Shown piece after piece: positions 1 through 64,000 of a stretch of 64,000 nucleotides of DNA. The DNA lies in assembly GCA_965223865.1 (NCBI GenBank), contig OZ245020.1, forward strand, positions 192,001 to 256,000, in the 5' to 3' direction. Made by a program: the position numbers and the translations under genes. The stretch is from Nitrosarchaeum sp. Lineage in GTDB: Archaea; Thermoproteota; Nitrososphaeria; Nitrososphaerales; Nitrosopumilaceae. The notes beneath the pieces are model-generated. The model saw nothing but the letters and a program-made list of their open reading frames with translations. It had not been told where the DNA came from and did no database searches. Numbering within the stretch: the first letter of the stretch is position 1; every line of letters starts with the position of its first letter.

Positions 1-1
1 G

Positions 2-748
2 TTGGATAGATTTAGTCGTACGTTTGACAAGCATGGATATGACCTAGACGGGTATGACAAAAAAGGATATGACAAAAAAGGATATGACAAAAACGGGTAT
101 GATAAGGATGGATACAACAAAAACGGGTATGATAAGGATGGATACAACAAAAACGGGTTTAACAAAAAAGGATATGACAAAAAAGGATATGACAAAAAAG
201 GATACAAAAATGGGTATGATGAAAATGGATTTGATTTCAAGGGTTACAATAAAGATGGGTTTAACAAAAAAGGATATGACAAAAAAGGATATGACAAAGA
301 CGGGTATGACAATCGGGGTTTTTCTATAGATGGAATTCACATCGATACAAAAATTGCTTTTGATAAAGATGGGTTTAACAAAAAAGGATATGACAAAGAC
401 GGGTTTAACAAAGACGGGTATGACAAAAAAGGATACAACAAAAACGGGTTTAACAAAAAAGGATATGACAAAGACGGGTATGACCTAGACGGGTATGACA
501 AAAAAGGATACAATCAAGACGGGTTTAACAAAGACGGGTATGATGAAAATGGGTATGATAGTAATGGGTATGATGAAAATGGGTATGATAGTAATGGGTA
601 TGATTTAGACGGATATGATGAAAATGGGTATGATAGTAATGGGTATGATGGACTAGGATATAATCACCTAGGTTACGACAAAGAAGGATACAATCAAGAA
701 GGATACAACAAATTCAATAAAAAGAAAAATGAAGTACACAGTGATTAA
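2..748 (+). CDS. Pentapeptide G[YF][DN]xx tandem-repeat protein (probably 5'-truncated by the window edge)
   Basis: Dozens of GYDKK/GYDKD/GFNKD/GYDEN units; 15-bp periodicity visible in the DNA (e.g. ggatatgacaaaaaa). Confidence 0.8.
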   Translation: MDRFSRTFDKHGYDLDGYDKKGYDKKGYDKNGYDKDGYNKNGYDKDGYNKNGFNKKGYDKKGYDKKGYKNGYDENGFDFKGYNKDGFNKKGYDKKGYDKDGYDNRGFSIDGIHIDTKIAFDKDGFNKKGYDKDGFNKDGYDKKGYNKNGFNKKGYDKDGYDLDGYDKKGYNQDGFNKDGYDENGYDSNGYDENGYDSNGYDLDGYDENGYDSNGYDGLGYNHLGYDKEGYNQEGYNKFNKKKNEVHSD

Positions 749-936
749 AACAAATTTTTTGTATGAATACATTCAACAAAAATGTGCATCCTCATTGCTA
801 GTCTATTTGCTGAATCTGAAGAAGATAACAGTATGCATAAAAAATAATTTCAAATTTACAGAGTCAGGTCGTACTAGAACCGTTTTTGGGTAGAAATTTC
901 AAGGAGGATTTGAACCATTTAAGGTTCAAGTCCAAA

Positions 937-1011
937 TGGGCCCACGGGGATTTGAACCCCGGATCTTCGCCGTGTAAGGGCGACGTCATAACCGATCTGG
1001 ACTATGAGCCC
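937..1011 (-). tRNA. tRNA-Val(TAC)
   Basis: Reverse complement GGGCTCA...TGGGCCCA cloverleaf; anticodon arm TCGCC-CTTACAC-GGCGA; T loop GGTTCAAATCC. Confidence 0.96.
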
Positions 1012-1090
1012 AGAAACCTACCTTGTTAAAAACCATTTAAACTTTGAGACGATAAACAATCTAAAAATTTGATTACTATTTGGAAAGGTT

Positions 1091-2107
1091 ATGGTAGAAT
1101 TGGATTTTTTTTGTAGTCCCATTGGATTAGGTCATGCAACAAGAGATATTGCCATAGCAAACAATTTCACAGATTTTACATTCAAATTTGTGACAGGCAG
1201 TGGAGCAGCCAAAATAATTAAAAATTCAAATTTTAAGGTAGAAGATCTTTACAATCCACCAAATTTTATAATAGAAAAAGGCTCTTTAAAAAGTCCAGCA
1301 AGATGGCTTTGGAATTACTATAAGTATTACAAGGCGTGTAAAAAAATTTCAAACAAGGTAATTCAGAGTGATAATCCTAATCTAGTTGTTAGTGATGAGG
1401 ATTTTGCTTCACTTACAATAGCACAAGAAAAAAAAATTCCAACTGTTCTAGTTACCGATATTTTGGAAACACATTTTGTAAAAGGTTTTGGCTCATTTAT
1501 TGAAAAAAAGATGAATAAATCAATGCAAAATATTATTCAAAAGTGTGATATTGTTATAATTCCAGAATTGGGAGATGATGAAGAAAACATAAAAAGAGTA
1601 GGACCGATTGTGAGAAAAACACAACATACCAGAGAGGAATTGAGAAAGAGTTTTTCATTTGAAAAGAAAACAATCTTAGTATCTATTGGTGGAACAGATG
1701 CAGGATTATTTTTAATTGAAAAAACACTTGAAATCATTCCTAAACTAAAACAAGATGTTGATATAGTAATAGTTTCAGGACCCTCATTAACAAAAAAATT
1801 TAGTGGGAATATTAGAAATTTGGGTTTTATTGATAATCTTCATGAAGCAATTTTTGCAGCTGATGTTTTGATTTCACTTGCTGGAAAATCAACTATTGAT
1901 GAGGCTAAAGCATATGGAACGCCAAGCATATTCATTCCAATTAAAGGACATTTTGAACAAGAAGATAATGCAAAAGAAGAGGGTTTTACATTTGAGGATA
2001 TTTTTAAATTAGAAAAACTAATTGATGAGAAATTAGATCAAGGAAGAGCTCCCATAGTAAAAGATGGAGCAGGAAGAGCATCAGAATTAATAAAAAAATT
2101 GATTTGA
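1091..2107 (+). CDS. GT-B glycosyltransferase, family 28 (MurG-like)
   Basis: N-terminal GLGHATR, SIGGT, AGKSTIDEA and HFEQEDNA motifs. Confidence 0.85.
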   Translation: MVELDFFCSPIGLGHATRDIAIANNFTDFTFKFVTGSGAAKIIKNSNFKVEDLYNPPNFIIEKGSLKSPARWLWNYYKYYKACKKISNKVIQSDNPNLVVSDEDFASLTIAQEKKIPTVLVTDILETHFVKGFGSFIEKKMNKSMQNIIQKCDIVIIPELGDDEENIKRVGPIVRKTQHTREELRKSFSFEKKTILVSIGGTDAGLFLIEKTLEIIPKLKQDVDIVIVSGPSLTKKFSGNIRNLGFIDNLHEAIFAADVLISLAGKSTIDEAKAYGTPSIFIPIKGHFEQEDNAKEEGFTFEDIFKLEKLIDEKLDQGRAPIVKDGAGRASELIKKLI

Positions 2108-2161
2108 CAAGTTTTTAATCCAATGCTTAATAGATGGCCGATAATTTTTTCTTGATATATC

Positions 2162-3577
2162 ATGGCAAAAATGATTGTAACAAAGTTTGGCGGTAGCGCT
2201 ATTGGTCCTAATGGCAATACCATTCCCACTATTATTGATAGAATTATTGAGTTGAGAAAAGATTCCAAGGTTCTTGCTGTATTTTCAGCACCACTTACAA
2301 TGGATAATGAAAAGAAGCGTTCTTTGACTGATGTGGTTTTAGAACAGGGAAAAAAGGCAGAAAATGGCATAAAAGCAAATCTCGAGCTTGTAAGATCAAC
2401 CTATGAGAAAATTTTGCAATTGATAAATGACGAAAACAAAGAGAAATGCGAAAAGACAATAGAATCATACCTAGAAATGGCTCAAAAAGCTCTTGATGAG
2501 GCATATGATAAAAGAAATTTTGCAGATGAAATAAGATCACGTGCATTGGCTTTTTCGGGGGAGATTCTAATGTCGCATGTTATGAATTACATTCTAAGAA
2601 GTAAAGGCTTGAAGACAAATGCAGTAAGCTATGATGAATGGCCGATAATTACTGATCATAATATAGAATCAACAAATTTTCTTGCAGCAAAATCTCGTGA
2701 AAGATTAGAAAAAACAGAAGAATTGGTCAGAGAAAATGATATTGTAACTATTGGAGGGTTCATTGGAAAGACAGTTGATGGAGTAACTACGACATATGAA
2801 CGTGGAGGTTCAGATAGAACCGCAGCTGACTTAGGTATTCTATTTCACAAAAAATATGATACTAGTATAGATTTTGAAAAAGATAGTTCTGTAGTCTCAG
2901 CTGATCCCAAAATTATTGACAATGGATTGACTGAAATTAATCAATTGTCATACAATGAGGCAAGATTAGCTGGAATGTTCGGTATGAAGATATTGGATCC
3001 CATTGCAATTAAAGAAATTGTTGAAAATGGAGTAGACATACCAATAATTGTTACCAATATGACAGATCCTTCAAAAACTACTACAATAAAGAGGAATCCA
3101 GATAATAAAGAAGGTCATCCCATAAAAATTGTAACAGGAAAAGAAAACTGTGCAATCTTCAGAATTGAAACAGCTAATGTTCAAAAATTGCTAACATCAC
3201 TTGATAAAGATAAAAGATACAGTGAATTCATTATTTTGTCTCCATTTACTAAAGATGGGATGGAATTTTCAAGAATACTCTTTCTTGATGGCGACTATGT
3301 AAAAAGAAATGAAAAGTATTTTCTAGGATTTGATTCTCTTGCGAAAATAACATACAACAGAGGAGTCATTACCTTAATCGGAGATGAAATGTGGAGAGTT
3401 CAACATGTTGCATCAAGAACAAGTGCAAAAATTGGTGAAGCAGGTCTTAATATATTGAATATGGACGCACAAGAAGAAACATCAAGAATAATAATTGTTG
3501 TTGAAGATTCGGAAGGAAATATCAGAAAAGCAATTAGTGCTGTACATCAAGAAAAATCAAAAATTAATTTTATTTAA
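2162..3577 (+). CDS. lysC: Aspartate kinase
   Basis: VTKFGGS, RGGSDRTA, SADPK and SYNEA motifs; C-terminal ACT-like region. Confidence 0.9.
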   Translation: MAKMIVTKFGGSAIGPNGNTIPTIIDRIIELRKDSKVLAVFSAPLTMDNEKKRSLTDVVLEQGKKAENGIKANLELVRSTYEKILQLINDENKEKCEKTIESYLEMAQKALDEAYDKRNFADEIRSRALAFSGEILMSHVMNYILRSKGLKTNAVSYDEWPIITDHNIESTNFLAAKSRERLEKTEELVRENDIVTIGGFIGKTVDGVTTTYERGGSDRTAADLGILFHKKYDTSIDFEKDSSVVSADPKIIDNGLTEINQLSYNEARLAGMFGMKILDPIAIKEIVENGVDIPIIVTNMTDPSKTTTIKRNPDNKEGHPIKIVTGKENCAIFRIETANVQKLLTSLDKDKRYSEFIILSPFTKDGMEFSRILFLDGDYVKRNEKYFLGFDSLAKITYNRGVITLIGDEMWRVQHVASRTSAKIGEAGLNILNMDAQEETSRIIIVVEDSEGNIRKAISAVHQEKSKINFI

Positions 3578-3579
3578 TT

Positions 3580-3677
3580 GAGTGTAAGAGGCGTTACCGA
3601 TTTTCATCAGTAGCACCGCCGTGGGTTTGTTCTTGGACCTTTATCTAGATTCAGCCCGGCGTTACCCAAAACACGCG
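3580..3677 (-). ncRNA. Candidate structured small RNA (family unknown)
   Basis: GC-rich patch between convergent genes; hairpin TACTGAT-GAAA-ATCGGTA closed by GGCG/CGCC; TATA-like CTAAATACTATAAAT about 15-30 nt upstream on the minus strand. Confidence 0.45.
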
Positions 3678-3728
3678 ATAATTGTAATTGTGATTTATAG
3701 TATTTAGAGTTGATCTATATAGATCCAA

Positions 3729-3935
3729 TCACATACGTTCAGCTAAATACCACAAAAGAATTCCCAAACCGATTATTGCATACCACTTGAAGTTTTTCTT
3801 GTTCATGAAAATGTTTGGTGAGGCTAATTCTTCATCCTTGTATGTAGCAAACCTAATTTTTCTCATTTCAAAACCCTGACCAACCAGACCTATTATTAGA
3901 AGGGCAATCGCTGGAAACCCCAAGAACCATTCCAT
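3729..3935 (-). CDS. Small two-TM membrane protein
   Basis: ATG at 3935 (MEWFLGFP...); two hydrophobic segments. Confidence 0.7.
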   Translation of the reverse strand: MEWFLGFPAIALLIIGLVGQGFEMRKIRFATYKDEELASPNIFMNKKNFKWYAIIGLGILLWYLAERM

Positions 3936-4033
3936 GCTAAAAGTGGTATTTTCATTGAATATGTAGTTTGCAGGTTTTAGTAAAGGTATTTTCAAAGATA
4001 ATTCTTTAAATTGGTAGAGTTTTTTTGTGTCTT

Positions 4034-4948
4034 ATGAAAGAAGTTGGAAAAATTTGGATGAATGGAAGACTGGTACCATTTAAAGATGCCAAAGTTCATG
4101 TTTTAACTCATGCATTACACTACTCCACATCAATTTTTGAGGGAATAAGATGCTATGATACATCAAAAGGTTCAGCAATTTTCAGATTACCAGAACATGT
4201 TGATAGATTCTTCAACTCAGCAAAATTATATTCAATGAAGATGCAATTTTCCAAAAAAGAAATTTCGAATGCAATTATTAAAACAGTAAAAACAAATGGT
4301 TTGAAGGAATGTTATATCAGGCCTTTGGCTTACTATGGTTATGGAACAATGGGATTGACTCCAACACCAAACAAGGTAGATGTTTCTATTGCATGTTGGG
4401 AGTGGAAAATGGGAGAATCAAAGGCTGGAAAATTTTCAGGGGCAAAATGCAAGGTTTCTAGTTGGATTAAGATTGATTCAAGATCTCAACCAATGCAAGC
4501 AAAAGCAGCATCAAATTATGCAAACGCAGCTTTAGCTAGAATGGAAGCACTTGATAATGGATATGATGAAGCAATTATGTTAAACAATTATGGCAAAATT
4601 GCAGAAGGAAGTGCAGAAAATATCTTTGTTGTAAAAGACAATATTATTCAGACACCACCACTTTCGGCTGGAGGATTAGAGGGAATTACCAGAGATAGTG
4701 TAATTCAAATCATTGAAGAGAATGGAGGTTTTGTTATTGAAAGAGATCTTGAAAGAGAGGATCTTTATTTAGCTGATGAAATTTTTATGACAGGTACAGC
4801 AGCTGAGGTAAAGTCTGTCACTCAAATTGATAAGGTCAAAATAGGAAGTGGTAAGATGGGGAAGATCACAAAATCGTTGCAAAAATCATTTTCTGATGCA
4901 TCTTTAGGCAAAGACGAAAGATTCTTGCCTTGGTTGACATTCATCTAG
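4034..4948 (+). CDS. ilvE: Branched-chain amino acid aminotransferase
   Basis: HALHYSTSIFEGIR, KAASNY, EGSAENIF, LEGITR and GTAAEV motifs. Confidence 0.95.
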   Translation: MKEVGKIWMNGRLVPFKDAKVHVLTHALHYSTSIFEGIRCYDTSKGSAIFRLPEHVDRFFNSAKLYSMKMQFSKKEISNAIIKTVKTNGLKECYIRPLAYYGYGTMGLTPTPNKVDVSIACWEWKMGESKAGKFSGAKCKVSSWIKIDSRSQPMQAKAASNYANAALARMEALDNGYDEAIMLNNYGKIAEGSAENIFVVKDNIIQTPPLSAGGLEGITRDSVIQIIEENGGFVIERDLEREDLYLADEIFMTGTAAEVKSVTQIDKVKIGSGKMGKITKSLQKSFSDASLGKDERFLPWLTFI

Positions 4949-4989
4949 ATTTCAAGAAGTTTTTTACCTCTAAATGTTCTCATTTTATC

Positions 4990-5169
4990 ATGGAATCATG
5001 CTCAACTGGTGATGCTCAAGAGATTTGTTGGTTTTGCAGAAAGGGACGCCACGAAGATTGTATGAAAGAAATTCCAACAGATGGGAGATCTGATGGACCA
5101 CATGACTGTACATTTGATACAAAGCTGATACCATGTAAGTGTCAACACAAGACAGTTAGTAACAATTAG
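4990..5169 (+). CDS. Small Cys/His-rich putative metal-binding protein
   Basis: CWFC...HEDC...HDC...CKCQH in 59 aa. Confidence 0.65.
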   Translation: MESCSTGDAQEICWFCRKGRHEDCMKEIPTDGRSDGPHDCTFDTKLIPCKCQHKTVSNN

Positions 5170-5189
5170 AATAGTTTGGGAAAGAAATC

Positions 5190-5744
5190 GTGAGTTATGA
5201 TAAGGAATTTTGGGACAAATATGCTTCTAAAAATGAAGAAAAATACAATGAAGAATTTGCAAAGTTTGTAAGAGATTTGGCAATATCGCTTCGTTGTAAC
5301 AGCGTACTTGAAATTGGATGCGGGACCGGAATTGATTTAAGATTATTTCCTGAATCTTTTCAAATTTATGGAATGGATTTAAATGATAAGGCACTTGATA
5401 TTGCAAAACAAAAACTTCCTTCGGGTAAATTCAAAAAAGCTACAATTACAGATATTCCATTTGAGGATTCTTCAGTAGATTTTGTTTTCACTCATCAATT
5501 GTTAAACTATCTTGATGACCAAACCCTAGAGAAAGGAATTTCTGAAATGTACAGAGTTACTGGAAAATATATTATGAACTGCGAAAAGTTTGAAGAGTCT
5601 GAAAAACAAATTAGTAAAAATCAAAAATATAGAAATATGAAACAAAGATGGATGGACTATAAGGTAAAAATTGTTAGTAATGTTGACATGCATGAAGAAA
5701 TTGATCCTGATAAAACTAGATTTACATTACTCAAGAAATTATAA
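5190..5744 (+). CDS. Class I SAM-dependent methyltransferase
   Basis: VLEIGCGTG, GMDLN and IPFEDSSVDFV motifs. Confidence 0.9.
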   Translation: MSYDKEFWDKYASKNEEKYNEEFAKFVRDLAISLRCNSVLEIGCGTGIDLRLFPESFQIYGMDLNDKALDIAKQKLPSGKFKKATITDIPFEDSSVDFVFTHQLLNYLDDQTLEKGISEMYRVTGKYIMNCEKFEESEKQISKNQKYRNMKQRWMDYKVKIVSNVDMHEEIDPDKTRFTLLKKL

Positions 5745-5885
5745 AATAGCTACTTTGTAAGATATTTTCCCAATAATTTTGAGATTTTCTATTTTAGGAT
5801 AAAACCATTTCAAAATTTTTTAAATAAAATAATTTAAAGAAATTTTTTGGAAAGATCTATAAACATAATCCAAATCTAATCTATC

Positions 5886-5969
5886 ATGACAAATAATTGG
5901 TGGAAAGGAATGCCAAAAGAGATTGAAATGGATTTAGAAATTTTATCAGAGTTTGAATCATTGAAATAA
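5886..5969 (+). CDS. Candidate 27-aa microprotein MTNNWWKGMPKEIEMDLEILSEFESLK
   Basis: ATG about 25 nt after a TATAAA box; protein-like composition in otherwise very AT-rich intergenic DNA. Confidence 0.4.
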   Translation: MTNNWWKGMPKEIEMDLEILSEFESLK

Positions 5970-6032
5970 TTTATAAAATTATTTTTTAAAAATTAATAAA
6001 ATGAAAATAAATAATCATAAATCCAAAAATAT

Positions 6033-6470
6033 TTAATTTATCCTCATTAGGATTTGATCACATATTCGTCTCATCTCTGAATCTGAACTTTGGCTAGAAA
6101 TTTTTACTAGATCAGAATTAGTGATTATTCCTACTATTTTTTTATCTTTAATTACGGGAAGTTTGTGAATATTGTGAATTTTCATCAATTCTGCGGCTTC
6201 CCAAATGGTGTCACTTGGATCAATGGTAATTAGTGGCGTTGTCATTATGTCCTCAACTGGATTTAAAAGACTAACTCCCATTACTGCGTATCGTCTAACA
6301 AAATCTCTTTCTGTGATTATGCCTATGGGTTCATCATTTTTAGTTACTAAGATACTTCCTATATTGGCCTCATCCATCTTCTTTGCAGCATTTTTTATCG
6401 ATGAAGATTCTTCGATAGTAATTACATTTTTTTCCATAAAATCATCAACAAAAACATCTTCTCCTGACAT
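6033..6470 (-). CDS. CBS-pair domain protein
   Basis: IGIITERD and VGIITNSDL CBS motifs. Confidence 0.9.
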   Translation of the reverse strand: MSGEDVFVDDFMEKNVITIEESSSIKNAAKKMDEANIGSILVTKNDEPIGIITERDFVRRYAVMGVSLLNPVEDIMTTPLITIDPSDTIWEAAELMKIHNIHKLPVIKDKKIVGIITNSDLVKISSQSSDSEMRRICDQILMRIN

Positions 6471-6797
6471 TACGTGTTTTTGTTTTCATTTAGATGTTAA
6501 AAGAATCATCAAGAATTTCAAAATTGATAATTAAATATTATTAAACAATCTCAAAAATACTATTTTTAAATAAAGAATTCAGGTTGTTACTTCTCTGAAT
6601 TTAGTTTGTTTTCAGATTTTTATCAATAATTTCAATATGAATTGCTCTGCAAAGAAAGAAGATGCTAATGATAGTGATTTTTGAAGTGTAAATCAGTATT
6701 GCTTCTTTAATTTATTGTTAAAAATGGTGTGAAGAATTAAAGCTAAAACAACATGCAATAGACTAATACCACTTAAGAAAGAAGATTCCAAGAAAAT

Positions 6798-7613
6798 ATG
6801 ATGGTAAAAAAATACAAGCCAATCATTTCATACAGACTAAGAGAAATTCCCATAAAGGAAATTAAAATTTGGAAGGAGGCACAGGCCAGAAAACTAGACA
6901 GAGAGGGAATATCTGAACTTGCAAAATCAATAAAAAATGAAGGATTGTTAAATCCACCACTTGTACAAAAGCAGGATAAAAATACGTATTTGCTAATGTC
7001 AGGTCAAAGACGACTTGCTGCCATGAAGCGTTTAGGTGCAAAAAAGATCCCAGTTCATTTACTTACCAAAAAAACAGAATATGATCTAGAGAATGCAAAA
7101 GCAGCGTCTGTTATAGAAAATATTCACAGAAATGACATGAATCATAAGGATATTGCGGAGGCCTGTAAGTTTTTGACAGAGCAAGTTGGTAAATCAGCAG
7201 CGGCAAGATCAATGGGAATGTCAATGCCTACATTAAAAAAATACTTGGGATTTGCTGGTGTTCCTGACAACTTAAAGTCGTTAGTGCCCAAAATGATTTC
7301 AAGAGATGAAATGACTAAACTTTACTTTGTTGTACCAAATATTACCAAGGCGCAAAAAATTGTGCAGAAAATATCAAATTTTGATTCCAATCTCCGTAAA
7401 AAATACATTACTGCCCTTATGCGTTCACCAAAATCATCTCACGCTAAATTGTTACAACGTGCAAAAGCAATGCAAATAAAACAAAATGTATCCATTCACT
7501 TATCAAAAACTGCAGCAAAGAAGCTTGCAAGAGAATCAAACAAACAAGACATTACAATTGATGAGATGGCTGCTAAAATAATATCTACTTATCTAAAACG
7601 TAGAAAAAGATAG
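6798..7613 (+). CDS. ParB/Srx N-terminal domain protein with HTH
   Basis: ELAKSIKNEGLLNPPLV, SGQRRLAA and ENIHR motifs. Confidence 0.85.
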   Translation: MMVKKYKPIISYRLREIPIKEIKIWKEAQARKLDREGISELAKSIKNEGLLNPPLVQKQDKNTYLLMSGQRRLAAMKRLGAKKIPVHLLTKKTEYDLENAKAASVIENIHRNDMNHKDIAEACKFLTEQVGKSAAARSMGMSMPTLKKYLGFAGVPDNLKSLVPKMISRDEMTKLYFVVPNITKAQKIVQKISNFDSNLRKKYITALMRSPKSSHAKLLQRAKAMQIKQNVSIHLSKTAAKKLARESNKQDITIDEMAAKIISTYLKRRKR

Positions 7614-7891
7614 AACGAAGTAATTTCAATTATAAAAATATACAAAGATTCAAGTGATTCTAATGATGTGAAAATAAACAACATTACTCATTTTGTCTTT
7701 CAAAAAACTACTAAACAATAAATTCAAAATCTTTAATTTGTAAGAAGAGAAGGTGATATGTCGAACACAATTCGGCTGGTGGACGGGTTATGATTAGGTA
7801 AAGACCTGGTTATTACTTGAAATTCATTATCAAATATATTCAAATCATAATCCTAGATTTGTACCTTTTTTGTACAAAGATAGATCTTGAT

Positions 7892-8635
7892 TCAGAGCAA
7901 TATCTCATTTTCAGAGTATTGTGGATTTTTTTTAGGAATATCAAAAATTTTCAGAGATTCCAAATATTCAAGATGTTTTGAGGTTGATTTGAGATCTCCA
8001 AAAGAGACCATTATTCTGTCATTATGTTCAGGGACGTATTTAGAAATATCTGAAAGATATCTTTCTCCATTAACATAAAAAACGAGAAATTTATTATCTT
8101 CAGTACAAAATCTACCATTATTGACCGATGAATTATAGTTGTTTATTATTATGCAGTTTGGTGTAACTTTCATTTCCAATGATGTGAACAGCATCTCTAA
8201 TGGAACTCCAGTTGCATGTCTATGAATTAGATACGGATTGTGATTCTCAAAGTGGATGTATTTACTTGACATCTGAAATTGTTTCAGACCAAAGTTTAAT
8301 TGTACATCATCTATAAAAATTGCAATTGCAGCATGTGCGTGGTCACTTCCATATTCTCCAATATTATATTGATTCTTCAAACTTCTCTCAGGATCTAATT
8401 GTATTGCATTTTGAATTATTTTTGAATCAATCTCATTTTGGTTAATAAAATAATATGAAAAGAAACTCAAGGTAATAATTACAAAAGATATTGCTATTAT
8501 TACAAATACTCTGTTTGTTGAATTAGATTGGATTGGTTCTGTATCAAAATATTCTAAATTACTCTCCTGAATACGACCAGGTAGGCTGTAATCTGAAAAG
8601 TCCTTAGGAATAGTTTTGTTATCATCTTCAGGCAA
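7892..8635 (-). CDS. Membrane-anchored hypothetical protein with His motifs
   Basis: One TM helix, then DHAHAA, YIHFE, IHRHA and FYVNG motifs. Confidence 0.7.
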   Translation of the reverse strand: MPEDDNKTIPKDFSDYSLPGRIQESNLEYFDTEPIQSNSTNRVFVIIAISFVIITLSFFSYYFINQNEIDSKIIQNAIQLDPERSLKNQYNIGEYGSDHAHAAIAIFIDDVQLNFGLKQFQMSSKYIHFENHNPYLIHRHATGVPLEMLFTSLEMKVTPNCIIINNYNSSVNNGRFCTEDNKFLVFYVNGERYLSDISKYVPEHNDRIMVSFGDLKSTSKHLEYLESLKIFDIPKKNPQYSENEILL

Positions 8636-8730
8636 CAGTTAATCCACAAAATTTAATTCTATAAATTTCCTAGACATCCTAGAATATTGAATCTTTTAAA
8701 ATTTGGATCAATTTTGTTTCAAAATATTAA

Positions 8731-8744
8731 AGCGGGTCTAGAGG
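8731..8744 (-). repeat. att-like copy of the tRNA-Lys 3' end
   Basis: Identical to 18201-18214. Confidence 0.75.
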
Positions 8745-8918
8745 TCTGCATGCTGCCAGCGGTTTCTAAGAATTGGCTCTCATTATAATATAGACAGTAT
8801 AATTTTAAAACATATTGAAGGGTGCGAATCCTTTCAGATTTGAGCTTAATTTCGACTCAATTTTCAGGGTTCAAATTTGATTGGTTTGCACACCAAATAC
8901 TGTTTACCGAGTATTGGT

Positions 8919-10076
8919 TTAGTCGATTCTTTGAGATTCTGAGATTTTCCAGCAGTGATCATAAGTAAACAAATCAACACCACCAAGTCTGTCAATCCAT
9001 TTAGGAACTACTTCATCAGTGCATTGTTGTGTTATTGTATCAGCATAGATTTGGAACACTAGCCAAGGATTAGAGAATCCAACTTCTTGTCCTATTGCCA
9101 TAAAAGATACTTCTTGGTTGGCTTTAGCTGCACTAGCTTGAATGTCTTGGAAGTATTCTTTTTGGATTTGAACATCTTCAGGAGTTCCAAGACGTGTCAA
9201 GTGTCCTCCAACTAATATATCAAAGTCATATTCTAGAACTTTGTCATGTGCTGCAAGAAATTCTGGAACATCTTGTGCCATTGCCAAATCTTTGAATGGT
9301 GTCCATCCAGGGAAGATTACATCAATTAACATCAGAACTTTTTGGTTTGGAGCATAGATGAAGATGTTTCCTGGTTCATGCATTGGTCCATGATATGCCA
9401 ATTCTAATCTTTGAGTTCCAACTTCAAGCGTGTAAGTATCCTCAAATGTTACAGTTGGTATTGGTCTATTAGGATCATTTCTTTTTGAAAGCGTGTCAGC
9501 TGCTTCTTGATGTGCTATGTATACTACATCATCAGGAAACATGTTCATTGCTCCTACATGATCATTGTGAGTATGGCTGTAAATTACATGAGTAATTGGT
9601 TCTTCAGTAACTTCGGCAATTGCTTTGAGATAGTTTTCTCCAATTGATGGAGGAGCATCAACTACAATAACTCCTTTTCCAGTTGTAAGAAACATTGCCT
9701 GGTATGCACCTTCAGTAACCCAGTAAAGTCCATCTTTGATTTCTTCAACCAAATATCCTTTGGAGTAATCAATTTGAGGACCTATTGATGTTTCAGGAAG
9801 TGGTGCTGCTGTTCTCATCTTTTCAGGATGTACCTCAAACATTGAGGCTAAAACTTGCATATTTGCAGAGTCTTCAAGAATTGTTCCCCATCCACGTTCA
9901 ACTAAAGCAGATGCAGTGGAGGGAGTCACACATGCAATTCTTCCATGAGTGCTTTCCATCCAAATTTTGTCAACACAAATTGGAGAGGAATCAGCATTTA
10001 CATCTAAGATAGAATTTGAGAAAATGATTCCTGATGTTAAAATTAACAATGACAAAAACACGTAATCAGATTTCAA
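8919..10076 (-). CDS. Secreted MBL-fold metallo-hydrolase with N-terminal Cys module
   Basis: SHTHNDHVG (HxHxDH), later H, D and GGH ligands; signal peptide; TTG start at 10076 inferred. Confidence 0.85.
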   Translation of the reverse strand: MKSDYVFLSLLILTSGIIFSNSILDVNADSSPICVDKIWMESTHGRIACVTPSTASALVERGWGTILEDSANMQVLASMFEVHPEKMRTAAPLPETSIGPQIDYSKGYLVEEIKDGLYWVTEGAYQAMFLTTGKGVIVVDAPPSIGENYLKAIAEVTEEPITHVIYSHTHNDHVGAMNMFPDDVVYIAHQEAADTLSKRNDPNRPIPTVTFEDTYTLEVGTQRLELAYHGPMHEPGNIFIYAPNQKVLMLIDVIFPGWTPFKDLAMAQDVPEFLAAHDKVLEYDFDILVGGHLTRLGTPEDVQIQKEYFQDIQASAAKANQEVSFMAIGQEVGFSNPWLVFQIYADTITQQCTDEVVPKWIDRLGGVDLFTYDHCWKISESQRID

Positions 10077-10101
10077 ACTATTTGAAATTGTGTTTAGTAT
10101 C

Positions 10102-10998
10102 TTAAAAGTCAATTCTTCCCATCTCCCCATTTTGAAAATCCTTGATTGCTTGCTGTAATTCTTCTTCAGTATTCATCACAAATGGACCGTATCGTTTTAC
10201 TGGTTCTCCAATTGGAGTTCCCCCTAACAAAAGTAATTCCAAAGATTCTGTTGCGTCACTAGGGTTAGAGAAAGTAATCTCGTTTCCATTGTTTTCAAAG
10301 AATACAGCTTGTTCCTTTTTTGCAAGTTTTTGTTCAATACCAAATAATCCCTGACCTTGTGCAATGTATGCAAAGGTGTTGAAATTATTTGGAATTTCTT
10401 GTTTAACTTGAGCTCCTGGTTGCAATGAAAAATGCAAATACATTATGGGAATTTTAGTATCAATTACTGCCTTTTTTCCCATTGATTGACCAGCAATTAC
10501 CTTTACACGAACTTTACCGTCTTTACTTTGAGAGACAGGAATCTTATCTGATGGAATCTCTTGATAACGTGGCTTTGTCATCTTATCTTTTTTTGGTAAG
10601 TTAACCCATAATTGGAATCCATGTAGTCTCCCACCTTTTTGTGCAAATTTGTTTTCTGGCATCTCAGAATGAACAATACCAGATCCTGCAGTCATCCATT
10701 GCACATCTCCAGAATGAAGTTTACCTGAATGTCCTTTGGAGTCTTTATGCTCAAAAGAACCATCAATTACGTATGTTACAGTCTCAAATCCGCGATGAGG
10801 ATGTGCTGAGGCTCCTTTTGCTTCTCCTTTTTCTAATATTACAGGTCCCATCTCATCTAATAACAAGAAAGGATCAAAATCTCTTAAAGCATAATTTGGG
10901 ATTGGTCTATGTACAGTAAAGCCATCGCCTTCAAGAGTAGTTTTAGCAGTAACTATCTCTGAAACATTTCTTTGGTTGGATTTCTGAACTTGTGTCAT
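10102..10998 (-). CDS. Pirin family protein
   Basis: DPFLLLD, HPHRGFETVTY, QWMTAGSGIVHSE and GPFVMNT motifs. Confidence 0.95.
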   Translation of the reverse strand: MTQVQKSNQRNVSEIVTAKTTLEGDGFTVHRPIPNYALRDFDPFLLLDEMGPVILEKGEAKGASAHPHRGFETVTYVIDGSFEHKDSKGHSGKLHSGDVQWMTAGSGIVHSEMPENKFAQKGGRLHGFQLWVNLPKKDKMTKPRYQEIPSDKIPVSQSKDGKVRVKVIAGQSMGKKAVIDTKIPIMYLHFSLQPGAQVKQEIPNNFNTFAYIAQGQGLFGIEQKLAKKEQAVFFENNGNEITFSNPSDATESLELLLLGGTPIGEPVKRYGPFVMNTEEELQQAIKDFQNGEMGRIDF

Positions 10999-11073
10999 GA
11001 GAAAAATTACGTATTTTATTATATAATCAGGCTGTCTACTTTGTATTGCAAAGCTTACCCCTAGGAGATTATC

Positions 11074-11616
11074 ATGCCAACTAAAAATACAGAGACTGCT
11101 TCGTTTAGGTTGGATTCAGATAGTTTAGAGAAGCTCAGAAAAGAAGCTGAAGACAACGATTTGAGTCTCAATCAATTGCTAAATCAAGTAATTGGAAATC
11201 ATGTGAATTTTCGCTCTGTTGCAAAATCAGCTGGTTTTATGACAATCCCAAAACCTGTTCTCAAAAGAATCATGGGAAAATTCTCTGAAGAGGAAGCAAG
11301 AGAAATCGGAAGAGAACATTCTGAAAAAGATGCAGAATCTATTCTTTGTATGCTTAGAAATGAATTCAATGTAGATGATTTTCTAGACACAATGGAATAT
11401 TGGGTCAAGGATGCAGGTTTTTCAATTAGACATGACGTTGAAAATGATATTCACAAGTATGTAATTCAGCATGAACTTGGAAAAAACTGGTCATTATACA
11501 TGTCAGAGTTTATCAGCCAAACAATAGAAAAAATGACTCGAAGAAAAGTAGAATCACGAATTACAGACAATACAGTTGCATTTACTGTCGATAAATCAAA
11601 AGTGGTTGAAGGATAG
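11074..11616 (+). CDS. Putative transcription regulator (N-terminal ribbon-helix-helix-like)
   Basis: TASFRLDSDSLEKLRKEAEDNDLSLNQLLNQVI; divergent from pirin. Confidence 0.6.
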   Translation: MPTKNTETASFRLDSDSLEKLRKEAEDNDLSLNQLLNQVIGNHVNFRSVAKSAGFMTIPKPVLKRIMGKFSEEEAREIGREHSEKDAESILCMLRNEFNVDDFLDTMEYWVKDAGFSIRHDVENDIHKYVIQHELGKNWSLYMSEFISQTIEKMTRRKVESRITDNTVAFTVDKSKVVEG

Positions 11617-11897
11617 GCTCACAGGCCAATAGTCGTTTTGCAAATATTGGCATAATAATCACTGCTTGTTGTTAATTGAAAATCTGTGATTCTACTTTCT
11701 TAAATTTGATTTTTGAACCAGAAACTGTAATGTTGGTGAAGAAAAAAGGCCTACTCCTATAATCACAGCACAACATGTATGGGGTATAGATAAGGACCCA
11801 AAAAGTGGTATAACGTTACAGTTTATAGATTCATACTTGTTTGGAAACTAATGAAAGTTTAGCTATACAGTTTTACGCATGGTTTATGGATTAGAAT

Positions 11898-12233
11898 CTA
11901 CTCAAATTGTAAATTCCATTGCTTTGACCAACGTCTTATTAGAAAAATTGCAAACAATATCGTTCCTATTTGAACTCCTACTGAAAATATGAATTGGTTA
12001 TCATCTACTCCATAGTAAAAAATCATGACATTTGTGAATCCTTCCACCAAATCTTCATCTTCTGTGGGCAAAAAAACAGATGATGCAATTGATACTGGTA
12101 TTGCTACAACAAGAATCATTATCATCAGATATTTTCGTAGTTTTTTTACTCGATATGCTGCATACATGTCAAGAATCGGAATTATGCAGAAAATTGTTTG
12201 AATCGTCAGGTCTACTTTTCCTTTTGCAGGCAT
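11898..12233 (-). CDS. Small membrane protein
   Basis: Three hydrophobic segments. Confidence 0.7.
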   Translation of the reverse strand: MPAKGKVDLTIQTIFCIIPILDMYAAYRVKKLRKYLMIMILVVAIPVSIASSVFLPTEDEDLVEGFTNVMIFYYGVDDNQFIFSVGVQIGTILFAIFLIRRWSKQWNLQFE

Positions 12234-12350
12234 GGTTTTATGAAAATATGATGATTAATTATACTTGCTACTCAAAAACAGTTCAGGCCTATGTGGAATT
12301 GAACTCAAAAAGAGGATACTTTATGAATATCTAATTTGGAGACGAATAAA

Positions 12351-12998
12351 ATGAAATTTTTTATTATGATACTTCTTGCAATTTTGGTTTCAGGTACTTT
12401 TCTTATATCTAACATAAGTGCAGAAAAACAATTAGAACTCTTGGTAAGTCCAATCATCCCAAAACTTGTCCATTCTGATGAACCTGTTGATTCTCTGATA
12501 ATTCGAGATGTTAACAACAGCCCTGTTTGGGATGGTGCACTATATCCGATTGTTGGGATTGATTTTGTTGAAGGAAATGCATATCACATTATTGCAAAAA
12601 AATCTGATGATTTTCAATTTCCTGAAAATAAAAAATATGAATTGATTGAAATTAAACATATTTTCAAACCTCATAAACCATATTCTTGGAAGAGTCTTTG
12701 TGCTCCTGGGTATCTCATAGATCCTCATGGCGATGATTGTGTGTTTGTTTTTAGGTGTAGTGAAGATGCATATCCAGGAAGACCATGTATCATAAATTGG
12801 ACAGAACAAGATTATCTTAGACCGTTACACCAACAAAAAGTAGGAATATTGCCCGAAGATACAATTTGTTTGGAAAATTTACAATTAATTATTGACAATG
12901 ACAACACTCCGGTTTGTGTAAAACAATCCTCTGTTGAAAAATTGTTGGAACGTGGTTTCATACTTGGAAAAAATAACAATGATTCACCATACGATTAG
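12351..12998 (+). CDS. Exported protein, array gene 1, C-terminal C...CV...KLxxRG module
   Basis: Signal peptide MKFFIMILLAIL; ends CLENLQLII...PVCVKQSSVEKLLERGF. Confidence 0.75.
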   Translation: MKFFIMILLAILVSGTFLISNISAEKQLELLVSPIIPKLVHSDEPVDSLIIRDVNNSPVWDGALYPIVGIDFVEGNAYHIIAKKSDDFQFPENKKYELIEIKHIFKPHKPYSWKSLCAPGYLIDPHGDDCVFVFRCSEDAYPGRPCIINWTEQDYLRPLHQQKVGILPEDTICLENLQLIIDNDNTPVCVKQSSVEKLLERGFILGKNNNDSPYD

Positions 12999-13006
12999 TC
13001 TAGAAA

Positions 13007-13759
13007 ATGAAAACTAGAGTTCTAATCGTTCTTGGTATAATTTTGGCAGCAACCACTATGACTGCTTTTTTTATTTTTCCTGGTGTTTCCCACTTTGTAT
13101 TAGGCAATGATACTCTGACAAATCAAAATCTGGATGTACATCTGAATGTTACTGGAATCAAATCTCACTATGAAATTGGTGAGCCTATTGCATTTTCTGT
13201 TCAAGTAAAATCACTGGGAAAAACTGTGCCCTGGCCGCAATATCGCATTTACCAAGATTACGTGGACATTTCCTCCGAACCAGTCTATTCCAGAATGTAC
13301 ATGACTCCAATAGAGCCAGAAGACAGACAAAACTCATTTGAATGGAGAGAGAAAACCTGGAATTTTCCTCTAGAGGATGATGACCCAATCAGGTTTTCTG
13401 ATAAAGGAAACTATACTCTCCGTGTAGACGTTGATGCAAAAAAACATGCTTTGGTTGATTTTCAGATAGTTGATTACAAAAATCCAGAAAGAGATGCCAA
13501 ACTGGATGCTGGATACAAGCTGTATCCTGGTGTTGGTTGGGTACCTCCTGATGAACTAGAAAATCAACAGCCGCTCTACAGGGTCAATCCAGACAATCCT
13601 GGAGAACTAATTTTAGATGTTGATGCGATGCAACAAGTTCAGGAGATTTTAGATTATTGTGGTCCTCCAAAATATCAGGGATTTGCATATGGTCTGGAAT
13701 ATTCCAATGGAACGCATGTCATTGACAACAATTCTTGCGAATGGAGAAAAATAAAATGA
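13007..13759 (+). CDS. Exported protein, array gene 2 (Ig-like YxxGE segment)
   Basis: MKTRVLIVLG signal/anchor; GIKSHYEIGEPI...GNYTLRV. Confidence 0.8.
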   Translation: MKTRVLIVLGIILAATTMTAFFIFPGVSHFVLGNDTLTNQNLDVHLNVTGIKSHYEIGEPIAFSVQVKSLGKTVPWPQYRIYQDYVDISSEPVYSRMYMTPIEPEDRQNSFEWREKTWNFPLEDDDPIRFSDKGNYTLRVDVDAKKHALVDFQIVDYKNPERDAKLDAGYKLYPGVGWVPPDELENQQPLYRVNPDNPGELILDVDAMQQVQEILDYCGPPKYQGFAYGLEYSNGTHVIDNNSCEWRKIK

Positions 13760-14148
13760 AAACCAGCAAGCTGATCATGACAGGAATTTTGGGAGTCATA
13801 CTGTATGTTGTTGTGATGTTTTCTTTTCTGATATTTGTTGCCTCGCCGCTCCAGCAACAGGCAATGATGAAATACGAATCAACTGATCTTGCAAAACAAT
13901 TTCTGGAAACCTATCCTGAGTCGGGAATAGTGGCAACTTCTGGCGATTTTTTTGAGAAGCATACGAGTTTTACATATTCTAAAAATGCCAGATGGGTTTC
14001 GTTGACATTTTCTGAGGGAATTGATGGTCAAAAAACAGTCTACAAGTGTGAAAGAATCACCTCCTCACAGGAACCAGCAGAGATATTCTACTTCGAGGAC
14101 CCCTCTCCTGAAACCATCAAAAACAACGTATGTGGAGAATATGATTAG
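13756..14148 (+). CDS. Membrane-anchored protein, array gene 3
   Basis: MKTSKLIMTG plus a TM helix; ATGA overlap with the previous stop. Confidence 0.75.
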   Translation: MKTSKLIMTGILGVILYVVVMFSFLIFVASPLQQQAMMKYESTDLAKQFLETYPESGIVATSGDFFEKHTSFTYSKNARWVSLTFSEGIDGQKTVYKCERITSSQEPAEIFYFEDPSPETIKNNVCGEYD

Positions 14149-14151
14149 AAA

Positions 14152-15228
14152 ATGAAAACCAGACTCTTGATACTCCTTGCATCTGTTGGATTGTTGGTTT
14201 TGATTCCACACGCATTTGCCTCCGAATCATTCCATGGAACCTCAAGTTTTGAGAATGCCCCTTTAGAACTAACCCCGGGAAAACCGACAAAGTTTGAAAT
14301 AAAATTCCGATACACAGAGGGCCCATACGCCCTAAGCAATCTTTCTCCAATAATTGATGTCAGTCCTGCCAGTGCCATCCCAACGGTTCGAATTGATACA
14401 GAACCGCTTGAAGGAATTACACAAGGTCAAGTTGCAAGGATTCCTGTAACAGTTACAGTAAACCCAAACATAGACCATGAAAAGATATTTCTCAGCATTT
14501 CTTTTACTGGGAATCATTTTTCTAGTCGCTCTGATGCATTTTACAAAAGCTCTTGGACAGATTCAATTGCATTTGATATTGCTCCAAAAGACAAGGCGGA
14601 TATTTTTGTAGACTATGAAATCATTCCATGGGAAGATTTTGAATATGAAATCATAGGAAAGGGCGCAATATTCAAAAATGATCTAATGGGACTGGCAATT
14701 CTGGAGGCAGGAACACAATATTTTGCTATCGTAAAGGCTGAATTTACAGAATCAAGTTTCGGGGACAAACCAACAGCAGTTGATGCAACAGCAGGATACG
14801 CAATCAAGAAAGGTGACCACATACCACGCCCGCCAATGCATGAAAATGCAACAGATAAGGAGCATATGGAATTTTCAATGAAACAGCAAAAACTAATTGA
14901 AGAATTTCCTAAACAAAGTTCAATAGAAGACTCGTATGACTTTGTAGTTGACGTTAAAAACCCATTTTACATCAAATTTCCATTTGTAGTTGAGGAATCC
15001 GGACAGTACACAAGACAGTTCTATAGGACAACTCATATCTTTGAAGGTCCTAGTGGATCTGCTATGGGCGGTCTTGTTGTAGTTGACAAATTCAGCAAGG
15101 CAGTTGATGAAAACAGCGTATGCAAAAATGAAGATTTTAGGCGCCTGATAAAACATGATTATTCCACAGTAGTATGTGTTACGGGAGAAACGGCTTGGAA
15201 ATTAATAGGGCGTGGGTGGGGAATATAA
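14152..15228 (+). CDS. Exported protein, array gene 4, C-terminal C...CV...KLxxRGW module
   Basis: MKTRLLILLA...HAFA signal peptide; ends CKNEDFRRLIK...VCVTGETAWKLIGRGWG. Confidence 0.8.
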   Translation: MKTRLLILLASVGLLVLIPHAFASESFHGTSSFENAPLELTPGKPTKFEIKFRYTEGPYALSNLSPIIDVSPASAIPTVRIDTEPLEGITQGQVARIPVTVTVNPNIDHEKIFLSISFTGNHFSSRSDAFYKSSWTDSIAFDIAPKDKADIFVDYEIIPWEDFEYEIIGKGAIFKNDLMGLAILEAGTQYFAIVKAEFTESSFGDKPTAVDATAGYAIKKGDHIPRPPMHENATDKEHMEFSMKQQKLIEEFPKQSSIEDSYDFVVDVKNPFYIKFPFVVEESGQYTRQFYRTTHIFEGPSGSAMGGLVVVDKFSKAVDENSVCKNEDFRRLIKHDYSTVVCVTGETAWKLIGRGWGI

Positions 15229-15836
15229 AAACTAGAACTCAAATCATATTACTTTCAATTATTTTCATTGTAGGTTCTGTATCGATACTTTATGCAGTTC
15301 AGATTCCTCACTATTCTTTGGAGATTAAAGGAATGAAAGATACGTACCATATTGGGGAACAATACTCATTTTACTATACATTATCAGGATTTGGACACAC
15401 ATGTCATTCTTGGATCGTGTCTTATCCTGATCAGAATGGAGAGTTTAATCAAGCTGGAGAAGCTATTGATTGTTCTAGACCTACCAACAAAGAACTTTCT
15501 TATGATTCTAGAAAAGACTCTAGAATATTTTCATCCAAAATTCCAGAAATTGAAGGCAAATATAATGTTACAGTATCACTAGAAGATTTAGAACCTGTAA
15601 TTTATGAATTCAGAGTTATATCTTCCTCTCAGAATGCCTATGAATTAGATGAAGCGTTGTGTATAGGAGGAAGAGGTTACATTGTTAATGACGAATGTGA
15701 ACGAATTGGAAAATATGATTCTGTTACAGGACTTCCAATAGTTGAAAACAAAGAACAATGTGACATGTTAGAGGGCAAGTGGGATGAAAAACAAAAAACT
15801 TGTGATTCAAAATATGGAAAAGAAAATGAAAATTAG
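15225..15836 (+). CDS. Exported protein, array gene 5; start codon reads ATA (mutated ATG or non-canonical start)
   Basis: ATA-AAA-ACT-AGA = (M)KTR then a hydrophobic stretch; GMKDTYHIGEQY...GKYNVTV resembles gene 2. Confidence 0.65.
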   Translation: MKTRTQIILLSIIFIVGSVSILYAVQIPHYSLEIKGMKDTYHIGEQYSFYYTLSGFGHTCHSWIVSYPDQNGEFNQAGEAIDCSRPTNKELSYDSRKDSRIFSSKIPEIEGKYNVTVSLEDLEPVIYEFRVISSSQNAYELDEALCIGGRGYIVNDECERIGKYDSVTGLPIVENKEQCDMLEGKWDEKQKTCDSKYGKENEN

Positions 15837-16029
15837 ACTCTTGATTGTTGCAGGGATTGTTATTTTCTTGGTTGGGATTTCTGTATTGGCATATGAGATA
15901 TTTGGAGATTTGAATTTTAAACTTAGTTCAGACATAGAAGTTTCAATAATATTTTATGTGATAGTTCCGGGATTGGCAATTTCTGGCATAGGCATTGTTT
16001 TAGAGTTTGCAAAAAAGGAGTGTGATTAA
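15826..16029 (+). CDS. Small two-TM protein, array gene 6
   Basis: MKIRLLIVAG; two TM helices. Confidence 0.7.
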   Translation: MKIRLLIVAGIVIFLVGISVLAYEIFGDLNFKLSSDIEVSIIFYVIVPGLAISGIGIVLEFAKKECD

Positions 16030-16491
16030 TGAAAACATATCCTATCCCTATAATTATCTGTTACTGTTCTAGTGGCATATTTTTCTATTTCATCAACAGC
16101 TATGCAAGAAAATAGTTTATCAAAACAATGCGACATTCCATATGATGTAAATTTTATAGAAAGAAGAGGAGTACCTTCAGCACCCAATGATGGAAAGCCA
16201 CACTATTCAATTGCAGAAGAATTTTCAATTTTCTATACTGTTCCAATTGGAGAATTTAGTGTAGATGATGTCTCTCATTCTTTAATATTGAAACCAGTAC
16301 CAACTTCGCATGGTTACATCATAATGTGTGATCCTTTACCTGTTTTAGAAAAAAGATTTGAGACAAAAATGCATGGATTGTTCGTTCTTGTAGACAACGA
16401 AGAGATTGAACCCAATTTGGTAAATAATGTGTTAAGAATTGATGTTAGTGGCAACACTAGCGTGGAGATTATAGGATTCAGGTTTGTTTGA
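16029..16491 (+). pseudogene. Exported protein, array gene 7, frameshifted in the signal peptide
   Basis: ATG AAA ACA at 16029 (TAATG overlap) is out of frame with the 16072-16491 ORF; a shift near 16052-16058 restores MKTY...SVTVLVAYFSISS. Confidence 0.6.
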
Positions 16492-16560
16492 AAATGAAAA
16501 CTATGATTTTTGTCATTTCAATTATTCGCGAAATTAAAAAAATAAAAAAGAACAGATATG

Positions 16561-17610
16561 TTATTCCTCTACTATGAACAAACCTATCATCCCTGCATCT
16601 GCATGGCCAACCACATGGCAATGGAACAACCAAATTGCGGGTTTGTCGGGCTTGACAATGAATGACTCTAGCGTTCCCTGAACTAGCGGAAATGTCTGCG
16701 AAGTTATTGTAGTACCTCTCTCGTTTGTGCTTGAAATCATCTTGTTTCCGTGCAGATGAAATGAATGAATTTGCTCACCAAGATTTGTAACGTGAAACTC
16801 AACTGTTTCTCCAACCTTTGCCTTGTAGACTGGCAGTGTATAATTGAACTGCTCAACAACGCCATCCAGTCCTTCTTCTGCAAAGATTTCTTCAAGAGCC
16901 TTTTCTCCGCCTGGTACACCCATTCCGTTCATGATATAGTATGGCACGGGTCCCTTCTCCATTCTTTCAACGTCATGGCCTATTTCTGCCATCACGATTG
17001 GAATGTGTCTGTCAATGTATGGTCTTGGGGGATTTCTTTCGATTATGATATTTCCATAAAGACCCTGCAAAATATGGTCCTTGATTCCAAGGCCCTTAGA
17101 TGCTGCATGGTCATGGAAAAATGTCGTTCCCCAATCATCTACATTGTATTCATACGTCCATTCCCCTCCTGGTGGAATCATTGAGCCTGCTCCAACTCCC
17201 GTGATTACGTTTACTGGGGATCCGTCATGTTTAGGATCATAGTCACTCATGTGGGCATGGAAGCTGTGAGTCACGTCATGATTGTTGATTACCCTGACTC
17301 GCAGCAGGTCTCCTTGGCTTGCCAATAGAGTCGGTGCGGGCACTGTTCCGTTGTATGTCCAAGCGTGCCAGACTGCGTTGTCTGATACTTGAATGTCTGT
17401 CTGCTCAATTATCAACGTATACTCCCTGACTGGCTGTTCCTCAGCTTTGGCAACCTGTGGATGTAAATCAGATACGCCTTGCGTCTGAACATCAGAGACA
17501 TTATGTGTTTCTGCGTTTAGGTTTGGCAAGAACTGAATGTTTCCTGTTGCTGCTACAATTAAAATTGCAAGCAGGATTGGAATTCCTATCAAACCAATTT
17601 TTTTCTGCAT
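16561..17610 (-). CDS. Two-domain multicopper oxidase (secreted)
   Basis: HSFHAH, FFHDH, HSFHLHG and WLFHCHVVGHADAGM copper motifs; signal peptide. Confidence 0.92.
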   Translation of the reverse strand: MQKKIGLIGIPILLAILIVAATGNIQFLPNLNAETHNVSDVQTQGVSDLHPQVAKAEEQPVREYTLIIEQTDIQVSDNAVWHAWTYNGTVPAPTLLASQGDLLRVRVINNHDVTHSFHAHMSDYDPKHDGSPVNVITGVGAGSMIPPGGEWTYEYNVDDWGTTFFHDHAASKGLGIKDHILQGLYGNIIIERNPPRPYIDRHIPIVMAEIGHDVERMEKGPVPYYIMNGMGVPGGEKALEEIFAEEGLDGVVEQFNYTLPVYKAKVGETVEFHVTNLGEQIHSFHLHGNKMISSTNERGTTITSQTFPLVQGTLESFIVKPDKPAIWLFHCHVVGHADAGMIGLFIVEE

Positions 17611-17804
17611 AATGACTTTCTCTGTGTTGTTAAATTAAATCAAAAGTTGTTTCTCCGTTTTAGCAATTAACAGATGGATTCTTATGGGATTTCATATCTC
17701 TGAACTGTAACAAACTTTTCTTAGTTCTTGATCCTGCGAATAAACTAAACAATGAAACCTGAACTGATGTCCATGTTGTCTAATTTAGATTCAAATTCTT
17801 ATAT

Positions 17805-18152
17805 TTACAATAGCATATTATCGTCTAGTTTTCCTATTATTTCATTTCTTTTCTCATTATCGTTAATTCGTTTGATAAATTCTTTAATTGATCTTCTGAC
17901 ATATTCTGCAATTTCTCCACGTTCTACTCTTTCTTTATGAAATGACAGAAACCTCATCACATTTGCTGTAACCCAACTGTTTCCGTTCTTTTTTGATTTT
18001 GAGATGAACTGTTTTGCTTGCTCTGCTAGGTTGCCTTGCAGTTCTAGAAAATCAAAAAAGTTTCGCATCCTTCTTTTGTATCGGTCTTTAGTAGCATCGC
18101 TCTTCATTGCATACAGGAACAATTCCAATGGTTCTGATTCGTATTCTGCCAT
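17805..18152 (-). pseudogene. Truncated tyrosine integrase (N-terminal part only)
   Basis: YAMKSDATKDRYKRRMRNFFDFL...ERVERGEI resembles the N-terminus of thaumarchaeal integrases as I recall them; starts 50 bp from the tRNA 3' end; no catalytic R-H-R-Y domain. Confidence 0.65.
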
Positions 18153-18202
18153 TTTTCTGCCTTCTGTTACACTTGGAACCAATAAAAGAACCACTAAAGG
18201 AG

Positions 18203-18276
18203 CGGGTCTAGAGGGATTCGGACCCTCGACAGCAGGATTAAGAGTCCTGTGCGCTACCTGGCTGCGCCATAGACCC
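18203..18276 (-). tRNA. tRNA-Lys(CTT)
   Basis: GGGTCTA...TAGACCCG acceptor stem; anticodon arm CAGGA-CTCTTAA-TCCTG. Confidence 0.96.
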
Positions 18277-18335
18277 ACGAAAATAAAACTGCCTAGAGTT
18301 GTTATTAACCTTAAGATTGTAAAATAAAGGAAAAT

Positions 18336-18938
18336 TTAGTTCTGAGCTTTAGCTTCAATTTCACTGTACTTCTCTAGAATTGCTGTAAGTGCAGTTGAAA
18401 CTGGTACGTCATTCATTTTTTTCTTTTCGGCAAGAAGTTTCTGGTATGCATCTAGTGTGATATATACTGGAATTGAACCATTTCCTTCAAGAAGTCCTCT
18501 AACGTTATAGAGTGCTGTTTCCATTCCTCTTTCAGCAGACTTGGCAAACTTTGCCTTATCCATAATTGCTCCTAATGGACCAAATGGCATTTCATAATCC
18601 ACTGTCATAGTAACTCGCGTAAGATTATCACCAAGTGATTTGAATTCATTGGTTATTTGCCAGTGTTTGAATGGTCCTTCAATTTGCTTTGCAGAAATCT
18701 TTTCATTTCGAACAAATTCGATTGTTTCACAGTCCCATTCTAGGCGTTTACCGCTAAAGTCACCAATAATTCTAAATGTTGTACCAACACCCATTCCTTC
18801 TTTGATATCCATTGGAACTACTGTCATTCCTACTGCATCAGTTTTAATTTGATCAGAAACATGCTCTGGTCTTGCAAAGTAGGTAAAAACATTCTCTACG
18901 GGGGTTTTAACATCGATTGATTTTGTTACGACGGTCAA
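18336..18938 (-). CDS. SRPBCC/polyketide cyclase family protein
   Basis: SIDVKTPVENVFTYF, GPFKHW and VDYEMPFGPLG motifs. Confidence 0.85.
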   Translation of the reverse strand: MTVVTKSIDVKTPVENVFTYFARPEHVSDQIKTDAVGMTVVPMDIKEGMGVGTTFRIIGDFSGKRLEWDCETIEFVRNEKISAKQIEGPFKHWQITNEFKSLGDNLTRVTMTVDYEMPFGPLGAIMDKAKFAKSAERGMETALYNVRGLLEGNGSIPVYITLDAYQKLLAEKKKMNDVPVSTALTAILEKYSEIEAKAQN

Positions 18939-19033
18939 CGATTCAATGTCTTGCCAATAAGGATTTAAAGGTTTTGAAGATTTTCCTATGTAAATTGATT
19001 AACACTATATTATTCTTAGAATATGGTTAATTT

Positions 19034-19555
19034 GTGAAAAAACTGCGATCAACTATTTTTTTGGTTTTTTTAGCACTAACTTCAATTCCAATATTTTCAG
19101 ATGCATATGGCCACTCTATGTTTAATTCAGCAGAGCAATATTATGGTGGATATAGAGTTCAAGTTGCAACATTACCAGAATTCCCACAGATTGATGAAAA
19201 GTCTCAGATTTTAGTAAGGATAACTGATAGAGATTTGGAGGAAGTTGATCGCTTTACAATGGGAATTAGATTTTTCTATAATGATCAACAAATTGATGCA
19301 TTTCAACCAAGTTCCTTTGAAGGAGGGCACTCAGATCTTGATTATGTTTGGAGAAATTCAGGAAATCATATTGTGAAAATAGATTTGTATGATATGGCGG
19401 GAAATCCTGGCATTCTTACCTATACCTTTAACATGGGTACACAGAGTCCTTTTGGAGTAATTTTTTTCATATCGATAATTATCGGTGTTTTGACATTAAC
19501 AGTTGTTGTAATTTACGTCTACATTCCAAAGAAATTCAAAAAAGCTAGATCTTAG
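19034..19555 (+). CDS. Exported protein with C-terminal TM anchor
   Basis: Signal peptide ending AYG-HS; C-terminal hydrophobic helix. Confidence 0.75.
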   Translation: MKKLRSTIFLVFLALTSIPIFSDAYGHSMFNSAEQYYGGYRVQVATLPEFPQIDEKSQILVRITDRDLEEVDRFTMGIRFFYNDQQIDAFQPSSFEGGHSDLDYVWRNSGNHIVKIDLYDMAGNPGILTYTFNMGTQSPFGVIFFISIIIGVLTLTVVVIYVYIPKKFKKARS

Positions 19556-19988
19556 ATTTTATAGGCATTTTTGCAATTCTAAAAGCAAACAAGGTTGTTA
19601 AAAGTACCATTGAGAATAACAAAATACCTATCCCTAAATGGATTGCAACAAGTACAGCATGAAGCTTTAGATCAATTACTAATGCACCTAATGTGATTTG
19701 TGTAATTACAAATATCGTTGCAAGAGTACTCGTAATTTTGATTTTTTTGTCTGCATTCTTGTTAATCCAACTAGCTACCATAGTTGCAATTACTAGTGTA
19801 CCAGTAGTGGCAGCTGCTAGCCTATGTATCCATTCAATTAGATATTCTTCAGAAGGCATTACTCCATTTGGGCATAGAGGCCATTCTGGACAGGTTAGTC
19901 CAAGTCCTGCAGCTGAGATATATCCCCCAAGAAACATTAACGAATACAAAATAATCATTGTTGATAAGGCAAGGTATTGAATTGCCAA
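19545..19988 (-). CDS. ctaA: Heme A synthase, short COX15/CtaA type
   Basis: GLTCPEWPLC, EWIHR, QITLG and AIH motifs; located in the cox operon. Confidence 0.85.
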   Translation of the reverse strand: MAIQYLALSTMIILYSLMFLGGYISAAGLGLTCPEWPLCPNGVMPSEEYLIEWIHRLAAATTGTLVIATMVASWINKNADKKIKITSTLATIFVITQITLGALVIDLKLHAVLVAIHLGIGILLFSMVLLTTLFAFRIAKMPIKSKI

Positions 19989-19990
19989 AA

Positions 19991-20953
19991 TTATTCAACT
20001 ATGAAACTGCCTTGCATCCCTTGTAATGCATGGCCTGGAACAGTACAGATGTAGTAGTAATTACCTGGTGCACCAGCTGTAAACGTGACTTCGCCACTTT
20101 CATTTGCTTTAAGTGGACTTGATGGTGAAGCAATTTCAGAACCCCATAATACATTACCAAAGTCTTCAGGATTTGCAACTACTCCAAATGCATGAAATGA
20201 TTTGCCTAAATTAGCAGAGGTAACTGTTACTGAATCTCCAGAATTTACACGGATTTCAGGATTGTTTCCTTCTTCTCCTGGCAATGCATTAAATGCCAAA
20301 GTTCTAAAGTCATCAGATTCTACAAAGTCTAGCTGAAAGCTGTGAGATACTCCTGTTGGGGCTGCAGCTTCTGCAGATCCACCTCCTGCTTGTGCAGGAC
20401 CTACAATAATTTCACCTACCATGCCTTGTTCTCTGTGTCCGGGAACGGTACAGATGTAGTAGAATGTTCCTTCTTCTGTTGGAACCCATTCAGATGTTCC
20501 ACTCTCACCTGCTTTTAATGGACTCGATGGACTTGCTACTTCACTTCCTGCAAAGATCCCACCAAATCCTTCCTCATCAGCAGTTACACCAAATGCGTGA
20601 AATGATACTCCACCATTTTCTACATTAAAGATTATCTTATCACCAACATTTGCATTAATTGTTGGATTACTTCCTTCTTCTCCAGGTAATGCATTAAAGG
20701 TTAATACTCTAAAGTCAGAAGACTCAACAAACACCAAGTCTGCGGTAATTGTCTTACCTGTAGCAACTGCAGGTGCACCTGTTTCTTTTGCCCCACTCAT
20801 CATTGCTACAACTGGGGCAGGTTCAGAGATCCAGTAATCCCACATACCAAAGAATATGGCACCACCAACTATGCAAATACCTAGCATGATTATCATCATC
20901 TTACCGGTTCTTGCGGTGGTTGTTCTGTAAATTGTATCTGTGTCTTGACTCAT
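19991..20953 (-). CDS. Membrane-anchored double blue-copper (cupredoxin) protein
   Basis: Two H...YYICTVPGHxxQGM type-1 copper sites. Confidence 0.92.
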   Translation of the reverse strand: MSQDTDTIYRTTTARTGKMMIIMLGICIVGGAIFFGMWDYWISEPAPVVAMMSGAKETGAPAVATGKTITADLVFVESSDFRVLTFNALPGEEGSNPTINANVGDKIIFNVENGGVSFHAFGVTADEEGFGGIFAGSEVASPSSPLKAGESGTSEWVPTEEGTFYYICTVPGHREQGMVGEIIVGPAQAGGGSAEAAAPTGVSHSFQLDFVESDDFRTLAFNALPGEEGNNPEIRVNSGDSVTVTSANLGKSFHAFGVVANPEDFGNVLWGSEIASPSSPLKANESGEVTFTAGAPGNYYYICTVPGHALQGMQGSFIVE

Positions 20954-20965
20954 TTCATTTCTCTC

Positions 20966-22492
20966 CTAGTGATGCGGGTTCTTTTGTTCGAATGGATAAT
21001 AGTATTTGCCTCCAAGTTCAAATGGATCGTGTTGATCCACTGGTTTTCCTTTACCAGCACAGTAAATCATATTTCCTAAGAAGATTACCATAGACACTCC
21101 AATTATCATTGCACCAACAGTAATAATTTGGTTCATTGCAATCCATTCTGGGATAGGCGGATAATCAAATATTCTTCTTGGCATTCCATACAAGCCTAAT
21201 ACATGTTGGGTATAAAATACAAGTACTGTTCCTATAAGAGACATGAAAAAGTGAACTTTTCCTAAGGCCTCATTATACATTCTTCCAGTAACATATGGGA
21301 ACATGTAGTAGAGATATGCTATAGAACCAAATGCAATAGTTCCCATTACAAACAGGTGGAAGTGGCCAACAACCCAATAGGTATCATGGGTTGTAAAGTC
21401 TAAAGGCATTGCAGCGTTTGCAACACCACCTGCTCCTGCTGAGAAGAATAATGCTATGCCTCCGACAGACCACATCATTGGTGTACTAAATCTAATTCTA
21501 CCATTCCACATTGTAGCAATAAAGTTAAAGACGTGCATGGCAGACGCTGGAACTGCACCAAGTGTTCCTACCATGAAAACTGTTTTTTCTGTAAATGACA
21601 TTCCTGTGGCATACATGTGATGTGCCCAAGATGAAAAACCAATAATGGTTAGTAATACAAATGCAAAGATACCAGAATTATAGCTAAAGATTGGTTTTCT
21701 TGAAAATCTTGGTATGATTTCATACATCATTCCAATTGCAGGAATTACCAAAACGTAGACCTCAGGATGGAAGGTAAACCAGAATAGATGTGCATATGCA
21801 ATTGGGTCACCACCCATTGCAGGGTTAAAGAAACCAGTAACACCCAGTCTATCGGTAAGTAACATCAACAAGGCTGCTGCAAAGGTTGGGATTGCAACAA
21901 GAATAATTAAAGAAGAAGATAAGAATGACCAAGCCAACAATGGCACTTGACCTATAGACATGTCTGGATGTTTACATTTTAGAATCGTCACAATGAAGTT
22001 TATAGCGCCTAATACCGATGAAATACCTAGAATTTTTAGTCCAAATATCCACATGTCTGCTGCTGGGCCAGGTGCACTAATAATGGAGTAAGGAGGAGTT
22101 GCATACCAAGTAAAGTCGGCAAATCCCAACCAGATTAAGGCACCTGCTGGAGGAATCATCCAGAATGCTATTGCATTTAACTTTGGATAAGCCATATCCT
22201 TGTATCTGACCATGATTGGAACAAAGTAATTTCCAACTGCAGATGCGAATGGAATGATGAATAGGAAAATTAACGTTGTACCATGAACTGTAAAAATTCT
22301 GTTAAATGTCATGGCATCTGTAATTATTTGTGCGCCAGGCAAGAATAATTCTGCTCTAATTATAAGTGCTAACGCACCACCCAAGAATAAGAATCCAAGT
22401 GACATGATTAGATAAAGTAGGCCTACATCAGTATGATGTGTAGAAAACATGATTTGCCATATTGGACGTGGTTTTTGCAGTTCTAGAACCAT
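20966..22492 (-). CDS. coxA: Heme-copper oxidase subunit I
   Basis: FWFTFHPEVY, WAHH, HDTYWVVGHFH and GMPRR motifs. Confidence 0.97.
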   Translation of the reverse strand: MVLELQKPRPIWQIMFSTHHTDVGLLYLIMSLGFLFLGGALALIIRAELFLPGAQIITDAMTFNRIFTVHGTTLIFLFIIPFASAVGNYFVPIMVRYKDMAYPKLNAIAFWMIPPAGALIWLGFADFTWYATPPYSIISAPGPAADMWIFGLKILGISSVLGAINFIVTILKCKHPDMSIGQVPLLAWSFLSSSLIILVAIPTFAAALLMLLTDRLGVTGFFNPAMGGDPIAYAHLFWFTFHPEVYVLVIPAIGMMYEIIPRFSRKPIFSYNSGIFAFVLLTIIGFSSWAHHMYATGMSFTEKTVFMVGTLGAVPASAMHVFNFIATMWNGRIRFSTPMMWSVGGIALFFSAGAGGVANAAMPLDFTTHDTYWVVGHFHLFVMGTIAFGSIAYLYYMFPYVTGRMYNEALGKVHFFMSLIGTVLVFYTQHVLGLYGMPRRIFDYPPIPEWIAMNQIITVGAMIIGVSMVIFLGNMIYCAGKGKPVDQHDPFELGGKYYYPFEQKNPHH

Positions 22493-22541
22493 TACTTTCT
22501 AACCTCCATTGTTGCTTTTGAAAGCAAATATAAAATTTTTA

Positions 22542-22973
22542 TCAAGATGATGGTTCCTCCACAATCAATTTTCCACGCATGTTATAGTGAATTAACCCAC
22601 AGTATTCTCTGCACTGTATATCATGTTCGCCAACATCAGTGGGTGCAAACCATACAGTATTTACTCTACCTGGAATAGCATCCATTAAAACAACGTAATC
22701 GTGAATATTAAATGAGTGACTAACATCTGTTGCTGTTATCTCAAATTTGTAGGCCTTTCCTTTTTCAACGTGTAACTCACCTATTTCTTTTGTTCCATCT
22801 TCATGTTCAAATGTCCAGAACCACTGTTGTCCTACTACTTTAATTATTTCGGCATCTTCTGGCACATGTTCAATTAATCTCTCAACTTCCCATGCTTCTG
22901 CGCCTACCCATAACATTAGAGCAACAACAACTCCAACGTAAATCCATTCAGGCCAGTTGGAATGTCCACCCAT
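22542..22973 (-). CDS. coxB: Heme-copper oxidase subunit II (CuA domain)
   Basis: QQWFWTF, DVSHSF and CREYCGLIHYNM motifs. Confidence 0.95.
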   Translation of the reverse strand: MGGHSNWPEWIYVGVVVALMLWVGAEAWEVERLIEHVPEDAEIIKVVGQQWFWTFEHEDGTKEIGELHVEKGKAYKFEITATDVSHSFNIHDYVVLMDAIPGRVNTVWFAPTDVGEHDIQCREYCGLIHYNMRGKLIVEEPSS

Positions 22974-22976
22974 ATT

Positions 22977-23240
22977 CTACCAAACTCCTTCCTTTTCATA
23001 TGGGGTGGGTTTAGCCTTTGGATGAGATTCTCTAAACCTCCAGCATTGCCAAATAAGAGTACCAGATACTACGGCTCCTACTACAAAGGCAACTGCCATC
23101 AATCTATAGAATAAATTCCAAATCAATACCCTGCGATCAAGATATTCGCCAGGTTCGTCGCCTGCAGCAAAAGCATAATCAGCTGCCGGGATTATTACAA
23201 AAGTTGCCAATACTAAGAATAGACCGACCACACTCTTCAT
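22977..23240 (-). CDS. Small membrane subunit of the cox operon (resembles the subunit II N-terminal TM part)
   Basis: Signal peptide, TM helix and WRFRE; first gene of the operon. Confidence 0.7.
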   Translation of the reverse strand: MKSVVGLFLVLATFVIIPAADYAFAAGDEPGEYLDRRVLIWNLFYRLMAVAFVVGAVVSGTLIWQCWRFRESHPKAKPTPYEKEGVW

Positions 23241-23294
23241 TAGCGTGACAGACGTGACCTTTGATTTCTATTTAAGGGTTTTCAAGATTATTGA

Positions 23295-23918
23295 CTACCA
23301 ATCTTGATCGAATCTAGATGGATGCATTACATTAAGTCCTGATACTGAAAATTTGCGTTTGTATTCTCGAAATATGTTTAGTGACGCATTTGCTATTATT
23401 AACTCAAATAGATTCTCAGGAGTCAGATCCACTATAGTTGATAGCATTGCCTTTATCGGGTCCATATGGGTAACTAAAACAATATTTTCATCGGGATGAG
23501 TCTCAAGCACATATTCTACAATATCAAGAATTCGTTTTTTCACTTCTTCAAAAGTTTCAACACCGTTGTGTGCAATCTCCAATTCGCCATTATAGAACTT
23601 CATAAAGACATTTCCGTGACTAGAAAAAATTTCATCGTATGGCATCCCAGTAAATTTTCCCATGTCTAATTCAATTAGTCTCTCATCAATTGTAACATCA
23701 ACCGAGTTTTGTTTTCCCACAATTTCTGCTGTATGTTTTGCACGTTCTATTGGACTAGAATAAATTCTAGAGATGTTCATTTGTTCTAAGAATTCAGCAG
23801 CCTTTTGTGCCTGATCGATTCCTTTTTCGGTTAAAGGAATACCTGGAGTCCTTCCTGCCAGAATTCTTTCGGTATTGTTTTTTGCCTGTCCATGTCTTAG
23901 AAAAATTATTGATCCCAA
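23295..23918 (-). CDS. Histidine phosphatase / phosphoglycerate mutase family
   Basis: LRHGQ, SSPIERAKHTA and VTH motifs. Confidence 0.92.
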   Translation of the reverse strand: MGSIIFLRHGQAKNNTERILAGRTPGIPLTEKGIDQAQKAAEFLEQMNISRIYSSPIERAKHTAEIVGKQNSVDVTIDERLIELDMGKFTGMPYDEIFSSHGNVFMKFYNGELEIAHNGVETFEEVKKRILDIVEYVLETHPDENIVLVTHMDPIKAMLSTIVDLTPENLFELIIANASLNIFREYKRKFSVSGLNVMHPSRFDQDW

Positions 23919-23969
23919 CTAAATCGCATGTCAAATAGAGATAATAATAACATTGTCAGATCAATTACC

Positions 23970-24641
23970 ATGAAAGTAGGTATAATTGGTGGAACTGGCG
24001 GAATGGGAAAAGGTTTTGCCCTAAGATGGTCTCAGAATCATGATGTGGTTGTTGGGTCCCGAGATGCAGCAAGAGCATCAACATCAGCTGAAGAATATAC
24101 AAATCTTGCAAAAGAGGCTTTTGGACAAATAAGTGGGACTATAACTGGAAATGATAATGTTTCAGTTGCAAAAGAAAGTGATGTGTTAATTTTATCAATT
24201 CCATATAGTAACATTGATGCTGTTTGTTCTGAGATTTTACCTCAAACAAAAGATAGTTGTGTTGTAGTATCACCAATTGTTCCAATGACTAAGACAGATG
24301 TTGGTTTTGAATTTATTCCAATAAAAGAAAACAAACCATTTTCATACCAACTTATTTCAAAATACATCAAAGACAAATCAAAACTTGTTTCTGCGTTCCA
24401 TGTAATATCTGAAAAGAAGCTTGTCAATCCTACACTAGAATTAGATTATGATATCTTTGTATGCGGTGATGATAAGGAATCGGTAGAAATTGTAAATGGC
24501 CTGATAAACGAAATTAAGGGCTTAAGACCAATCTACTTAGGACCTGGAGAATTATCGTATATGGCTGAAATTTCAACGCCTTTGTTGCTAAATGCAATGA
24601 TTAGAAATAAGATAAAAAATCCAGGTATCAAAATTATCTAA
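23970..24641 (+). CDS. npdG: NADPH-dependent F420 reductase
   Basis: GGTGGMGKGFA, GSRDAARA and VSAFH motifs. Confidence 0.9.
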   Translation: MKVGIIGGTGGMGKGFALRWSQNHDVVVGSRDAARASTSAEEYTNLAKEAFGQISGTITGNDNVSVAKESDVLILSIPYSNIDAVCSEILPQTKDSCVVVSPIVPMTKTDVGFEFIPIKENKPFSYQLISKYIKDKSKLVSAFHVISEKKLVNPTLELDYDIFVCGDDKESVEIVNGLINEIKGLRPIYLGPGELSYMAEISTPLLLNAMIRNKIKNPGIKII

Positions 24642-24659
24642 GTATAATTTTGTAATATC

Positions 24660-24893
24660 ATGAGTCACGAGTACTATAGACGGGGTAGAAATTGGTATAC
24701 GGCTATTGGTGCTCTATTTCTTATTATGTCAGGGATTGTTCTGATAAGACAATTATTGATTTGGGGACCAGAATTTATGATAGATTTTTTATTAAATTCT
24801 GAAGTAACAAATGAAAAGGTTTCAGTGGGAATGATTGGATTTGGTCTTTTTATGATAGCATTAGGATTTAGAAGACATGAACAACCGAGATAA
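24660..24893 (+). CDS. Small membrane protein
   Basis: Two TM helices; operonic spacing. Confidence 0.7.
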   Translation: MSHEYYRRGRNWYTAIGALFLIMSGIVLIRQLLIWGPEFMIDFLLNSEVTNEKVSVGMIGFGLFMIALGFRRHEQPR

Positions 24894-25278
24894 ATTTTTA
24901 AAATCTCAAAAAATTTTGCGTCTAACAACTATAGATGATAAAAGGAATTTACATATTGTTCCTGTCTGGTACTTGTACAGCTCAAAAAAAATCTTTATTG
25001 GTACAAACACCAAAACTCAGAAAGCAAAAAATGCAAAGAAGAACAAACGTGTCAGTTTTTGCGTTGATGTTGGAATAAACTCACCTGATATCTATGGCGT
25101 AATGGGACAAGGAAATGCAAATATTATTTTAGAAAATTCCAAAGTAAAACGAATCGCAAAAAAAATTCTTCTTAGGTATTTTGATACTATGAAAAATAAA
25201 TCAGCAATAGAATTACTGGATGACACTGACTGTATTATTGAAATTACTCCAGAAAAATGGTCAGTATGGAGTTATTGA
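24877..25278 (+). CDS. Pyridoxamine 5'-phosphate oxidase-like (split-barrel flavin/F420-binding) protein
   Basis: LRLTTID...HIVPVWY...KAKNAKKNKRVSFCVD. Confidence 0.85.
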   Translation: MNNRDKFLKSQKILRLTTIDDKRNLHIVPVWYLYSSKKIFIGTNTKTQKAKNAKKNKRVSFCVDVGINSPDIYGVMGQGNANIILENSKVKRIAKKILLRYFDTMKNKSAIELLDDTDCIIEITPEKWSVWSY

Positions 25279-26447
25279 GTGACAAACTCTTCAATTTTGT
25301 TGAGTGCTGAATCCAAGGTTTCAACACTAGGAAGATAAACTAATCGGAAGTGTCCGCTTCCATATTGTTCTCCAAATCCTGAACCATGAACGGTCAAAAC
25401 ACCCTTTGATTCTAGGAGTTTTGTAACAAAATCTTTATCATTTCCAAACCTATTATCCTCAATTTTAGGGAATGCATAAAATGCTCCCCTTGGATTTGGA
25501 CAAGACAATCCAGGAATTTCGTTTAATCGTTTTACAACTAGATCTCTTCTCTTTTTTATTTCTGAGACAAATTCTGATACATAGTTCTGTGGTCCTCTTA
25601 GGGATTCAAGTGCAGCATATTGTACTGGAAGGTTTGTTGCAATTCGTACCCTTGCAAGCTTTGGTAGATTTTCACGTAAATCATCCAACTTAGATGAATT
25701 ATTAAATGCAATATATCCAATTCTCCATCCAGACATCAAGTGGACTTTGGAAAATCCATTAAGTATGATAACAGGAGAGTCGCCTGCAACTTTTCCAATT
25801 CCTACAAATTTCTCATCAAAAATTATCTGATCATAGATTTCATCACAAATTATGTAGAGGTTGTGTTCATTTGCAACACTAACTAATTCTCTTAATGAGT
25901 TTTCATTGAAAACAACACCTGTGGGGTTATTTGGACTGATTAGACATATTGCCACAGTCTTTGATGTAATCTTTTTTCTAATGTCCTCAATATCAGGTGT
26001 AGAGTTTTCCAAGTCTACTGCAAATTCTACAGGAATGCCTCCGTGCAATCTAACATATGAGGCATATGGTGGATAGTAAGGACCTGGTAACAATATCTCA
26101 TCTCCCTCTTCAACAATGGAAGATATTACCATATCCAGTCCTTCAGATACACCGTTTGTAACTAAAATATCATCAGATAAAATTGATAAGCCCTTTGCAT
26201 TTTCTTTTTTTGCTATTTCTGTTCGAAGATCCAATAGACCCTCTGATGTTGAATAGTAGTTTTCGCCTTTGTTAATTGCATCAATCAAAGCTTGTTTTAC
26301 ATTTTCTGGTGGTTGAAAACCAAACTGAACAGGGTCACCAATGTTAAGATAATCAACTTTCATTCCTTTTTGTTGAACTTTTCTTGCAGCTAGAACAATA
26401 TCTCTAATTGCATATTCAACACCTGCAACTTTTTTTGATACTTTCAA
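25272..26447 (-). CDS. Class I/II PLP aminotransferase (AlaA-like)
   Basis: VEYAIRD, LNIGDP, SPNNPTG, DEIY and FSKVHLMSGWRIG motifs; TTG start inferred. Confidence 0.92.
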   Translation of the reverse strand: MKVSKKVAGVEYAIRDIVLAARKVQQKGMKVDYLNIGDPVQFGFQPPENVKQALIDAINKGENYYSTSEGLLDLRTEIAKKENAKGLSILSDDILVTNGVSEGLDMVISSIVEEGDEILLPGPYYPPYASYVRLHGGIPVEFAVDLENSTPDIEDIRKKITSKTVAICLISPNNPTGVVFNENSLRELVSVANEHNLYIICDEIYDQIIFDEKFVGIGKVAGDSPVIILNGFSKVHLMSGWRIGYIAFNNSSKLDDLRENLPKLARVRIATNLPVQYAALESLRGPQNYVSEFVSEIKKRRDLVVKRLNEIPGLSCPNPRGAFYAFPKIEDNRFGNDKDFVTKLLESKGVLTVHGSGFGEQYGSGHFRLVYLPSVETLDSALNKIEEFVTQ

Positions 26448-26491
26448 AGTATCTAGACAGATATTTAGGCCTGTTAAATTCCTACTTGTTT

Positions 26492-26566
26492 GGACTCGTA
26501 GCACAGTCTGGATAGTGCGGGCGGCTTCGAACCGCCAGGTCGAGGGATCGAAGCCCTCCGAGCCCT
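26492..26566 (+). tRNA. tRNA-Arg(TCG)
   Basis: Anticodon arm GGCGG-CTTCGAA-CCGCC; cloverleaf with an A3:C70 mismatch. Confidence 0.9.
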
Positions 26567-26592
26567 TTAGTTTATTTTATTAGGCAAATAAT

Positions 26593-27099
26593 TTGTCAAT
26601 AGTTGAATTGAAAGTTTCTCTATTCAAAATTGGAATTATACTTAGCATCTCAGCAATGATATGGATTTCAATGGTATTTCTTGAAGGAGATAGGATTTCA
26701 GAAGAATTTTTGCTTAAATCATCAAATTCCCACAGTTTAAAATTCAATTTTCTAGGTGAAGATATAGGCTATTACAAAGTTTTCATGCCTGAATTTAATG
26801 GAGAAGAGATGTATGTCCAAATTTTAGACCATAATAATAACATAATTTCTGAACAAAGTGTTCAGACAAAAATGTCAGTTGGGTATTTTGACTATGAAAA
26901 AAATGGAAAATATTCAATGAGGATTACAAATATTTCTGAAAATTCAGTTAATCTTCAAGTTGAATTTGGTGATACCAATTCTCAAAATATGATTCCCGGA
27001 GGAGTGATTTTGGTTGTTGGAGCATTAATAATAATAGTTTCATCATACATAAAATTAAAAAACTACAAAATTGCACAGCCTGATGAGAATATTTCATAG
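26593..27099 (+). CDS. Hypothetical protein with N- and C-terminal TM helices
   Basis: Hydrophobic termini around a beta-rich core. Confidence 0.7.
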   Translation: MSIVELKVSLFKIGIILSISAMIWISMVFLEGDRISEEFLLKSSNSHSLKFNFLGEDIGYYKVFMPEFNGEEMYVQILDHNNNIISEQSVQTKMSVGYFDYEKNGKYSMRITNISENSVNLQVEFGDTNSQNMIPGGVILVVGALIIIVSSYIKLKNYKIAQPDENIS

Positions 27100-27656
27100 A
27101 CTGGAATGCACTGAATTGTATGGCCAAAAATTAAGACTAAATTGAATGCAAGCCAGGTTGTAAAAAAGATAAATGAAATTATTGAGAATGGAAGTAATAT
27201 GTGGAGTTTTGTGTGTTCTCGATTTTTTAATATCAAAAGTCCACCTAACGAAGCCAAAACTAAACCTAGCTCAAGTGGTTGATGTGACCAAGAAATCAAT
27301 CCATCAATTCCATAAATTTCATGAGATAAAGAATCTCCAAATCCAGAAAAGATTTGAATTATTGTTCCAATAATTACGAGTTTAATTCCTGTTTTTAGAG
27401 AATTCCGTACAGATTTCTTAATTAAAAGAACAGTTCCCAAAATTGCAGCGGATGAAATCAAAGTTACGCCTGAATAAACTGTGATGTGTTGAATGGTCCA
27501 AAAGAATTCCGGCTCTTTTAATAGATGAGAAATTGCATCCCAAAATCCACCAGAGACTGTAATTACTGGTCCCAGAACCGCTAGAATGGAAATGATGGAT
27601 ACTAATGTGGAGGTTTTTGTAAGTGTAGAATTTGAAAATCTTTGAATAAGTTTCAT
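27063..27656 (-). CDS. Polytopic membrane protein with two D-x3-H-x12-H motifs
   Basis: WDAISHLLKEPEFFWTIQH and GDSLSHEIYGIDGLISWSH. Confidence 0.75.
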   Translation of the reverse strand: MKLIQRFSNSTLTKTSTLVSIISILAVLGPVITVSGGFWDAISHLLKEPEFFWTIQHITVYSGVTLISSAAILGTVLLIKKSVRNSLKTGIKLVIIGTIIQIFSGFGDSLSHEIYGIDGLISWSHQPLELGLVLASLGGLLILKNREHTKLHILLPFSIISFIFFTTWLAFNLVLIFGHTIQCIPVYEIFSSGCAIL

Positions 27657-27763
27657 TTTGTGTAGTCTTTTTTGGACTAATATTTGAAATCTTGTAAATT
27701 TATCAATTAGAAAAATTGAACTTTGAGAGTAATTTTCTTAATTAAATATATTAGAACAAAGGT

Positions 27764-28033
27764 ATGACAACAATCATGAGTCCTGGAATAGGTCTAATGA
27801 AAAGACGACTTGAAAAGGAAAAGGATGCCATATCTCTTGCAGTATCAGGTATTGCAAAAAAATATGATGTCAAACCAGAATCCATCCATACATTGGAGAC
27901 AAAATATCATGAGGATGCAGGGGATTGGTACGTTGCTTTAGGATGGGGTGAAAAAAAAGCCATTATAAAAATGGATTCTGTACAGGGAACCATCACAGAG
28001 ATTAAAGAAATAGAAGAAGAAAATTCTAATTAA
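27764..28033 (+). CDS. Small hypothetical protein (PepSY-like beta C-terminus)
   Basis: Clean ORF; WYV...IKMDSVQGTI. Confidence 0.7.
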   Translation: MTTIMSPGIGLMKRRLEKEKDAISLAVSGIAKKYDVKPESIHTLETKYHEDAGDWYVALGWGEKKAIIKMDSVQGTITEIKEIEEENSN

Positions 28034-28082
28034 AAATTATTTTAGCAGAAATCATTGAATTATTGTCCACTTTTGGTATCAT

Positions 28083-28448
28083 TTATTTTTGTTTATTTAG
28101 ATGGAAAGGTTTTGCAATAGAGATTTGATGATTATCTGGATCACGAATGTAGAAAAATCTCTCACCCCAAACTGCATCAGATGGTATTGTTTCAATTCTA
28201 TCAGAGAATAGAGATTTTTTTATATGATAGTATATTTTATCAACATCTTCTACGTGAAAAATTATTCTTCCAAAATCATGGATTCCATTTTCATTATATT
28301 CCAAGTTAAGGAATTGATCTCCAACCTTGAAAGTAACAAATGTGGTTTGTGAATTACTATAAACAAGCTCAAATCCTGGAATGTTTGAATAAAACTTAGT
28401 TGCTAAATCCATATTTTTTACAAAGAATGTTACTGCAGATATCTTCAT
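28083..28448 (-). CDS. VOC/glyoxalase family protein
   Basis: VKNMDLATKFY, FHVEDVD and WGERFFYIRDPDNH motifs. Confidence 0.9.
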   Translation of the reverse strand: MKISAVTFFVKNMDLATKFYSNIPGFELVYSNSQTTFVTFKVGDQFLNLEYNENGIHDFGRIIFHVEDVDKIYYHIKKSLFSDRIETIPSDAVWGERFFYIRDPDNHQISIAKPFHLNKQK

Positions 28449-28513
28449 TATAGTTCCACAATTAATTTTAGGTATTTTACTAATACATGTTCAGAAAGGA
28501 AACTGAAAGTAAA

Positions 28514-28828
28514 CTATGTATTTTTTGGGGTGTTTACTTTTTTTATTGCGTATGCTATAAGGACAGTAATACCAATAAAGATTGTTAACATTGTAACTAA
28601 AATCGCTATATTGTCATTAGGATTTTGAGCAATACAATCTTGAATTTGACGATGAATTTCATAATATTGAAACAATTCTGGATCATCGTTAATGTTGAAA
28701 TTGTTTTCTTCCAAATAATTTATCCTATGTTGAATTTGCCATTGAACAATTTCTAATTGTTCTTTATCGTTATTCCCACAGATATGATCCGTTAATTGCA
28801 TGAAAATAATATCTAAAAATTTGAACAT
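28514..28828 (-). CDS. Hypothetical protein with C-terminal TM helix
   Basis: ORF with a hydrophobic tail. Confidence 0.55.
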   Translation of the reverse strand: MFKFLDIIFMQLTDHICGNNDKEQLEIVQWQIQHRINYLEENNFNINDDPELFQYYEIHRQIQDCIAQNPNDNIAILVTMLTIFIGITVLIAYAIKKVNTPKNT

Positions 28829-28971
28829 TTTTCATTGTTAGTTAATATTCAATAAATTTAAACCACCTTTACTTTTTTTAATTTTTGTAAGATTATCTCA
28901 TTAAAATTGCCTAGAGTTACAAGGAATTTTTCCACCAAAGAAATTTAATTGCAATTCTGGTTTATGTTTAT

Positions 28972-29618
28972 ATGACTAAAGCAATTGTTCTTGGTGGTTC
29001 AAGAGGGATCGGTAAGCAATTTCAGATTCTCTTAAATCGATTGGTTGTGATGTGTTTTCAGCATCAAAAAATGATGTTGATACCTCAGATTTACAGAGCG
29101 TAAAAAATTTTTTAGCATCTAATATTGAAACTGACATTTTAGTGCTCAATACAGGTGGGCCCACAGCAAAACAGTTTGCAGAAATAACAGAGGATGATTG
29201 GAAGAAATATCACAATCAATTATTTTTGGGTTTTTGTCAGATTTTACAAAATATCAAAATCCATGAAGATGGGTACATATTTCTAATCAGTTCAAGCGTA
29301 ATAAAAGAACCAAACCCAAAATTAATCATATCATCAGCTTATCGTGCAGCATTTAGTGAAGTGCTAAAGATCCTAAGTAAAGATTATGCAAAACAAAACA
29401 TTAGTTGTATTAACATTGCACCAGGTCCTATCAATACAGATAGAACACAAGAATTGATAGAAAATGTAGAGGAATACAAAAGGTCTCTTCCAATGAACCG
29501 ACTAGGTGAACCTGAAGAGATTGGAAACTTTGTGAAATCAATTGTTGAAAATAAGATAAAGTATCTATCGGGCGTTACAATAAACTTTGATGGTGCAAAT
29601 TCAAACTATGTATTCTGA
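28972..29618 (+). pseudogene. SDR family oxidoreductase, frameshifted
   Basis: MTKAIVLGGSRGIGK at 28972 is out of frame with the 29052-29618 ORF (NTGGP, IAPGPINT); one added base near 29014 joins them. Confidence 0.8.
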
Positions 29619-29620
29619 GA

Positions 29621-30259
29621 TTATTTCTTAAAATCTACATTTGGTGTATCAGGTTGATCTGGGATAACAATTAAGCCACCATCACGTAATTGTTGTAGTA
29701 ATTGCATTACTTCTTTTTCAACCTGTTTTCTTTGAAGACCAGTTTCTTTTGCAAAAATTTCAACTAATTCAGTTACTTTGCGTTGTCCGTTGCATGACTT
29801 CCAAAAGTTAACAATAGCTTGATTTACCATGAATCCTTGATCATGTTCGTTTGCCAAAACCATAGAACCATCTTCTTGTTGAACTAGTTTTCCTACTCCT
29901 TGAGGTAATGCAGATTCATAATTAATGGGTGCAGGAGTATTCATTCCAGCTCCCATGTTTTTTATTTTGATTTTTGCCTCTTCAGACATTTTATCCATTG
30001 ACCAAGGAGGGTCCCATACAATGTCTATTTTGACATTATTTACTCCTGGTACTTTTTTCACATATCTTGTGGCATCTTGAACCAGAGTTTCATGAAGTGG
30101 ACAACCTTGAGTTGTCATAGTCATTTTGATATTAACATCATTATTGTCTTCAACATCTATTCCATAAATCAAGCCCATCTCTACAATGTTTAGGGGAACT
30201 TCAGGGTCCATACATTTTTTTAAAGAATCTTCTACAGCTTCCGCAGTAACTATACTCAT
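29621..30259 (-). CDS. DUF59/SufT Fe-S assembly factor fused to a PqqD-like domain
   Basis: DPEVPLNIVEMGLIY, TTQGCP and WDPPW motifs; C-terminal PqqD-like helices. Confidence 0.88.
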   Translation of the reverse strand: MSIVTAEAVEDSLKKCMDPEVPLNIVEMGLIYGIDVEDNNDVNIKMTMTTQGCPLHETLVQDATRYVKKVPGVNNVKIDIVWDPPWSMDKMSEEAKIKIKNMGAGMNTPAPINYESALPQGVGKLVQQEDGSMVLANEHDQGFMVNQAIVNFWKSCNGQRKVTELVEIFAKETGLQRKQVEKEVMQLLQQLRDGGLIVIPDQPDTPNVDFKK

Positions 30260-30298
30260 ATTGTTTAGGGCAGTCTGAAAAACAATAAAAACTTTCTA

Positions 30299-31360
30299 TT
30301 AATTAGCTTCAAATAATTTTCTAATTGATTCCTCAAAAGGAGGTTTTGCCACACCTTTTTCTGTGATAATTCCAGATATTAATTCTGGAGGTGTCATATC
30401 AAATGCTGGATTTATGACATTAATATCATCAGGAGCGGTTTTTTTATCACCAATTCCAGTGACCTCAGTTCCTTTTCTCATTTCAATGGTAACTTCTTTA
30501 AAATCACTTTCCATATCAAAAGTTGATAACGGTGCTGCAACATAAAATGGAATTCCATGTTGTTTTGCCATAGTTGCTACTTGATAGGTTCCAATCTTGT
30601 TAAAGACGTGTCCAGTTTTAACAATTCTATCAGCTCCTACAACCACTTTGTCAACTAAACCGTTTGCCATACTATATCCCACAGCTGTATCTGGAATCAA
30701 GCTAACATCAAATCCATCATGTTTTAATTCAAATGCAGTTAATCTTGAACCCTGTTGAACAGGTCTTGTTTCTGTGGCAATGACTTTAACATTTTTTCCA
30801 CTCTCTTTTGTTGCTCTGATTACTCCTAATGCTGTACCGTAGGCTACTGTAGCTAGAGCACCAGCATTACAATGAGTCATTATCGTATCATTATCATCAA
30901 ATAATTCTGAACCATTTTTTCCCATTGTTTTATTTATTTCAATATCTTCGTCAGCCATTCTTTTTGCTTCATTAATTACACCTTCTTTGATTTTTGCTAT
31001 AGAGTATTCAGAGTTTGCAACTTTCATTATTTGGTTCAAACCCCAAGCAAGATTTACTGCAGTAGGCCTAGTTGCAAAAAGAATTTTTCTTGCTTTTTCT
31101 AAATCTGAGATCAATTCATCTTTTGTTATTGCCCTGCTTTGTAATGCAGCCAAGGCTAATCCAAATGCTCCAGAAACACCTATTGCAGGAGCCCCTCTTA
31201 CCACTAGAGTTCTAATTGCTTCTGCAACTTGATTAAAGTCATCATATTCTACAAAAACAAGTTTGTTAGGAAGTTTAGTTTGATCAATCATTATCACTTT
31301 GTTATTCTTCCATTCTACAGTCCTTAACGATGGATGAATTTTGATGTCAATCTTTTCCAT
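30299..31360 (-). CDS. mtnA: Methylthioribose-1-phosphate isomerase
   Basis: VRGAPAIG, TRPTAVNL, THCNAGALAT, ETRP and NKIGTY motifs. Confidence 0.93.
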   Translation of the reverse strand: MEKIDIKIHPSLRTVEWKNNKVIMIDQTKLPNKLVFVEYDDFNQVAEAIRTLVVRGAPAIGVSGAFGLALAALQSRAITKDELISDLEKARKILFATRPTAVNLAWGLNQIMKVANSEYSIAKIKEGVINEAKRMADEDIEINKTMGKNGSELFDDNDTIMTHCNAGALATVAYGTALGVIRATKESGKNVKVIATETRPVQQGSRLTAFELKHDGFDVSLIPDTAVGYSMANGLVDKVVVGADRIVKTGHVFNKIGTYQVATMAKQHGIPFYVAAPLSTFDMESDFKEVTIEMRKGTEVTGIGDKKTAPDDINVINPAFDMTPPELISGIITEKGVAKPPFEESIRKLFEAN

Positions 31361-31431
31361 TTATGTTAAAAATTTTTAGAACTATATTAAAATCAACTTG
31401 AAGAAATTTTTCCCAAGTATTATATCCTTAG

Positions 31432-32460
31432 TTGATTTTTAAAAAATACTTGCTTGATTTACAAACATTACAAAAATTTGATAGTTACGGCATGTATGAA
31501 ATTTATGATAAATGGTCAGAAATATCTCAAGAATCATTTGATGCACCTTTAGAACCAGTGAAATATCAAGATGTTGATCATATAGTATTTGCTGGAATGG
31601 GTGGATCGGGGGCTATAGGTTCAATTTTTTCCTCAATTCTATCAAAGACCAATGTTCATGTTTCAATTGTGAAAGGGTATATTTTACCAAAAACAGTTGA
31701 TTCTGAGACCCTAGTTGTAACTACTAGTGTATCTGGCAATACTGATGAAACATTAACAATACTAAATTCTGCAAGTAAACAAGATTGTAAAATTATTTCT
31801 TTATCATCTGGAGGAAGAATGGAAAAATTTTGTTTAGAAAATAAGATTGAGTTTAGAAAAATTCCCAAAATACATTCACCTAGAGCATCATTTCCTGGAT
31901 TTTTGTATTCTATGTTAAAAATTTTGAATCCAGTAATACCAATTCCTGAAAACGAAATTTTAGAATCAATTACTGAAATGAAGAAATTGTCTAGCAGTAT
32001 TAATTCAAAAAATTTAACAAATGATAATCCTGCATTAAATTTAGCAGAGTGGATTTCAGGAATTCCTTTAATTTATTATCCTGCAGGATTGCAGGCAGCA
32101 GCAATAAGATTCAAAAATTCATTACAAGAAAATGCGAAATTGCATGCAATCACTGAAGATATTGTTGAGTCTTCTCATAATGGGATTGTTTCATGGGAAC
32201 GACAGAGTAATGTAATTCCAATAATGATTGAGGGTGCAGACGATTATATTAAAACAAAGGAGAGATGGAAAATTATTAAGAGATTTTTTGATGAAAAGAA
32301 AATAAGTTATAGAGAAATTTTTTCCGGCAATGGCAGTATTCTTACAAAATTAGTAAGATTGGTGTATATTTTGGATTATGCTTCTATATACAAAGCTGCA
32401 TTATTAGGAATTGATCCTACTCCTGTAAAATCAATTGAATTTATGAAAGATAAATTATAA
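31432..32460 (+). CDS. Bifunctional phosphoglucose/phosphomannose isomerase (SIS)
   Basis: GMGGSG, SVSGNTDET, PRAS, ENAK and ESSHN motifs. Confidence 0.9.
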   Translation: MIFKKYLLDLQTLQKFDSYGMYEIYDKWSEISQESFDAPLEPVKYQDVDHIVFAGMGGSGAIGSIFSSILSKTNVHVSIVKGYILPKTVDSETLVVTTSVSGNTDETLTILNSASKQDCKIISLSSGGRMEKFCLENKIEFRKIPKIHSPRASFPGFLYSMLKILNPVIPIPENEILESITEMKKLSSSINSKNLTNDNPALNLAEWISGIPLIYYPAGLQAAAIRFKNSLQENAKLHAITEDIVESSHNGIVSWERQSNVIPIMIEGADDYIKTKERWKIIKRFFDEKKISYREIFSGNGSILTKLVRLVYILDYASIYKAALLGIDPTPVKSIEFMKDKL

Positions 32461-32631
32461 TTTCTAACTTGAATTTTTTTGTTACTTTATTGGTATTTGT
32501 AATATTTTCAAAACAGAACCTGAAATGCTGGGTTGATTAGTTAGAAAAGTGATTCAATACCATATTTGTAATCTATATGCTAAATGGCAAAATTTAATGG
32601 TAATTACTAGAAATATTCCGTGTAAAGAATA

Positions 32632-33027
32632 ATGAATTCAAATTGGTTTAGAAGACGTTGGTTTGATTTTAGATTAGGGCATAGTGTCTATTTGATATTT
32701 TTACTATCATTTTCAAATTTTATACTGATTTTCCATAGATTGTTAATAGAGAGAGTAGATTTTCTAAACAATATTTTTTCAGATTTATGGATGTTTATTC
32801 TTCTATTTGTTGTTGTATATTTTCCAATAGCAATTGTAGTTGGAGCATGGCACAGAAAAACTCAGATAAAAATTGAAAATGAACAAGCACTTTTGAATAA
32901 TCCATTCATGGCAAGAAATTTTAGAATGATGATCGATATTATTGAAGGAAAAGCATCAAAAGATGAAATTCAAAAATTTAGAGAGTTTTTGACTAAAATT
33001 GAAAAAAAATCAGATTATGATTTTTAG
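32632..33027 (+). CDS. Two-TM hypothetical protein
   Basis: Clean ORF with two TM helices. Confidence 0.7.
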   Translation: MNSNWFRRRWFDFRLGHSVYLIFLLSFSNFILIFHRLLIERVDFLNNIFSDLWMFILLFVVVYFPIAIVVGAWHRKTQIKIENEQALLNNPFMARNFRMMIDIIEGKASKDEIQKFREFLTKIEKKSDYDF

Positions 33028-33148
33028 TTAAATTATAAACAAGAATATCATCAAATAACTGAATTCATTTTTTGTTTTATTTCACTAAGTTGTAATTTAC
33101 ATAGAAATAAAGTGCTATTGTATTTTTTAAAGATGAACCAAAATATGA

Positions 33149-35284
33149 TTAATTTAATTTGATTGATATTTGTTGATAGTCTTTGTTTACTTCATAAACA
33201 AAGACTCCTATCATTGGACCTGATTTTTCATTTATGTATCCAGGAGAAGAATAAACTAATTTTAAGGGTCCATTTCCATCAGAGGGAAACTTGATCTCTT
33301 TTACATAAATGGGTGTTAATCCAGGAAAGTAAGTATCAGATTGTATGTTACTATTTAGAAGATCAACATAACCAATAACGGTAAATGGAAACATTTGGCC
33401 TAATAGAGTATTGTTCCAAAAATAATCAGTTCCGCTTATTCCATCTGAATAAAGATATTTTTCTAGTGGTTCTTCAGCAATTCTCATAAACCACTGCTTT
33501 TTAGACTCATCTCCACCACCTTCAAGAAGATATAGAGATTCTTCTGAAATAACATCAATTTTTTGTCCTGCTACAAAGACTAGTACATAATCAGCATCCA
33601 TTTCTTCTAACATTCTCCAAGCCTCATCAGGGGGGCTAAGAAACATTTTTGCAATTTCAGAAATTTTTTTGGAATCTATTGTTGCATTGTCTGCTACAGT
33701 TGTCCTTTCTGATAACGTAGTAATCCAATACCCATAATCCCACCAACCAGCAATCACTGAATCCTCTGGAGTATTTTCCTTTATCCAATGTAAGGAATCT
33801 TTCCAATCATCAGTAACAATAGGGTATACAGATCCACCATTTAGAATCGTTGCAGGATTTTTTACACTGTCAATCCAATTTCCATTTGCCGGTATAATTA
33901 GTGGAGAAAAAAGTAGAATAGTTATCACTATAAAATATGAAATCTTTGCAGTACTTTTGATTTGGAGTTCAGGATTTCGTTGAAAAGTTTCTTTTGTAAG
34001 AAGAGATAAACCAAGGGATGCGAGAATTATGATTGAAACTGATGCAAAAACTTCTAGACGAACAAATGTTGAACTTACATATACTCCCATTAGGCCGATT
34101 ATCAGGGTAAATCCTATCAAATCATTATTTTGATTATTAAATTTTCTACGTAGAAGTAGCCATACTCCAATTCCAGCAAAAATTATCAATATTGAGTGAA
34201 AGAAGAATGATTGTGCTAAGTTTGTGGTGGCATGTTCTGAAACAGAATCAACTAGAGGATCGGTAGTAGTAAGGAATGGATTAATGGCATTAAGATATCG
34301 ATAGCTTGGTAGAGGTAAGAATTCAGTATCAATATTTACGACAATTAAAACAGAACCAATTGTTATGATTATAAATAGAAAAATTAGTCCATTCCTTGTT
34401 TGATTTTTAGTATTGCTAATCTTTTGAATAATTGTATTAGTTACTAGAAATATAGTTGGAACGATAAGTGAGAATCCTCCTAATCCAAAAACAAATTCCA
34501 TTCCTGGCCTCTCAAATAAACCAGCAGTAATCAGAAAAGAGGTTACAAACAGTGGAATGCTCCAGATTAAGAAAGAATGATCCTTTCTAAGAAAGGGAAG
34601 AACAAGAATAAAAATTCCAATAGGAATTACAAAAAATTGAATGCCACCCCAAGAAGATAATCCAAATGACAACAGAACTCCTCCTGCAACTAATTTTGAA
34701 ATTGTAACTTTCTTATTTTCAGATTTGATTCCGCTGAGAAACAGATACAATCCAAGTAATCCATAAAAAAGTCCCAAAGGTTCTGATTTGAACCAACCAA
34801 TTGTACCTCTAATTACGATTGGAATCGATACTGAGAAAAATAATGCAGCAAAGAGACCTGCGGTTGTTCCACCAATTACCCTAACTAGTGCAAAAATAAT
34901 AATTGTAGTCAAGGATCCAAATACTACCGGAAATAAGATGGTAAAATCATAAAGACTTGAATTTCCTCCAAAAAATTGATAGGTCAAAGCAGCAGTTATG
35001 TGAAGCATTGTTTGTGAAGTTGCAGAGACATCTCTTCCATTGGGATGCCAGCTCATATCATCGTGCCAACTAAAATATGCAGATGGACCGTTTTCTAGAA
35101 GATATTGAGTTGCTCTGAAATTAAAAAAAGGATCAAATTCGTTTAGTTCATATCCATACTCAGCCCCTTGGGAACGAATCATAAATGAAATTGAGAAGGC
35201 AATTATCAAAATTCCAATTACAAGTAAATGGCGTAACTTAAAGTCAAAATTTCCAATTTTGACTTGGTTAGAATATGAATGCAA
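33149..35284 (-). CDS. aglB: Oligosaccharyltransferase AglB (STT3)
   Basis: EFDPFF, SVSEH, WWDYG and ADNAT motifs; many TM helices. Confidence 0.95.
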   Translation of the reverse strand: MHSYSNQVKIGNFDFKLRHLLVIGILIIAFSISFMIRSQGAEYGYELNEFDPFFNFRATQYLLENGPSAYFSWHDDMSWHPNGRDVSATSQTMLHITAALTYQFFGGNSSLYDFTILFPVVFGSLTTIIIFALVRVIGGTTAGLFAALFFSVSIPIVIRGTIGWFKSEPLGLFYGLLGLYLFLSGIKSENKKVTISKLVAGGVLLSFGLSSWGGIQFFVIPIGIFILVLPFLRKDHSFLIWSIPLFVTSFLITAGLFERPGMEFVFGLGGFSLIVPTIFLVTNTIIQKISNTKNQTRNGLIFLFIIITIGSVLIVVNIDTEFLPLPSYRYLNAINPFLTTTDPLVDSVSEHATTNLAQSFFFHSILIIFAGIGVWLLLRRKFNNQNNDLIGFTLIIGLMGVYVSSTFVRLEVFASVSIIILASLGLSLLTKETFQRNPELQIKSTAKISYFIVITILLFSPLIIPANGNWIDSVKNPATILNGGSVYPIVTDDWKDSLHWIKENTPEDSVIAGWWDYGYWITTLSERTTVADNATIDSKKISEIAKMFLSPPDEAWRMLEEMDADYVLVFVAGQKIDVISEESLYLLEGGGDESKKQWFMRIAEEPLEKYLYSDGISGTDYFWNNTLLGQMFPFTVIGYVDLLNSNIQSDTYFPGLTPIYVKEIKFPSDGNGPLKLVYSSPGYINEKSGPMIGVFVYEVNKDYQQISIKLN

Positions 35285-35360
35285 TCATTTTCGTGTTACC
35301 TAGATTCTTTATTACGCTTTTGTAGAACTGATAACAAAAGTTGATAGATTGTAAATTGTT

Positions 35361-37025
35361 CTACATAACAGCTTGTGCTGCATCGTGGAACATCTGACTT
35401 TTTGCACAGCCAGCAGCAAGTTCATCACCTGCGCCACGTCTCATAAGACCTCTGTAAAGACCATCTTCTAGTTTGACACCTTCTCTTTGTTCCCATTCCT
35501 CTACTGTAATAGAGTATTTCTTTTGGATTCTATCTCTATACCATTCTGGAATTACATTAAATGCACAAAATGGAACTATTCTAAGGTCCGGAGTAAGATA
35601 GTGAATATCACATCTTTGTAACCTTTCCAAGTCTTCATTGTATTTGTCTTGAAAGTGCATCATACCAAGGAATAATCCTTTGACATGCCATGAACCAACT
35701 GCATCAAATGATCTCTTCATAAGGATATTACCAAACATCTTTGCCAAATCTAATCCTGCCGGTTGTTTCTTGGAATCAACAAATCCCTTGAGTTTTCTTA
35801 CAACTTCAAGCATTGTAAAGTACTTGTTTTTACCAGAACGAATCTCTTCTGCTTTATCTTCGAAGAGTTCTAGTATTCCTTGAATGTCACAGAATTTTGT
35901 TAATGGAACAAACTTCTTTGTTTCTTCATCTTCAAAGATGTATGTCCCTGCACCACAAGCAAAGTGAATTGATAATTCATACTTTGGTTTGCTTGAAAAT
36001 GCCTCAATTACATTTGTTAGTGGCATGCAACTTGGAACTGGGAACCAGTCATCAACTGTTACTTCACCATTTGTTTGCTCTTCAATTCTTTGGATACAAT
36101 CAGGAACTGTGATTCTATATTTTTCACGTTCGGATTTACCCATTCTACCAGTTAGTGATACTGGTTGGAAATTTACAGCATGAACCACATCCATGTTCTT
36201 TTGAGCATATCTGATTATTCCACCTAATTCATGATCATTAATTGATTTGATAACAGTTGGAACAAATACTACTGTAGTTCCTGTTTTTCTGCAACTATCA
36301 AGTGCATATGGAATTTCCCAGTGATTCTTTGGGTTTGTTCTTGCGGTTACACCATCAAAACTAAGATACAAGTTGTTACATCCGGCAAGTCTTACTTCTC
36401 TTGCAGCCTCTGGATCCATTGCATGTCTGATACCATTGGTGTTCATTTGTATGTGATCAACACCTTCTTCTTTCATAATTTTGATAACATCAGTAATATC
36501 ATCTCTAAGCATTGGTTCACCACCAGTAATTTGCATAGAGTTTCCTGGAATTGGTCTTTCAGCCTTTAGAGTTTTCATCATTGCTCTGACTTGAGTGTGA
36601 TCTGGTTCATACATGTAGGCGCCTTCAAGACCTTTCTTTACATAAAAAAAGCAATACCAACATGTCAAGTCACATCTATTGGTAACAATCATGTTTGCAA
36701 GTCCACTGTGAGATAGGTGGTTTGAACATAATCCGCAGTTATTTGGACATGAGCATTTGTCAATCATTACGTTTGGAGCATGAGCACCTTTGCCATCCAT
36801 CCAATAGGTACTGAATTTCTTGTACATCTCATAGGAACCAAAGTATAGTTCCTCACATTCTCCGTGGGTTGGACAAATCTTTGACATGTAGACTTTGTTA
36901 TCTCTTTCAAAGACTTCAGCGTCTAAAATCATGTTACAATCTGGACAAATACTTTGAGTAAATCTAATAGTGGATTTCTTTCCTAGACTTTTAGTGGATT
37001 GGTTTGAAATTTGAATTAGTGCCAT
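35361..37025 (-). CDS. tes: Tetraether lipid synthase (radical SAM, Tes/GDGT-MAS)
   Basis: N-terminal SICPDC...CPTHG, CPNNCGLCSNH, CDLTCWYC, HFACG, MHFQD, RCDIHY and PFCAFN. Confidence 0.9.
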   Translation of the reverse strand: MALIQISNQSTKSLGKKSTIRFTQSICPDCNMILDAEVFERDNKVYMSKICPTHGECEELYFGSYEMYKKFSTYWMDGKGAHAPNVMIDKCSCPNNCGLCSNHLSHSGLANMIVTNRCDLTCWYCFFYVKKGLEGAYMYEPDHTQVRAMMKTLKAERPIPGNSMQITGGEPMLRDDITDVIKIMKEEGVDHIQMNTNGIRHAMDPEAAREVRLAGCNNLYLSFDGVTARTNPKNHWEIPYALDSCRKTGTTVVFVPTVIKSINDHELGGIIRYAQKNMDVVHAVNFQPVSLTGRMGKSEREKYRITVPDCIQRIEEQTNGEVTVDDWFPVPSCMPLTNVIEAFSSKPKYELSIHFACGAGTYIFEDEETKKFVPLTKFCDIQGILELFEDKAEEIRSGKNKYFTMLEVVRKLKGFVDSKKQPAGLDLAKMFGNILMKRSFDAVGSWHVKGLFLGMMHFQDKYNEDLERLQRCDIHYLTPDLRIVPFCAFNVIPEWYRDRIQKKYSITVEEWEQREGVKLEDGLYRGLMRRGAGDELAAGCAKSQMFHDAAQAVM

Positions 37026-37141
37026 GCCTACATTGGGCAATTTTCAGAAATAGTATATAATGCATTTCACACTTGCCCCCGTGTGGAATTTAGGATGTAA
37101 GCATATCTGATTTAAATATCAAAACTGATCGATTAGATCGC

Positions 37142-37912
37142 ATGAGCATATCTGATAAAACAAGGAAGGCTCTAGAGAAAATTGGTCTAACAAGTTATGA
37201 GATCAGGACATTTTCATCATTGTTAAAAGCTGGAGGGTTAACAGCATCAGATCTTAGCCAAAAATCAGGTGTGCCCTATTCAAAAATTTACGAGGTGCTT
37301 GGAACATTGGAGGATAAGGGTTGGATTGGTTCGGATGATTCAAGGCCAACAAAATATTTTGCAAAGTCACCTGCTACTGGATTAGAAACAACAAAACAGA
37401 AAATGGAAAATGATTTTTCACAAAATCAAAGCGTTATTTTAAATGAACTTGTTCCACTATATGAAAAAAGTGGAACAAGTGAGAGACCTGATATTTGGGT
37501 GTTATCTGGTGCAATAAATATTGCAGCAAAAATTTTGGAAATGGTAGAAACTTGTAGAAATGAAGTAATGATTGCATTGCCCGAAGCTGGTGAAGAACTA
37601 GTTAAACAAGCATTACCAAAATTACGTTCACTGCACGACAAAGGAGTAGACATTACAATTCTTACGTCAGATAAAATGAATAAAGAATCAATCAAAGCAA
37701 TTTCAAGGGTTGCAACTGTAAAAATCAAAAAAGGATTGTTTGGTGGAGGAATAATCTCAGATAAACGTTATGTAGTAATTTTATTAGGACCACCTGAAAT
37801 GGGAGGAGTAAATTCTTCAGAAGTTGTTGCGATTTGGGCAGATCATGCAGGACTAGCAAGATTTGCACGACTGTACTTTGAATATTTATTAAAAGATTCG
37901 AAGAAGGTATGA
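37142..37912 (+). CDS. TrmB family transcription regulator
   Basis: GLTSYE...SGVPYSKIYEVLGTLEDKGW. Confidence 0.92.
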   Translation: MSISDKTRKALEKIGLTSYEIRTFSSLLKAGGLTASDLSQKSGVPYSKIYEVLGTLEDKGWIGSDDSRPTKYFAKSPATGLETTKQKMENDFSQNQSVILNELVPLYEKSGTSERPDIWVLSGAINIAAKILEMVETCRNEVMIALPEAGEELVKQALPKLRSLHDKGVDITILTSDKMNKESIKAISRVATVKIKKGLFGGGIISDKRYVVILLGPPEMGGVNSSEVVAIWADHAGLARFARLYFEYLLKDSKKV

Positions 37913-37913
37913 T

Positions 37914-38363
37914 ATGGACGAAGAAAACGAAGAGACTCTTTTTGTAGGAACTGCAGAAGCTGAACATGTAGAGATGTATCTTAAGGCAATTTGGCACATA
38001 AAGGAGAGAGGAGAAGAAGTTAAAATTAGTACTATTGCAAAAATGCTAAATGTAAGACAGCCAAGTGTTGTTCAAATGCTCAAAAAACTAAATGGTCAAA
38101 ATCTTGTAAATTACAACAAGGCAGGGGTTACACTTACTGAAGATGGTGAAAGAATAGGCGCTAGTATGATGAGAAATAGTAGATTACTTGAAGTTTTGAT
38201 GGATAGTGCACTCAAAGTTGAAATTGATGAAGAGATGGTTTGCGGAATTGAACATCACATGAATAAACAATTTACTGATGCACTTTGTACTATGCTAAAG
38301 CATCCAAGAATGTGCCCACATGATCATGAAATTCCAATGGGTGAATGCTGCAAGTTAGCATAA
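37914..38363 (+). CDS. DtxR/MntR metal-dependent regulator
   Basis: EMYLKAI, PSVVQMLKKL, CGIEH and CPH motifs. Confidence 0.92.
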   Translation: MDEENEETLFVGTAEAEHVEMYLKAIWHIKERGEEVKISTIAKMLNVRQPSVVQMLKKLNGQNLVNYNKAGVTLTEDGERIGASMMRNSRLLEVLMDSALKVEIDEEMVCGIEHHMNKQFTDALCTMLKHPRMCPHDHEIPMGECCKLA

Positions 38364-38419
38364 ATTCAAAGTAATTTTTTATCCCAAGAGATATATCATC
38401 TAGTAATTTAGAAAAAAAC

Positions 38420-38584
38420 ATGGCGTGTTTCTGTGGATGTGAAACATATCAAAAAGATGATAATGGTTTCAAAGTTGCTTGTGTAAAATGTGGTCATGGA
38501 CCGCAGAATCATGATAATGAGTTTAGAGAGGCTGCAAGAAAGAATGAATCACAAAGTCAGAAACGTGATGCAGATTTTGGATGA
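38420..38584 (+). CDS. 54-aa Cys/His microprotein (MACFCGC...CVKCGHGPQNH...)
   Basis: Own translation; below the ORF-track cutoff; fills the intergenic space exactly. Confidence 0.7.
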   Translation: MACFCGCETYQKDDNGFKVACVKCGHGPQNHDNEFREAARKNESQSQKRDADFG

Positions 38585-39004
38585 TTATTCGCCAATTATT
38601 TTTACTAAAACTCTTTTTGGACGTCTACCATCAAATTCTCCATAGAAAATTTGTTCCCAAGGACCAAAATCTAGTTCTCCATTAGTAATTGCAACAACTA
38701 CTTCTCTTCCCATAACTTGTCGTTTAAGGTGAGCATCTGCATTGTCTTCACCAGTTTTGTTATGATCATACTGACTAATTGGTTCGTGTGGAGCTAGTCC
38801 TTCTAACCATTTTTCATAATCATTATGTAATCCAGTTTCATTGTCATTGATGAAAACACTTGCAGTTATGTGCATAGCATTAACAAGACAGAATCCCTCC
38901 TTCACTTTGCTTTTTGAAACTAATTTTCTAATATCAGGAGTGATATTCACAAAAGCTCTTCTAGTTTTTACATTAAATGTAAGATATTCTGTTAAGGATT
39001 TCAT
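38585..39004 (-). CDS. YjbQ/UPF0047 family protein
   Basis: HITASV, NADAHLK and [13 protein letters not shown] motifs. Confidence 0.92.
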
Positions 39005-39039
39005 GAAATTAAATCATTATAGAGGAATAAAAATTCTGA

Positions 39040-39099
39040 GCAGGCTCAGAACTCAAGATCCTCATCATCACTCAAAGGGATAGGTTCATCACTGCCTGC
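39040..39099 (-). ncRNA. Box C/D guide sRNA
   Basis: GCAGGC-A-GTGATGA(C)-ACCTATCCCT-TTGA(D')-GTG-ATGATGA(C')-GGATCTTGAGTT-CTGA(D)-GCCTGC with a perfect 6-bp terminal stem. Confidence 0.88.
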
Positions 39100-39174
39100 A
39101 AGGCATGATTTGGGAAAATAGTAATTGAGTCTTTCAAGAAGCTTGATAAATGGCAAGTTGTTTATTCATTCAAA

Positions 39175-39591
39175 ATGGTAACGATAGATACTCCAGCCTC
39201 ACTTGAAAGTTTTAGGAGATTCATCATTTCTAGTACCTGTAAGTCCTATGCTCCTAGAAGTTATTTGGATGATTTTGAGGTATTTGCTGAAAGAGAAGAT
39301 AACCTAGGTTCAATCTATGTTGAAGCAGCAGATAAGGTTACTCTAAAAAAAATTCGCGATATTACATTTGTTAATGCTAGAGATGTTCTAGGAATTATTT
39401 ATAATTCAAAGAGTGGAAATACCTCACTGAGATGGCGTCAAATTAAAAGAAACCATGGAAAAGTTACAGGCGAGGCATCTGCAAATTCATTAACAAATCT
39501 TGCCGAAGCAGGAGTTCTAACCCTAGATTGGGTAGAAAGTTATCTAAAGAAAAAAACTGAAGAAACAAAGACAAATGAAGTTACAAGTTAA
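39175..39591 (+). CDS. Hypothetical protein
   Basis: Clean ORF within the core block. Confidence 0.75.
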   Translation: MVTIDTPASLESFRRFIISSTCKSYAPRSYLDDFEVFAEREDNLGSIYVEAADKVTLKKIRDITFVNARDVLGIIYNSKSGNTSLRWRQIKRNHGKVTGEASANSLTNLAEAGVLTLDWVESYLKKKTEETKTNEVTS

Positions 39592-39623
39592 ACCCTTTTC
39601 TTTTCATAAATAAATCCCCTATC

Positions 39624-40676
39624 ATGATTACAAAAACAATTGATGAAAATTCTATTTCATTAATTCCAGAGGATTCAGATGATCTATTGAATGCTCGCAG
39701 AGTAATTAGGGAAGGTGATAAAGTGATTGGAGATACAACTAGAGTAATAAAACAAGATAAAGAATATGCAAGACCAGATAGGGGAGAAAGAATCAAGGTC
39801 CGTGTTGCTCTTACTGTAGAAAAAATTTCACTTGATGATGTTCTAGACAGATTAAGAATAAGTGGCACAATATTAGAATCAAGTAATGAGGCAGTACCTC
39901 ATGGTTCACATCATTCATTTATTCTTAAAGTAAATGACGGCATAACAATTTCAAAGAAAAAATGGTTGCCTATAGAAAAAAGTTTGATTCAATCAAACAA
40001 TAAACAAATAGGATTCGTTTTAGTTGCAATAGATACAGCCGAATGTGGTATTGCAAGATTAAAAGGTACTCACATAGAATTTATTCCAAATATCTATTCT
40101 GGTTCAGGTGGAAAACGCTACAAAACAAATTTCAATATAGAAAAATTCTTTGAACAAATACAACAAGCAGTATTATCTATAATTAGGGATAAAGATTCGA
40201 TAATTATTTTTGGTCCAGGGGAGACAAAAAAGAGATTTGCAAACTTTCTTCAAAAACTATCATCAGCACAAAAATATAAAATTCAAAGTATAGAAGGAAT
40301 TGATTCTGGAGGCGAGGACGGAATTTACACCTTTACAAAATCAAAAGCCATGAAAGAAGTAATGTCTGAGAGCAAATTAGCCAAAGTTTCTGAAATAATT
40401 GATGAGGTGATGAAAAGGGCCAATCAGAAAAGCAGGAAATTTACCATGGGTTTTGATGAAACCGTACAAGCAAATGAATTTGGTGCAATAGAATCCCTTG
40501 TTTTCTCAGATAGCGCAATTCAAACAAATGATGAATCAAAAGTAATTGAATTTTTGAATGAGGCTGAAAATAAAGGGGTTAAAACATACAGCGTAGATTC
40601 TTCTACCGATGTAGGGCTAAGAGTAACAGGCCTAGGAGGAATTATTTCCTTGTTACGGTATGCAATTGAAGCTTAA
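39624..40676 (+). CDS. pelA: Pelota (Dom34) ribosome rescue factor
   Basis: PEDSDDL, RLRISG, HHS, GPG and LGGIISLLRY motifs. Confidence 0.92.
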   Translation: MITKTIDENSISLIPEDSDDLLNARRVIREGDKVIGDTTRVIKQDKEYARPDRGERIKVRVALTVEKISLDDVLDRLRISGTILESSNEAVPHGSHHSFILKVNDGITISKKKWLPIEKSLIQSNNKQIGFVLVAIDTAECGIARLKGTHIEFIPNIYSGSGGKRYKTNFNIEKFFEQIQQAVLSIIRDKDSIIIFGPGETKKRFANFLQKLSSAQKYKIQSIEGIDSGGEDGIYTFTKSKAMKEVMSESKLAKVSEIIDEVMKRANQKSRKFTMGFDETVQANEFGAIESLVFSDSAIQTNDESKVIEFLNEAENKGVKTYSVDSSTDVGLRVTGLGGIISLLRYAIEA

Positions 40677-40984
40677 CTTGTAGAATCTATTAGCCATTTT
40701 AGATATGGTTGGTTTATTGAAGATATATCGATCTCGGCAATTTCTGGTACCTGATATGGATGAGTCTCTTTGATTTTCTCTTTGAGAATTTTTTTGTTTT
40801 TGTAAGTAGTTTTAAAAATAGCAATAAACTCTGAGGAGTTTTCAATTTTTCCTTCCCAAGAATAGATAGAAGAAATTTTTGTGATGTTCACACAAGCTAC
40901 AAGTTTTTTCTTTACTAATTGATTGGCAATGGAGGTAATTGATTTTTTGTTGGGATAAGTTGAGATAATCATTATTGGTTTCAT
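40673..40984 (-). CDS. cutA: Divalent-cation tolerance protein CutA
   Basis: LVACVNI, SIYSWEG and HPYQVPEI motifs. Confidence 0.93.
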   Translation of the reverse strand: MKPIMIISTYPNKKSITSIANQLVKKKLVACVNITKISSIYSWEGKIENSSEFIAIFKTTYKNKKILKEKIKETHPYQVPEIAEIDISSINQPYLKWLIDSTS

Positions 40985-41027
40985 AGTAACCGATAAATGT
41001 ACGTAGTTTAAAAAATTAACAACTAGT

Positions 41028-42224
41028 TTGGAACTTGATTTTATTACAGAAAATTCGATTATCTATGTCTTAATAGCTTGGGTTGCAATTATTGTAACTG
41101 CCAAAGTTTTAAAATTAGAAAGATATGGTTTTGAATTAAAAAGTTACAGTCTAGTATACAAAAATAAACAGGTACAGTCGGTTCTCACAAAAATTTTAGG
41201 AAGAACAAGAAGAGGAATTAGAGTTTTTGCTGATGTCAGTGTAATAGCTGGCTTTATCATGATGGGGTTTGCTTTTTGGTTTTTACTATCAAATGTTTCA
41301 AAGTTTTTTGTAGAGCCCTCAGAATTTGCAGAATTAACAGTGCTAATACCAGGAGTTACTTTAACATCCTCAGCATCAATTGTTAATTTCTTGCTCTCTA
41401 TTCCGATTGTTTTGGTAATTCATGAAGGAGCACATGGAATTGTTGCTACTCTTGAAAAAATAAAGATCAAAACAGGAGGCTTTGCGATATTTATTGCAAT
41501 GTTTGCAGGATTTGTTGAACCAGATGAAGAAGAGTTTAATAAAGCAAAAAAGATTTCAAAACTAAGAGTAATTGGTGCTGGTGCCACATCAAATGTAATT
41601 TTTGCATTTGCATTAGGTGCAATTCTTCTAACAAATCCGTTTTTTGCAATGATCTTACCAGAGCCATTGTTAAGCACATTTTATGATTTACCTGAAGGTG
41701 TTCTGATTCTATCAATAATTGAAAATTCTGGTGCAGAAAAAGCTGGATTGCTTGCAAATGATATTATTACATCAATAAATGACGTCCAAATTTTTAGTCC
41801 GATAGATTTTCCTGCGCTGAATCCTGGAGATACTGCAAGTGTTTCAGTTCTTAGAGATGGTCAACCCTTAGATTTCTCAGTTGAAATTATTCCTTCAGAA
41901 GATGATCCAGAAAGAGGACTAATTGGAATAATGAGAGATAACTCATTTGCCTACAAACCTGTTCTTGATTTTATTGAATGGAACAATCCTCAAGTCTCTA
42001 TGTTCCTGTTATGGTTATGGATGATTTCATTTTTTATTGGAATAATCAATATGCTTCCACTACCAATACTTGATGGGGGTAAATTTATTCATACAATTAT
42101 TGATAAGAGAATTTCAGATAGTGCCGTAAATGGATTAATGTGGGGAATTTACGCATTTACATTTGCACTATTTGGCCTAAATATTGCATTATCATATGTA
42201 AAATCAGGCTGGTTTACAATATAG
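41028..42224 (+). CDS. Site-2 protease (M50) with PDZ domain
   Basis: HEGAH, AGATSN and NMLPLPILDGG motifs. Confidence 0.93.
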   Translation: MELDFITENSIIYVLIAWVAIIVTAKVLKLERYGFELKSYSLVYKNKQVQSVLTKILGRTRRGIRVFADVSVIAGFIMMGFAFWFLLSNVSKFFVEPSEFAELTVLIPGVTLTSSASIVNFLLSIPIVLVIHEGAHGIVATLEKIKIKTGGFAIFIAMFAGFVEPDEEEFNKAKKISKLRVIGAGATSNVIFAFALGAILLTNPFFAMILPEPLLSTFYDLPEGVLILSIIENSGAEKAGLLANDIITSINDVQIFSPIDFPALNPGDTASVSVLRDGQPLDFSVEIIPSEDDPERGLIGIMRDNSFAYKPVLDFIEWNNPQVSMFLLWLWMISFFIGIINMLPLPILDGGKFIHTIIDKRISDSAVNGLMWGIYAFTFALFGLNIALSYVKSGWFTI

Positions 42225-42268
42225 AAAATTCCTAAAGAATCATTAATGAAAAAATAATACCTACCATA

Positions 42269-43180
42269 ATGAATTGTGACAGATGTGAAAATCAAGCAGT
42301 TTACACTCGTAAATATTCTGGAGAAAAATTATGTTCTTCATGTTTTTCCAAATCGATTTTAAGAAAAACCGCAAAAACGATTTCAAAATACAAAATGATT
42401 CAAAATAACGAACTTGTTGCAGTTGCAGTATCTGGTGGAAAGGATTCACTTGCATTACTTAAAATAATTAATGACATGTCTGCTACACATAATTTTAGAG
42501 TCAAGGCCATTACAATTGATGAAGGAATTCCTGGTTACAGAAATGAAGCCCTTGAGATTGTTGAGAACTTTTGTTCAGAATTAGGCATAGATCATAAAGC
42601 ATACTCTTACAAAGAATTATTTGATTTAACCTTGGATAATGCACTTGAATTACGAGAAAATGAAAACACTTCTTGTTCGATTTGTGGAACTCTAAGAAGA
42701 CGCGCAATTGATCATGCGGCAAAAGATATTGGTGCAGATGTGATTGCAACTGGCCACAATCTTGATGATACATTACAAACATTTGTAATCAATATGCTAT
42801 CAGGCGATACAAACAAAATCGGTTGGATGGATCCTGATAATTCTCAAAATTCTTTGAGAAAAATAAAACCATTTTGTGAAATTTATGAATCTGAAATTGT
42901 GTTTTATGCTTTTACAAACAATATTCCATTTCAATCAGAACCTTGTCCCCATATGAACGAAGGAATAAGAACTGAAATTAGAGAATTTCTAAATTCTTTG
43001 GAAAGTCAACATAGTGGAATTAAAAATAATTTGTATCAGTCTATTGTTAAAGTTTCACAAATTGTAAAGAATTCAGACTACAAGAAAAAGATACTTTGTC
43101 AAAAATGTGGTAATGAGTGTACTGGAAAAATATGTTCTGTTTGTAGTTTAGTTTTAAAACTAAAAGAAAATCAAACCTAA
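42269..43180 (+). CDS. tRNA 2-thiolation protein (TtuA/NcsA/Ctu1 family)
   Basis: SGGKDS PP-loop, CSICG, TGHNLDD, CP and terminal zinc fingers. Confidence 0.9.
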   Translation: MNCDRCENQAVYTRKYSGEKLCSSCFSKSILRKTAKTISKYKMIQNNELVAVAVSGGKDSLALLKIINDMSATHNFRVKAITIDEGIPGYRNEALEIVENFCSELGIDHKAYSYKELFDLTLDNALELRENENTSCSICGTLRRRAIDHAAKDIGADVIATGHNLDDTLQTFVINMLSGDTNKIGWMDPDNSQNSLRKIKPFCEIYESEIVFYAFTNNIPFQSEPCPHMNEGIRTEIREFLNSLESQHSGIKNNLYQSIVKVSQIVKNSDYKKKILCQKCGNECTGKICSVCSLVLKLKENQT

Positions 43181-43211
43181 TGCAAATATAATATACATTT
43201 GTAGAAAAATC

Positions 43212-43527
43212 GGTAGTAGGTAGGATCGGGGTGCTAGCCGTGCCCTTTTCTGAAACCGGCTATATGCAGAGATCAGTAACTGTTGGGTAAATCTCTAGAT
43301 TGGTAATTCCCGCTTGGTGTGCGGAAATGAAATCACGCCGAGGCGGGTGGTTGCAGGACTAGAATTATCCGAAGGGATGACTTCTAAGACCGAACCATCG
43401 AAAGGGATGAGGTCCGGGAGGGAGCAATCCTAAGGTGGAGCATCCACGCTTCCTCGTCAACGTGGCGGATCTTGTATGCCTTGAAATGGGGCTATCTGTC
43501 TAGACTGGAACCAACAGATCTACTACC
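43212..43527 (+). ncRNA. ffs: Archaeal SRP RNA
   Basis: About 315 nt, GC-rich; ends pair (GGTAGTAG/CTACTACC); helix-8 motif GGTCCGGGAGGGAGCA at 43411; upstream TATA. Confidence 0.92.
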
Positions 43528-43556
43528 TTTATTATTAAAAATAGATTTTCAATTGT

Positions 43557-43889
43557 ATGGAAGGTCTTGTGTCTTTTGGTAACAAAAGAAGATATAATGA
43601 TTTTAAGAGGCAAATCCCTCCTGCAACTCAACCCTTTTTCGATCTAATTAGAAAATATTGTCTTTCTTTAGGAGAAAATGTTGTAGAAGATGTTAGAATG
43701 CACAGAATTGTTTTTGGAAAATCAATAACCTTCAGATGGTTTGCAGATGTTAAACCAGAAAAAGATGGAATAATAATCAAAATTCAGAAAAACCGTAAGA
43801 TACCACCTGAAATTTTTCAGCTAAAAAATGATCAAAAAAATCTAGAATTCATGGATTTAATTAAAAATGCCTTTGAGGAAATTCGTTAG
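43557..43889 (+). CDS. Hypothetical protein (DUF5655-like)
   Basis: Clean ORF; family call is from pattern recall only. Confidence 0.6.
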   Translation: MEGLVSFGNKRRYNDFKRQIPPATQPFFDLIRKYCLSLGENVVEDVRMHRIVFGKSITFRWFADVKPEKDGIIIKIQKNRKIPPEIFQLKNDQKNLEFMDLIKNAFEEIR

Positions 43890-44164
43890 TATAAAACATC
43901 AAATTTTGTAAATTCGCCTGTAAATTTTTCATTAATAATTTCTACATCTTCTACTCTAGCATTAGCTGGTCCTCCATGAGACCATTCAATTAATCGGCTA
44001 ACTTTTTCATCTTCACCCTCCAAAACAGCTTCAACTCTCCCATCTTTGAGATTTTTTACCCATCCAAATACACTATTTTTTTTTGCCATTACTTTAAGGG
44101 CTTGACGAAAAAATACTCCCTGAACTTTCCCGGTAACAAAGATTCGAATTCTTTGTTTTGACAT
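43886..44164 (-). CDS. acyP: Acylphosphatase
   Basis: GKVQGVFFR and GWVKNLKDGRVE motifs. Confidence 0.95.
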   Translation of the reverse strand: MSKQRIRIFVTGKVQGVFFRQALKVMAKKNSVFGWVKNLKDGRVEAVLEGEDEKVSRLIEWSHGGPANARVEDVEIINEKFTGEFTKFDVLY

Positions 44165-44214
44165 GAAAAAATTATTACATTTTGCTATTAATCAAGTTTA
44201 GGAAGGTTTTGAAA

Positions 44215-44949
44215 TTACTTTCTCTCTTTTATTCTTGCTCTACCAGTCTTTCTGGCAGCAATGCTTCCAACTTTAGCACCTGGAGGAGCATCTCTTGATA
44301 CAGTTGAACTTTGTCCTACATGTTGATGTCGTCCACCACCGTGTGGGTGTACATAAGCTGCTTGTGCAACACCCCTAACAATTGGGTATTTTTTTCCTTT
44401 TGCTTTAAAATTTCTCCATTTTCCACCAGCACTCATAAATGGTCTTTCACTAACACCGCCTCCAGCAAGAGTTCCAATCATTGCTCGATTTTTAGGATTA
44501 ACTGTAGTAAATTTTCCAGATGGAAGTTTTATGGTAACACCATCATCTCCATGAGAAAATATTGTTGCATTAGTTCCAGCAGATTTTACAATCGCACCGC
44601 CATCACCAAAATGCTTTTCTACATTACAAACAATAGTTCCATCTGGAATATTTTGAACGCTAATAACATTACCTTGTTCAATTTTTGATTTTAATCCAAA
44701 GTGTAAAGTTGAGCCCACCCTAGTTCCAAGAATTGCTGGAATAAATGACATCGAACCGTCTTCAAATCTAACTTTGGCAAGAGGTGCTTCTCTACCGCGT
44801 TCATGTACCAAGTCAATAACCAAGCCTTCATGTTGCTCAGAAAGTGAAAATCGTGGATATTTTGCCTTAGTTCCTACTTTACCAGTAGCTGTTGATCTAA
44901 ATTGAGAACCTCCACGGCCACGTCTTCTTACTAATGGTCTCTTACCCAA
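44215..44949 (-). CDS. rpl2: 50S ribosomal protein L2
   Basis: MGKR...RRGRG and VRGVAQAAYVHPHGGG. Confidence 0.97.
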   Translation of the reverse strand: MGKRPLVRRRGRGGSQFRSTATGKVGTKAKYPRFSLSEQHEGLVIDLVHERGREAPLAKVRFEDGSMSFIPAILGTRVGSTLHFGLKSKIEQGNVISVQNIPDGTIVCNVEKHFGDGGAIVKSAGTNATIFSHGDDGVTIKLPSGKFTTVNPKNRAMIGTLAGGGVSERPFMSAGGKWRNFKAKGKKYPIVRGVAQAAYVHPHGGGRHQHVGQSSTVSRDAPPGAKVGSIAARKTGRARIKERK

Positions 44950-45054
44950 GTAGATCGTTTTCTAATCATTAAGGATTTTAAGCTTGTGATTATACTCGTG
45001 TTATTTAGAGAAATTACCACAAAGATATAAAAATTAGACAGGGGATTTTTCTTT

Positions 45055-47241
45055 ATGAGTCAAAATGCACTTTCTCTCAAAGTTCTAGAAGCATATACAC
45101 GAGATGTTGGTAGAGGAGTAGCAAGAATTGACTATGATTCAATGGATACACTAAATGCCTCAACTGGAGATGTAATTGAGATTAAAGGTAAGAGAAGAAC
45201 AGTAGCAAAATGTCTTCCACTTTATCCTTCAGATGAAGGTAAAGGAATTATCAGAATTGATGGACTTGGTCGTAATAATTCAGGAATTGCAATAGGTGAT
45301 ACAATAACTGTAAGAAAAATTAAAGCAGTAGCAGCTGAAAAAGTCGTAGTAGCTCCCTTAGAAGCTATTCCTCCAATTGATGAGCGCTATCTTGCAGATG
45401 CATTAGAAAGCGTACCATTAATCAAAGGAGATAATGTAATGGTTCCATACTTTGGAGGCCGTTTAACTTTTCAAGTAATAGGTGTCACTCCAGCAGCTGA
45501 TGCAGTTCTAGTTACTCAAAAAACTGTTTTCCACATTGCCGAAAAAGGAGAAACATTGCGTGGTGTACCTCAAGTAACCTATGAAGACATTGGTGGATTA
45601 ACTGATGAAATCAAAAAAGTACGTGAAATGATTGAGTTACCTCTAAGACATCCAGAAATTTTTGAAAAACTAGGAATTGAAGCTCCAAAAGGGGTTTTGC
45701 TTTATGGTCCTCCAGGTACTGGTAAGACATTACTAGCTAAAGCAGTTGCAAATGAAAGTAATGCCCATTTCATTAGTATTTCAGGTCCTGAAATTATGAG
45801 TAAATTTTATGGTGAAAGTGAAGCAAGGTTAAGAGAAATTTTCAAGGAAGCTAGAGAAAAGGCTCCATCAATTATTTTCGTGGATGAAATTGATTCTATT
45901 GCTCCAAAAAGAGAAGAGGTTACAGGTGAAGTAGAGAGAAGAGTTGTTTCACAGATGTTATCTTTAATGGATGGATTAGAAGCTAGAGGTAAGGTAATTG
46001 TTATTTCAGCAACCAATAGACCAAACGCAATCGATCCTGCTCTTAGAAGACCAGGAAGATTTGATAGAGAGATAGAGATTAAGGTTCCAGACAAAAAGGG
46101 AAGAAAAGACATTCTTGCAATCCATAGCAGAAATATGCCATTATCAGATGATGTTAATCTTGATAAGATTTCATCTGTTAGCCATGGGTATGTAGGAGCT
46201 GACTTGGAATATCTCTGTAAGGAGGGAGCAATGAAATGTCTCAGAAGATTGCTTCCAGAACTAAACCTTGAAGAAGAAAAGATTCCACCTGAGACTCTTG
46301 ATAAGTTAGTTGTAAATCATGAAGACTTTCAAAAAGCACTGATTGAAGTTACACCCTCAGGAATGAGAGAAGTTTTCATTGAAAACCCAGATGTAAAATG
46401 GGAAGAAGTTGGTGGATTAGAAGATGTAAAACGTGAACTTCAAGAAGCTGTTGAATGGCCAATGAAGTATCCTGGATTATATGATAAATTAGGACATAAT
46501 ATGCCAAGAGGAATTTTGTTACACGGACCAAGTGGAACTGGAAAAACCTTACTGGCAAAAGCAGTTGCAACTCAAAGTGAAGCAAATTTTGTTTCAGTTA
46601 GAGGTCCTGAATTACTCTCCAAATGGGTAGGAGAATCAGAAAGAGGAATTAGAGAGATCTTCAAAAGAGCAAGACAATCAGCACCTTGTGTAGTATTCTT
46701 TGATGAAATTGATTCGATTGCTCCAATTAGAGGAGCAGGCGGAGAGACAGCAGTTACAGAAAGAGTTGTCAGTCAATTACTTACAGAGTTGGATGGAATG
46801 GAGAACATGCACGGAGTAGTTGTCTTAGCTGCTACAAATAGAGCAGATATGATTGATCCTGCATTATTACGACCAGGAAGATTTGATAAAATTATTCAGA
46901 TTCCACTGCCAGATAAAGAAAGTAGAAAGAGTATATTGAAGATCAACGCTGAAAAAATTCCAACAATTAGTGACAAAAACGATCCACAACATGTTGATTT
47001 TGAGAAACTTGCAGATATGACTGATGGGTTGAGTGGTGCCGATACAGCAGCTATTGCAAATACTGCAGTATCTTTAGTCATTCATGAATTCTTAGACTCT
47101 CATCCAGACGTTAAAGATGTTGAGAAAAAGAGCATTGATGCCAAAGTTACCATGAAACAATTTGAAGAGGCAGTAAAGAAAGTAAGAGAACAAAAAGACC
47201 TCAAGATGGGCGAAAAACTAGTAGCATCCTATTACAGGTAG
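45055..47241 (+). CDS. cdc48: CDC48/VCP AAA+ ATPase
   Basis: Two AAA modules ([16 protein letters not shown]), RPGRFD and a C-terminal YYR. Confidence 0.97.
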
Positions 47242-47274
47242 TTTTTATTAAATAGCCAAAACTAATCCTCGTAA

Positions 47275-48564
47275 ATGTCTGATTTTAGAGGGTATACTGG
47301 TAAATCACTGGAATTTCTAAAAAACAACAATATCAAGATAGGAGATTCTGTAAAAATTCTTGCAGATATTTCATATTCAGGAATTATTATGCCCAGATAT
47401 GAGCACAGTGATGACAAACACCTTGTTCTTAAACTAAAAAGTGGATACAACGTTGGATTAGAATTAGATAAAGTAGAAAAAGTAGAAAAAATTCCTTCTG
47501 ATGAAAAAAAGGTAGAGCATAAAAATAATATTGAAAAAAATCCTTCTTTACCTAAAATTCTTTTGTTATCTACAGGTGGAACAATTGCAAGTAAGGTAGA
47601 CTATAGAACAGGAGCAGTAACTCCTGTTTTAACAGCTGAGGAATTAAATTCCTCTGTTCCAGAACTTGCCAAAATAGCAAATATTGAGGCCGAAGTGTTA
47701 TTCTCTGAATATTCAGAAAATATTATGCCTGATCATTGGCTAAAAATTGCCGACAAACTAGATCAATACAGTAAATCAGATTATGCAGGAATTATTGTAG
47801 CGCATGGTACAGATACAATGCATTACACTTCGTCATTTCTATCATTTGCTTTATCAGGATATCCAATTCCAATAGCACTAGTTGGTTCGCAAAGATCTTC
47901 AGACCGTGCATCCTCTGATGCTGCACTAAATCTTATTGGAGCAGCTAGATTTCTTGTAGAATGTAAAACAAATGGAGTATACGTTGTAATGCATCAAGAT
48001 GAAAATGATGGAATAATTGCATGTCACTTTGGAACAAGAGTAAGAAAAAATCATACTAGTAAACGAGGTGCATTTCAAACAATAGGAGATGTTCCCGCCT
48101 TTACTGTTGAAAATGATAAAATTCATAGAAACAATATGAAAAACTTTTTTGAGAAAAAAGAATACCGACCTAAAATTAATCTTAAAACAAATGTTGCATT
48201 GATAAAATATTATCCAGGATTTGATCCGGAACTGTTAGAGAAAGTTTTAGAGATGAATTATCAAGCAATAATTCTTGAAGGGACAGGACTTGGGCATGTT
48301 GGTAAGACAATTTATGATAAAGTAAAAAAAGCAAATGAAAAAGGCATTTTTGTAGGCATGACATCGCAGTGTATTGACGGTAGAGTAAGAATGACAGTTT
48401 ATGAAAGCGGCAGAGATTTACTTGATTTAGGAATAATTCCTTTAGAAGATATGATTCCTGAAGTAGCCCTTGTAAAAGCCATGTGGGGATTGGGAAATTC
48501 TAACAATATAGAGGAACTAAGAAAAATTATGCTGGAAAATATTGCATCAGAGATATCAAATTGA
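47275..48564 (+). CDS. gatD: Glu-tRNA(Gln) amidotransferase subunit D
   Basis: KLKSGYNVG, TGGTIASKVDY, HGTDTM and GSQRSSDR motifs. Confidence 0.96.
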   Translation: MSDFRGYTGKSLEFLKNNNIKIGDSVKILADISYSGIIMPRYEHSDDKHLVLKLKSGYNVGLELDKVEKVEKIPSDEKKVEHKNNIEKNPSLPKILLLSTGGTIASKVDYRTGAVTPVLTAEELNSSVPELAKIANIEAEVLFSEYSENIMPDHWLKIADKLDQYSKSDYAGIIVAHGTDTMHYTSSFLSFALSGYPIPIALVGSQRSSDRASSDAALNLIGAARFLVECKTNGVYVVMHQDENDGIIACHFGTRVRKNHTSKRGAFQTIGDVPAFTVENDKIHRNNMKNFFEKKEYRPKINLKTNVALIKYYPGFDPELLEKVLEMNYQAIILEGTGLGHVGKTIYDKVKKANEKGIFVGMTSQCIDGRVRMTVYESGRDLLDLGIIPLEDMIPEVALVKAMWGLGNSNNIEELRKIMLENIASEISN

Positions 48565-48575
48565 GGTGATTATGA

Positions 48576-50480
48576 ATGTCTAGTTTTTCTATAGAAGATA
48601 TCGGATTAAAGGTTGGTCTTGAAATACATCAACAGTTAGCTACAAACAAAAAGCTATTTTGTAATTGTTTACCAGTAGAGTCAGAAGAATATACATTAAA
48701 TTTTCAGAGAAAATTAAGAGCAGTAAAAAGTGAATTAGGGCATTATGATCCGGCAGCATTATTTGAAAAATCAAAATCTAAAACAATCAGGTATTTTGCA
48801 AATCCTCAAAGTAGTTGTCTAGTTGAACAAGATGAAGAACCACCTCATGATTTAGATGAAGATGCAAAAAAATTGGCACTGGTTATTGCTTCATCATTAC
48901 ATTCACATGTCTTTTCAGAAATTTATCCCATGAGAAAAACTGTAATTGATGGTTCAAACACTACTGGATTTCAAAGAACCATGTTGATTTCTCAGGGAGG
49001 ATTCATTGAAGTAGATAATGAAAAAGTTGGTGTGCAGTCAATATGTTTGGAAGAAGATGCAGCAAAGCTTCTTGGTGACAAAGGTTCTATTCGAGAATAC
49101 AGTTTAGATCGTCTTGGAGTACCATTAGTGGAGATTGCTTTAGAGCCAGTACAAGGAGAGGCAAAAAAAATTAAAAATATCGCATTATCTCTTGGCAGAC
49201 TTTTACGCAGTACCAAAAAGGTTACACGCGGAATAGGATCAATTAGGCAAGACGTTAATGTATCTGTAAAAAATGGTGGAGGGGTTGCTGAAGTTAAAGG
49301 AGTTCAACAATTAGATCAATTAGAAAAAGTGGTAGAATTTGAGGCTAAAAGACAACATGGATTAGTAAAAATAGCTGAAAAAATACAAAAATCAAATTTT
49401 GAGGACATTTCAAAAGAAAGTGATGTTTTTGATATTACTGAAAAATGGAAGGAGTGCAAATCAAAAATTATTCAAAAAGCACTAAAGGAGAGTTTTAGAA
49501 TCAAAGTAATTCGCATAAAGAATTTTGCAGGAATGTTTGAATTTTCTCCATATGAAGGCATTAGATTAGGAAAAGAAATTGGGCAACTGGTAAAATTTTT
49601 TGGAATTGGTGGAGTCTTTCATTCGGATGAGTTACCAAACTATGGAATTGAGGAAAGTGATATTTCTGTTGTAAAAAATATAATTAAAACAAACAAAAAT
49701 GATGCATTTTTAATTATTGCAGCGCCATCAGAAAAAATTGATTTTGCAATAGATTCTATAATTAATAGAATAAGAGAGGCAAAAAAGGGCGTCCCTGCTG
49801 AAACCAGATTAGCCACTCAAATAGGAGAAACAGTATTTCTTCGACCTCGTCCAGGTGCATCAAGAATGTATCCTGAAACAGATATTCCTCCACTTATTAT
49901 TACACAAAAAGAGTTAGATTATGCAAAAAATAACATTCCAAAATCCTGGGATGAATCTCTTGCAGAAATAATTAGTAAATATAACTTGAATCAACAACTA
50001 GCTGAACAAATTTTTGATTCACAATATATTGAATTATTTGAAAAAATAACTCAAAGAGTTAAAGTAAATCCTACATTTGTTGCATCAATTCTTTGTTCCA
50101 CAATAACTAATCTAGAAAGAAATGGGTTGAATTCTCAATTATTATCAAACAATGAAATCTTAAAATCATTTGAGTTACTAGAATCTGAAAAAATTGCCAA
50201 AGAGTCAATAGAAATGATCTATGAAAATATTATGGCTGGAAAAGCAAATTCTATTGAAGAAGCAATGATAAATGTATCAATTGAGACTGTAAACAAGGAC
50301 GAATTAGAACAAATTTTGGAAAAAATTGTTGAGAGTAACAAGGATATGATTAAAAATCAAAAAGAAAGAGCAATTGGTCCATTAATGGGAATGACAATGA
50401 AGGAATTACGAGGAAAAGCATCAGGCGAGATGGTAAACTCTATACTTTTGAAAAAGATCAATAGCGTTTTAGAAAATTAA
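48576..50480 (+). CDS. gatE: Glu-tRNA(Gln) amidotransferase subunit E
   Basis: GLEIHQQL, DGSNTTGFQRT, HSDELP and RMYPETD motifs. Confidence 0.96.
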   Translation: MSSFSIEDIGLKVGLEIHQQLATNKKLFCNCLPVESEEYTLNFQRKLRAVKSELGHYDPAALFEKSKSKTIRYFANPQSSCLVEQDEEPPHDLDEDAKKLALVIASSLHSHVFSEIYPMRKTVIDGSNTTGFQRTMLISQGGFIEVDNEKVGVQSICLEEDAAKLLGDKGSIREYSLDRLGVPLVEIALEPVQGEAKKIKNIALSLGRLLRSTKKVTRGIGSIRQDVNVSVKNGGGVAEVKGVQQLDQLEKVVEFEAKRQHGLVKIAEKIQKSNFEDISKESDVFDITEKWKECKSKIIQKALKESFRIKVIRIKNFAGMFEFSPYEGIRLGKEIGQLVKFFGIGGVFHSDELPNYGIEESDISVVKNIIKTNKNDAFLIIAAPSEKIDFAIDSIINRIREAKKGVPAETRLATQIGETVFLRPRPGASRMYPETDIPPLIITQKELDYAKNNIPKSWDESLAEIISKYNLNQQLAEQIFDSQYIELFEKITQRVKVNPTFVASILCSTITNLERNGLNSQLLSNNEILKSFELLESEKIAKESIEMIYENIMAGKANSIEEAMINVSIETVNKDELEQILEKIVESNKDMIKNQKERAIGPLMGMTMKELRGKASGEMVNSILLKKINSVLEN

Positions 50481-50484
50481 TGTA

Positions 50485-50501
50485 TGCGGGAAGTGGGATT
50501 T
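50485..50501 (-). repeat. att-like relic of a tRNA 3' end (probably tRNA-Leu)
   Basis: Reverse complement AAATCCCACTTCCCGCA looks like a T-loop 3' half, acceptor strand and A73; sits exactly where core genes stop. Confidence 0.65.
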
Positions 50502-50647
50502 AGGCTCTACATGTAGGGAATTAACATCATTTTCTAAAATTGTACAATGAAAAACCGTCTTGTTCATTTAAAGTCATATTTGTTTAAAAGGATAACGTTA
50601 TTGAGATTTGAAACTATAATTGAAATTTGATTGGAAGCACTACATGC

Positions 50648-52018
50648 TTAGGGGATGTAAACTGTATCCTCATCTATTTTGGTGTGTTTTGAAACCTTTG
50701 AATCTGTTTTCTTTTTTAGATCATCAAGATATCTGCTTATCATTGCAATTCCATCTACAATTTTTGGTGCATTGCTTTTAACAAACTCTATCTTATCTGA
50801 ACTTGTCTTGGGAGGATTATTGATATAATCCTCCATTGCCTTTTTGCCGTTATAATCAACAAATGCGATTCTGGCACTAAAGTCAGTTCTCTCCAAAACT
50901 AGGCTGTCACCTCCAACCAAGGCAGTATGATATGGATGCTGAATCAAGGATTCGGAGAATTTCTGTGAGGTTGTTATCTTGTTTGCAAGAAGATCATCTT
51001 TGTATGCATTAAAATTGGCCAACAGATAAAATGTAGATTCAGGCTTGGTGGTCTTTACTCCTTCAATCTCATTTAACGCATTGTATGTGTATCCTCCCAT
51101 AATTTGGTGAATTCTCCTTGTTATCTCAAAATATTCTTCCATCTCTATGCTTTCAGAAAAGCCTGCTATAGCAGCATGTTGAATTGGTGTGGAGGTAGCC
51201 GTATATTCAGTTGCAAGAATCTTCTTGAACTGTTGTTTGAGTTCAGTGGCGTGTTGTGGAAATATCACATATCCTAATCTGTATCCTCCAGCTGCATGAG
51301 ATTTTGAGAGACCATTTGTGACAAAAGTTCCCTCAGGATATATCTTTCCCATGCTTACAAATTTGTTGATGTCATATGTTGTAAGAGCATAAATCTCATC
51401 TGAAATAACAAGAATGTTATGCTTCCTGCAAACATCGGTTATCTCTTCTAATTCGAGTTGTGTGTACACCAGTCCAGTTGGGTTGTTTGGGTTATTTAGA
51501 ATCAAGATCTTTTGCCTGTCATGTAATCGCAAAGTAAGATGTTCGAGCTCATTTGGAGTTATCTTTCCAGTTTTGGCAACATGTAACATGTGATAATTTT
51601 TCTTTAAAAATCGGATCTGTGGCAAATATCCAAGCCATGCAGGAGTTGGAAGTATGACTGTACCATGTAAAATTTCCAACAGATTAAAGATAAGCTCCTT
51701 TGTTCCAGGTCCAACATAGACTCTCCTAGGATCAACATCTATCTGGAAATTCCTCTTATTATACTGGGATATTGCCTCTCTAAGATCTTGGATTCCTGAA
51801 ACGCCTGCATATGCCCCCTTGTCAGCATTTTCTATTAGTGCTTTTTTTACAGGTTCAGGTACAGGAAAAGGAGACTGACCAAAGGCAAAACCATAAAATC
51901 CAAAACTGCATTCAGGATGTGGACAATCTGAATGAAACTCTTGTAAGAAAGTGTTTAGCTTGAGATTTTCTGGCATCTCAATGTCTTCTACCTGTTGGTC
52001 AATTACGAATTTTGTCAA
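50648..52018 (-). CDS. Class I/II PLP aminotransferase
   Basis: FGQSPFPVP, NNPNNPTG, SDEIY and LSKSHAAGGYRLG motifs; TTG start inferred. Confidence 0.9.
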   Translation of the reverse strand: MTKFVIDQQVEDIEMPENLKLNTFLQEFHSDCPHPECSFGFYGFAFGQSPFPVPEPVKKALIENADKGAYAGVSGIQDLREAISQYNKRNFQIDVDPRRVYVGPGTKELIFNLLEILHGTVILPTPAWLGYLPQIRFLKKNYHMLHVAKTGKITPNELEHLTLRLHDRQKILILNNPNNPTGLVYTQLELEEITDVCRKHNILVISDEIYALTTYDINKFVSMGKIYPEGTFVTNGLSKSHAAGGYRLGYVIFPQHATELKQQFKKILATEYTATSTPIQHAAIAGFSESIEMEEYFEITRRIHQIMGGYTYNALNEIEGVKTTKPESTFYLLANFNAYKDDLLANKITTSQKFSESLIQHPYHTALVGGDSLVLERTDFSARIAFVDYNGKKAMEDYINNPPKTSSDKIEFVKSNAPKIVDGIAMISRYLDDLKKKTDSKVSKHTKIDEDTVYIP

Positions 52019-52079
52019 ATCCTGTATCTCTTTATTCAGCCTCTTCAGAATCAATCTGATATATTATCTTCACTATATC

Positions 52080-52520
52080 TTTCCAAAATTTGATTCATTC
52101 ATCTGAAATGGATTTTTAGTGAGTCTTTTCATGTGTTATTACTTTTTCAAAAGTATCAATATTTCTCTCCCAGTGAAAGATGCAATTCTTGCAATGATAT
52201 TTCATTGTAACTTGTCCTCCCTTCTAAGAAATTGCTTTGAGACGCTAGCAATAGCATTGTAAATTCTGTATTCTGCAATGTACAATGAGGTCTTAATTGT
52301 TTCTAACATGTTTCAGGATCATCCTCCTTTGCAAGTATCCAAGACAGACCCATCATGTCCATGGCAGAAATATTGCCATCGGATGGGGAAAGGAGTCTAG
52401 TCTTCCTCTCCCCATCCATTACAAGAGATGACTGGTCGGATTTCTGAGTGTTTAGTATGATTTGTTGCATCATGGAATGATTATGAAACAAGTCAGTATT
52501 AAGGCAGGAAAATTTTGATT
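52080..52520 (-). pseudogene. Decayed copy of the small-ORF module at 56217-56670, including a C2H2 microprotein
   Basis: Clear nucleotide similarity; MKYHCKNCIFHWERNIDTFEKV from 52205, then a frameshift/stop. Confidence 0.6.
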
Positions 52521-52946
52521 TGAGATGATCCGTCGATAGCTGGTTGATTAAATTCTGAATGAAATCAACCCTTACTTGGATTAATAGAAACGTCATCCGT
52601 GTTTGCAACAAGGTAAACAAAACCTTTGGAGGTGAAAACAACAATGTTGCCGACAAATCACTGTATACCGTGATTTTAGTAGCCACTATCTTGGCTTACC
52701 ACTTTCACACATCACACCTAAACCACGATGACAACGAACACGATCACAAAACCGACGTACTAAAGGTCAAAAACGTCTCGTGCGAAGGCGGTGCATGTGA
52801 TGAAAAAAACGATCATAACCATGATCACAAGAAGAGGAGAAAGACACAAACCATGAAAACATTTGGTTTGAACAAATAGTTTTTCTCTATTTTTTTATTT
52901 TATACTACAATCAATGAAGCAACGATTCATTTTATTGATTGACAGG

Positions 52947-53210
52947 CTAGGCCACCACTATTACTGGCAACATATGCAACGCCCACCCAATCAATTCGCT
53001 TTTTTTGTGCTCCCACCTGTAGTGCTCAGCAGTGTGCCTCTTGTCTGCAAATCTTTCTGAATATGCACAAAATACGCACGAATCTGAGACATCACACAAG
53101 GCATGGATTATCTCTTCTCTGTGTCTTGCCAGATGGATAAGCCATTGGGTTTTGTCTGCTGTTACATGCCTCTCATTAAAGCAGTATGAGCACATGCCAG
53201 AGAGGTACAT
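52947..53210 (-). CDS. Double C2H2-type zinc-finger protein
   Basis: CSYC...HLARH and CVFC...HYRWEH; ATG overlaps the upstream TAA. Confidence 0.7.
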   Translation of the reverse strand: MYLSGMCSYCFNERHVTADKTQWLIHLARHREEIIHALCDVSDSCVFCAYSERFADKRHTAEHYRWEHKKSELIGWALHMLPVIVVA

Positions 53211-53380
53211 TATTGCTGTGCCACCTGAGATTTTTTCAGAGTCCAGAGATCTTGGTTGATTGCATGGCATTTGCAGTCTGGAGACTTTTCCTTGCAGGTT
53301 TTCTGATGCAGTTTTGCATCACATTTGTTGCATGAAGGATCTCTCCAAGACGCATTGTTTCCACAAGTTCCGCAGATCAT
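53210..53380 (-). CDS. 56-aa Cys-rich microprotein (MICGTC...CNKC...C...CKCH)
   Basis: Own translation; TAATG coupling to the next gene. Confidence 0.6.
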   Translation of the reverse strand: MICGTCGNNASWRDPSCNKCDAKLHQKTCKEKSPDCKCHAINQDLWTLKKSQVAQQ

Positions 53381-53737
53381 TTTTTGTATCTTCTAAAGAT
53401 TAATACTGTGTTTCCTGATAATTAAGGAGAATGAGAATTGATTTCATTTGAAATGAAAACAACTGGATTCATGCAAAAATAAAGTCATTATAAAAGCGGA
53501 TTAATTCATGATGTAAAGCAAAAAACGCTATTGGTTATTTACTCTTCATCAATTTTTGACTTTCTCTTTCTTCCCAAATTTGGACCTCCAAAGAAATCAT
53601 AACTATACAGGATAAAATCTAGAATGTTTTTGATAATAGTCAAAATGAAATCAACTGATTGTTCTCGTTTTGTATCAGTACAATTTCAAAATGTCTTTTT
53701 TAGACAAAGGTAACTCAAAGTGATTGAATGAAAATGA

Positions 53738-53920
53738 ATGCCAAACATAATGAGAAAAAGTGGTGGAAAAAATCCAGACAAAATTGCAGATACTGTGGAA
53801 ATGCTGTTGATGAAACACACGTATACTGTTCAAGAGAATGTGAAAAGAGAGATGGCGCCTGGAATTTTAATTAAGAAACATGAAGAAAAAGAAGAGGAAA
53901 AAATTATTTGCAGCCGATGA
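53738..53920 (+). CDS. Small hypothetical protein
   Basis: ORF track; first of a run of co-oriented small ORFs. Confidence 0.4.
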   Translation: MPNIMRKSGGKNPDKIADTVEMLLMKHTYTVQENVKREMAPGILIKKHEEKEEEKIICSR

Positions 53921-53926
53921 AACAGA

Positions 53927-54025
53927 ATGAATGTAAAGTGTAAAAACTGTGGAAAAGATTTTGAATTATTTAATTCGGAATTTTGTAGTATGTAATGCAG
54001 TAAAAGATACTATCTAAATATGTGA
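53927..54025 (+). pseudogene. CxxC...FCSxxC zinc-finger microprotein with an internal TAA
   Basis: MNVKCKNCGKDFELFNSEFCSM*CSKRYYLNM. Confidence 0.55.
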
Positions 54026-54031
54026 TAAGAG

Positions 54032-54208
54032 ATGCCAGGATATCTTGGAAATAAATCAACTAATATAGTGCATCTCCTGTCTGAAATGAAAAAAGAGTGT
54101 AAAATTGTAGAAATAAAAATGGAAGACAGGCAATATTTTACTCCTGATAATCTGAACACTGCTGAAAAACAGAATTTTTCCCCATGCAGATGGTGTATAA
54201 AAAACTAA
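54032..54208 (+). CDS. 58-aa Ada metal-binding-like microprotein
   Basis: YLGNKSTNIVH...C...YF...A...FSPCRWC. Confidence 0.65.
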   Translation: MPGYLGNKSTNIVHLLSEMKKECKIVEIKMEDRQYFTPDNLNTAEKQNFSPCRWCIKN

Positions 54209-54439
54209 ATTGGGATGTCTTGGACAAGCATATCCTTAATGAAGTATAACAATGACTCTTGAATCTCTAGTTAAAATTGGACGTATAGACATGTAACCTC
54301 GAAAATGGCTAATAGCAAAGAAGGTAAAGTAAACAGCATAGTTATTCCTCAACACATATTTTTAATCTGAATTTTTACTCCTTTTGTTTACTTTATTGGA
54401 TTATCACTGGCTAATTAGATAGATCACTTCTCAGATAAA

Positions 54440-54502
54440 ATGGCAAAAGCAAAGAAAGCCTCAACAACCAAGAAAACTGCAGCAAAGAAGACCAAGAAGT
54501 AA
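54440..54502 (+). CDS. 20-aa Lys/Ala-rich peptide MAKAKKASTTKKTAAKKTKK
   Basis: Histone-H1-tail-like composition; followed by a T-rich tract. Confidence 0.5.
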   Translation: MAKAKKASTTKKTAAKKTKK

Positions 54503-54661
54503 ATCTGATCTTCTAACCTTTTTTCTACTTTCTTACAATTATGAAATGAAAATACTCATCTGATACAGATTTTATGGTTGCAACAATTATTGCAATGATG
54601 ACAAGATAAGATGAGCCAACTTTTCACAAAGTTAATTAACTTGAGTTAATCCTGCATTTTC

Positions 54662-54781
54662 ATGATAGGGTTCTGTCACAAATGTCACCGTTCGGGGATT
54701 GAGGTTCTAAAAACTACAGTTTTGCTAAGTGAAGTTGGAGCTGTAGATATTCCACTATGTGTTAATTGTAGAGAGAATTGA
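54662..54781 (+). CDS. 39-aa CxxC...CxxC microprotein
   Basis: MIGFCHKC...PLCVNCREN. Confidence 0.6.
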   Translation: MIGFCHKCHRSGIEVLKTTVLLSEVGAVDIPLCVNCREN

Positions 54782-54803
54782 TTTTCAACTAGGTGTGAAA
54801 GTA

Positions 54804-54929
54804 ATGGAAAACTGTGTAGTTTGTGGCAAAAAGACCTACGAAAATAATAACAATTATTGTTCTTACCAGTGTGAGTTTTTTGCATCTTGCACAGGAAGGA
54901 AATTCTACAATAAAAAAGAACTGCAATAG
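54804..54929 (+). CDS. 41-aa CxxC...YCSxxC microprotein
   Basis: MENCVVCGKK...YCSYQC; SD-like AGGTG upstream. Confidence 0.6.
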   Translation: MENCVVCGKKTYENNNNYCSYQCEFFASCTGRKFYNKKELQ

Positions 54930-55404
54930 TTTTACTTATTCAACAAGATAACCACACTGGAATTACTGTCATTTTAGATTCTCATTTGTATCTGGATTAA
55001 AATTTTGTTTATTATTTATCAACGAATGTTGAGGTTGAAAATTAACTACTCTTTCTAAGAAAAGCAATAATGATAAAGGAATTTTTTGAGTTCATTTGGG
55101 ATTTGATATCAGGAAACTAATTTTTTCTCATCCTATATTTCAATTTAGACTGTTTACATAGATACTCCGGTATTTTTTACCTAGTTTTTAAGATAATATT
55201 TTTCAGAGCATTCCTTGCAGCAAAATTCACTTGTGAATAATTCGAATTTTTTGTTACAATTTTTACAGTTTGTTATCATTTTTGTACATGATGTGCAATG
55301 AATCTAGTATAAGAACTTGATAGCAATGGAGTATTTGTGAATGGGTGGGTTGAAACTGTTTACTTGTCTACTATAATACATAGTTTCATTTCTGAAAATT
55401 TGGC

Positions 55405-55965
55405 ATGGCACACACTAAACCAGTAGTTGAAATAGTCAATGTAGTAGCTTCGGCAACAATCGAGCAAAGACTAGATCTTTTAGATATAACAAAAAAATTT
55501 CCAGATGTAGAATATAACCCTGACCAATTTCCGGGAGCAGTTTTCAGGCTTCATAACCCAAAGACTGCCACACTGCTATTTGGTTCAGGAAAGATGGTGT
55601 GTACAGGTGCAAAATCAGCAGAGATGGCCATCAAGGCAGTTAACACCGTTGTTCAAAAGCTAAGAAAAGGCAAGATCAAAATCAAAAACGAACCAATAGT
55701 CACAGTACAAAATATTGTATCATCGATTAATCTGGGAGGAAAGGTCAGTCTGGAACAAGCAGCTAGAACGTTACCAAGAAGCATGTACGAGCCCGAACAA
55801 TTTCCAGGAATGATTCACAGAATGCTTGATCCAAAAACGGTAATTCTGATTTTTGCATCAGGAAAGCTAGTATGCGTTGGAGCAAAAAGAGAGGAAGAAA
55901 TACACCGTTCTGTAAACAATATTCACAGTGAACTTTAGGAGAAAAATCTGATGGATTATGACTAA
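55405..55965 (+). pseudogene. tbp: TATA-box-binding protein paralogue with an in-frame TAG near the C-terminus
   Basis: Two TBP repeats (YNPDQFPG, YEPEQFPG); TAG at 55936-55938 is followed by in-frame EKNLMDYD-stop. Confidence 0.85.
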
Positions 55966-56093
55966 CTGAAATTAATAATAAAATTATACAAAATCAATCC
56001 GACTTGTCCTACGAAATAGACGATAATATGCTCACGTGGAATAAAGAATCATCAAAAAATCTACTATATGTTAAAATGCTAATAATCATCAAA

Positions 56094-56216
56094 TCATTTT
56101 GATGTTATGTGGATAATTTTTTGGCATCTCACACATTCGTATATGTCCTTGAATCCTCCCATCTTGACTTTTGAATCGTGAGGGCAAGTATCTTGAGTTA
56201 CTGTTCTGTATGCCAA
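56094..56216 (-). CDS. 40-aa zinc-ribbon microprotein (CPH...CVRC)
   Basis: TTG start immediately after the stop of the previous ORF. Confidence 0.5.
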   Translation of the reverse strand: MAYRTVTQDTCPHDSKVKMGGFKDIYECVRCQKIIHITSK

Positions 56217-56366
56217 TTAATTTTCTATCTCCATCATCATATTCTCTTTTGATAATTTATCATCTGAAATGGATTTTTTGTGAGTTTTTTCATGAGCAAT
56301 TACTTTTTCAAATGTATCAATGTTACCTTCCCAATGGAATTTACAATTTTTGCAATTATACTTCAT
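56217..56366 (-). CDS. 49-aa C2H2 microprotein MKYNCKNC...HEKTH
   Basis: Own translation; paralogue at 52205. Confidence 0.65.
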   Translation of the reverse strand: MKYNCKNCKFHWEGNIDTFEKVIAHEKTHKKSISDDKLSKENMMMEIEN

Positions 56367-56906
56367 TTTGATTCCTCGTAATTTCTTCGAAATTGATGTA
56401 AGAAACTAGTACTGGAATAATAAACTCTGTATTTTAGCAAATATAATGAGGTCTCAATTGTTTCTAGCATCATTCAAAATTGTACTCCTTTGCAAAGATC
56501 CATGATAATCCCATCTACTCCAGTTATTTCACTCATAATGGTTGGAAGAGGGTTTTTGGCCTCACTTCCAACCAAAGATGACAGTACGGTTTTCTGGCTA
56601 TGTGTGTTTAACATTATTTGTTGTGTCATGGAATGAGTATGGAATACGCGGTATTAAGACAAGATAATTTTGCTCAAAGATTATCCAAAGAAAACTAGTT
56701 GATTTCGTGCGCGACAAAGTCAACTCGTATAAAACAAGAAGACATGATAATGAAAGAACATATTCAATTTTACATTTTTCTGATGATTAAATTATCCACA
56801 TTGTTTATATCATTGAATTGGTTTGAACCCTTGCCGTCATAAGGTTTGTAGGTACAACCTAGTTGGCAAAATCCACACGGAATGAAAAACCTTCGAAACA
56901 ACTAAC

Positions 56907-57239
56907 TAGTATCGATAATTTTCTTTCATAGACTTGCGTTTCTTCCTGTTTTGTTTTAGATCTTCATCATATTTAGGAAAAAGACTTTCAAATCTGGAAT
57001 CTAATGATTCTTCTGAACTTTCTAGCATCTCAATAACCGTATCTGTTTTCAGTCTTCAGAATCTCCTTGTATTTTTTGTAGTGTTCACTGCACAGAATTC
57101 TATCATCTGCATCTTTTCTTATCATTGCCTTCTTGTAACATGAAACATTTTTTTCTATGTCATAAAAGTTGCATTGGCCAGTAGTGTGTAAATCAGATGA
57201 ATTGCCTGATCTAGACTTCATAGAGTGTCTGTCTATCAT
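56907..57239 (-). pseudogene. Small Cys/His protein, probably frameshifted near 57050
   Basis: C...C...CSEH ORF continues in another frame as LKTDTVIEMLESSEE...ENYRY. Confidence 0.4.
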
Positions 57240-57634
57240 AGTTTTACAGTTTTAATATATGAAAAGCATATTGTGTTGAATCTACATGAAATCAAGTAGT
57301 TGATTTTATTTTGGTTCTATGCAACTTTTATTCCCAGTCCTCGTTCATGGGACTGCTGACAGTAAGGTCAGTCTGGTTGGAGAAAATTAGCTTTATGGAC
57401 CCTGCAATAGTGAGATGTCTTTGGCTTCACTTCCATTTTCCTATGTGGCATTCGCATTCACAACCATCCACACACCTCATTCTTGCACAATCACTGCAAC
57501 GACTGTTTTTTGAATGGTTCAATACTCGTTTCCTCCAGCGCTTGGCCAAAATGAATTTTTTCTGATATTTAAGGAGAATTGTATTTGACTTTCTTCAGTA
57601 TAAAATCAAGTTCTCAAGGATTAATCAAGAAATG

Positions 57635-57739
57635 TCATTTCGGTTTATTTTCAAAACCAAAAGCTACAGCACATGCCAAACTGCAAAACTCACTCTGTCT
57701 TGACGAATAATCCTTGTCACAGTGTTTGCATTTTTTCAT
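57635..57739 (-). CDS. 34-aa CxxC...FCSxxC microprotein
   Basis: MKKCKHCDKDYSSRQSEFCSLAC. Confidence 0.6.
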   Translation of the reverse strand: MKKCKHCDKDYSSRQSEFCSLACAVAFGFENKPK

Positions 57740-58014
57740 TTTTACAACATAATCATATTGTCTGGCTTTAAATGCGGACGTAACTTGATTAATGCCGATT
57801 TAAGCTCATCTAGTTGATTTTAAATTATTGCATAGGCAGCTAACATCGTGACTGTAGCTGGATGTTGGATTCTCCAGATGATGTAACGTTTATGATATTA
57901 CTATTATTGATTTTCAAAAATTTCATAGATGTGTCCAGTAAACATATAATTGAAAAGTATGAAAAAATAAACTTTTGAAAAGATAATTCAGTTTTACAAA
58001 ATCAATTTTCAAAA

Positions 58015-58236
58015 ATGAGTTCTTACAATACACAATTTAAGGATGAAATTTCTCATTTATTTATGGTATCAATAAATGAACTACGGGTGTGCAAATCATG
58101 TGGAAATGTATTTTCTAAAAAGGCAGGATCTACATTAATAATTGAATGTCCTCAATGCAAGCAAACTAATTTTGAACCCATCAAAATGGAATCTGATTTA
58201 GAAACTGAAAAAGTATATCTGGATGAATTAGATTGA
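58015..58236 (+). CDS. Zinc-ribbon protein
   Basis: CKSCG...CPQC. Confidence 0.65.
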   Translation: MSSYNTQFKDEISHLFMVSINELRVCKSCGNVFSKKAGSTLIIECPQCKQTNFEPIKMESDLETEKVYLDELD

Positions 58237-58513
58237 AAATCCAAGTAATAATAGATCTATAACTTGTTCTCTCCTGAATCTAATGGTCCTGTCAATGAAG
58301 TAAAGAGAAAAGTAGTAAAACAAAACTTGATCAAAAGCGATCTTTCCTCTTTGCTTGTAGGTTCTATTGCTGCCACTATTGCATATTGGATAGGACTAAT
58401 GCTGGGAGAATTTGTATCATAAATAAGATATTAGTAATTTTATGCCAACTCCATCTTGTTAATTTTTTGTAGTTATTGATGATCTAATATGTTGATTAAT
58501 AGAAAATTAAGAA

Positions 58514-58930
58514 CTATGTATCTCTTGGCTGGACATAGTCTTTTTTCACAATCAATACATCAAACCCTTCATCCTTTGTTGGTGTTTCAAGCTCTTTTAG
58601 CTGCTTGTTTATTACAACTAGTGGAAACTGTTCGTTTCTTCTCGTTCTTCTTTGGTGAAGCAAACTAATAGATGTGTTCATAAAAATTCCAATTACCTTG
58701 GCATTGTATTTTTTGGCAAGGTCTATGTGCTGTTTTCGTATATTTTGAGTGAGGTTTGTATCATCTACCACAACACTGTTTCCTTCTTTGAGGCATTCTT
58801 CAATGTACTCTAATTCTTTTTTCCTGATATTGTCAAAATATGATAATCTAACTACCTCATGATCAAAATTGGACCTAACATAGGTGGTTTTGCCACTTAA
58901 TGCCACTCCAATCATAAGCACATAATCCAT
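58514..58930 (-). CDS. P-loop kinase (AAA_33/PNK-like)
   Basis: GVALSGKTT, VVDDTN and PTKDEGFD motifs. Confidence 0.88.
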   Translation of the reverse strand: MDYVLMIGVALSGKTTYVRSNFDHEVVRLSYFDNIRKKELEYIEECLKEGNSVVVDDTNLTQNIRKQHIDLAKKYNAKVIGIFMNTSISLLHQRRTRRNEQFPLVVINKQLKELETPTKDEGFDVLIVKKDYVQPRDT

Positions 58931-59046
58931 TTTCTTAATTTCTTGTTACCGTGTTTCTAATTTTAAATGAATATGACAAGCAAGATGTCATGAGATTCAT
59001 TACAAATCAAAGAACATCATATTCTCAGATTCTTTGTTATGATTGC

Positions 59047-60702
59047 CTATTCCATTCCCATTCCAGGTGGCATTCCGCCCATTCCTCCTTGAGGAGGTGG
59101 CATAGAAGATCTGGAGGATGCTACAACATTGTCTATTCTCAGTATCATGTTTGCAGTCTCTGTGGCAGATTTTATTATCTGCTCTTTGACCTTTACTGGC
59201 TCTATTATTCCCAATTTTTCAAAATCAGCTATTTTTCCATTAACCACGTCAACTCCCGTAAATCTTTCATCTGCACTTTGTTTTGATCTAAGTTGTGTAA
59301 TTGCATCAATAGGGTTCATTCCTGCATTTCTTGCAAGTGCAAGAGGGATTGATTCCATGGCATCTGCAAATTTCTCAACTGCAAGCTGTTCTCTTCCAGA
59401 CAACGATTTTGCCCATTCTCTTAGTTTTAGCGCAATAAATGCCTCGGGTGCGCCTCCTCCATAAACAATCTTTGGTTTTTCAATTACATCCTTTACAACC
59501 ATCAATGCGTCATGCATTGATCTGTCAGCCTCATCTATTACTCTCTGGGATCCACCTCTCACAAGGATGCTTATTGCCTTTGGATTCTTGCATCCTTCAA
59601 TGAATACCCAGTTGTCCTCTTCGATTCTTTTTTCCTCAACATTGTCTGCAGAACCCAAATCTGATTCTGTTAGATCATCGACTCTCCCTACTATTCTGCC
59701 CCCAGTGGCTTTTGCAAGCTTTGTCATGTCGCTTTCCTTGATTCTTCTTACTGCAAGCATTCCTTCCTTGCTCATGTAATGCTGAATGATGTCATCGATT
59801 CCCTTTTGGCATAAAATCACGTTAGTACCAGTTGATTTTATCTTGCTTACAATGTCTTTTAGGATTTGACTCTCTTCTTCCATGAATGACTTTATCTGGT
59901 TGGGAGACGATATGTTCAGTTTTGCCTCAAACTCTGTCTTTTTTATCTCAAGTGCATCGTTGATTAGCGCAATCTTTGCATTCTCGATTCTTCGTGGCAT
60001 GCCACTATGAACTATCTCTTTGTCAAGTACGATACCGCTTACAAGCTCACTGTCTGAAACTGAACCTCCTGTCTTTTTTTCCACCTTTATGTTGTCCAAG
60101 TTTACTTTGAATGCACCGTTTTTTTCCTCAATTACCTTCAATGATGCATCGACCACCAACTTTGCAAGATCTGTTGCTTCTATGGATACAAGTTTTGTTT
60201 GCATTGAGGTGTTTGCAATCTTTTCTAGAATATCCTTGTTCTTAGGATCAATACTTGTTGTGATTTCAGATAAAAACTCTACTGCCTTTCTTGATGCCTT
60301 TTTGTAGCCATCTGCAATGATTACTGGATGAATTTCATCGTCAATTAATGATTCGGCCTTTTCAAGCAACGCTCCTGCAAGAACTACTGCAGATGTTGTA
60401 CCATCTCCCACCTCACTATCTGTTGCCTTTGCAACTTCAACCATCATCTTGGCAGCAGGATGTTGAACATCAATCTCTTTGAGAATAGTTGCACCATCAT
60501 TAGTGATAGTTACATCTCCCAATGAATCAACTAACATCTTGTCCATTCCTCTAGGACCAAGACTTGTCTGAATTATTTCTGCAATAAGCTTTGCAGCTCT
60601 GATGTTGTTTCGTTGGGCATCACGTCCATGAGATTGTTTTGTTCCCTCCTTTAGTAAAATTACAGGAACTCCTTCTGAAGTGGTTCCAATCTGTTGTGAC
60701 AT
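59047..60702 (-). CDS. Thermosome (group II chaperonin) subunit
   Basis: [22 protein letters not shown] and a GGM tail. Confidence 0.97.
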
Positions 60703-61119
60703 TTAGGTTTCTGGTTTTCTGCAATGTTGTATTTATTCTGATGTTACGATTGTCATTTGTGATACAACAAGCACAAGAGAACTGAGAAAACCAAAATTGA
60801 TAATCTGCATGTGTATTTAATTATGATTTTTGTGTAGTGTGTCCTGCATTGAACTTTGGTTTAGTGCAACGCACGGAAACGTAGGGTGTTAACCCAATGC
60901 GATGTACTTTGGTATGCCGTGTATTGCGTTTCCGTGACTAAGATATAATATGACAGGTTTACTGACATTTCATCATTGTAAATGTCTGATATGAATGAGT
61001 GTTGCAACCATATTTCATGAGACTAGTGGATTTTGGTAATAAATCCAGGATAAAAAGTAAAAATCAAAATTGAAAATATGCGATACGTAAAAATCTGCTT
61101 TTTGATATATCGCTGCTTA

Positions 61120-61608
61120 ATGACTAATAACGAAAACAACGACAAAGAGAAAAAAGAGATTGTGCCATTTTGGCGTTCTGGATTTGATGAATTAGATCGA
61201 GTCTTTGATAATTTCAAAAGAGATTTTGAACATGCATTTGCTCCTGCCTTTGCTGCAAAGCCACTTCATCTGTTTGAGGCCACAACAGCATGTGACTTGG
61301 TAGATGAGGGAGACAAATTTGTGGTTACTGCAGACATGCCCCGAATAAAAAAAGAAGAGATAAACCTCAATGTAGGTGATGACTATATTGACATCTCAGC
61401 CGAACATAAGGAATCTGAAGAAGAAAAGAAGAAAAAATACATCAAAAAAGAACACAGCGAAGTATCAATTCACAGAAGGATTTCTCTTCCTGACAGGGTA
61501 AAGTCATCTGATGTCAAAGCCAAACTAAACAATGGGATATTGACAGTAGAGATTCCAAAGGAAAAGCCTACTCCAGAGCCAAAGACTACCAAAATCAAGA
61601 TAGAGTAA
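61120..61608 (+). CDS. Hsp20 small heat-shock protein
   Basis: ADMP and AKLNNGILTVEIPK alpha-crystallin motifs. Confidence 0.93.
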   Translation: MTNNENNDKEKKEIVPFWRSGFDELDRVFDNFKRDFEHAFAPAFAAKPLHLFEATTACDLVDEGDKFVVTADMPRIKKEEINLNVGDDYIDISAEHKESEEEKKKKYIKKEHSEVSIHRRISLPDRVKSSDVKAKLNNGILTVEIPKEKPTPEPKTTKIKIE

Positions 61609-61780
61609 CAATATCCAAAAACCATTATTTTTTAATTCTTGAAAAAATATCGGAAAATGCCGAAAAGATAATCTCTGAAATTGAACTGTTGATGTATAAC
61701 AAACAAATTTTGTATTAATGTCAGAAGATAAAATGTGAAATACTGTGATTCTCATTATTCTTTAGTATACTGAAATTAAT

Positions 61781-62026
61781 CTAGTTTGAACCAATCAGGG
61801 TCAAGGTGGAATTGACACCATTGATGTATCTGATCTTTGTGTGTACCATGTTTTTTAGTTGTTCATGTGGAATGCTTACCTGTACCAAAACATCATAGAT
61901 TCCTTGAACAGGTATTACATCTGAAATACACGGTATGTTTTTGAGCTCTTTTATTACACTGTTTCTTTTTGTCTCATTACATGTCAACAAAACAAACGAT
62001 GTGCGGTTGTTTTTTGACTCTGACAA
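61781..62026 (-). CDS. Stand-alone Lrp/AsnC ligand-binding domain protein
   Basis: VQGIYDVLVQV and IRYINGVNSTLTL motifs. Confidence 0.85.
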   Translation of the reverse strand: MSESKNNRTSFVLLTCNETKRNSVIKELKNIPCISDVIPVQGIYDVLVQVSIPHEQLKNMVHTKIRYINGVNSTLTLIGSN

Positions 62027-62079
62027 GCTTGTAGTTATTATGTTTCTGAATGGTTAAGAGATTTTCTATATAATAAAAG

Positions 62080-62119
62080 GTGCAGTTTAGAGTAGTTTTG
62101 AGTAGTTTGGTGCAGTTTT
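62080..62119. repeat. Four imperfect 10-bp tandem units
   Basis: gtgcagttta gagtagtttt gagtagtttg gtgcagtttt. Confidence 0.6.
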
Positions 62120-62216
62120 AGAAAACATTGCAAGCATCTAGGTTAATTTTGAATTATGGAATATTATTTGCAATGATATGTTTTGCCAAAAATATTGGCT
62201 TATCTTCTGGAAAATC

Positions 62217-62468
62217 TCAGTCATAAATACGTCTTCTATGATCAACTTCTACTACAAAAATTATCATCTTTCCCTGCTGTAAATCCATAATAACTCGATA
62301 ATTGCCTACACGCATCCTAAAGAATGCAGAATCAGATAGCTTTCTTACTGCAACAAACGGATTGTCTGTTATTTCCAGTACAGCATCTTTTATTCTTCTT
62401 GCTTGTTTTTTATCTAATTTTTTTAGCTGCCTAACTGACCTAAAAGACCACAAGACACTCCAGGTCAT
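62217..62468 (-). CDS. relE: RelE/ParE family toxin
   Basis: QLKKLDK...FRMRVGNYRVI...HRRRIY. Confidence 0.92.
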   Translation of the reverse strand: MTWSVLWSFRSVRQLKKLDKKQARRIKDAVLEITDNPFVAVRKLSDSAFFRMRVGNYRVIMDLQQGKMIIFVVEVDHRRRIYD

Positions 62469-62698
62469 TATAGTCCCAATTCTTTGTTTAGCTGCTCAGT
62501 AGTGTATACTCTGCCTGCCTTGATGTCTGCTATTGCCTCTTCAATGTTTTTTATTGTTTGAGGCGAGAGTTCATCATCATAGTCTCTTTTTTGAATCAGC
62601 CTTTGGATTATCTGATCAAATGTCTCATTTGGGTATAGTTTTTGTTTTTCCAAGACATCCTTTGTTTTTTTGTCCAGTTGGATTGTGGTTCGTACCAT
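62468..62698 (-). CDS. Cognate antitoxin (RHH-like N-terminus)
   Basis: TTIQL...ETFDQIIQRLI...ADIKAGRVYT; TAATG overlap with the toxin. Confidence 0.88.
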   Translation of the reverse strand: MVRTTIQLDKKTKDVLEKQKLYPNETFDQIIQRLIQKRDYDDELSPQTIKNIEEAIADIKAGRVYTTEQLNKELGL

Positions 62699-62723
62699 GG
62701 CATACTATAGCATACCATGGTAT
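62693..62723. promoter_or_regulatory. Putative TA operator
   Basis: Palindrome ATACCATGGTAT (62712-62723) and a second TACCATGG over the antitoxin start codon. Confidence 0.65.
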
Positions 62724-62803
62724 AAAAATCATTAGGTAAATTTCAGTCACATAATATCTTGAAAAAGTTGTAAAATGTACCCAGAAATGATGTTCATATA
62801 TCA

Positions 62804-64000
62804 TCATACTTTGGCACCAATTGATGCCAAGACACTCAGAAATTCCTCTTCTGCTATTTGCTTAGAATCTGCATCATCTTGTGCAAGCATTACCGGGGTT
62901 GTAACTCCACTCCACTTGTCATTGAGTTGTTCATAGGGTATCTTTGCAGCCCATCGTCTTTTGTTGTTTCTGTTTGTTACAAGAATGATCATTGGGATGT
63001 GCAGCTTTTTGGCCAAGATGATCTCTGGCACACAGTCATCAGCTGAGATTCTGCGTTGCTTTCTTTTTGGTTGATCCTTTAGCGTAAATGATTTGTTGGA
63101 GTCTACTGCAACTATCTCTGTAGTACTTTCTTCTCCAGTACCATCAACATCATAACAGATGATTCTCTTCTTTTTTATTATAAAATCAGGCTGTCCTGCA
63201 CCATGGCCGTCAGTTACCTCAAAACCTACATCTCGCAAATATTGTGCCATCTCCTCTTGCTTTTTGTGACCTATGATACGGTTTGCAATGCCGTCCTGTG
63301 TAGTCAGAATAGTCTCTGTGTTTGAGTCATTTGCAGAGAATCATCATCTGGGATATTTCTTACATCATTATCAGAATCAGAAATTTTCTTGTTTTGTGCA
63401 TTGAGTGCCTCAGTTTGTGACAATAATATCTCATACTGGTTTGGATTCTGTGCAAACCATTGCTGAACTGTCTTGAGAATATCATTTTGTTTTTGTTGGC
63501 TCTCAATTAGTTGATCAATCTTTTCATCTTGTATCTTTTGGTGTGTTGCTCTTTGTTCTTCATTTATGTTAAATTGAGATATTTTGTCTTGTATATTTTG
63601 CTGGTTTTCTGTAATTTTTTTAATTTCAGGGATTATGGTATCAGTTAGTTTCATTGCAAAATTTTCCAGTTTCTCTTCTGTTCTGTCTTGCATTTTTTCT
63701 GCAAATTCATCTAGTGTTGGCGTGATGATTGTGTTCACCTGCTTGGCTATCTTGGTACCGTCTGTTCTTAGTCCTGCATCCTCTTCTTGTCCAATACTTT
63801 CTCCAAACGAGACCAACTTGAAGAACAAAAACCACAACAATACAACAAAGGAAATTGCAATTGGTATGATAGCATATTCTTGGTTGATTCCATTATTGCC
63901 ATCAAATATGGTTTCCAGTGGGAATAACAGCAAACTATGATGATACAGTACAACAAAGGTTATTGCAACTGCAGAAACTGTGGGAGCTGCAAATCTGGCC
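62804..64000 (-). pseudogene. TM + coiled-coil + PD-(D/E)xK nuclease-like gene split by a frameshift near 63335-63341; 5' end uncertain
   Basis: The frame of ORF 62804-63250 stays open upstream (SANDSNTETILTTQDGIANRIIGHKKQEEM) and overlaps the end of ORF 63304-63933; G...YLRDVGFEV...GQPDFII motif. Confidence 0.6.

What the first reader, a model, noticed from the sequence alone, without database searches (positions are those of the whole stretch)
12345..16577. Cassette-like array of exported-protein genes joined by a conserved DNA junction motif (candidate integron-like system)
Seen: seven co-oriented genes with gaps of 8 bp or less, or short overlaps, encoding largely unrelated secreted or membrane proteins. 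The junctions read TCTAGAAAATGAAAACTAGAGT (ATG 13007), AATAAAATGAAAACCAGCAA (13756), ATTAGAAAATGAAAACCAGACT (14152), GGGAATATAAAAACTAGAAC (15225), AAAGAAAATGAAAATTAGACT (15826), GATTAATGAAAACATA (16029) and TTTGAAAATGAAAACTATGA (16494); a weaker AATAAAATGAAATT is at 12351. Conservation extends 5' of the ATG. The upstream gene ends before the motif or crosses it in different frames (...KIK*, ...GI*, ...ENEN*). The 13007 copy is an inverted repeat, TCTAG-N10-CTAGA. A TGGAG/GGAG-like RBS lies in the tail of several upstream genes. The array sits inside a tRNA-anchored island with an integrase remnant. Inference: genes are added, removed or shuffled as promoterless units by recombination at a site that also supplies the start codon and signal n-region, giving a variable surface-protein repertoire. 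I see no attC-type hairpins, so this would not be a classical integron. I cannot confirm novelty without a search.
Basis: partly seen in the sequence, partly recalled or inferred. Interest (0 to 1): 0.9.

Follow-up and report, generated by a model that had tools for sequence, protein, structure and literature searches.

The report
Shared start-junction motif joining exported-protein gene cassettes
A row of unrelated exported-protein genes in a marine ammonia-oxidising archaeon is stitched together by one conserved ~30-base stop-and-restart sequence, and related genomes gain, lose and reshuffle genes exactly at that sequence.

Summary
All eight junctions read as stated. A repeat finder recovers a 34-nt junction repeat in 6 copies. 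The motif is far above chance.

The consensus is GGAG-N5-AGAAA-ATG-AAA-ACT-AGA-CTT-TTG-ATA-AT. It is conserved as nucleotides, not only as the peptide MKTRLLI: Thr3 is ACY in 14/14 genes and Leu6 is TTG in 10/13, and AGARA upstream is kept whichever frame the upstream gene uses. It carries a stop in all three frames next to the ATG, and all three are used.

It marks larger arrays elsewhere in this genome and in 39 of 401 Nitrosopumilaceae genomes, from 4 of 27 genera. Between G000 and G004 a 3,637-bp four-gene block is present or absent, with the crossover inside the shared 15-mer. Cassettes recur with different, non-homologous neighbours.

No integrase lies next to any array, and there are no attC-like hairpins.

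Verdict: a modular translational restart and signal-peptide-start junction that also serves as the recombination point for cassette shuffling. It is not an integron. The enzyme and the reason for nucleotide-level conservation are unknown.

The parts
12351..12998 (+). g1: 215-aa exported protein with an N-terminal signal-like segment and a C-terminal WING-49 domain. Its junction copy is weak (AATAAAATGAAATT) with GGAG at -13.
   Evidence: NF058652, E 2.2e-16. A homolog in G004 (144938-145449) is followed by a 39-codon stub instead of g2.
12999..13034 (+). Junction 1 (TCTAGAAAATGAAAACTAGAGTTCTAATCGTTCTTG). It has stops in all three frames and is the only copy with a 5-bp inverted repeat.
   Evidence: D1 reference copy; z -2.86; YYY.
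13007..13759 (+). g2: 250-aa protein starting MKTRVLIV. No family found.
13740..13780 (+). Junction 2 (ATGGAGAAAAATAAAATGAAAACCAGC). The g2 stop TGA overlaps the g3 ATG (ATGA).
   Evidence: (D2, D12).
13756..14148 (+). g3: 130-aa membrane-anchored protein. It is a cassette found in four contexts: the window, G000 1028350, G004 132096 and G003 220997.
   Evidence: (64% identity to the paralog).
14133..14177 (+). Junction 3 (TGGAGAATATGATTAGAAAATGAAAACCAGACTCTTGATACTCC), of the TAG-AAA-ATG type. It is the most conserved 30 nt of the whole g3 cassette.
   Evidence: mean pairwise identity 0.92 and 0.87, against 0.6-0.85 in the coding body and about 0.3 outside. (30-nt matches at 93% in G003 and G004).
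14152..15228 (+). g4: 358-aa exported protein with a signal peptide (AFA|SE), beta-sandwich domains and C-terminal WING-49. The family has 96 database homologs.
15216..15252 (+). Junction 4, a degenerate copy (GTGGGGAATATAAAAACTAGAACTCAAATC). ATG is replaced by ATA, and the likely start is GTG at 15216.
   Evidence: A g4 homolog on metagenome contig L020 has AATATGATGAAAACTATA at the same place.
15216..15836 (+). g5: about 203-206-aa exported protein that ends ...ENEN* by running through the next motif to its internal TAG.
15812..15853 (+). Junction 5 (GGAAAAGAAAATGAAAATTAGACTCTTGATTGTTGCAG), an 11-nt overlap type.
   Evidence: Logan contigs of runs X5 and X6 break at 15837.
15826..16029 (+). 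g6: 67-aa small membrane protein starting MKIRLLIV.
16029..16491 (+). g7: a motif-type start (AAGGAGTGTGATTAATGAAAACA; MKTYPIPIII...) that stops after 28 codons. The 139-codon body continues in the +1 frame. It is probably a frameshifted gene.
   Evidence: Contigs of X5 and X6 are identical to the window over 15837-16478.
16483..16577 (+). Terminal motif copy (TTTGAAAATGAAAACTATGA) followed by a 27-codon stub that overlaps the 3' end of the convergent gene.
16561..17610 (-). Context: a two-domain multicopper-oxidase-like gene, convergent on the array.
   Evidence: 91% protein identity in G006.
17805..18152 (-). Context: an N-terminal fragment (115 aa) of a 430-445-aa protein family that carries a weak tyrosine-integrase domain.
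18202..18276 (-). Context: tRNA-Lys(CTT) at the edge of the variable island 11640-18040.

Best explanation
The array is one small instance of a lineage-wide way of organising exported-protein genes in Nitrosopumilus-like archaea.

Each gene is a cassette bounded by the same roughly 30-35-nt junction: GGAG, about 5 nt, AGAAA, then ATG AAA ACT AGA CTT TTG ATA AT.

The junction does three things at once:
1. It stops the upstream reading frame whichever frame it arrives in, through TAG at -6, TGA overlapping the ATG, and TAG/TAA at +9.
2. It restarts translation within 3 to 11 nt of that stop, on an unstructured A-rich stretch behind a short Shine-Dalgarno-like GGAG. This is translational coupling by termination-reinitiation.
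3. It supplies the charged n-region and the first hydrophobic residues (MKTRLLI) of a Sec-type signal peptide or anchor.

Because the same sequence stands at every boundary, it is also where DNA crossovers happen. Cassettes are deleted, inserted and moved between arrays and strains by recombination within the junction. This is most simply the cell's general homologous or short-homology recombination, since no dedicated recombinase was found.

Shown:
- the motif, its enrichment and its clustering
- its nucleotide-level conservation
- three-frame stop use
- cassette-limited homology
- one indel with its crossover inside the shared 15-mer

Inferred:
- translational coupling
- a polycistronic transcript
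- the recombination pathway
- that the outcome is a variable repertoire of surface or secreted proteins
For: 1. Enrichment and clustering.
- Searches give the chance tests.
- The 15-mer AGARAATGAARACYA occurs 13 times in G000 and 11 times in G004. The reversed-pattern control gives 0-1 per genome.
- 12 of the 13 G000 copies lie in four clusters.
- Of 15 runs of at least 5 tightly spaced genes in G000, only two are made entirely of signal-like proteins, and both carry the motif.

2. Nucleotide-level conservation. I picked 15 G000 genes by peptide pattern alone.
- Thr3 is ACY in 14/14, against a control frequency of 0.43 (P 6e-6).
- Leu6 is TTG in 10/13, against 0.21 (P 3e-5).
- Leu5 is CTY in 7/8.
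- Positions -5 to -1 read AGARA in 13-14 of 15, against 0.13-0.43 per base in 382 other signal-like genes.
- In five genomes of another genus, 49 sites fit the degenerate back-translation. By my hand count, ACT is used in 48/49, TTG in 45/49 and ATA in 43/49.
- AGAAA is read as TAG|AAA, as ..E-K-R-K* or as ..E-N-E-N* depending on the upstream frame. It is therefore not a protein constraint of the upstream gene.

3. Three-frame stops.
- Of 66 unique candidate starts, 33 have an upstream ORF of at least 60 codons ending inside the motif: 10 at -6, 11 as ATGA and 12 at +9.
- In four genus-g13 genomes, of 84 junctions the counts are 14, 24 and 18 respectively, with 28 untyped.
- In G000 non-motif gene pairs, these spacings account for 9, 71 and 12 of 470.

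4. Low structure. Six of 7 junctions fold no better than shuffles, and four have z > 1. This fits a translation-initiation region.

5. Recombination at the motif.
- The G004 A|E junction equals G000 A|g3p upstream (60/60 nt) plus G000 D|E downstream, and the switch lies inside AGAAAATGAAAACTA.
- The 3,637-bp block g3p-B-C-D differs between the two genomes while the flanks are 98.5-99% identical.
- The D|E and D'|F junctions are the same (two mismatches in the 60 nt upstream) up to ATGAARACTAA and then diverge.
- In the g3 family across 4 contexts, identity rises from about 0.3 to 0.64 at -13 and falls back after +25 of the next gene.
- The genes that follow g3 and those that follow D are not homologous beyond about 25 residues.
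- Of 352 HSP ends between array regions, 80 lie within 15 nt of a motif ATG, where 1.6% is expected.
- Shared stretches begin at a median of -4 and end at a median of +9 of the next ATG.

6. Stubs, meaning a motif followed by a short dead ORF.
- Examples: window 16494, G000 1685337, G004 132492 and 144945, and L020.
- 12 of the 84 junctions in g13 arrays are stubs.

7. A review of translational coupling reports the highest efficiency at spacings of -4 to +3 nt, and coupling in archaea (PMC12548453, passages read).
Against: - No RNA data were available. Operon transcription, coupling and expression are all inferred (one search listed no RNA holder).
- The same consensus holds across 4 genera. 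Passive homology-driven homogenisation would be expected to drift between lineages. A fixed sequence therefore points to sequence-specific recognition that this explanation does not name.
- Among g4 orthologs, codon identity in codons 1-8 is 31/40, only modestly above the rest of the gene at 614/972.
- Only one indel (G000 against G004) is resolved to a crossover inside the motif. The other boundary evidence is confounded, because BLAST extends into any shared motif.
- An 11-nt overlap is not a spacing known for efficient coupling.
- Gene calls and signal-like calls come from my own crude scripts.
- The genomes compared are related and are not independent.
Confidence: 0.55

Rival explanations
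1. A dedicated site-specific recombination system (a 'start-codon integron'). An unidentified recombinase encoded elsewhere recognises the junction and excises and inserts single-gene cassettes. The three-frame stops, the ATG and the signal start make any insertion expressible.
For: - The exact consensus is conserved across 4 genera, including synonymous and non-coding positions.
- Stops in all three frames are used about equally.
- Motif-only stubs occur inside and at the ends of arrays.
- Cassettes are found in many contexts.
- The crossover of the one resolved indel lies in the 15-mer.
Against: - No PF00589 gene lies near any array in G000. The nearest are 58 kb or more away. In G004 the nearest is about 29 kb away.
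- The family occurs 3-4 times in all five relatives, including G005, which has no motif copy.
- There is no hairpin and no clear inverted-repeat architecture. Only 1 of 7 junctions folds, and the arms are only A4/T4.
- Boundaries are spread over -20 to +30.
- No joints or circles appear in the laid contigs, but those were short assemblies.
- Other recombinase families were not searched.
Confidence: 0.15
2. The motif is mainly a cis-regulatory RNA or DNA element. It could be a binding site for a protein or small RNA that co-regulates, localises or processes mRNAs of exported proteins, or a specialised internal initiation module in an organism whose other genes lack Shine-Dalgarno sites. Recombination at it would be an incidental by-product of repetition.
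For: - The sequence is fixed across genera.
- It is restricted to exported or membrane proteins.
- GGAG at -13 to -10 is enriched at junctions (0.34-0.61 bits). The 382 other signal-like genes show no G enrichment there.
- The junctions are unstructured.
- g4 orthologs at 45-76% identity mostly keep MKT[RK]..., in 18 of the 23 sequences retrieved.
Against: - No trans factor or antisense copy was found. All core copies are at gene starts apart from one unrelated 66-aa gene.
- It does not by itself explain the stubs, the three-frame stops or the cassette-limited homology.
- No RNA data were available.
Confidence: 0.22
3. Ordinary operons of paralogous secreted proteins. The shared start would reflect only a preferred signal-peptide sequence plus codon bias in an AT-rich genome, and gene boundaries would look like breakpoints merely because genes are the units that survive.
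For: - Tight co-directional spacing is common. 434 of 1371 pairs have a gap of 8 nt or less, and there are 15 runs of at least 5 genes.
- AAA and AGA are the preferred codons.
- Some cassettes are true paralogs (g3) or share the WING-49 domain.
Against: - Only 24 of 397 signal-like N-termini start MKT.
- Codon choices depart from usage. ACT is used in 48/49 sites where ACA is the commonest Thr codon.
- The upstream AGARA is conserved independently of frame.
- The 21-mer is absent from 23 of the 27 genera sampled, including g10 (0/63), g36 (0/41) and g40 (0/45).
- The precise 3,637-bp indel between motif copies cannot be explained this way.
Confidence: 0.05

Closest known systems
Integrons (IntI, attI, attC gene-cassette arrays)
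   Same: - Co-oriented arrays of compact, mostly unrelated cassettes.
- A repeated boundary sequence.
- Cassette content differs between close relatives, with breaks at the boundary sequence.
   Different: - The boundary sequence overlaps the start codon and signal peptide of the next gene, rather than lying 3' of the cassette.
- It does not form a hairpin.
- No integrase lies adjacent.
- Every cassette brings its own translation start.
- Features of integrons are recalled from general knowledge.
Translationally coupled operons (termination-reinitiation at ATGA, TAATG or short gaps)
   Same: Stop and start lie within -11 to +3 nt, in an A-rich, unstructured context, sometimes with a short SD. 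The review PMC12548453 (passages read) gives -4 to +3 as the most efficient spacing and reports coupling in archaea.
   Different: - Ordinary coupled pairs do not share a 30-nt conserved sequence.
- They are not restricted to exported proteins.
- They do not carry stops in all three frames.
- They usually encode subunits of one complex, not unrelated proteins.
VARTIG hypervariable modules of Thermococcales (Makarova et al. 2021, PMC8416519; abstract and passages read)
   Same: - Archaeal islands of membrane or secreted proteins, many with Ig-like beta-sandwich domains.
- Every locus has a different gene arrangement.
- Shuffling is inferred.
- No integrase was identified.
   Different: - VARTIG is centred on one large Ig protein whose C-terminal domain is swapped.
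- No conserved nucleotide junction or start-codon motif is described in the passages I read.
- It occurs in a different phylum.
Variable surface-protein loci that recombine within a conserved 5' or signal-peptide-coding region (for example Mycoplasma vsa- or vlp-type systems), and orphan-cassette arrays of polymorphic toxin systems
   Same: A conserved coding segment at the gene boundary serves as the recombination point, joining one constant leader to many different bodies.
   Different: - Those systems use inversions or a single expression site with silent, start-less copies, or swap C-terminal toxin tips with immunity genes.
- Here all cassettes are co-oriented, complete and presumably co-expressed.
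- No toxin or immunity families were found.
- This comparison is recalled from memory, not taken from any call.

Membership tests
Integron | An IntI-type tyrosine recombinase gene adjacent to the array | tested here: not met
   PF00589 hits in G000 lie at 860764, 865741/866048, 1627454 and 1856771. None is within 50 kb of the arrays at 204-208, 1027-1055, 1685 or 1974-1977 kb. The ORF next to tRNA-Lys is only an N-terminal fragment without the catalytic domain.
Integron | attC sites: imperfect inverted repeats at each cassette's 3' end that fold as single strands | tested here: not met
   Seven junctions of 81 nt were folded as ssDNA. One gave z -2.86 and six gave z +0.06 to +1.49. No junction-associated inverted repeats appear among the 25 longest.
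Integron | Cassette gain and loss with breakpoints at the recombination site | tested here: met
   A 3,637-bp indel has its crossover inside the 15-mer. Homology is limited to the cassette. HSP ends are enriched 10-14 fold at the motif.
Integron | Promoterless cassettes expressed from a common promoter | not testable with these tools
   No RNA run was listed. The promoter scanner offered is for sigma-70 and was not used.
Translationally coupled operon | The upstream stop lies within a few nt of, or overlaps, the downstream start, and the genes are co-oriented | tested here: met
   Window spacings are +8, -4, +3, -4/-13, -11, -1 and +2. Junction census.
Translationally coupled operon | Downstream translation depends on upstream translation | not testable with these tools
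   This needs reporters or ribosome profiling.
Site-specific inversion (shufflon or vsa-type) system | Inverted copies of the site, silent 5'-truncated genes and an adjacent recombinase | tested here: not met
   All window copies are direct repeats on one strand. All genes carry their own start. There is no adjacent recombinase.
WING-49 domain proteins (NCBIfam NF058652) | A match above the curated cut-off of 22 bits | tested here: met
   g1 scores 59.7 bits and g4 scores 28.3 bits. The other five array proteins show no match.

The most novel reading that the evidence does not exclude
Nitrosopumilus-like archaea possess a dedicated gene-cassette system in which the recombination site overlaps the start codon. 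A still unidentified enzyme recognises AGAAAATGAAAACTAGACTTTTGATA. It inserts or excises single exported-protein genes so that every insertion is automatically terminated in any frame, re-initiated and given a signal peptide. This would be an archaeal, hairpin-free analogue of the integron, dedicated to the cell-surface repertoire of one of the ocean's most abundant organisms.
Probability: 0.15. Interest if true: 0.9.

Novelty: new variant of a known kind. Interest (0 to 1): 0.72.

Why it matters
Ammonia-oxidising Nitrosopumilaceae are among the most abundant microbes in the sea. Their strain-level differences are concentrated in poorly understood islands of hypothetical exported proteins.

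This finding gives those islands a grammar. A single ~30-nt junction defines cassette boundaries. It explains how unrelated genes are expressed back-to-back in an organism that otherwise shows little Shine-Dalgarno signal. It also marks where strains exchange or lose genes.

It offers:
- a simple sequence handle for cataloguing the variable surface repertoire in genomes and metagenomes
- a concrete, testable case of translation-start architecture and genome plasticity being encoded in the same element
- a candidate for a new kind of recognition site, if a specific factor binds it

I found no description of it in the searchable literature. Subscription-only papers and supplementary files could not be searched.

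Tried and rejected
- Generic 'MKT in an A-rich leader': rejected.
- attC-like hairpins: rejected.
- Adjacent or co-occurring tyrosine recombinase: not found. Other recombinase or transposase families were not searched.
- Viral carriage: the 21-mer has 0 hits in viral contigs, and PHROGs gave 0 families for 8 proteins.
- Pfam gave nothing meaningful for the seven array proteins.
- ESM Atlas for g4 gave only a weak CARDB/NPCBM-like lead at 0.81, below the 0.9 level.
- The AlphaFold model of g4 has mean pLDDT 69.2 and pTM 0.38. Foldseek gave only generic tandem beta-sandwich matches at TM 0.2-0.26. I use it only to say 'beta-sandwich ectodomain'.
- Complementarity of the motif to the 16S 3' end (sequence read): only GGAG upstream and a 4-nt TGAT. 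I judged this by eye and dropped it.
- An RHH-like 180-aa gene upstream (11074-11616) as an array-linked regulator: rejected, because it has 7 paralogs scattered in G000.
- Atypical GC of the island: none, at 0.367 against 0.344 for the window.
- Sequencing runs: no RNA holder was listed. Laying four partial holders (X5-X8) gave only short Logan contigs, and no joints were listed. Contigs end or branch at 13796, 15837 and 16478, and one X5 record replaces 15814-15940 by 18 letters. This is too fragmentary to count as evidence.
- Metagenome scan with g4: one 1.4-kb contig only.
- The first genome-contig scan with the single protein found nothing. The repeat with alignment A1 gave 4 loci.
- The genome search with g4 against 40 relatives found no full-length ortholog. 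This showed that the 'relatives' sample has one genome per outside genus, so I withdrew my early reading of 'genus-specific'.
- The ortholog codon test was not significant, and I report it as such.
- The count includes the unpublished genome G275 (2 matches). Without it the totals are 38 of 400 genomes, and 7 of 30 in g17.

Full report
**What is in the window**

Between 12351 and 16577 there are seven co-oriented ORFs on the + strand plus a terminal 27-codon stub. The successive spacings are +8, -4, +3, -4 (or -13), -11, -1 and +2 nt.

A repeat finder given no prior information returns, as its top family, six copies of a 34-nt direct repeat exactly at the junctions: 12345, 13001, 14146, 15219, 15820 and 16488.

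AAAATGAAAAYYAG with at most 1 mismatch occurs 5 times in the 64-kb window, always on the + strand between 13004 and 16504. Shuffles give 1.17 +/- 1.04, and 0 of 100 shuffles reach 5. In the 2.01-Mb genome AAAATGAAAAC occurs 24 times, 4 of them here.

Two details qualify the array:
- g5 has ATA in place of ATG and probably starts at GTG 15216.
- g7 has a motif-type start that stops after 28 codons, while its 139-codon body continues in the +1 frame.

**The proteins**

None of the seven has a Pfam or PHROGs family. g1 and g4 end in the NCBIfam WING-49 domain, at 59.7 and 28.3 bits against a cut-off of 22.

Within the genome only g3 has a full-length paralog, at 64% identity. g1 and g4 share only the ~50-aa C-terminal domain with other exported proteins.

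g4 has 96 database homologs at 45-76% identity. Those that carry a name are Nitrosopumilus species or MAGs. Its model (pLDDT 69.2) shows an N-terminal helix, beta-sandwich domains and the small C-terminal domain. Foldseek returns only generic tandem beta-sandwich ectodomains such as integrin legs, complement MG domains and adhesins, at low TM-scores.

The cassettes therefore encode mostly unrelated exported or anchored proteins. I called them 'exported' with a hydrophobicity rule of my own, not a dedicated predictor.

**The motif is not a generic signal-peptide start**

With a crude gene call of 2,317 genes, 397 have a signal- or anchor-like N-terminus. Only 24 of those begin MKT. They cluster at 205-208 kb (the window), 1026-1055 kb, 1685 kb and 1974-1977 kb.

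I selected 15 genes purely by the peptide pattern MK[TI][RKNSGE]x[LFV][ILVM]:
- Thr3 is ACT or ACC in 14/14. ACA is the commonest Thr codon in this genome, and the control ACY frequency is 0.43 (P 6e-6).
- Leu6 is TTG in 10/13, against 0.21 (P 3e-5).
- Leu5 is CTY in 7/8.
- The five bases before the ATG, which lie outside the selected gene, read AGARA in 13-14 of 15. In 382 other signal-like genes the per-base frequency is 0.13-0.43.

Those five bases are read in three different ways by the upstream gene: TAG|AAA...EKRK* and ...ENEN*. Their conservation is therefore at the nucleotide level.

Tight spacing alone is ordinary. 434 of 1,371 co-directional pairs have gaps of 8 nt or less, and there are 15 runs of at least 5 genes. 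Only two of those runs consist entirely of signal-like proteins: this array and the one at 1026-1033 kb.

**Anatomy of the junction**

The consensus from 84 junctions in four genomes of another genus is tttGGAGaAatAGAAA ATG AAAACTAGAcTtTTgATAATtaTTg. Information sits at -13 to -10 (the GGAG), at -5 to -1, and from the ATG to about +25.

The 16S rRNA 3' end reads ...GGATCACCTCCT, so GGAG is a short Shine-Dalgarno match. The other signal-like genes show no such G enrichment.

The motif carries a stop codon in each frame: TAG at -6, TGA overlapping the ATG, and TAG/TAA at +9.
- Among 66 unique candidate starts in the sequences held at that point, 33 have an upstream ORF of at least 60 codons ending inside the motif, split 10 / 11 / 12.
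- In the 84 g13 junctions the split is 14 / 24 / 18, with 28 untyped.
- In non-motif gene pairs of G000 the same three spacings make up 9, 71 and 12 of 470.

Six of seven window junctions fold no better than shuffled sequence, and four have z > 1. This fits an open initiation region and argues against attC-like hairpins.

**Distribution**

The 15-mer AGARAATGAARACYA has 13 copies in G000, 11 in G004, 2 in G003, 2 in G006 and 1 in G001. It has none in G002 (60% complete) or in G005. The reversed control gives 0-1.

My first sample had one genome per outside genus and found none. A wider draw corrected this. The 21-mer ATGAARACTAGRCTYTTGATA occurs in 39 of 401 family genomes:
- g1: 2/6, plus G000
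- g13: 25/99
- g17: 8/31, a count that includes the unpublished G275
- g38: 3/19
- none in the other 23 genera sampled, for example g10 (0/63), g36 (0/41) and g40 (0/45)
- the reversed control shows 0 in every row

Copies cluster, for example five within 18 kb in G216 and six within 28 kb in G222. Fetching those regions shows arrays of dozens of genes, each starting with the motif.

In five g13 genomes, 49 sites fit the fully degenerate back-translation. By my hand count's listing, 48 use ACT, 45 use TTG and 43 use ATA.

Named loci with g4 orthologs (MAGs labelled Nitrosopumilus sp.) carry the same DNA motif at the ortholog and at its neighbours. The neighbours differ in every genome.

**Recombination at the motif**

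Flanks of the window island are conserved in G004: 10000-11639 at 91% and 18041-19000 at 96%. They lie 56 kb apart there, and the G004 island has no motif copies.

The decisive comparison is the large array. G000 1026422-1028381 and 1031982-1052732 match G004 109392-111351 and 111315-132068 at 99.1% and 98.5%. The two G004 segments overlap by 37 nt.

At base level:
- The G004 junction A|E is identical to G000 A|g3p for the 60 nt upstream.
- It is identical to G000 D|E downstream.
- The two G000 junctions share only AGAAAATGAAAACTA.

A 3,637-bp block of four genes is thus present or absent between two motif copies. The B-C-D block exists in G004 at another place, at 93% identity, beginning 1 nt before its ATG. 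Its downstream neighbour differs from +12 onward.

Other evidence for cassette behaviour:
- The g3 cassette occurs in four contexts. Mean pairwise identity is about 0.3 outside and rises to 0.64 at -13. It stays between 0.57 and 0.87 through the gene and peaks at 0.92 and 0.87 over the 3' junction. It drops to 0.57 at +11 to +25 of the next gene and then to about 0.3.
- The genes that follow g3 (g4, a 511-aa, a 343-aa and a 224-aa protein) show no similarity beyond the first ~25 residues. The same holds for those that follow the D family: 455, 357 and 213 aa.
- Other window cassettes also recur elsewhere with different neighbours. A g1 homolog in G004 is followed by a stub. A g4 homolog on contig L020 is followed by an 8-codon stub.
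- Over 89 HSPs between array regions, 80 of 352 internal ends lie within 15 nt of a motif ATG and 117 within 30 nt. Random positions give 1.6% and 3.1%.
- Shared stretches begin at a median of -4 and stop at a median of +9 of the next ATG.

One caveat applies to the last two points. BLAST will extend into any shared motif, so these counts show that boundaries coincide with the motif. They do not show where the strand exchange took place.

**What is not there**

Tyrosine recombinase genes in G000 lie at 860-866 kb, 1627 kb and 1857 kb, none near an array. The five relatives each have 3-4, including G005, which lacks the motif. There are no junction hairpins and no hits in viral contigs.

The ORF beside tRNA-Lys is the N-terminal quarter of a 430-445-aa family. 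Of 5 members scanned, 1 passes the Phage_integrase cut-off, 2 are sub-threshold and 2 show nothing. 'Integrase remnant' is therefore reasonable, but the ORF lacks the catalytic part.

No RNA run was listed, and the laid contigs were too short to show joints.

**Interpretation**

The evidence best fits a modular junction with four roles:
1. It terminates the upstream frame.
2. It re-initiates translation.
3. It supplies the signal-peptide start.
4. Being repeated, it is the crossover point for cassette loss, gain and exchange.

Spacings of -4 and +3 are in the range reported as most efficient for coupling, and coupling is documented in archaea (PMC12548453, passages read).

One point is left unexplained. 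The same nucleotide consensus holds across four genera, which passive homology-driven exchange does not predict. Some sequence-specific reader is therefore plausible, whether a recombinase, an RNA- or DNA-binding factor, or the initiation machinery. For that reason the site-specific and cis-regulatory rivals keep appreciable weight.

The ortholog codon test was only weakly positive, at 31/40 against 614/972.

**Comparison with known systems**

It works like an integron in outcome but fails the defining tests for an adjacent integrase and attC hairpins. It resembles translationally coupled operons in geometry but adds a conserved, three-frame, export-specific module. The nearest archaeal analogue in print that I found is VARTIG (PMC8416519, abstract and passages), which has shuffled islands of membrane and Ig-like proteins without a described junction motif.

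Searches for the peptide string, WING-49 and Nitrosopumilus island or cassette terms found no description. Supplements and subscription journals were not searchable.

**Verdict**

The 'integron-like' mechanism is not supported as stated, but cassette behaviour at the motif is. I rate it a new variant of known kinds, with interest 0.72.

Noticed in passing
window 16029-16491: g7 looks frameshifted. A motif-type start gives MKTYPIPIIICYCSSG... and stops after 28 codons. The +1 frame continues ...SVTVLVAYFSISSTAMQENS... for 139 codons. Joined, the two would make a normal signal peptide. Contigs of two public runs are identical over 15837-16478.
   Followed up: partly
window 15216-15228: The g5 start codon is ATA where all other copies have ATG. 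A g4 homolog on contig L020 has AATATGATGAAAACT at the same position, so the window copy appears to have lost 3 nt. GTG at 15216 may serve as the start.
   Followed up: partly
window 12822-12962, 15127-15222, and 8919-10130: A ~49-aa C-terminal WING-49 domain (C...CV...KL..RGW) recurs in g1, g4 and at least ten other signal-like proteins of the genome. A similar string (CVTPSTASALVERGWG) sits in the metallo-beta-lactamase-like gene at 8919-10130. No paper mentions the name.
   Followed up: partly
window 11640-18040: A variable island next to tRNA-Lys. G004 has the same flanks 56 kb apart with different content. It also has a 47%-identical copy of the integrase N-terminal fragment and a 37%-identical homolog of the small membrane protein at 11898-12233.
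   Followed up: partly
window 18043-18057: TCTAGAAAATCAAAA, a 14/15 match to the junction at 12999-13013, lies exactly where homology with G004 resumes (18041), inside the integrase fragment. My rough estimate of the chance expectation in this 6.7-kb stretch is about 0.02. Its meaning is unknown.
   Followed up: no
G000 C1:1026500-1026543 and G004 C1:138688-138731: The 44 nt upstream of the first gene of the big G000 array recur at 97.7% in front of the relocated B-C-D block in G004. This looks like an array 'head' (a possible promoter or leader) reused at a second array.
   Followed up: no
G000 C1:1030222-1030291 and G004 C1:132040-132109: Some upstream cassettes end in a shared C-terminal membrane anchor plus basic tail (..GLVGIVVGFLVIKKWRKRK*) whose last codons form the GGAG and AGAAA of the next junction. 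This resembles a C-terminal sorting signal. It was not tested against the sorting-signal models.
   Followed up: no
L036-L044 (G216, G222, G228, G298): Arrays of dozens of motif-started genes span 20-47 kb. They include internal stubs such as MKTRLLIIIGE* that occur twice in G228, at 235282 and 263922. These are much larger instances than the window's.
   Followed up: partly
window 11074-11616: A 180-aa protein with a weak ribbon-helix-helix N-terminus belongs to a family of 7 paralogs scattered in G000. It is 95.5% identical in G004. It is not specifically linked to arrays.
   Followed up: yes
window 16494-16577 / 16561-17610: The terminal stub ORF overlaps the 3' end of the convergent multicopper-oxidase-like gene by 17 nt. 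That gene has a 91%-identical ortholog in G006 in a different context.
   Followed up: no
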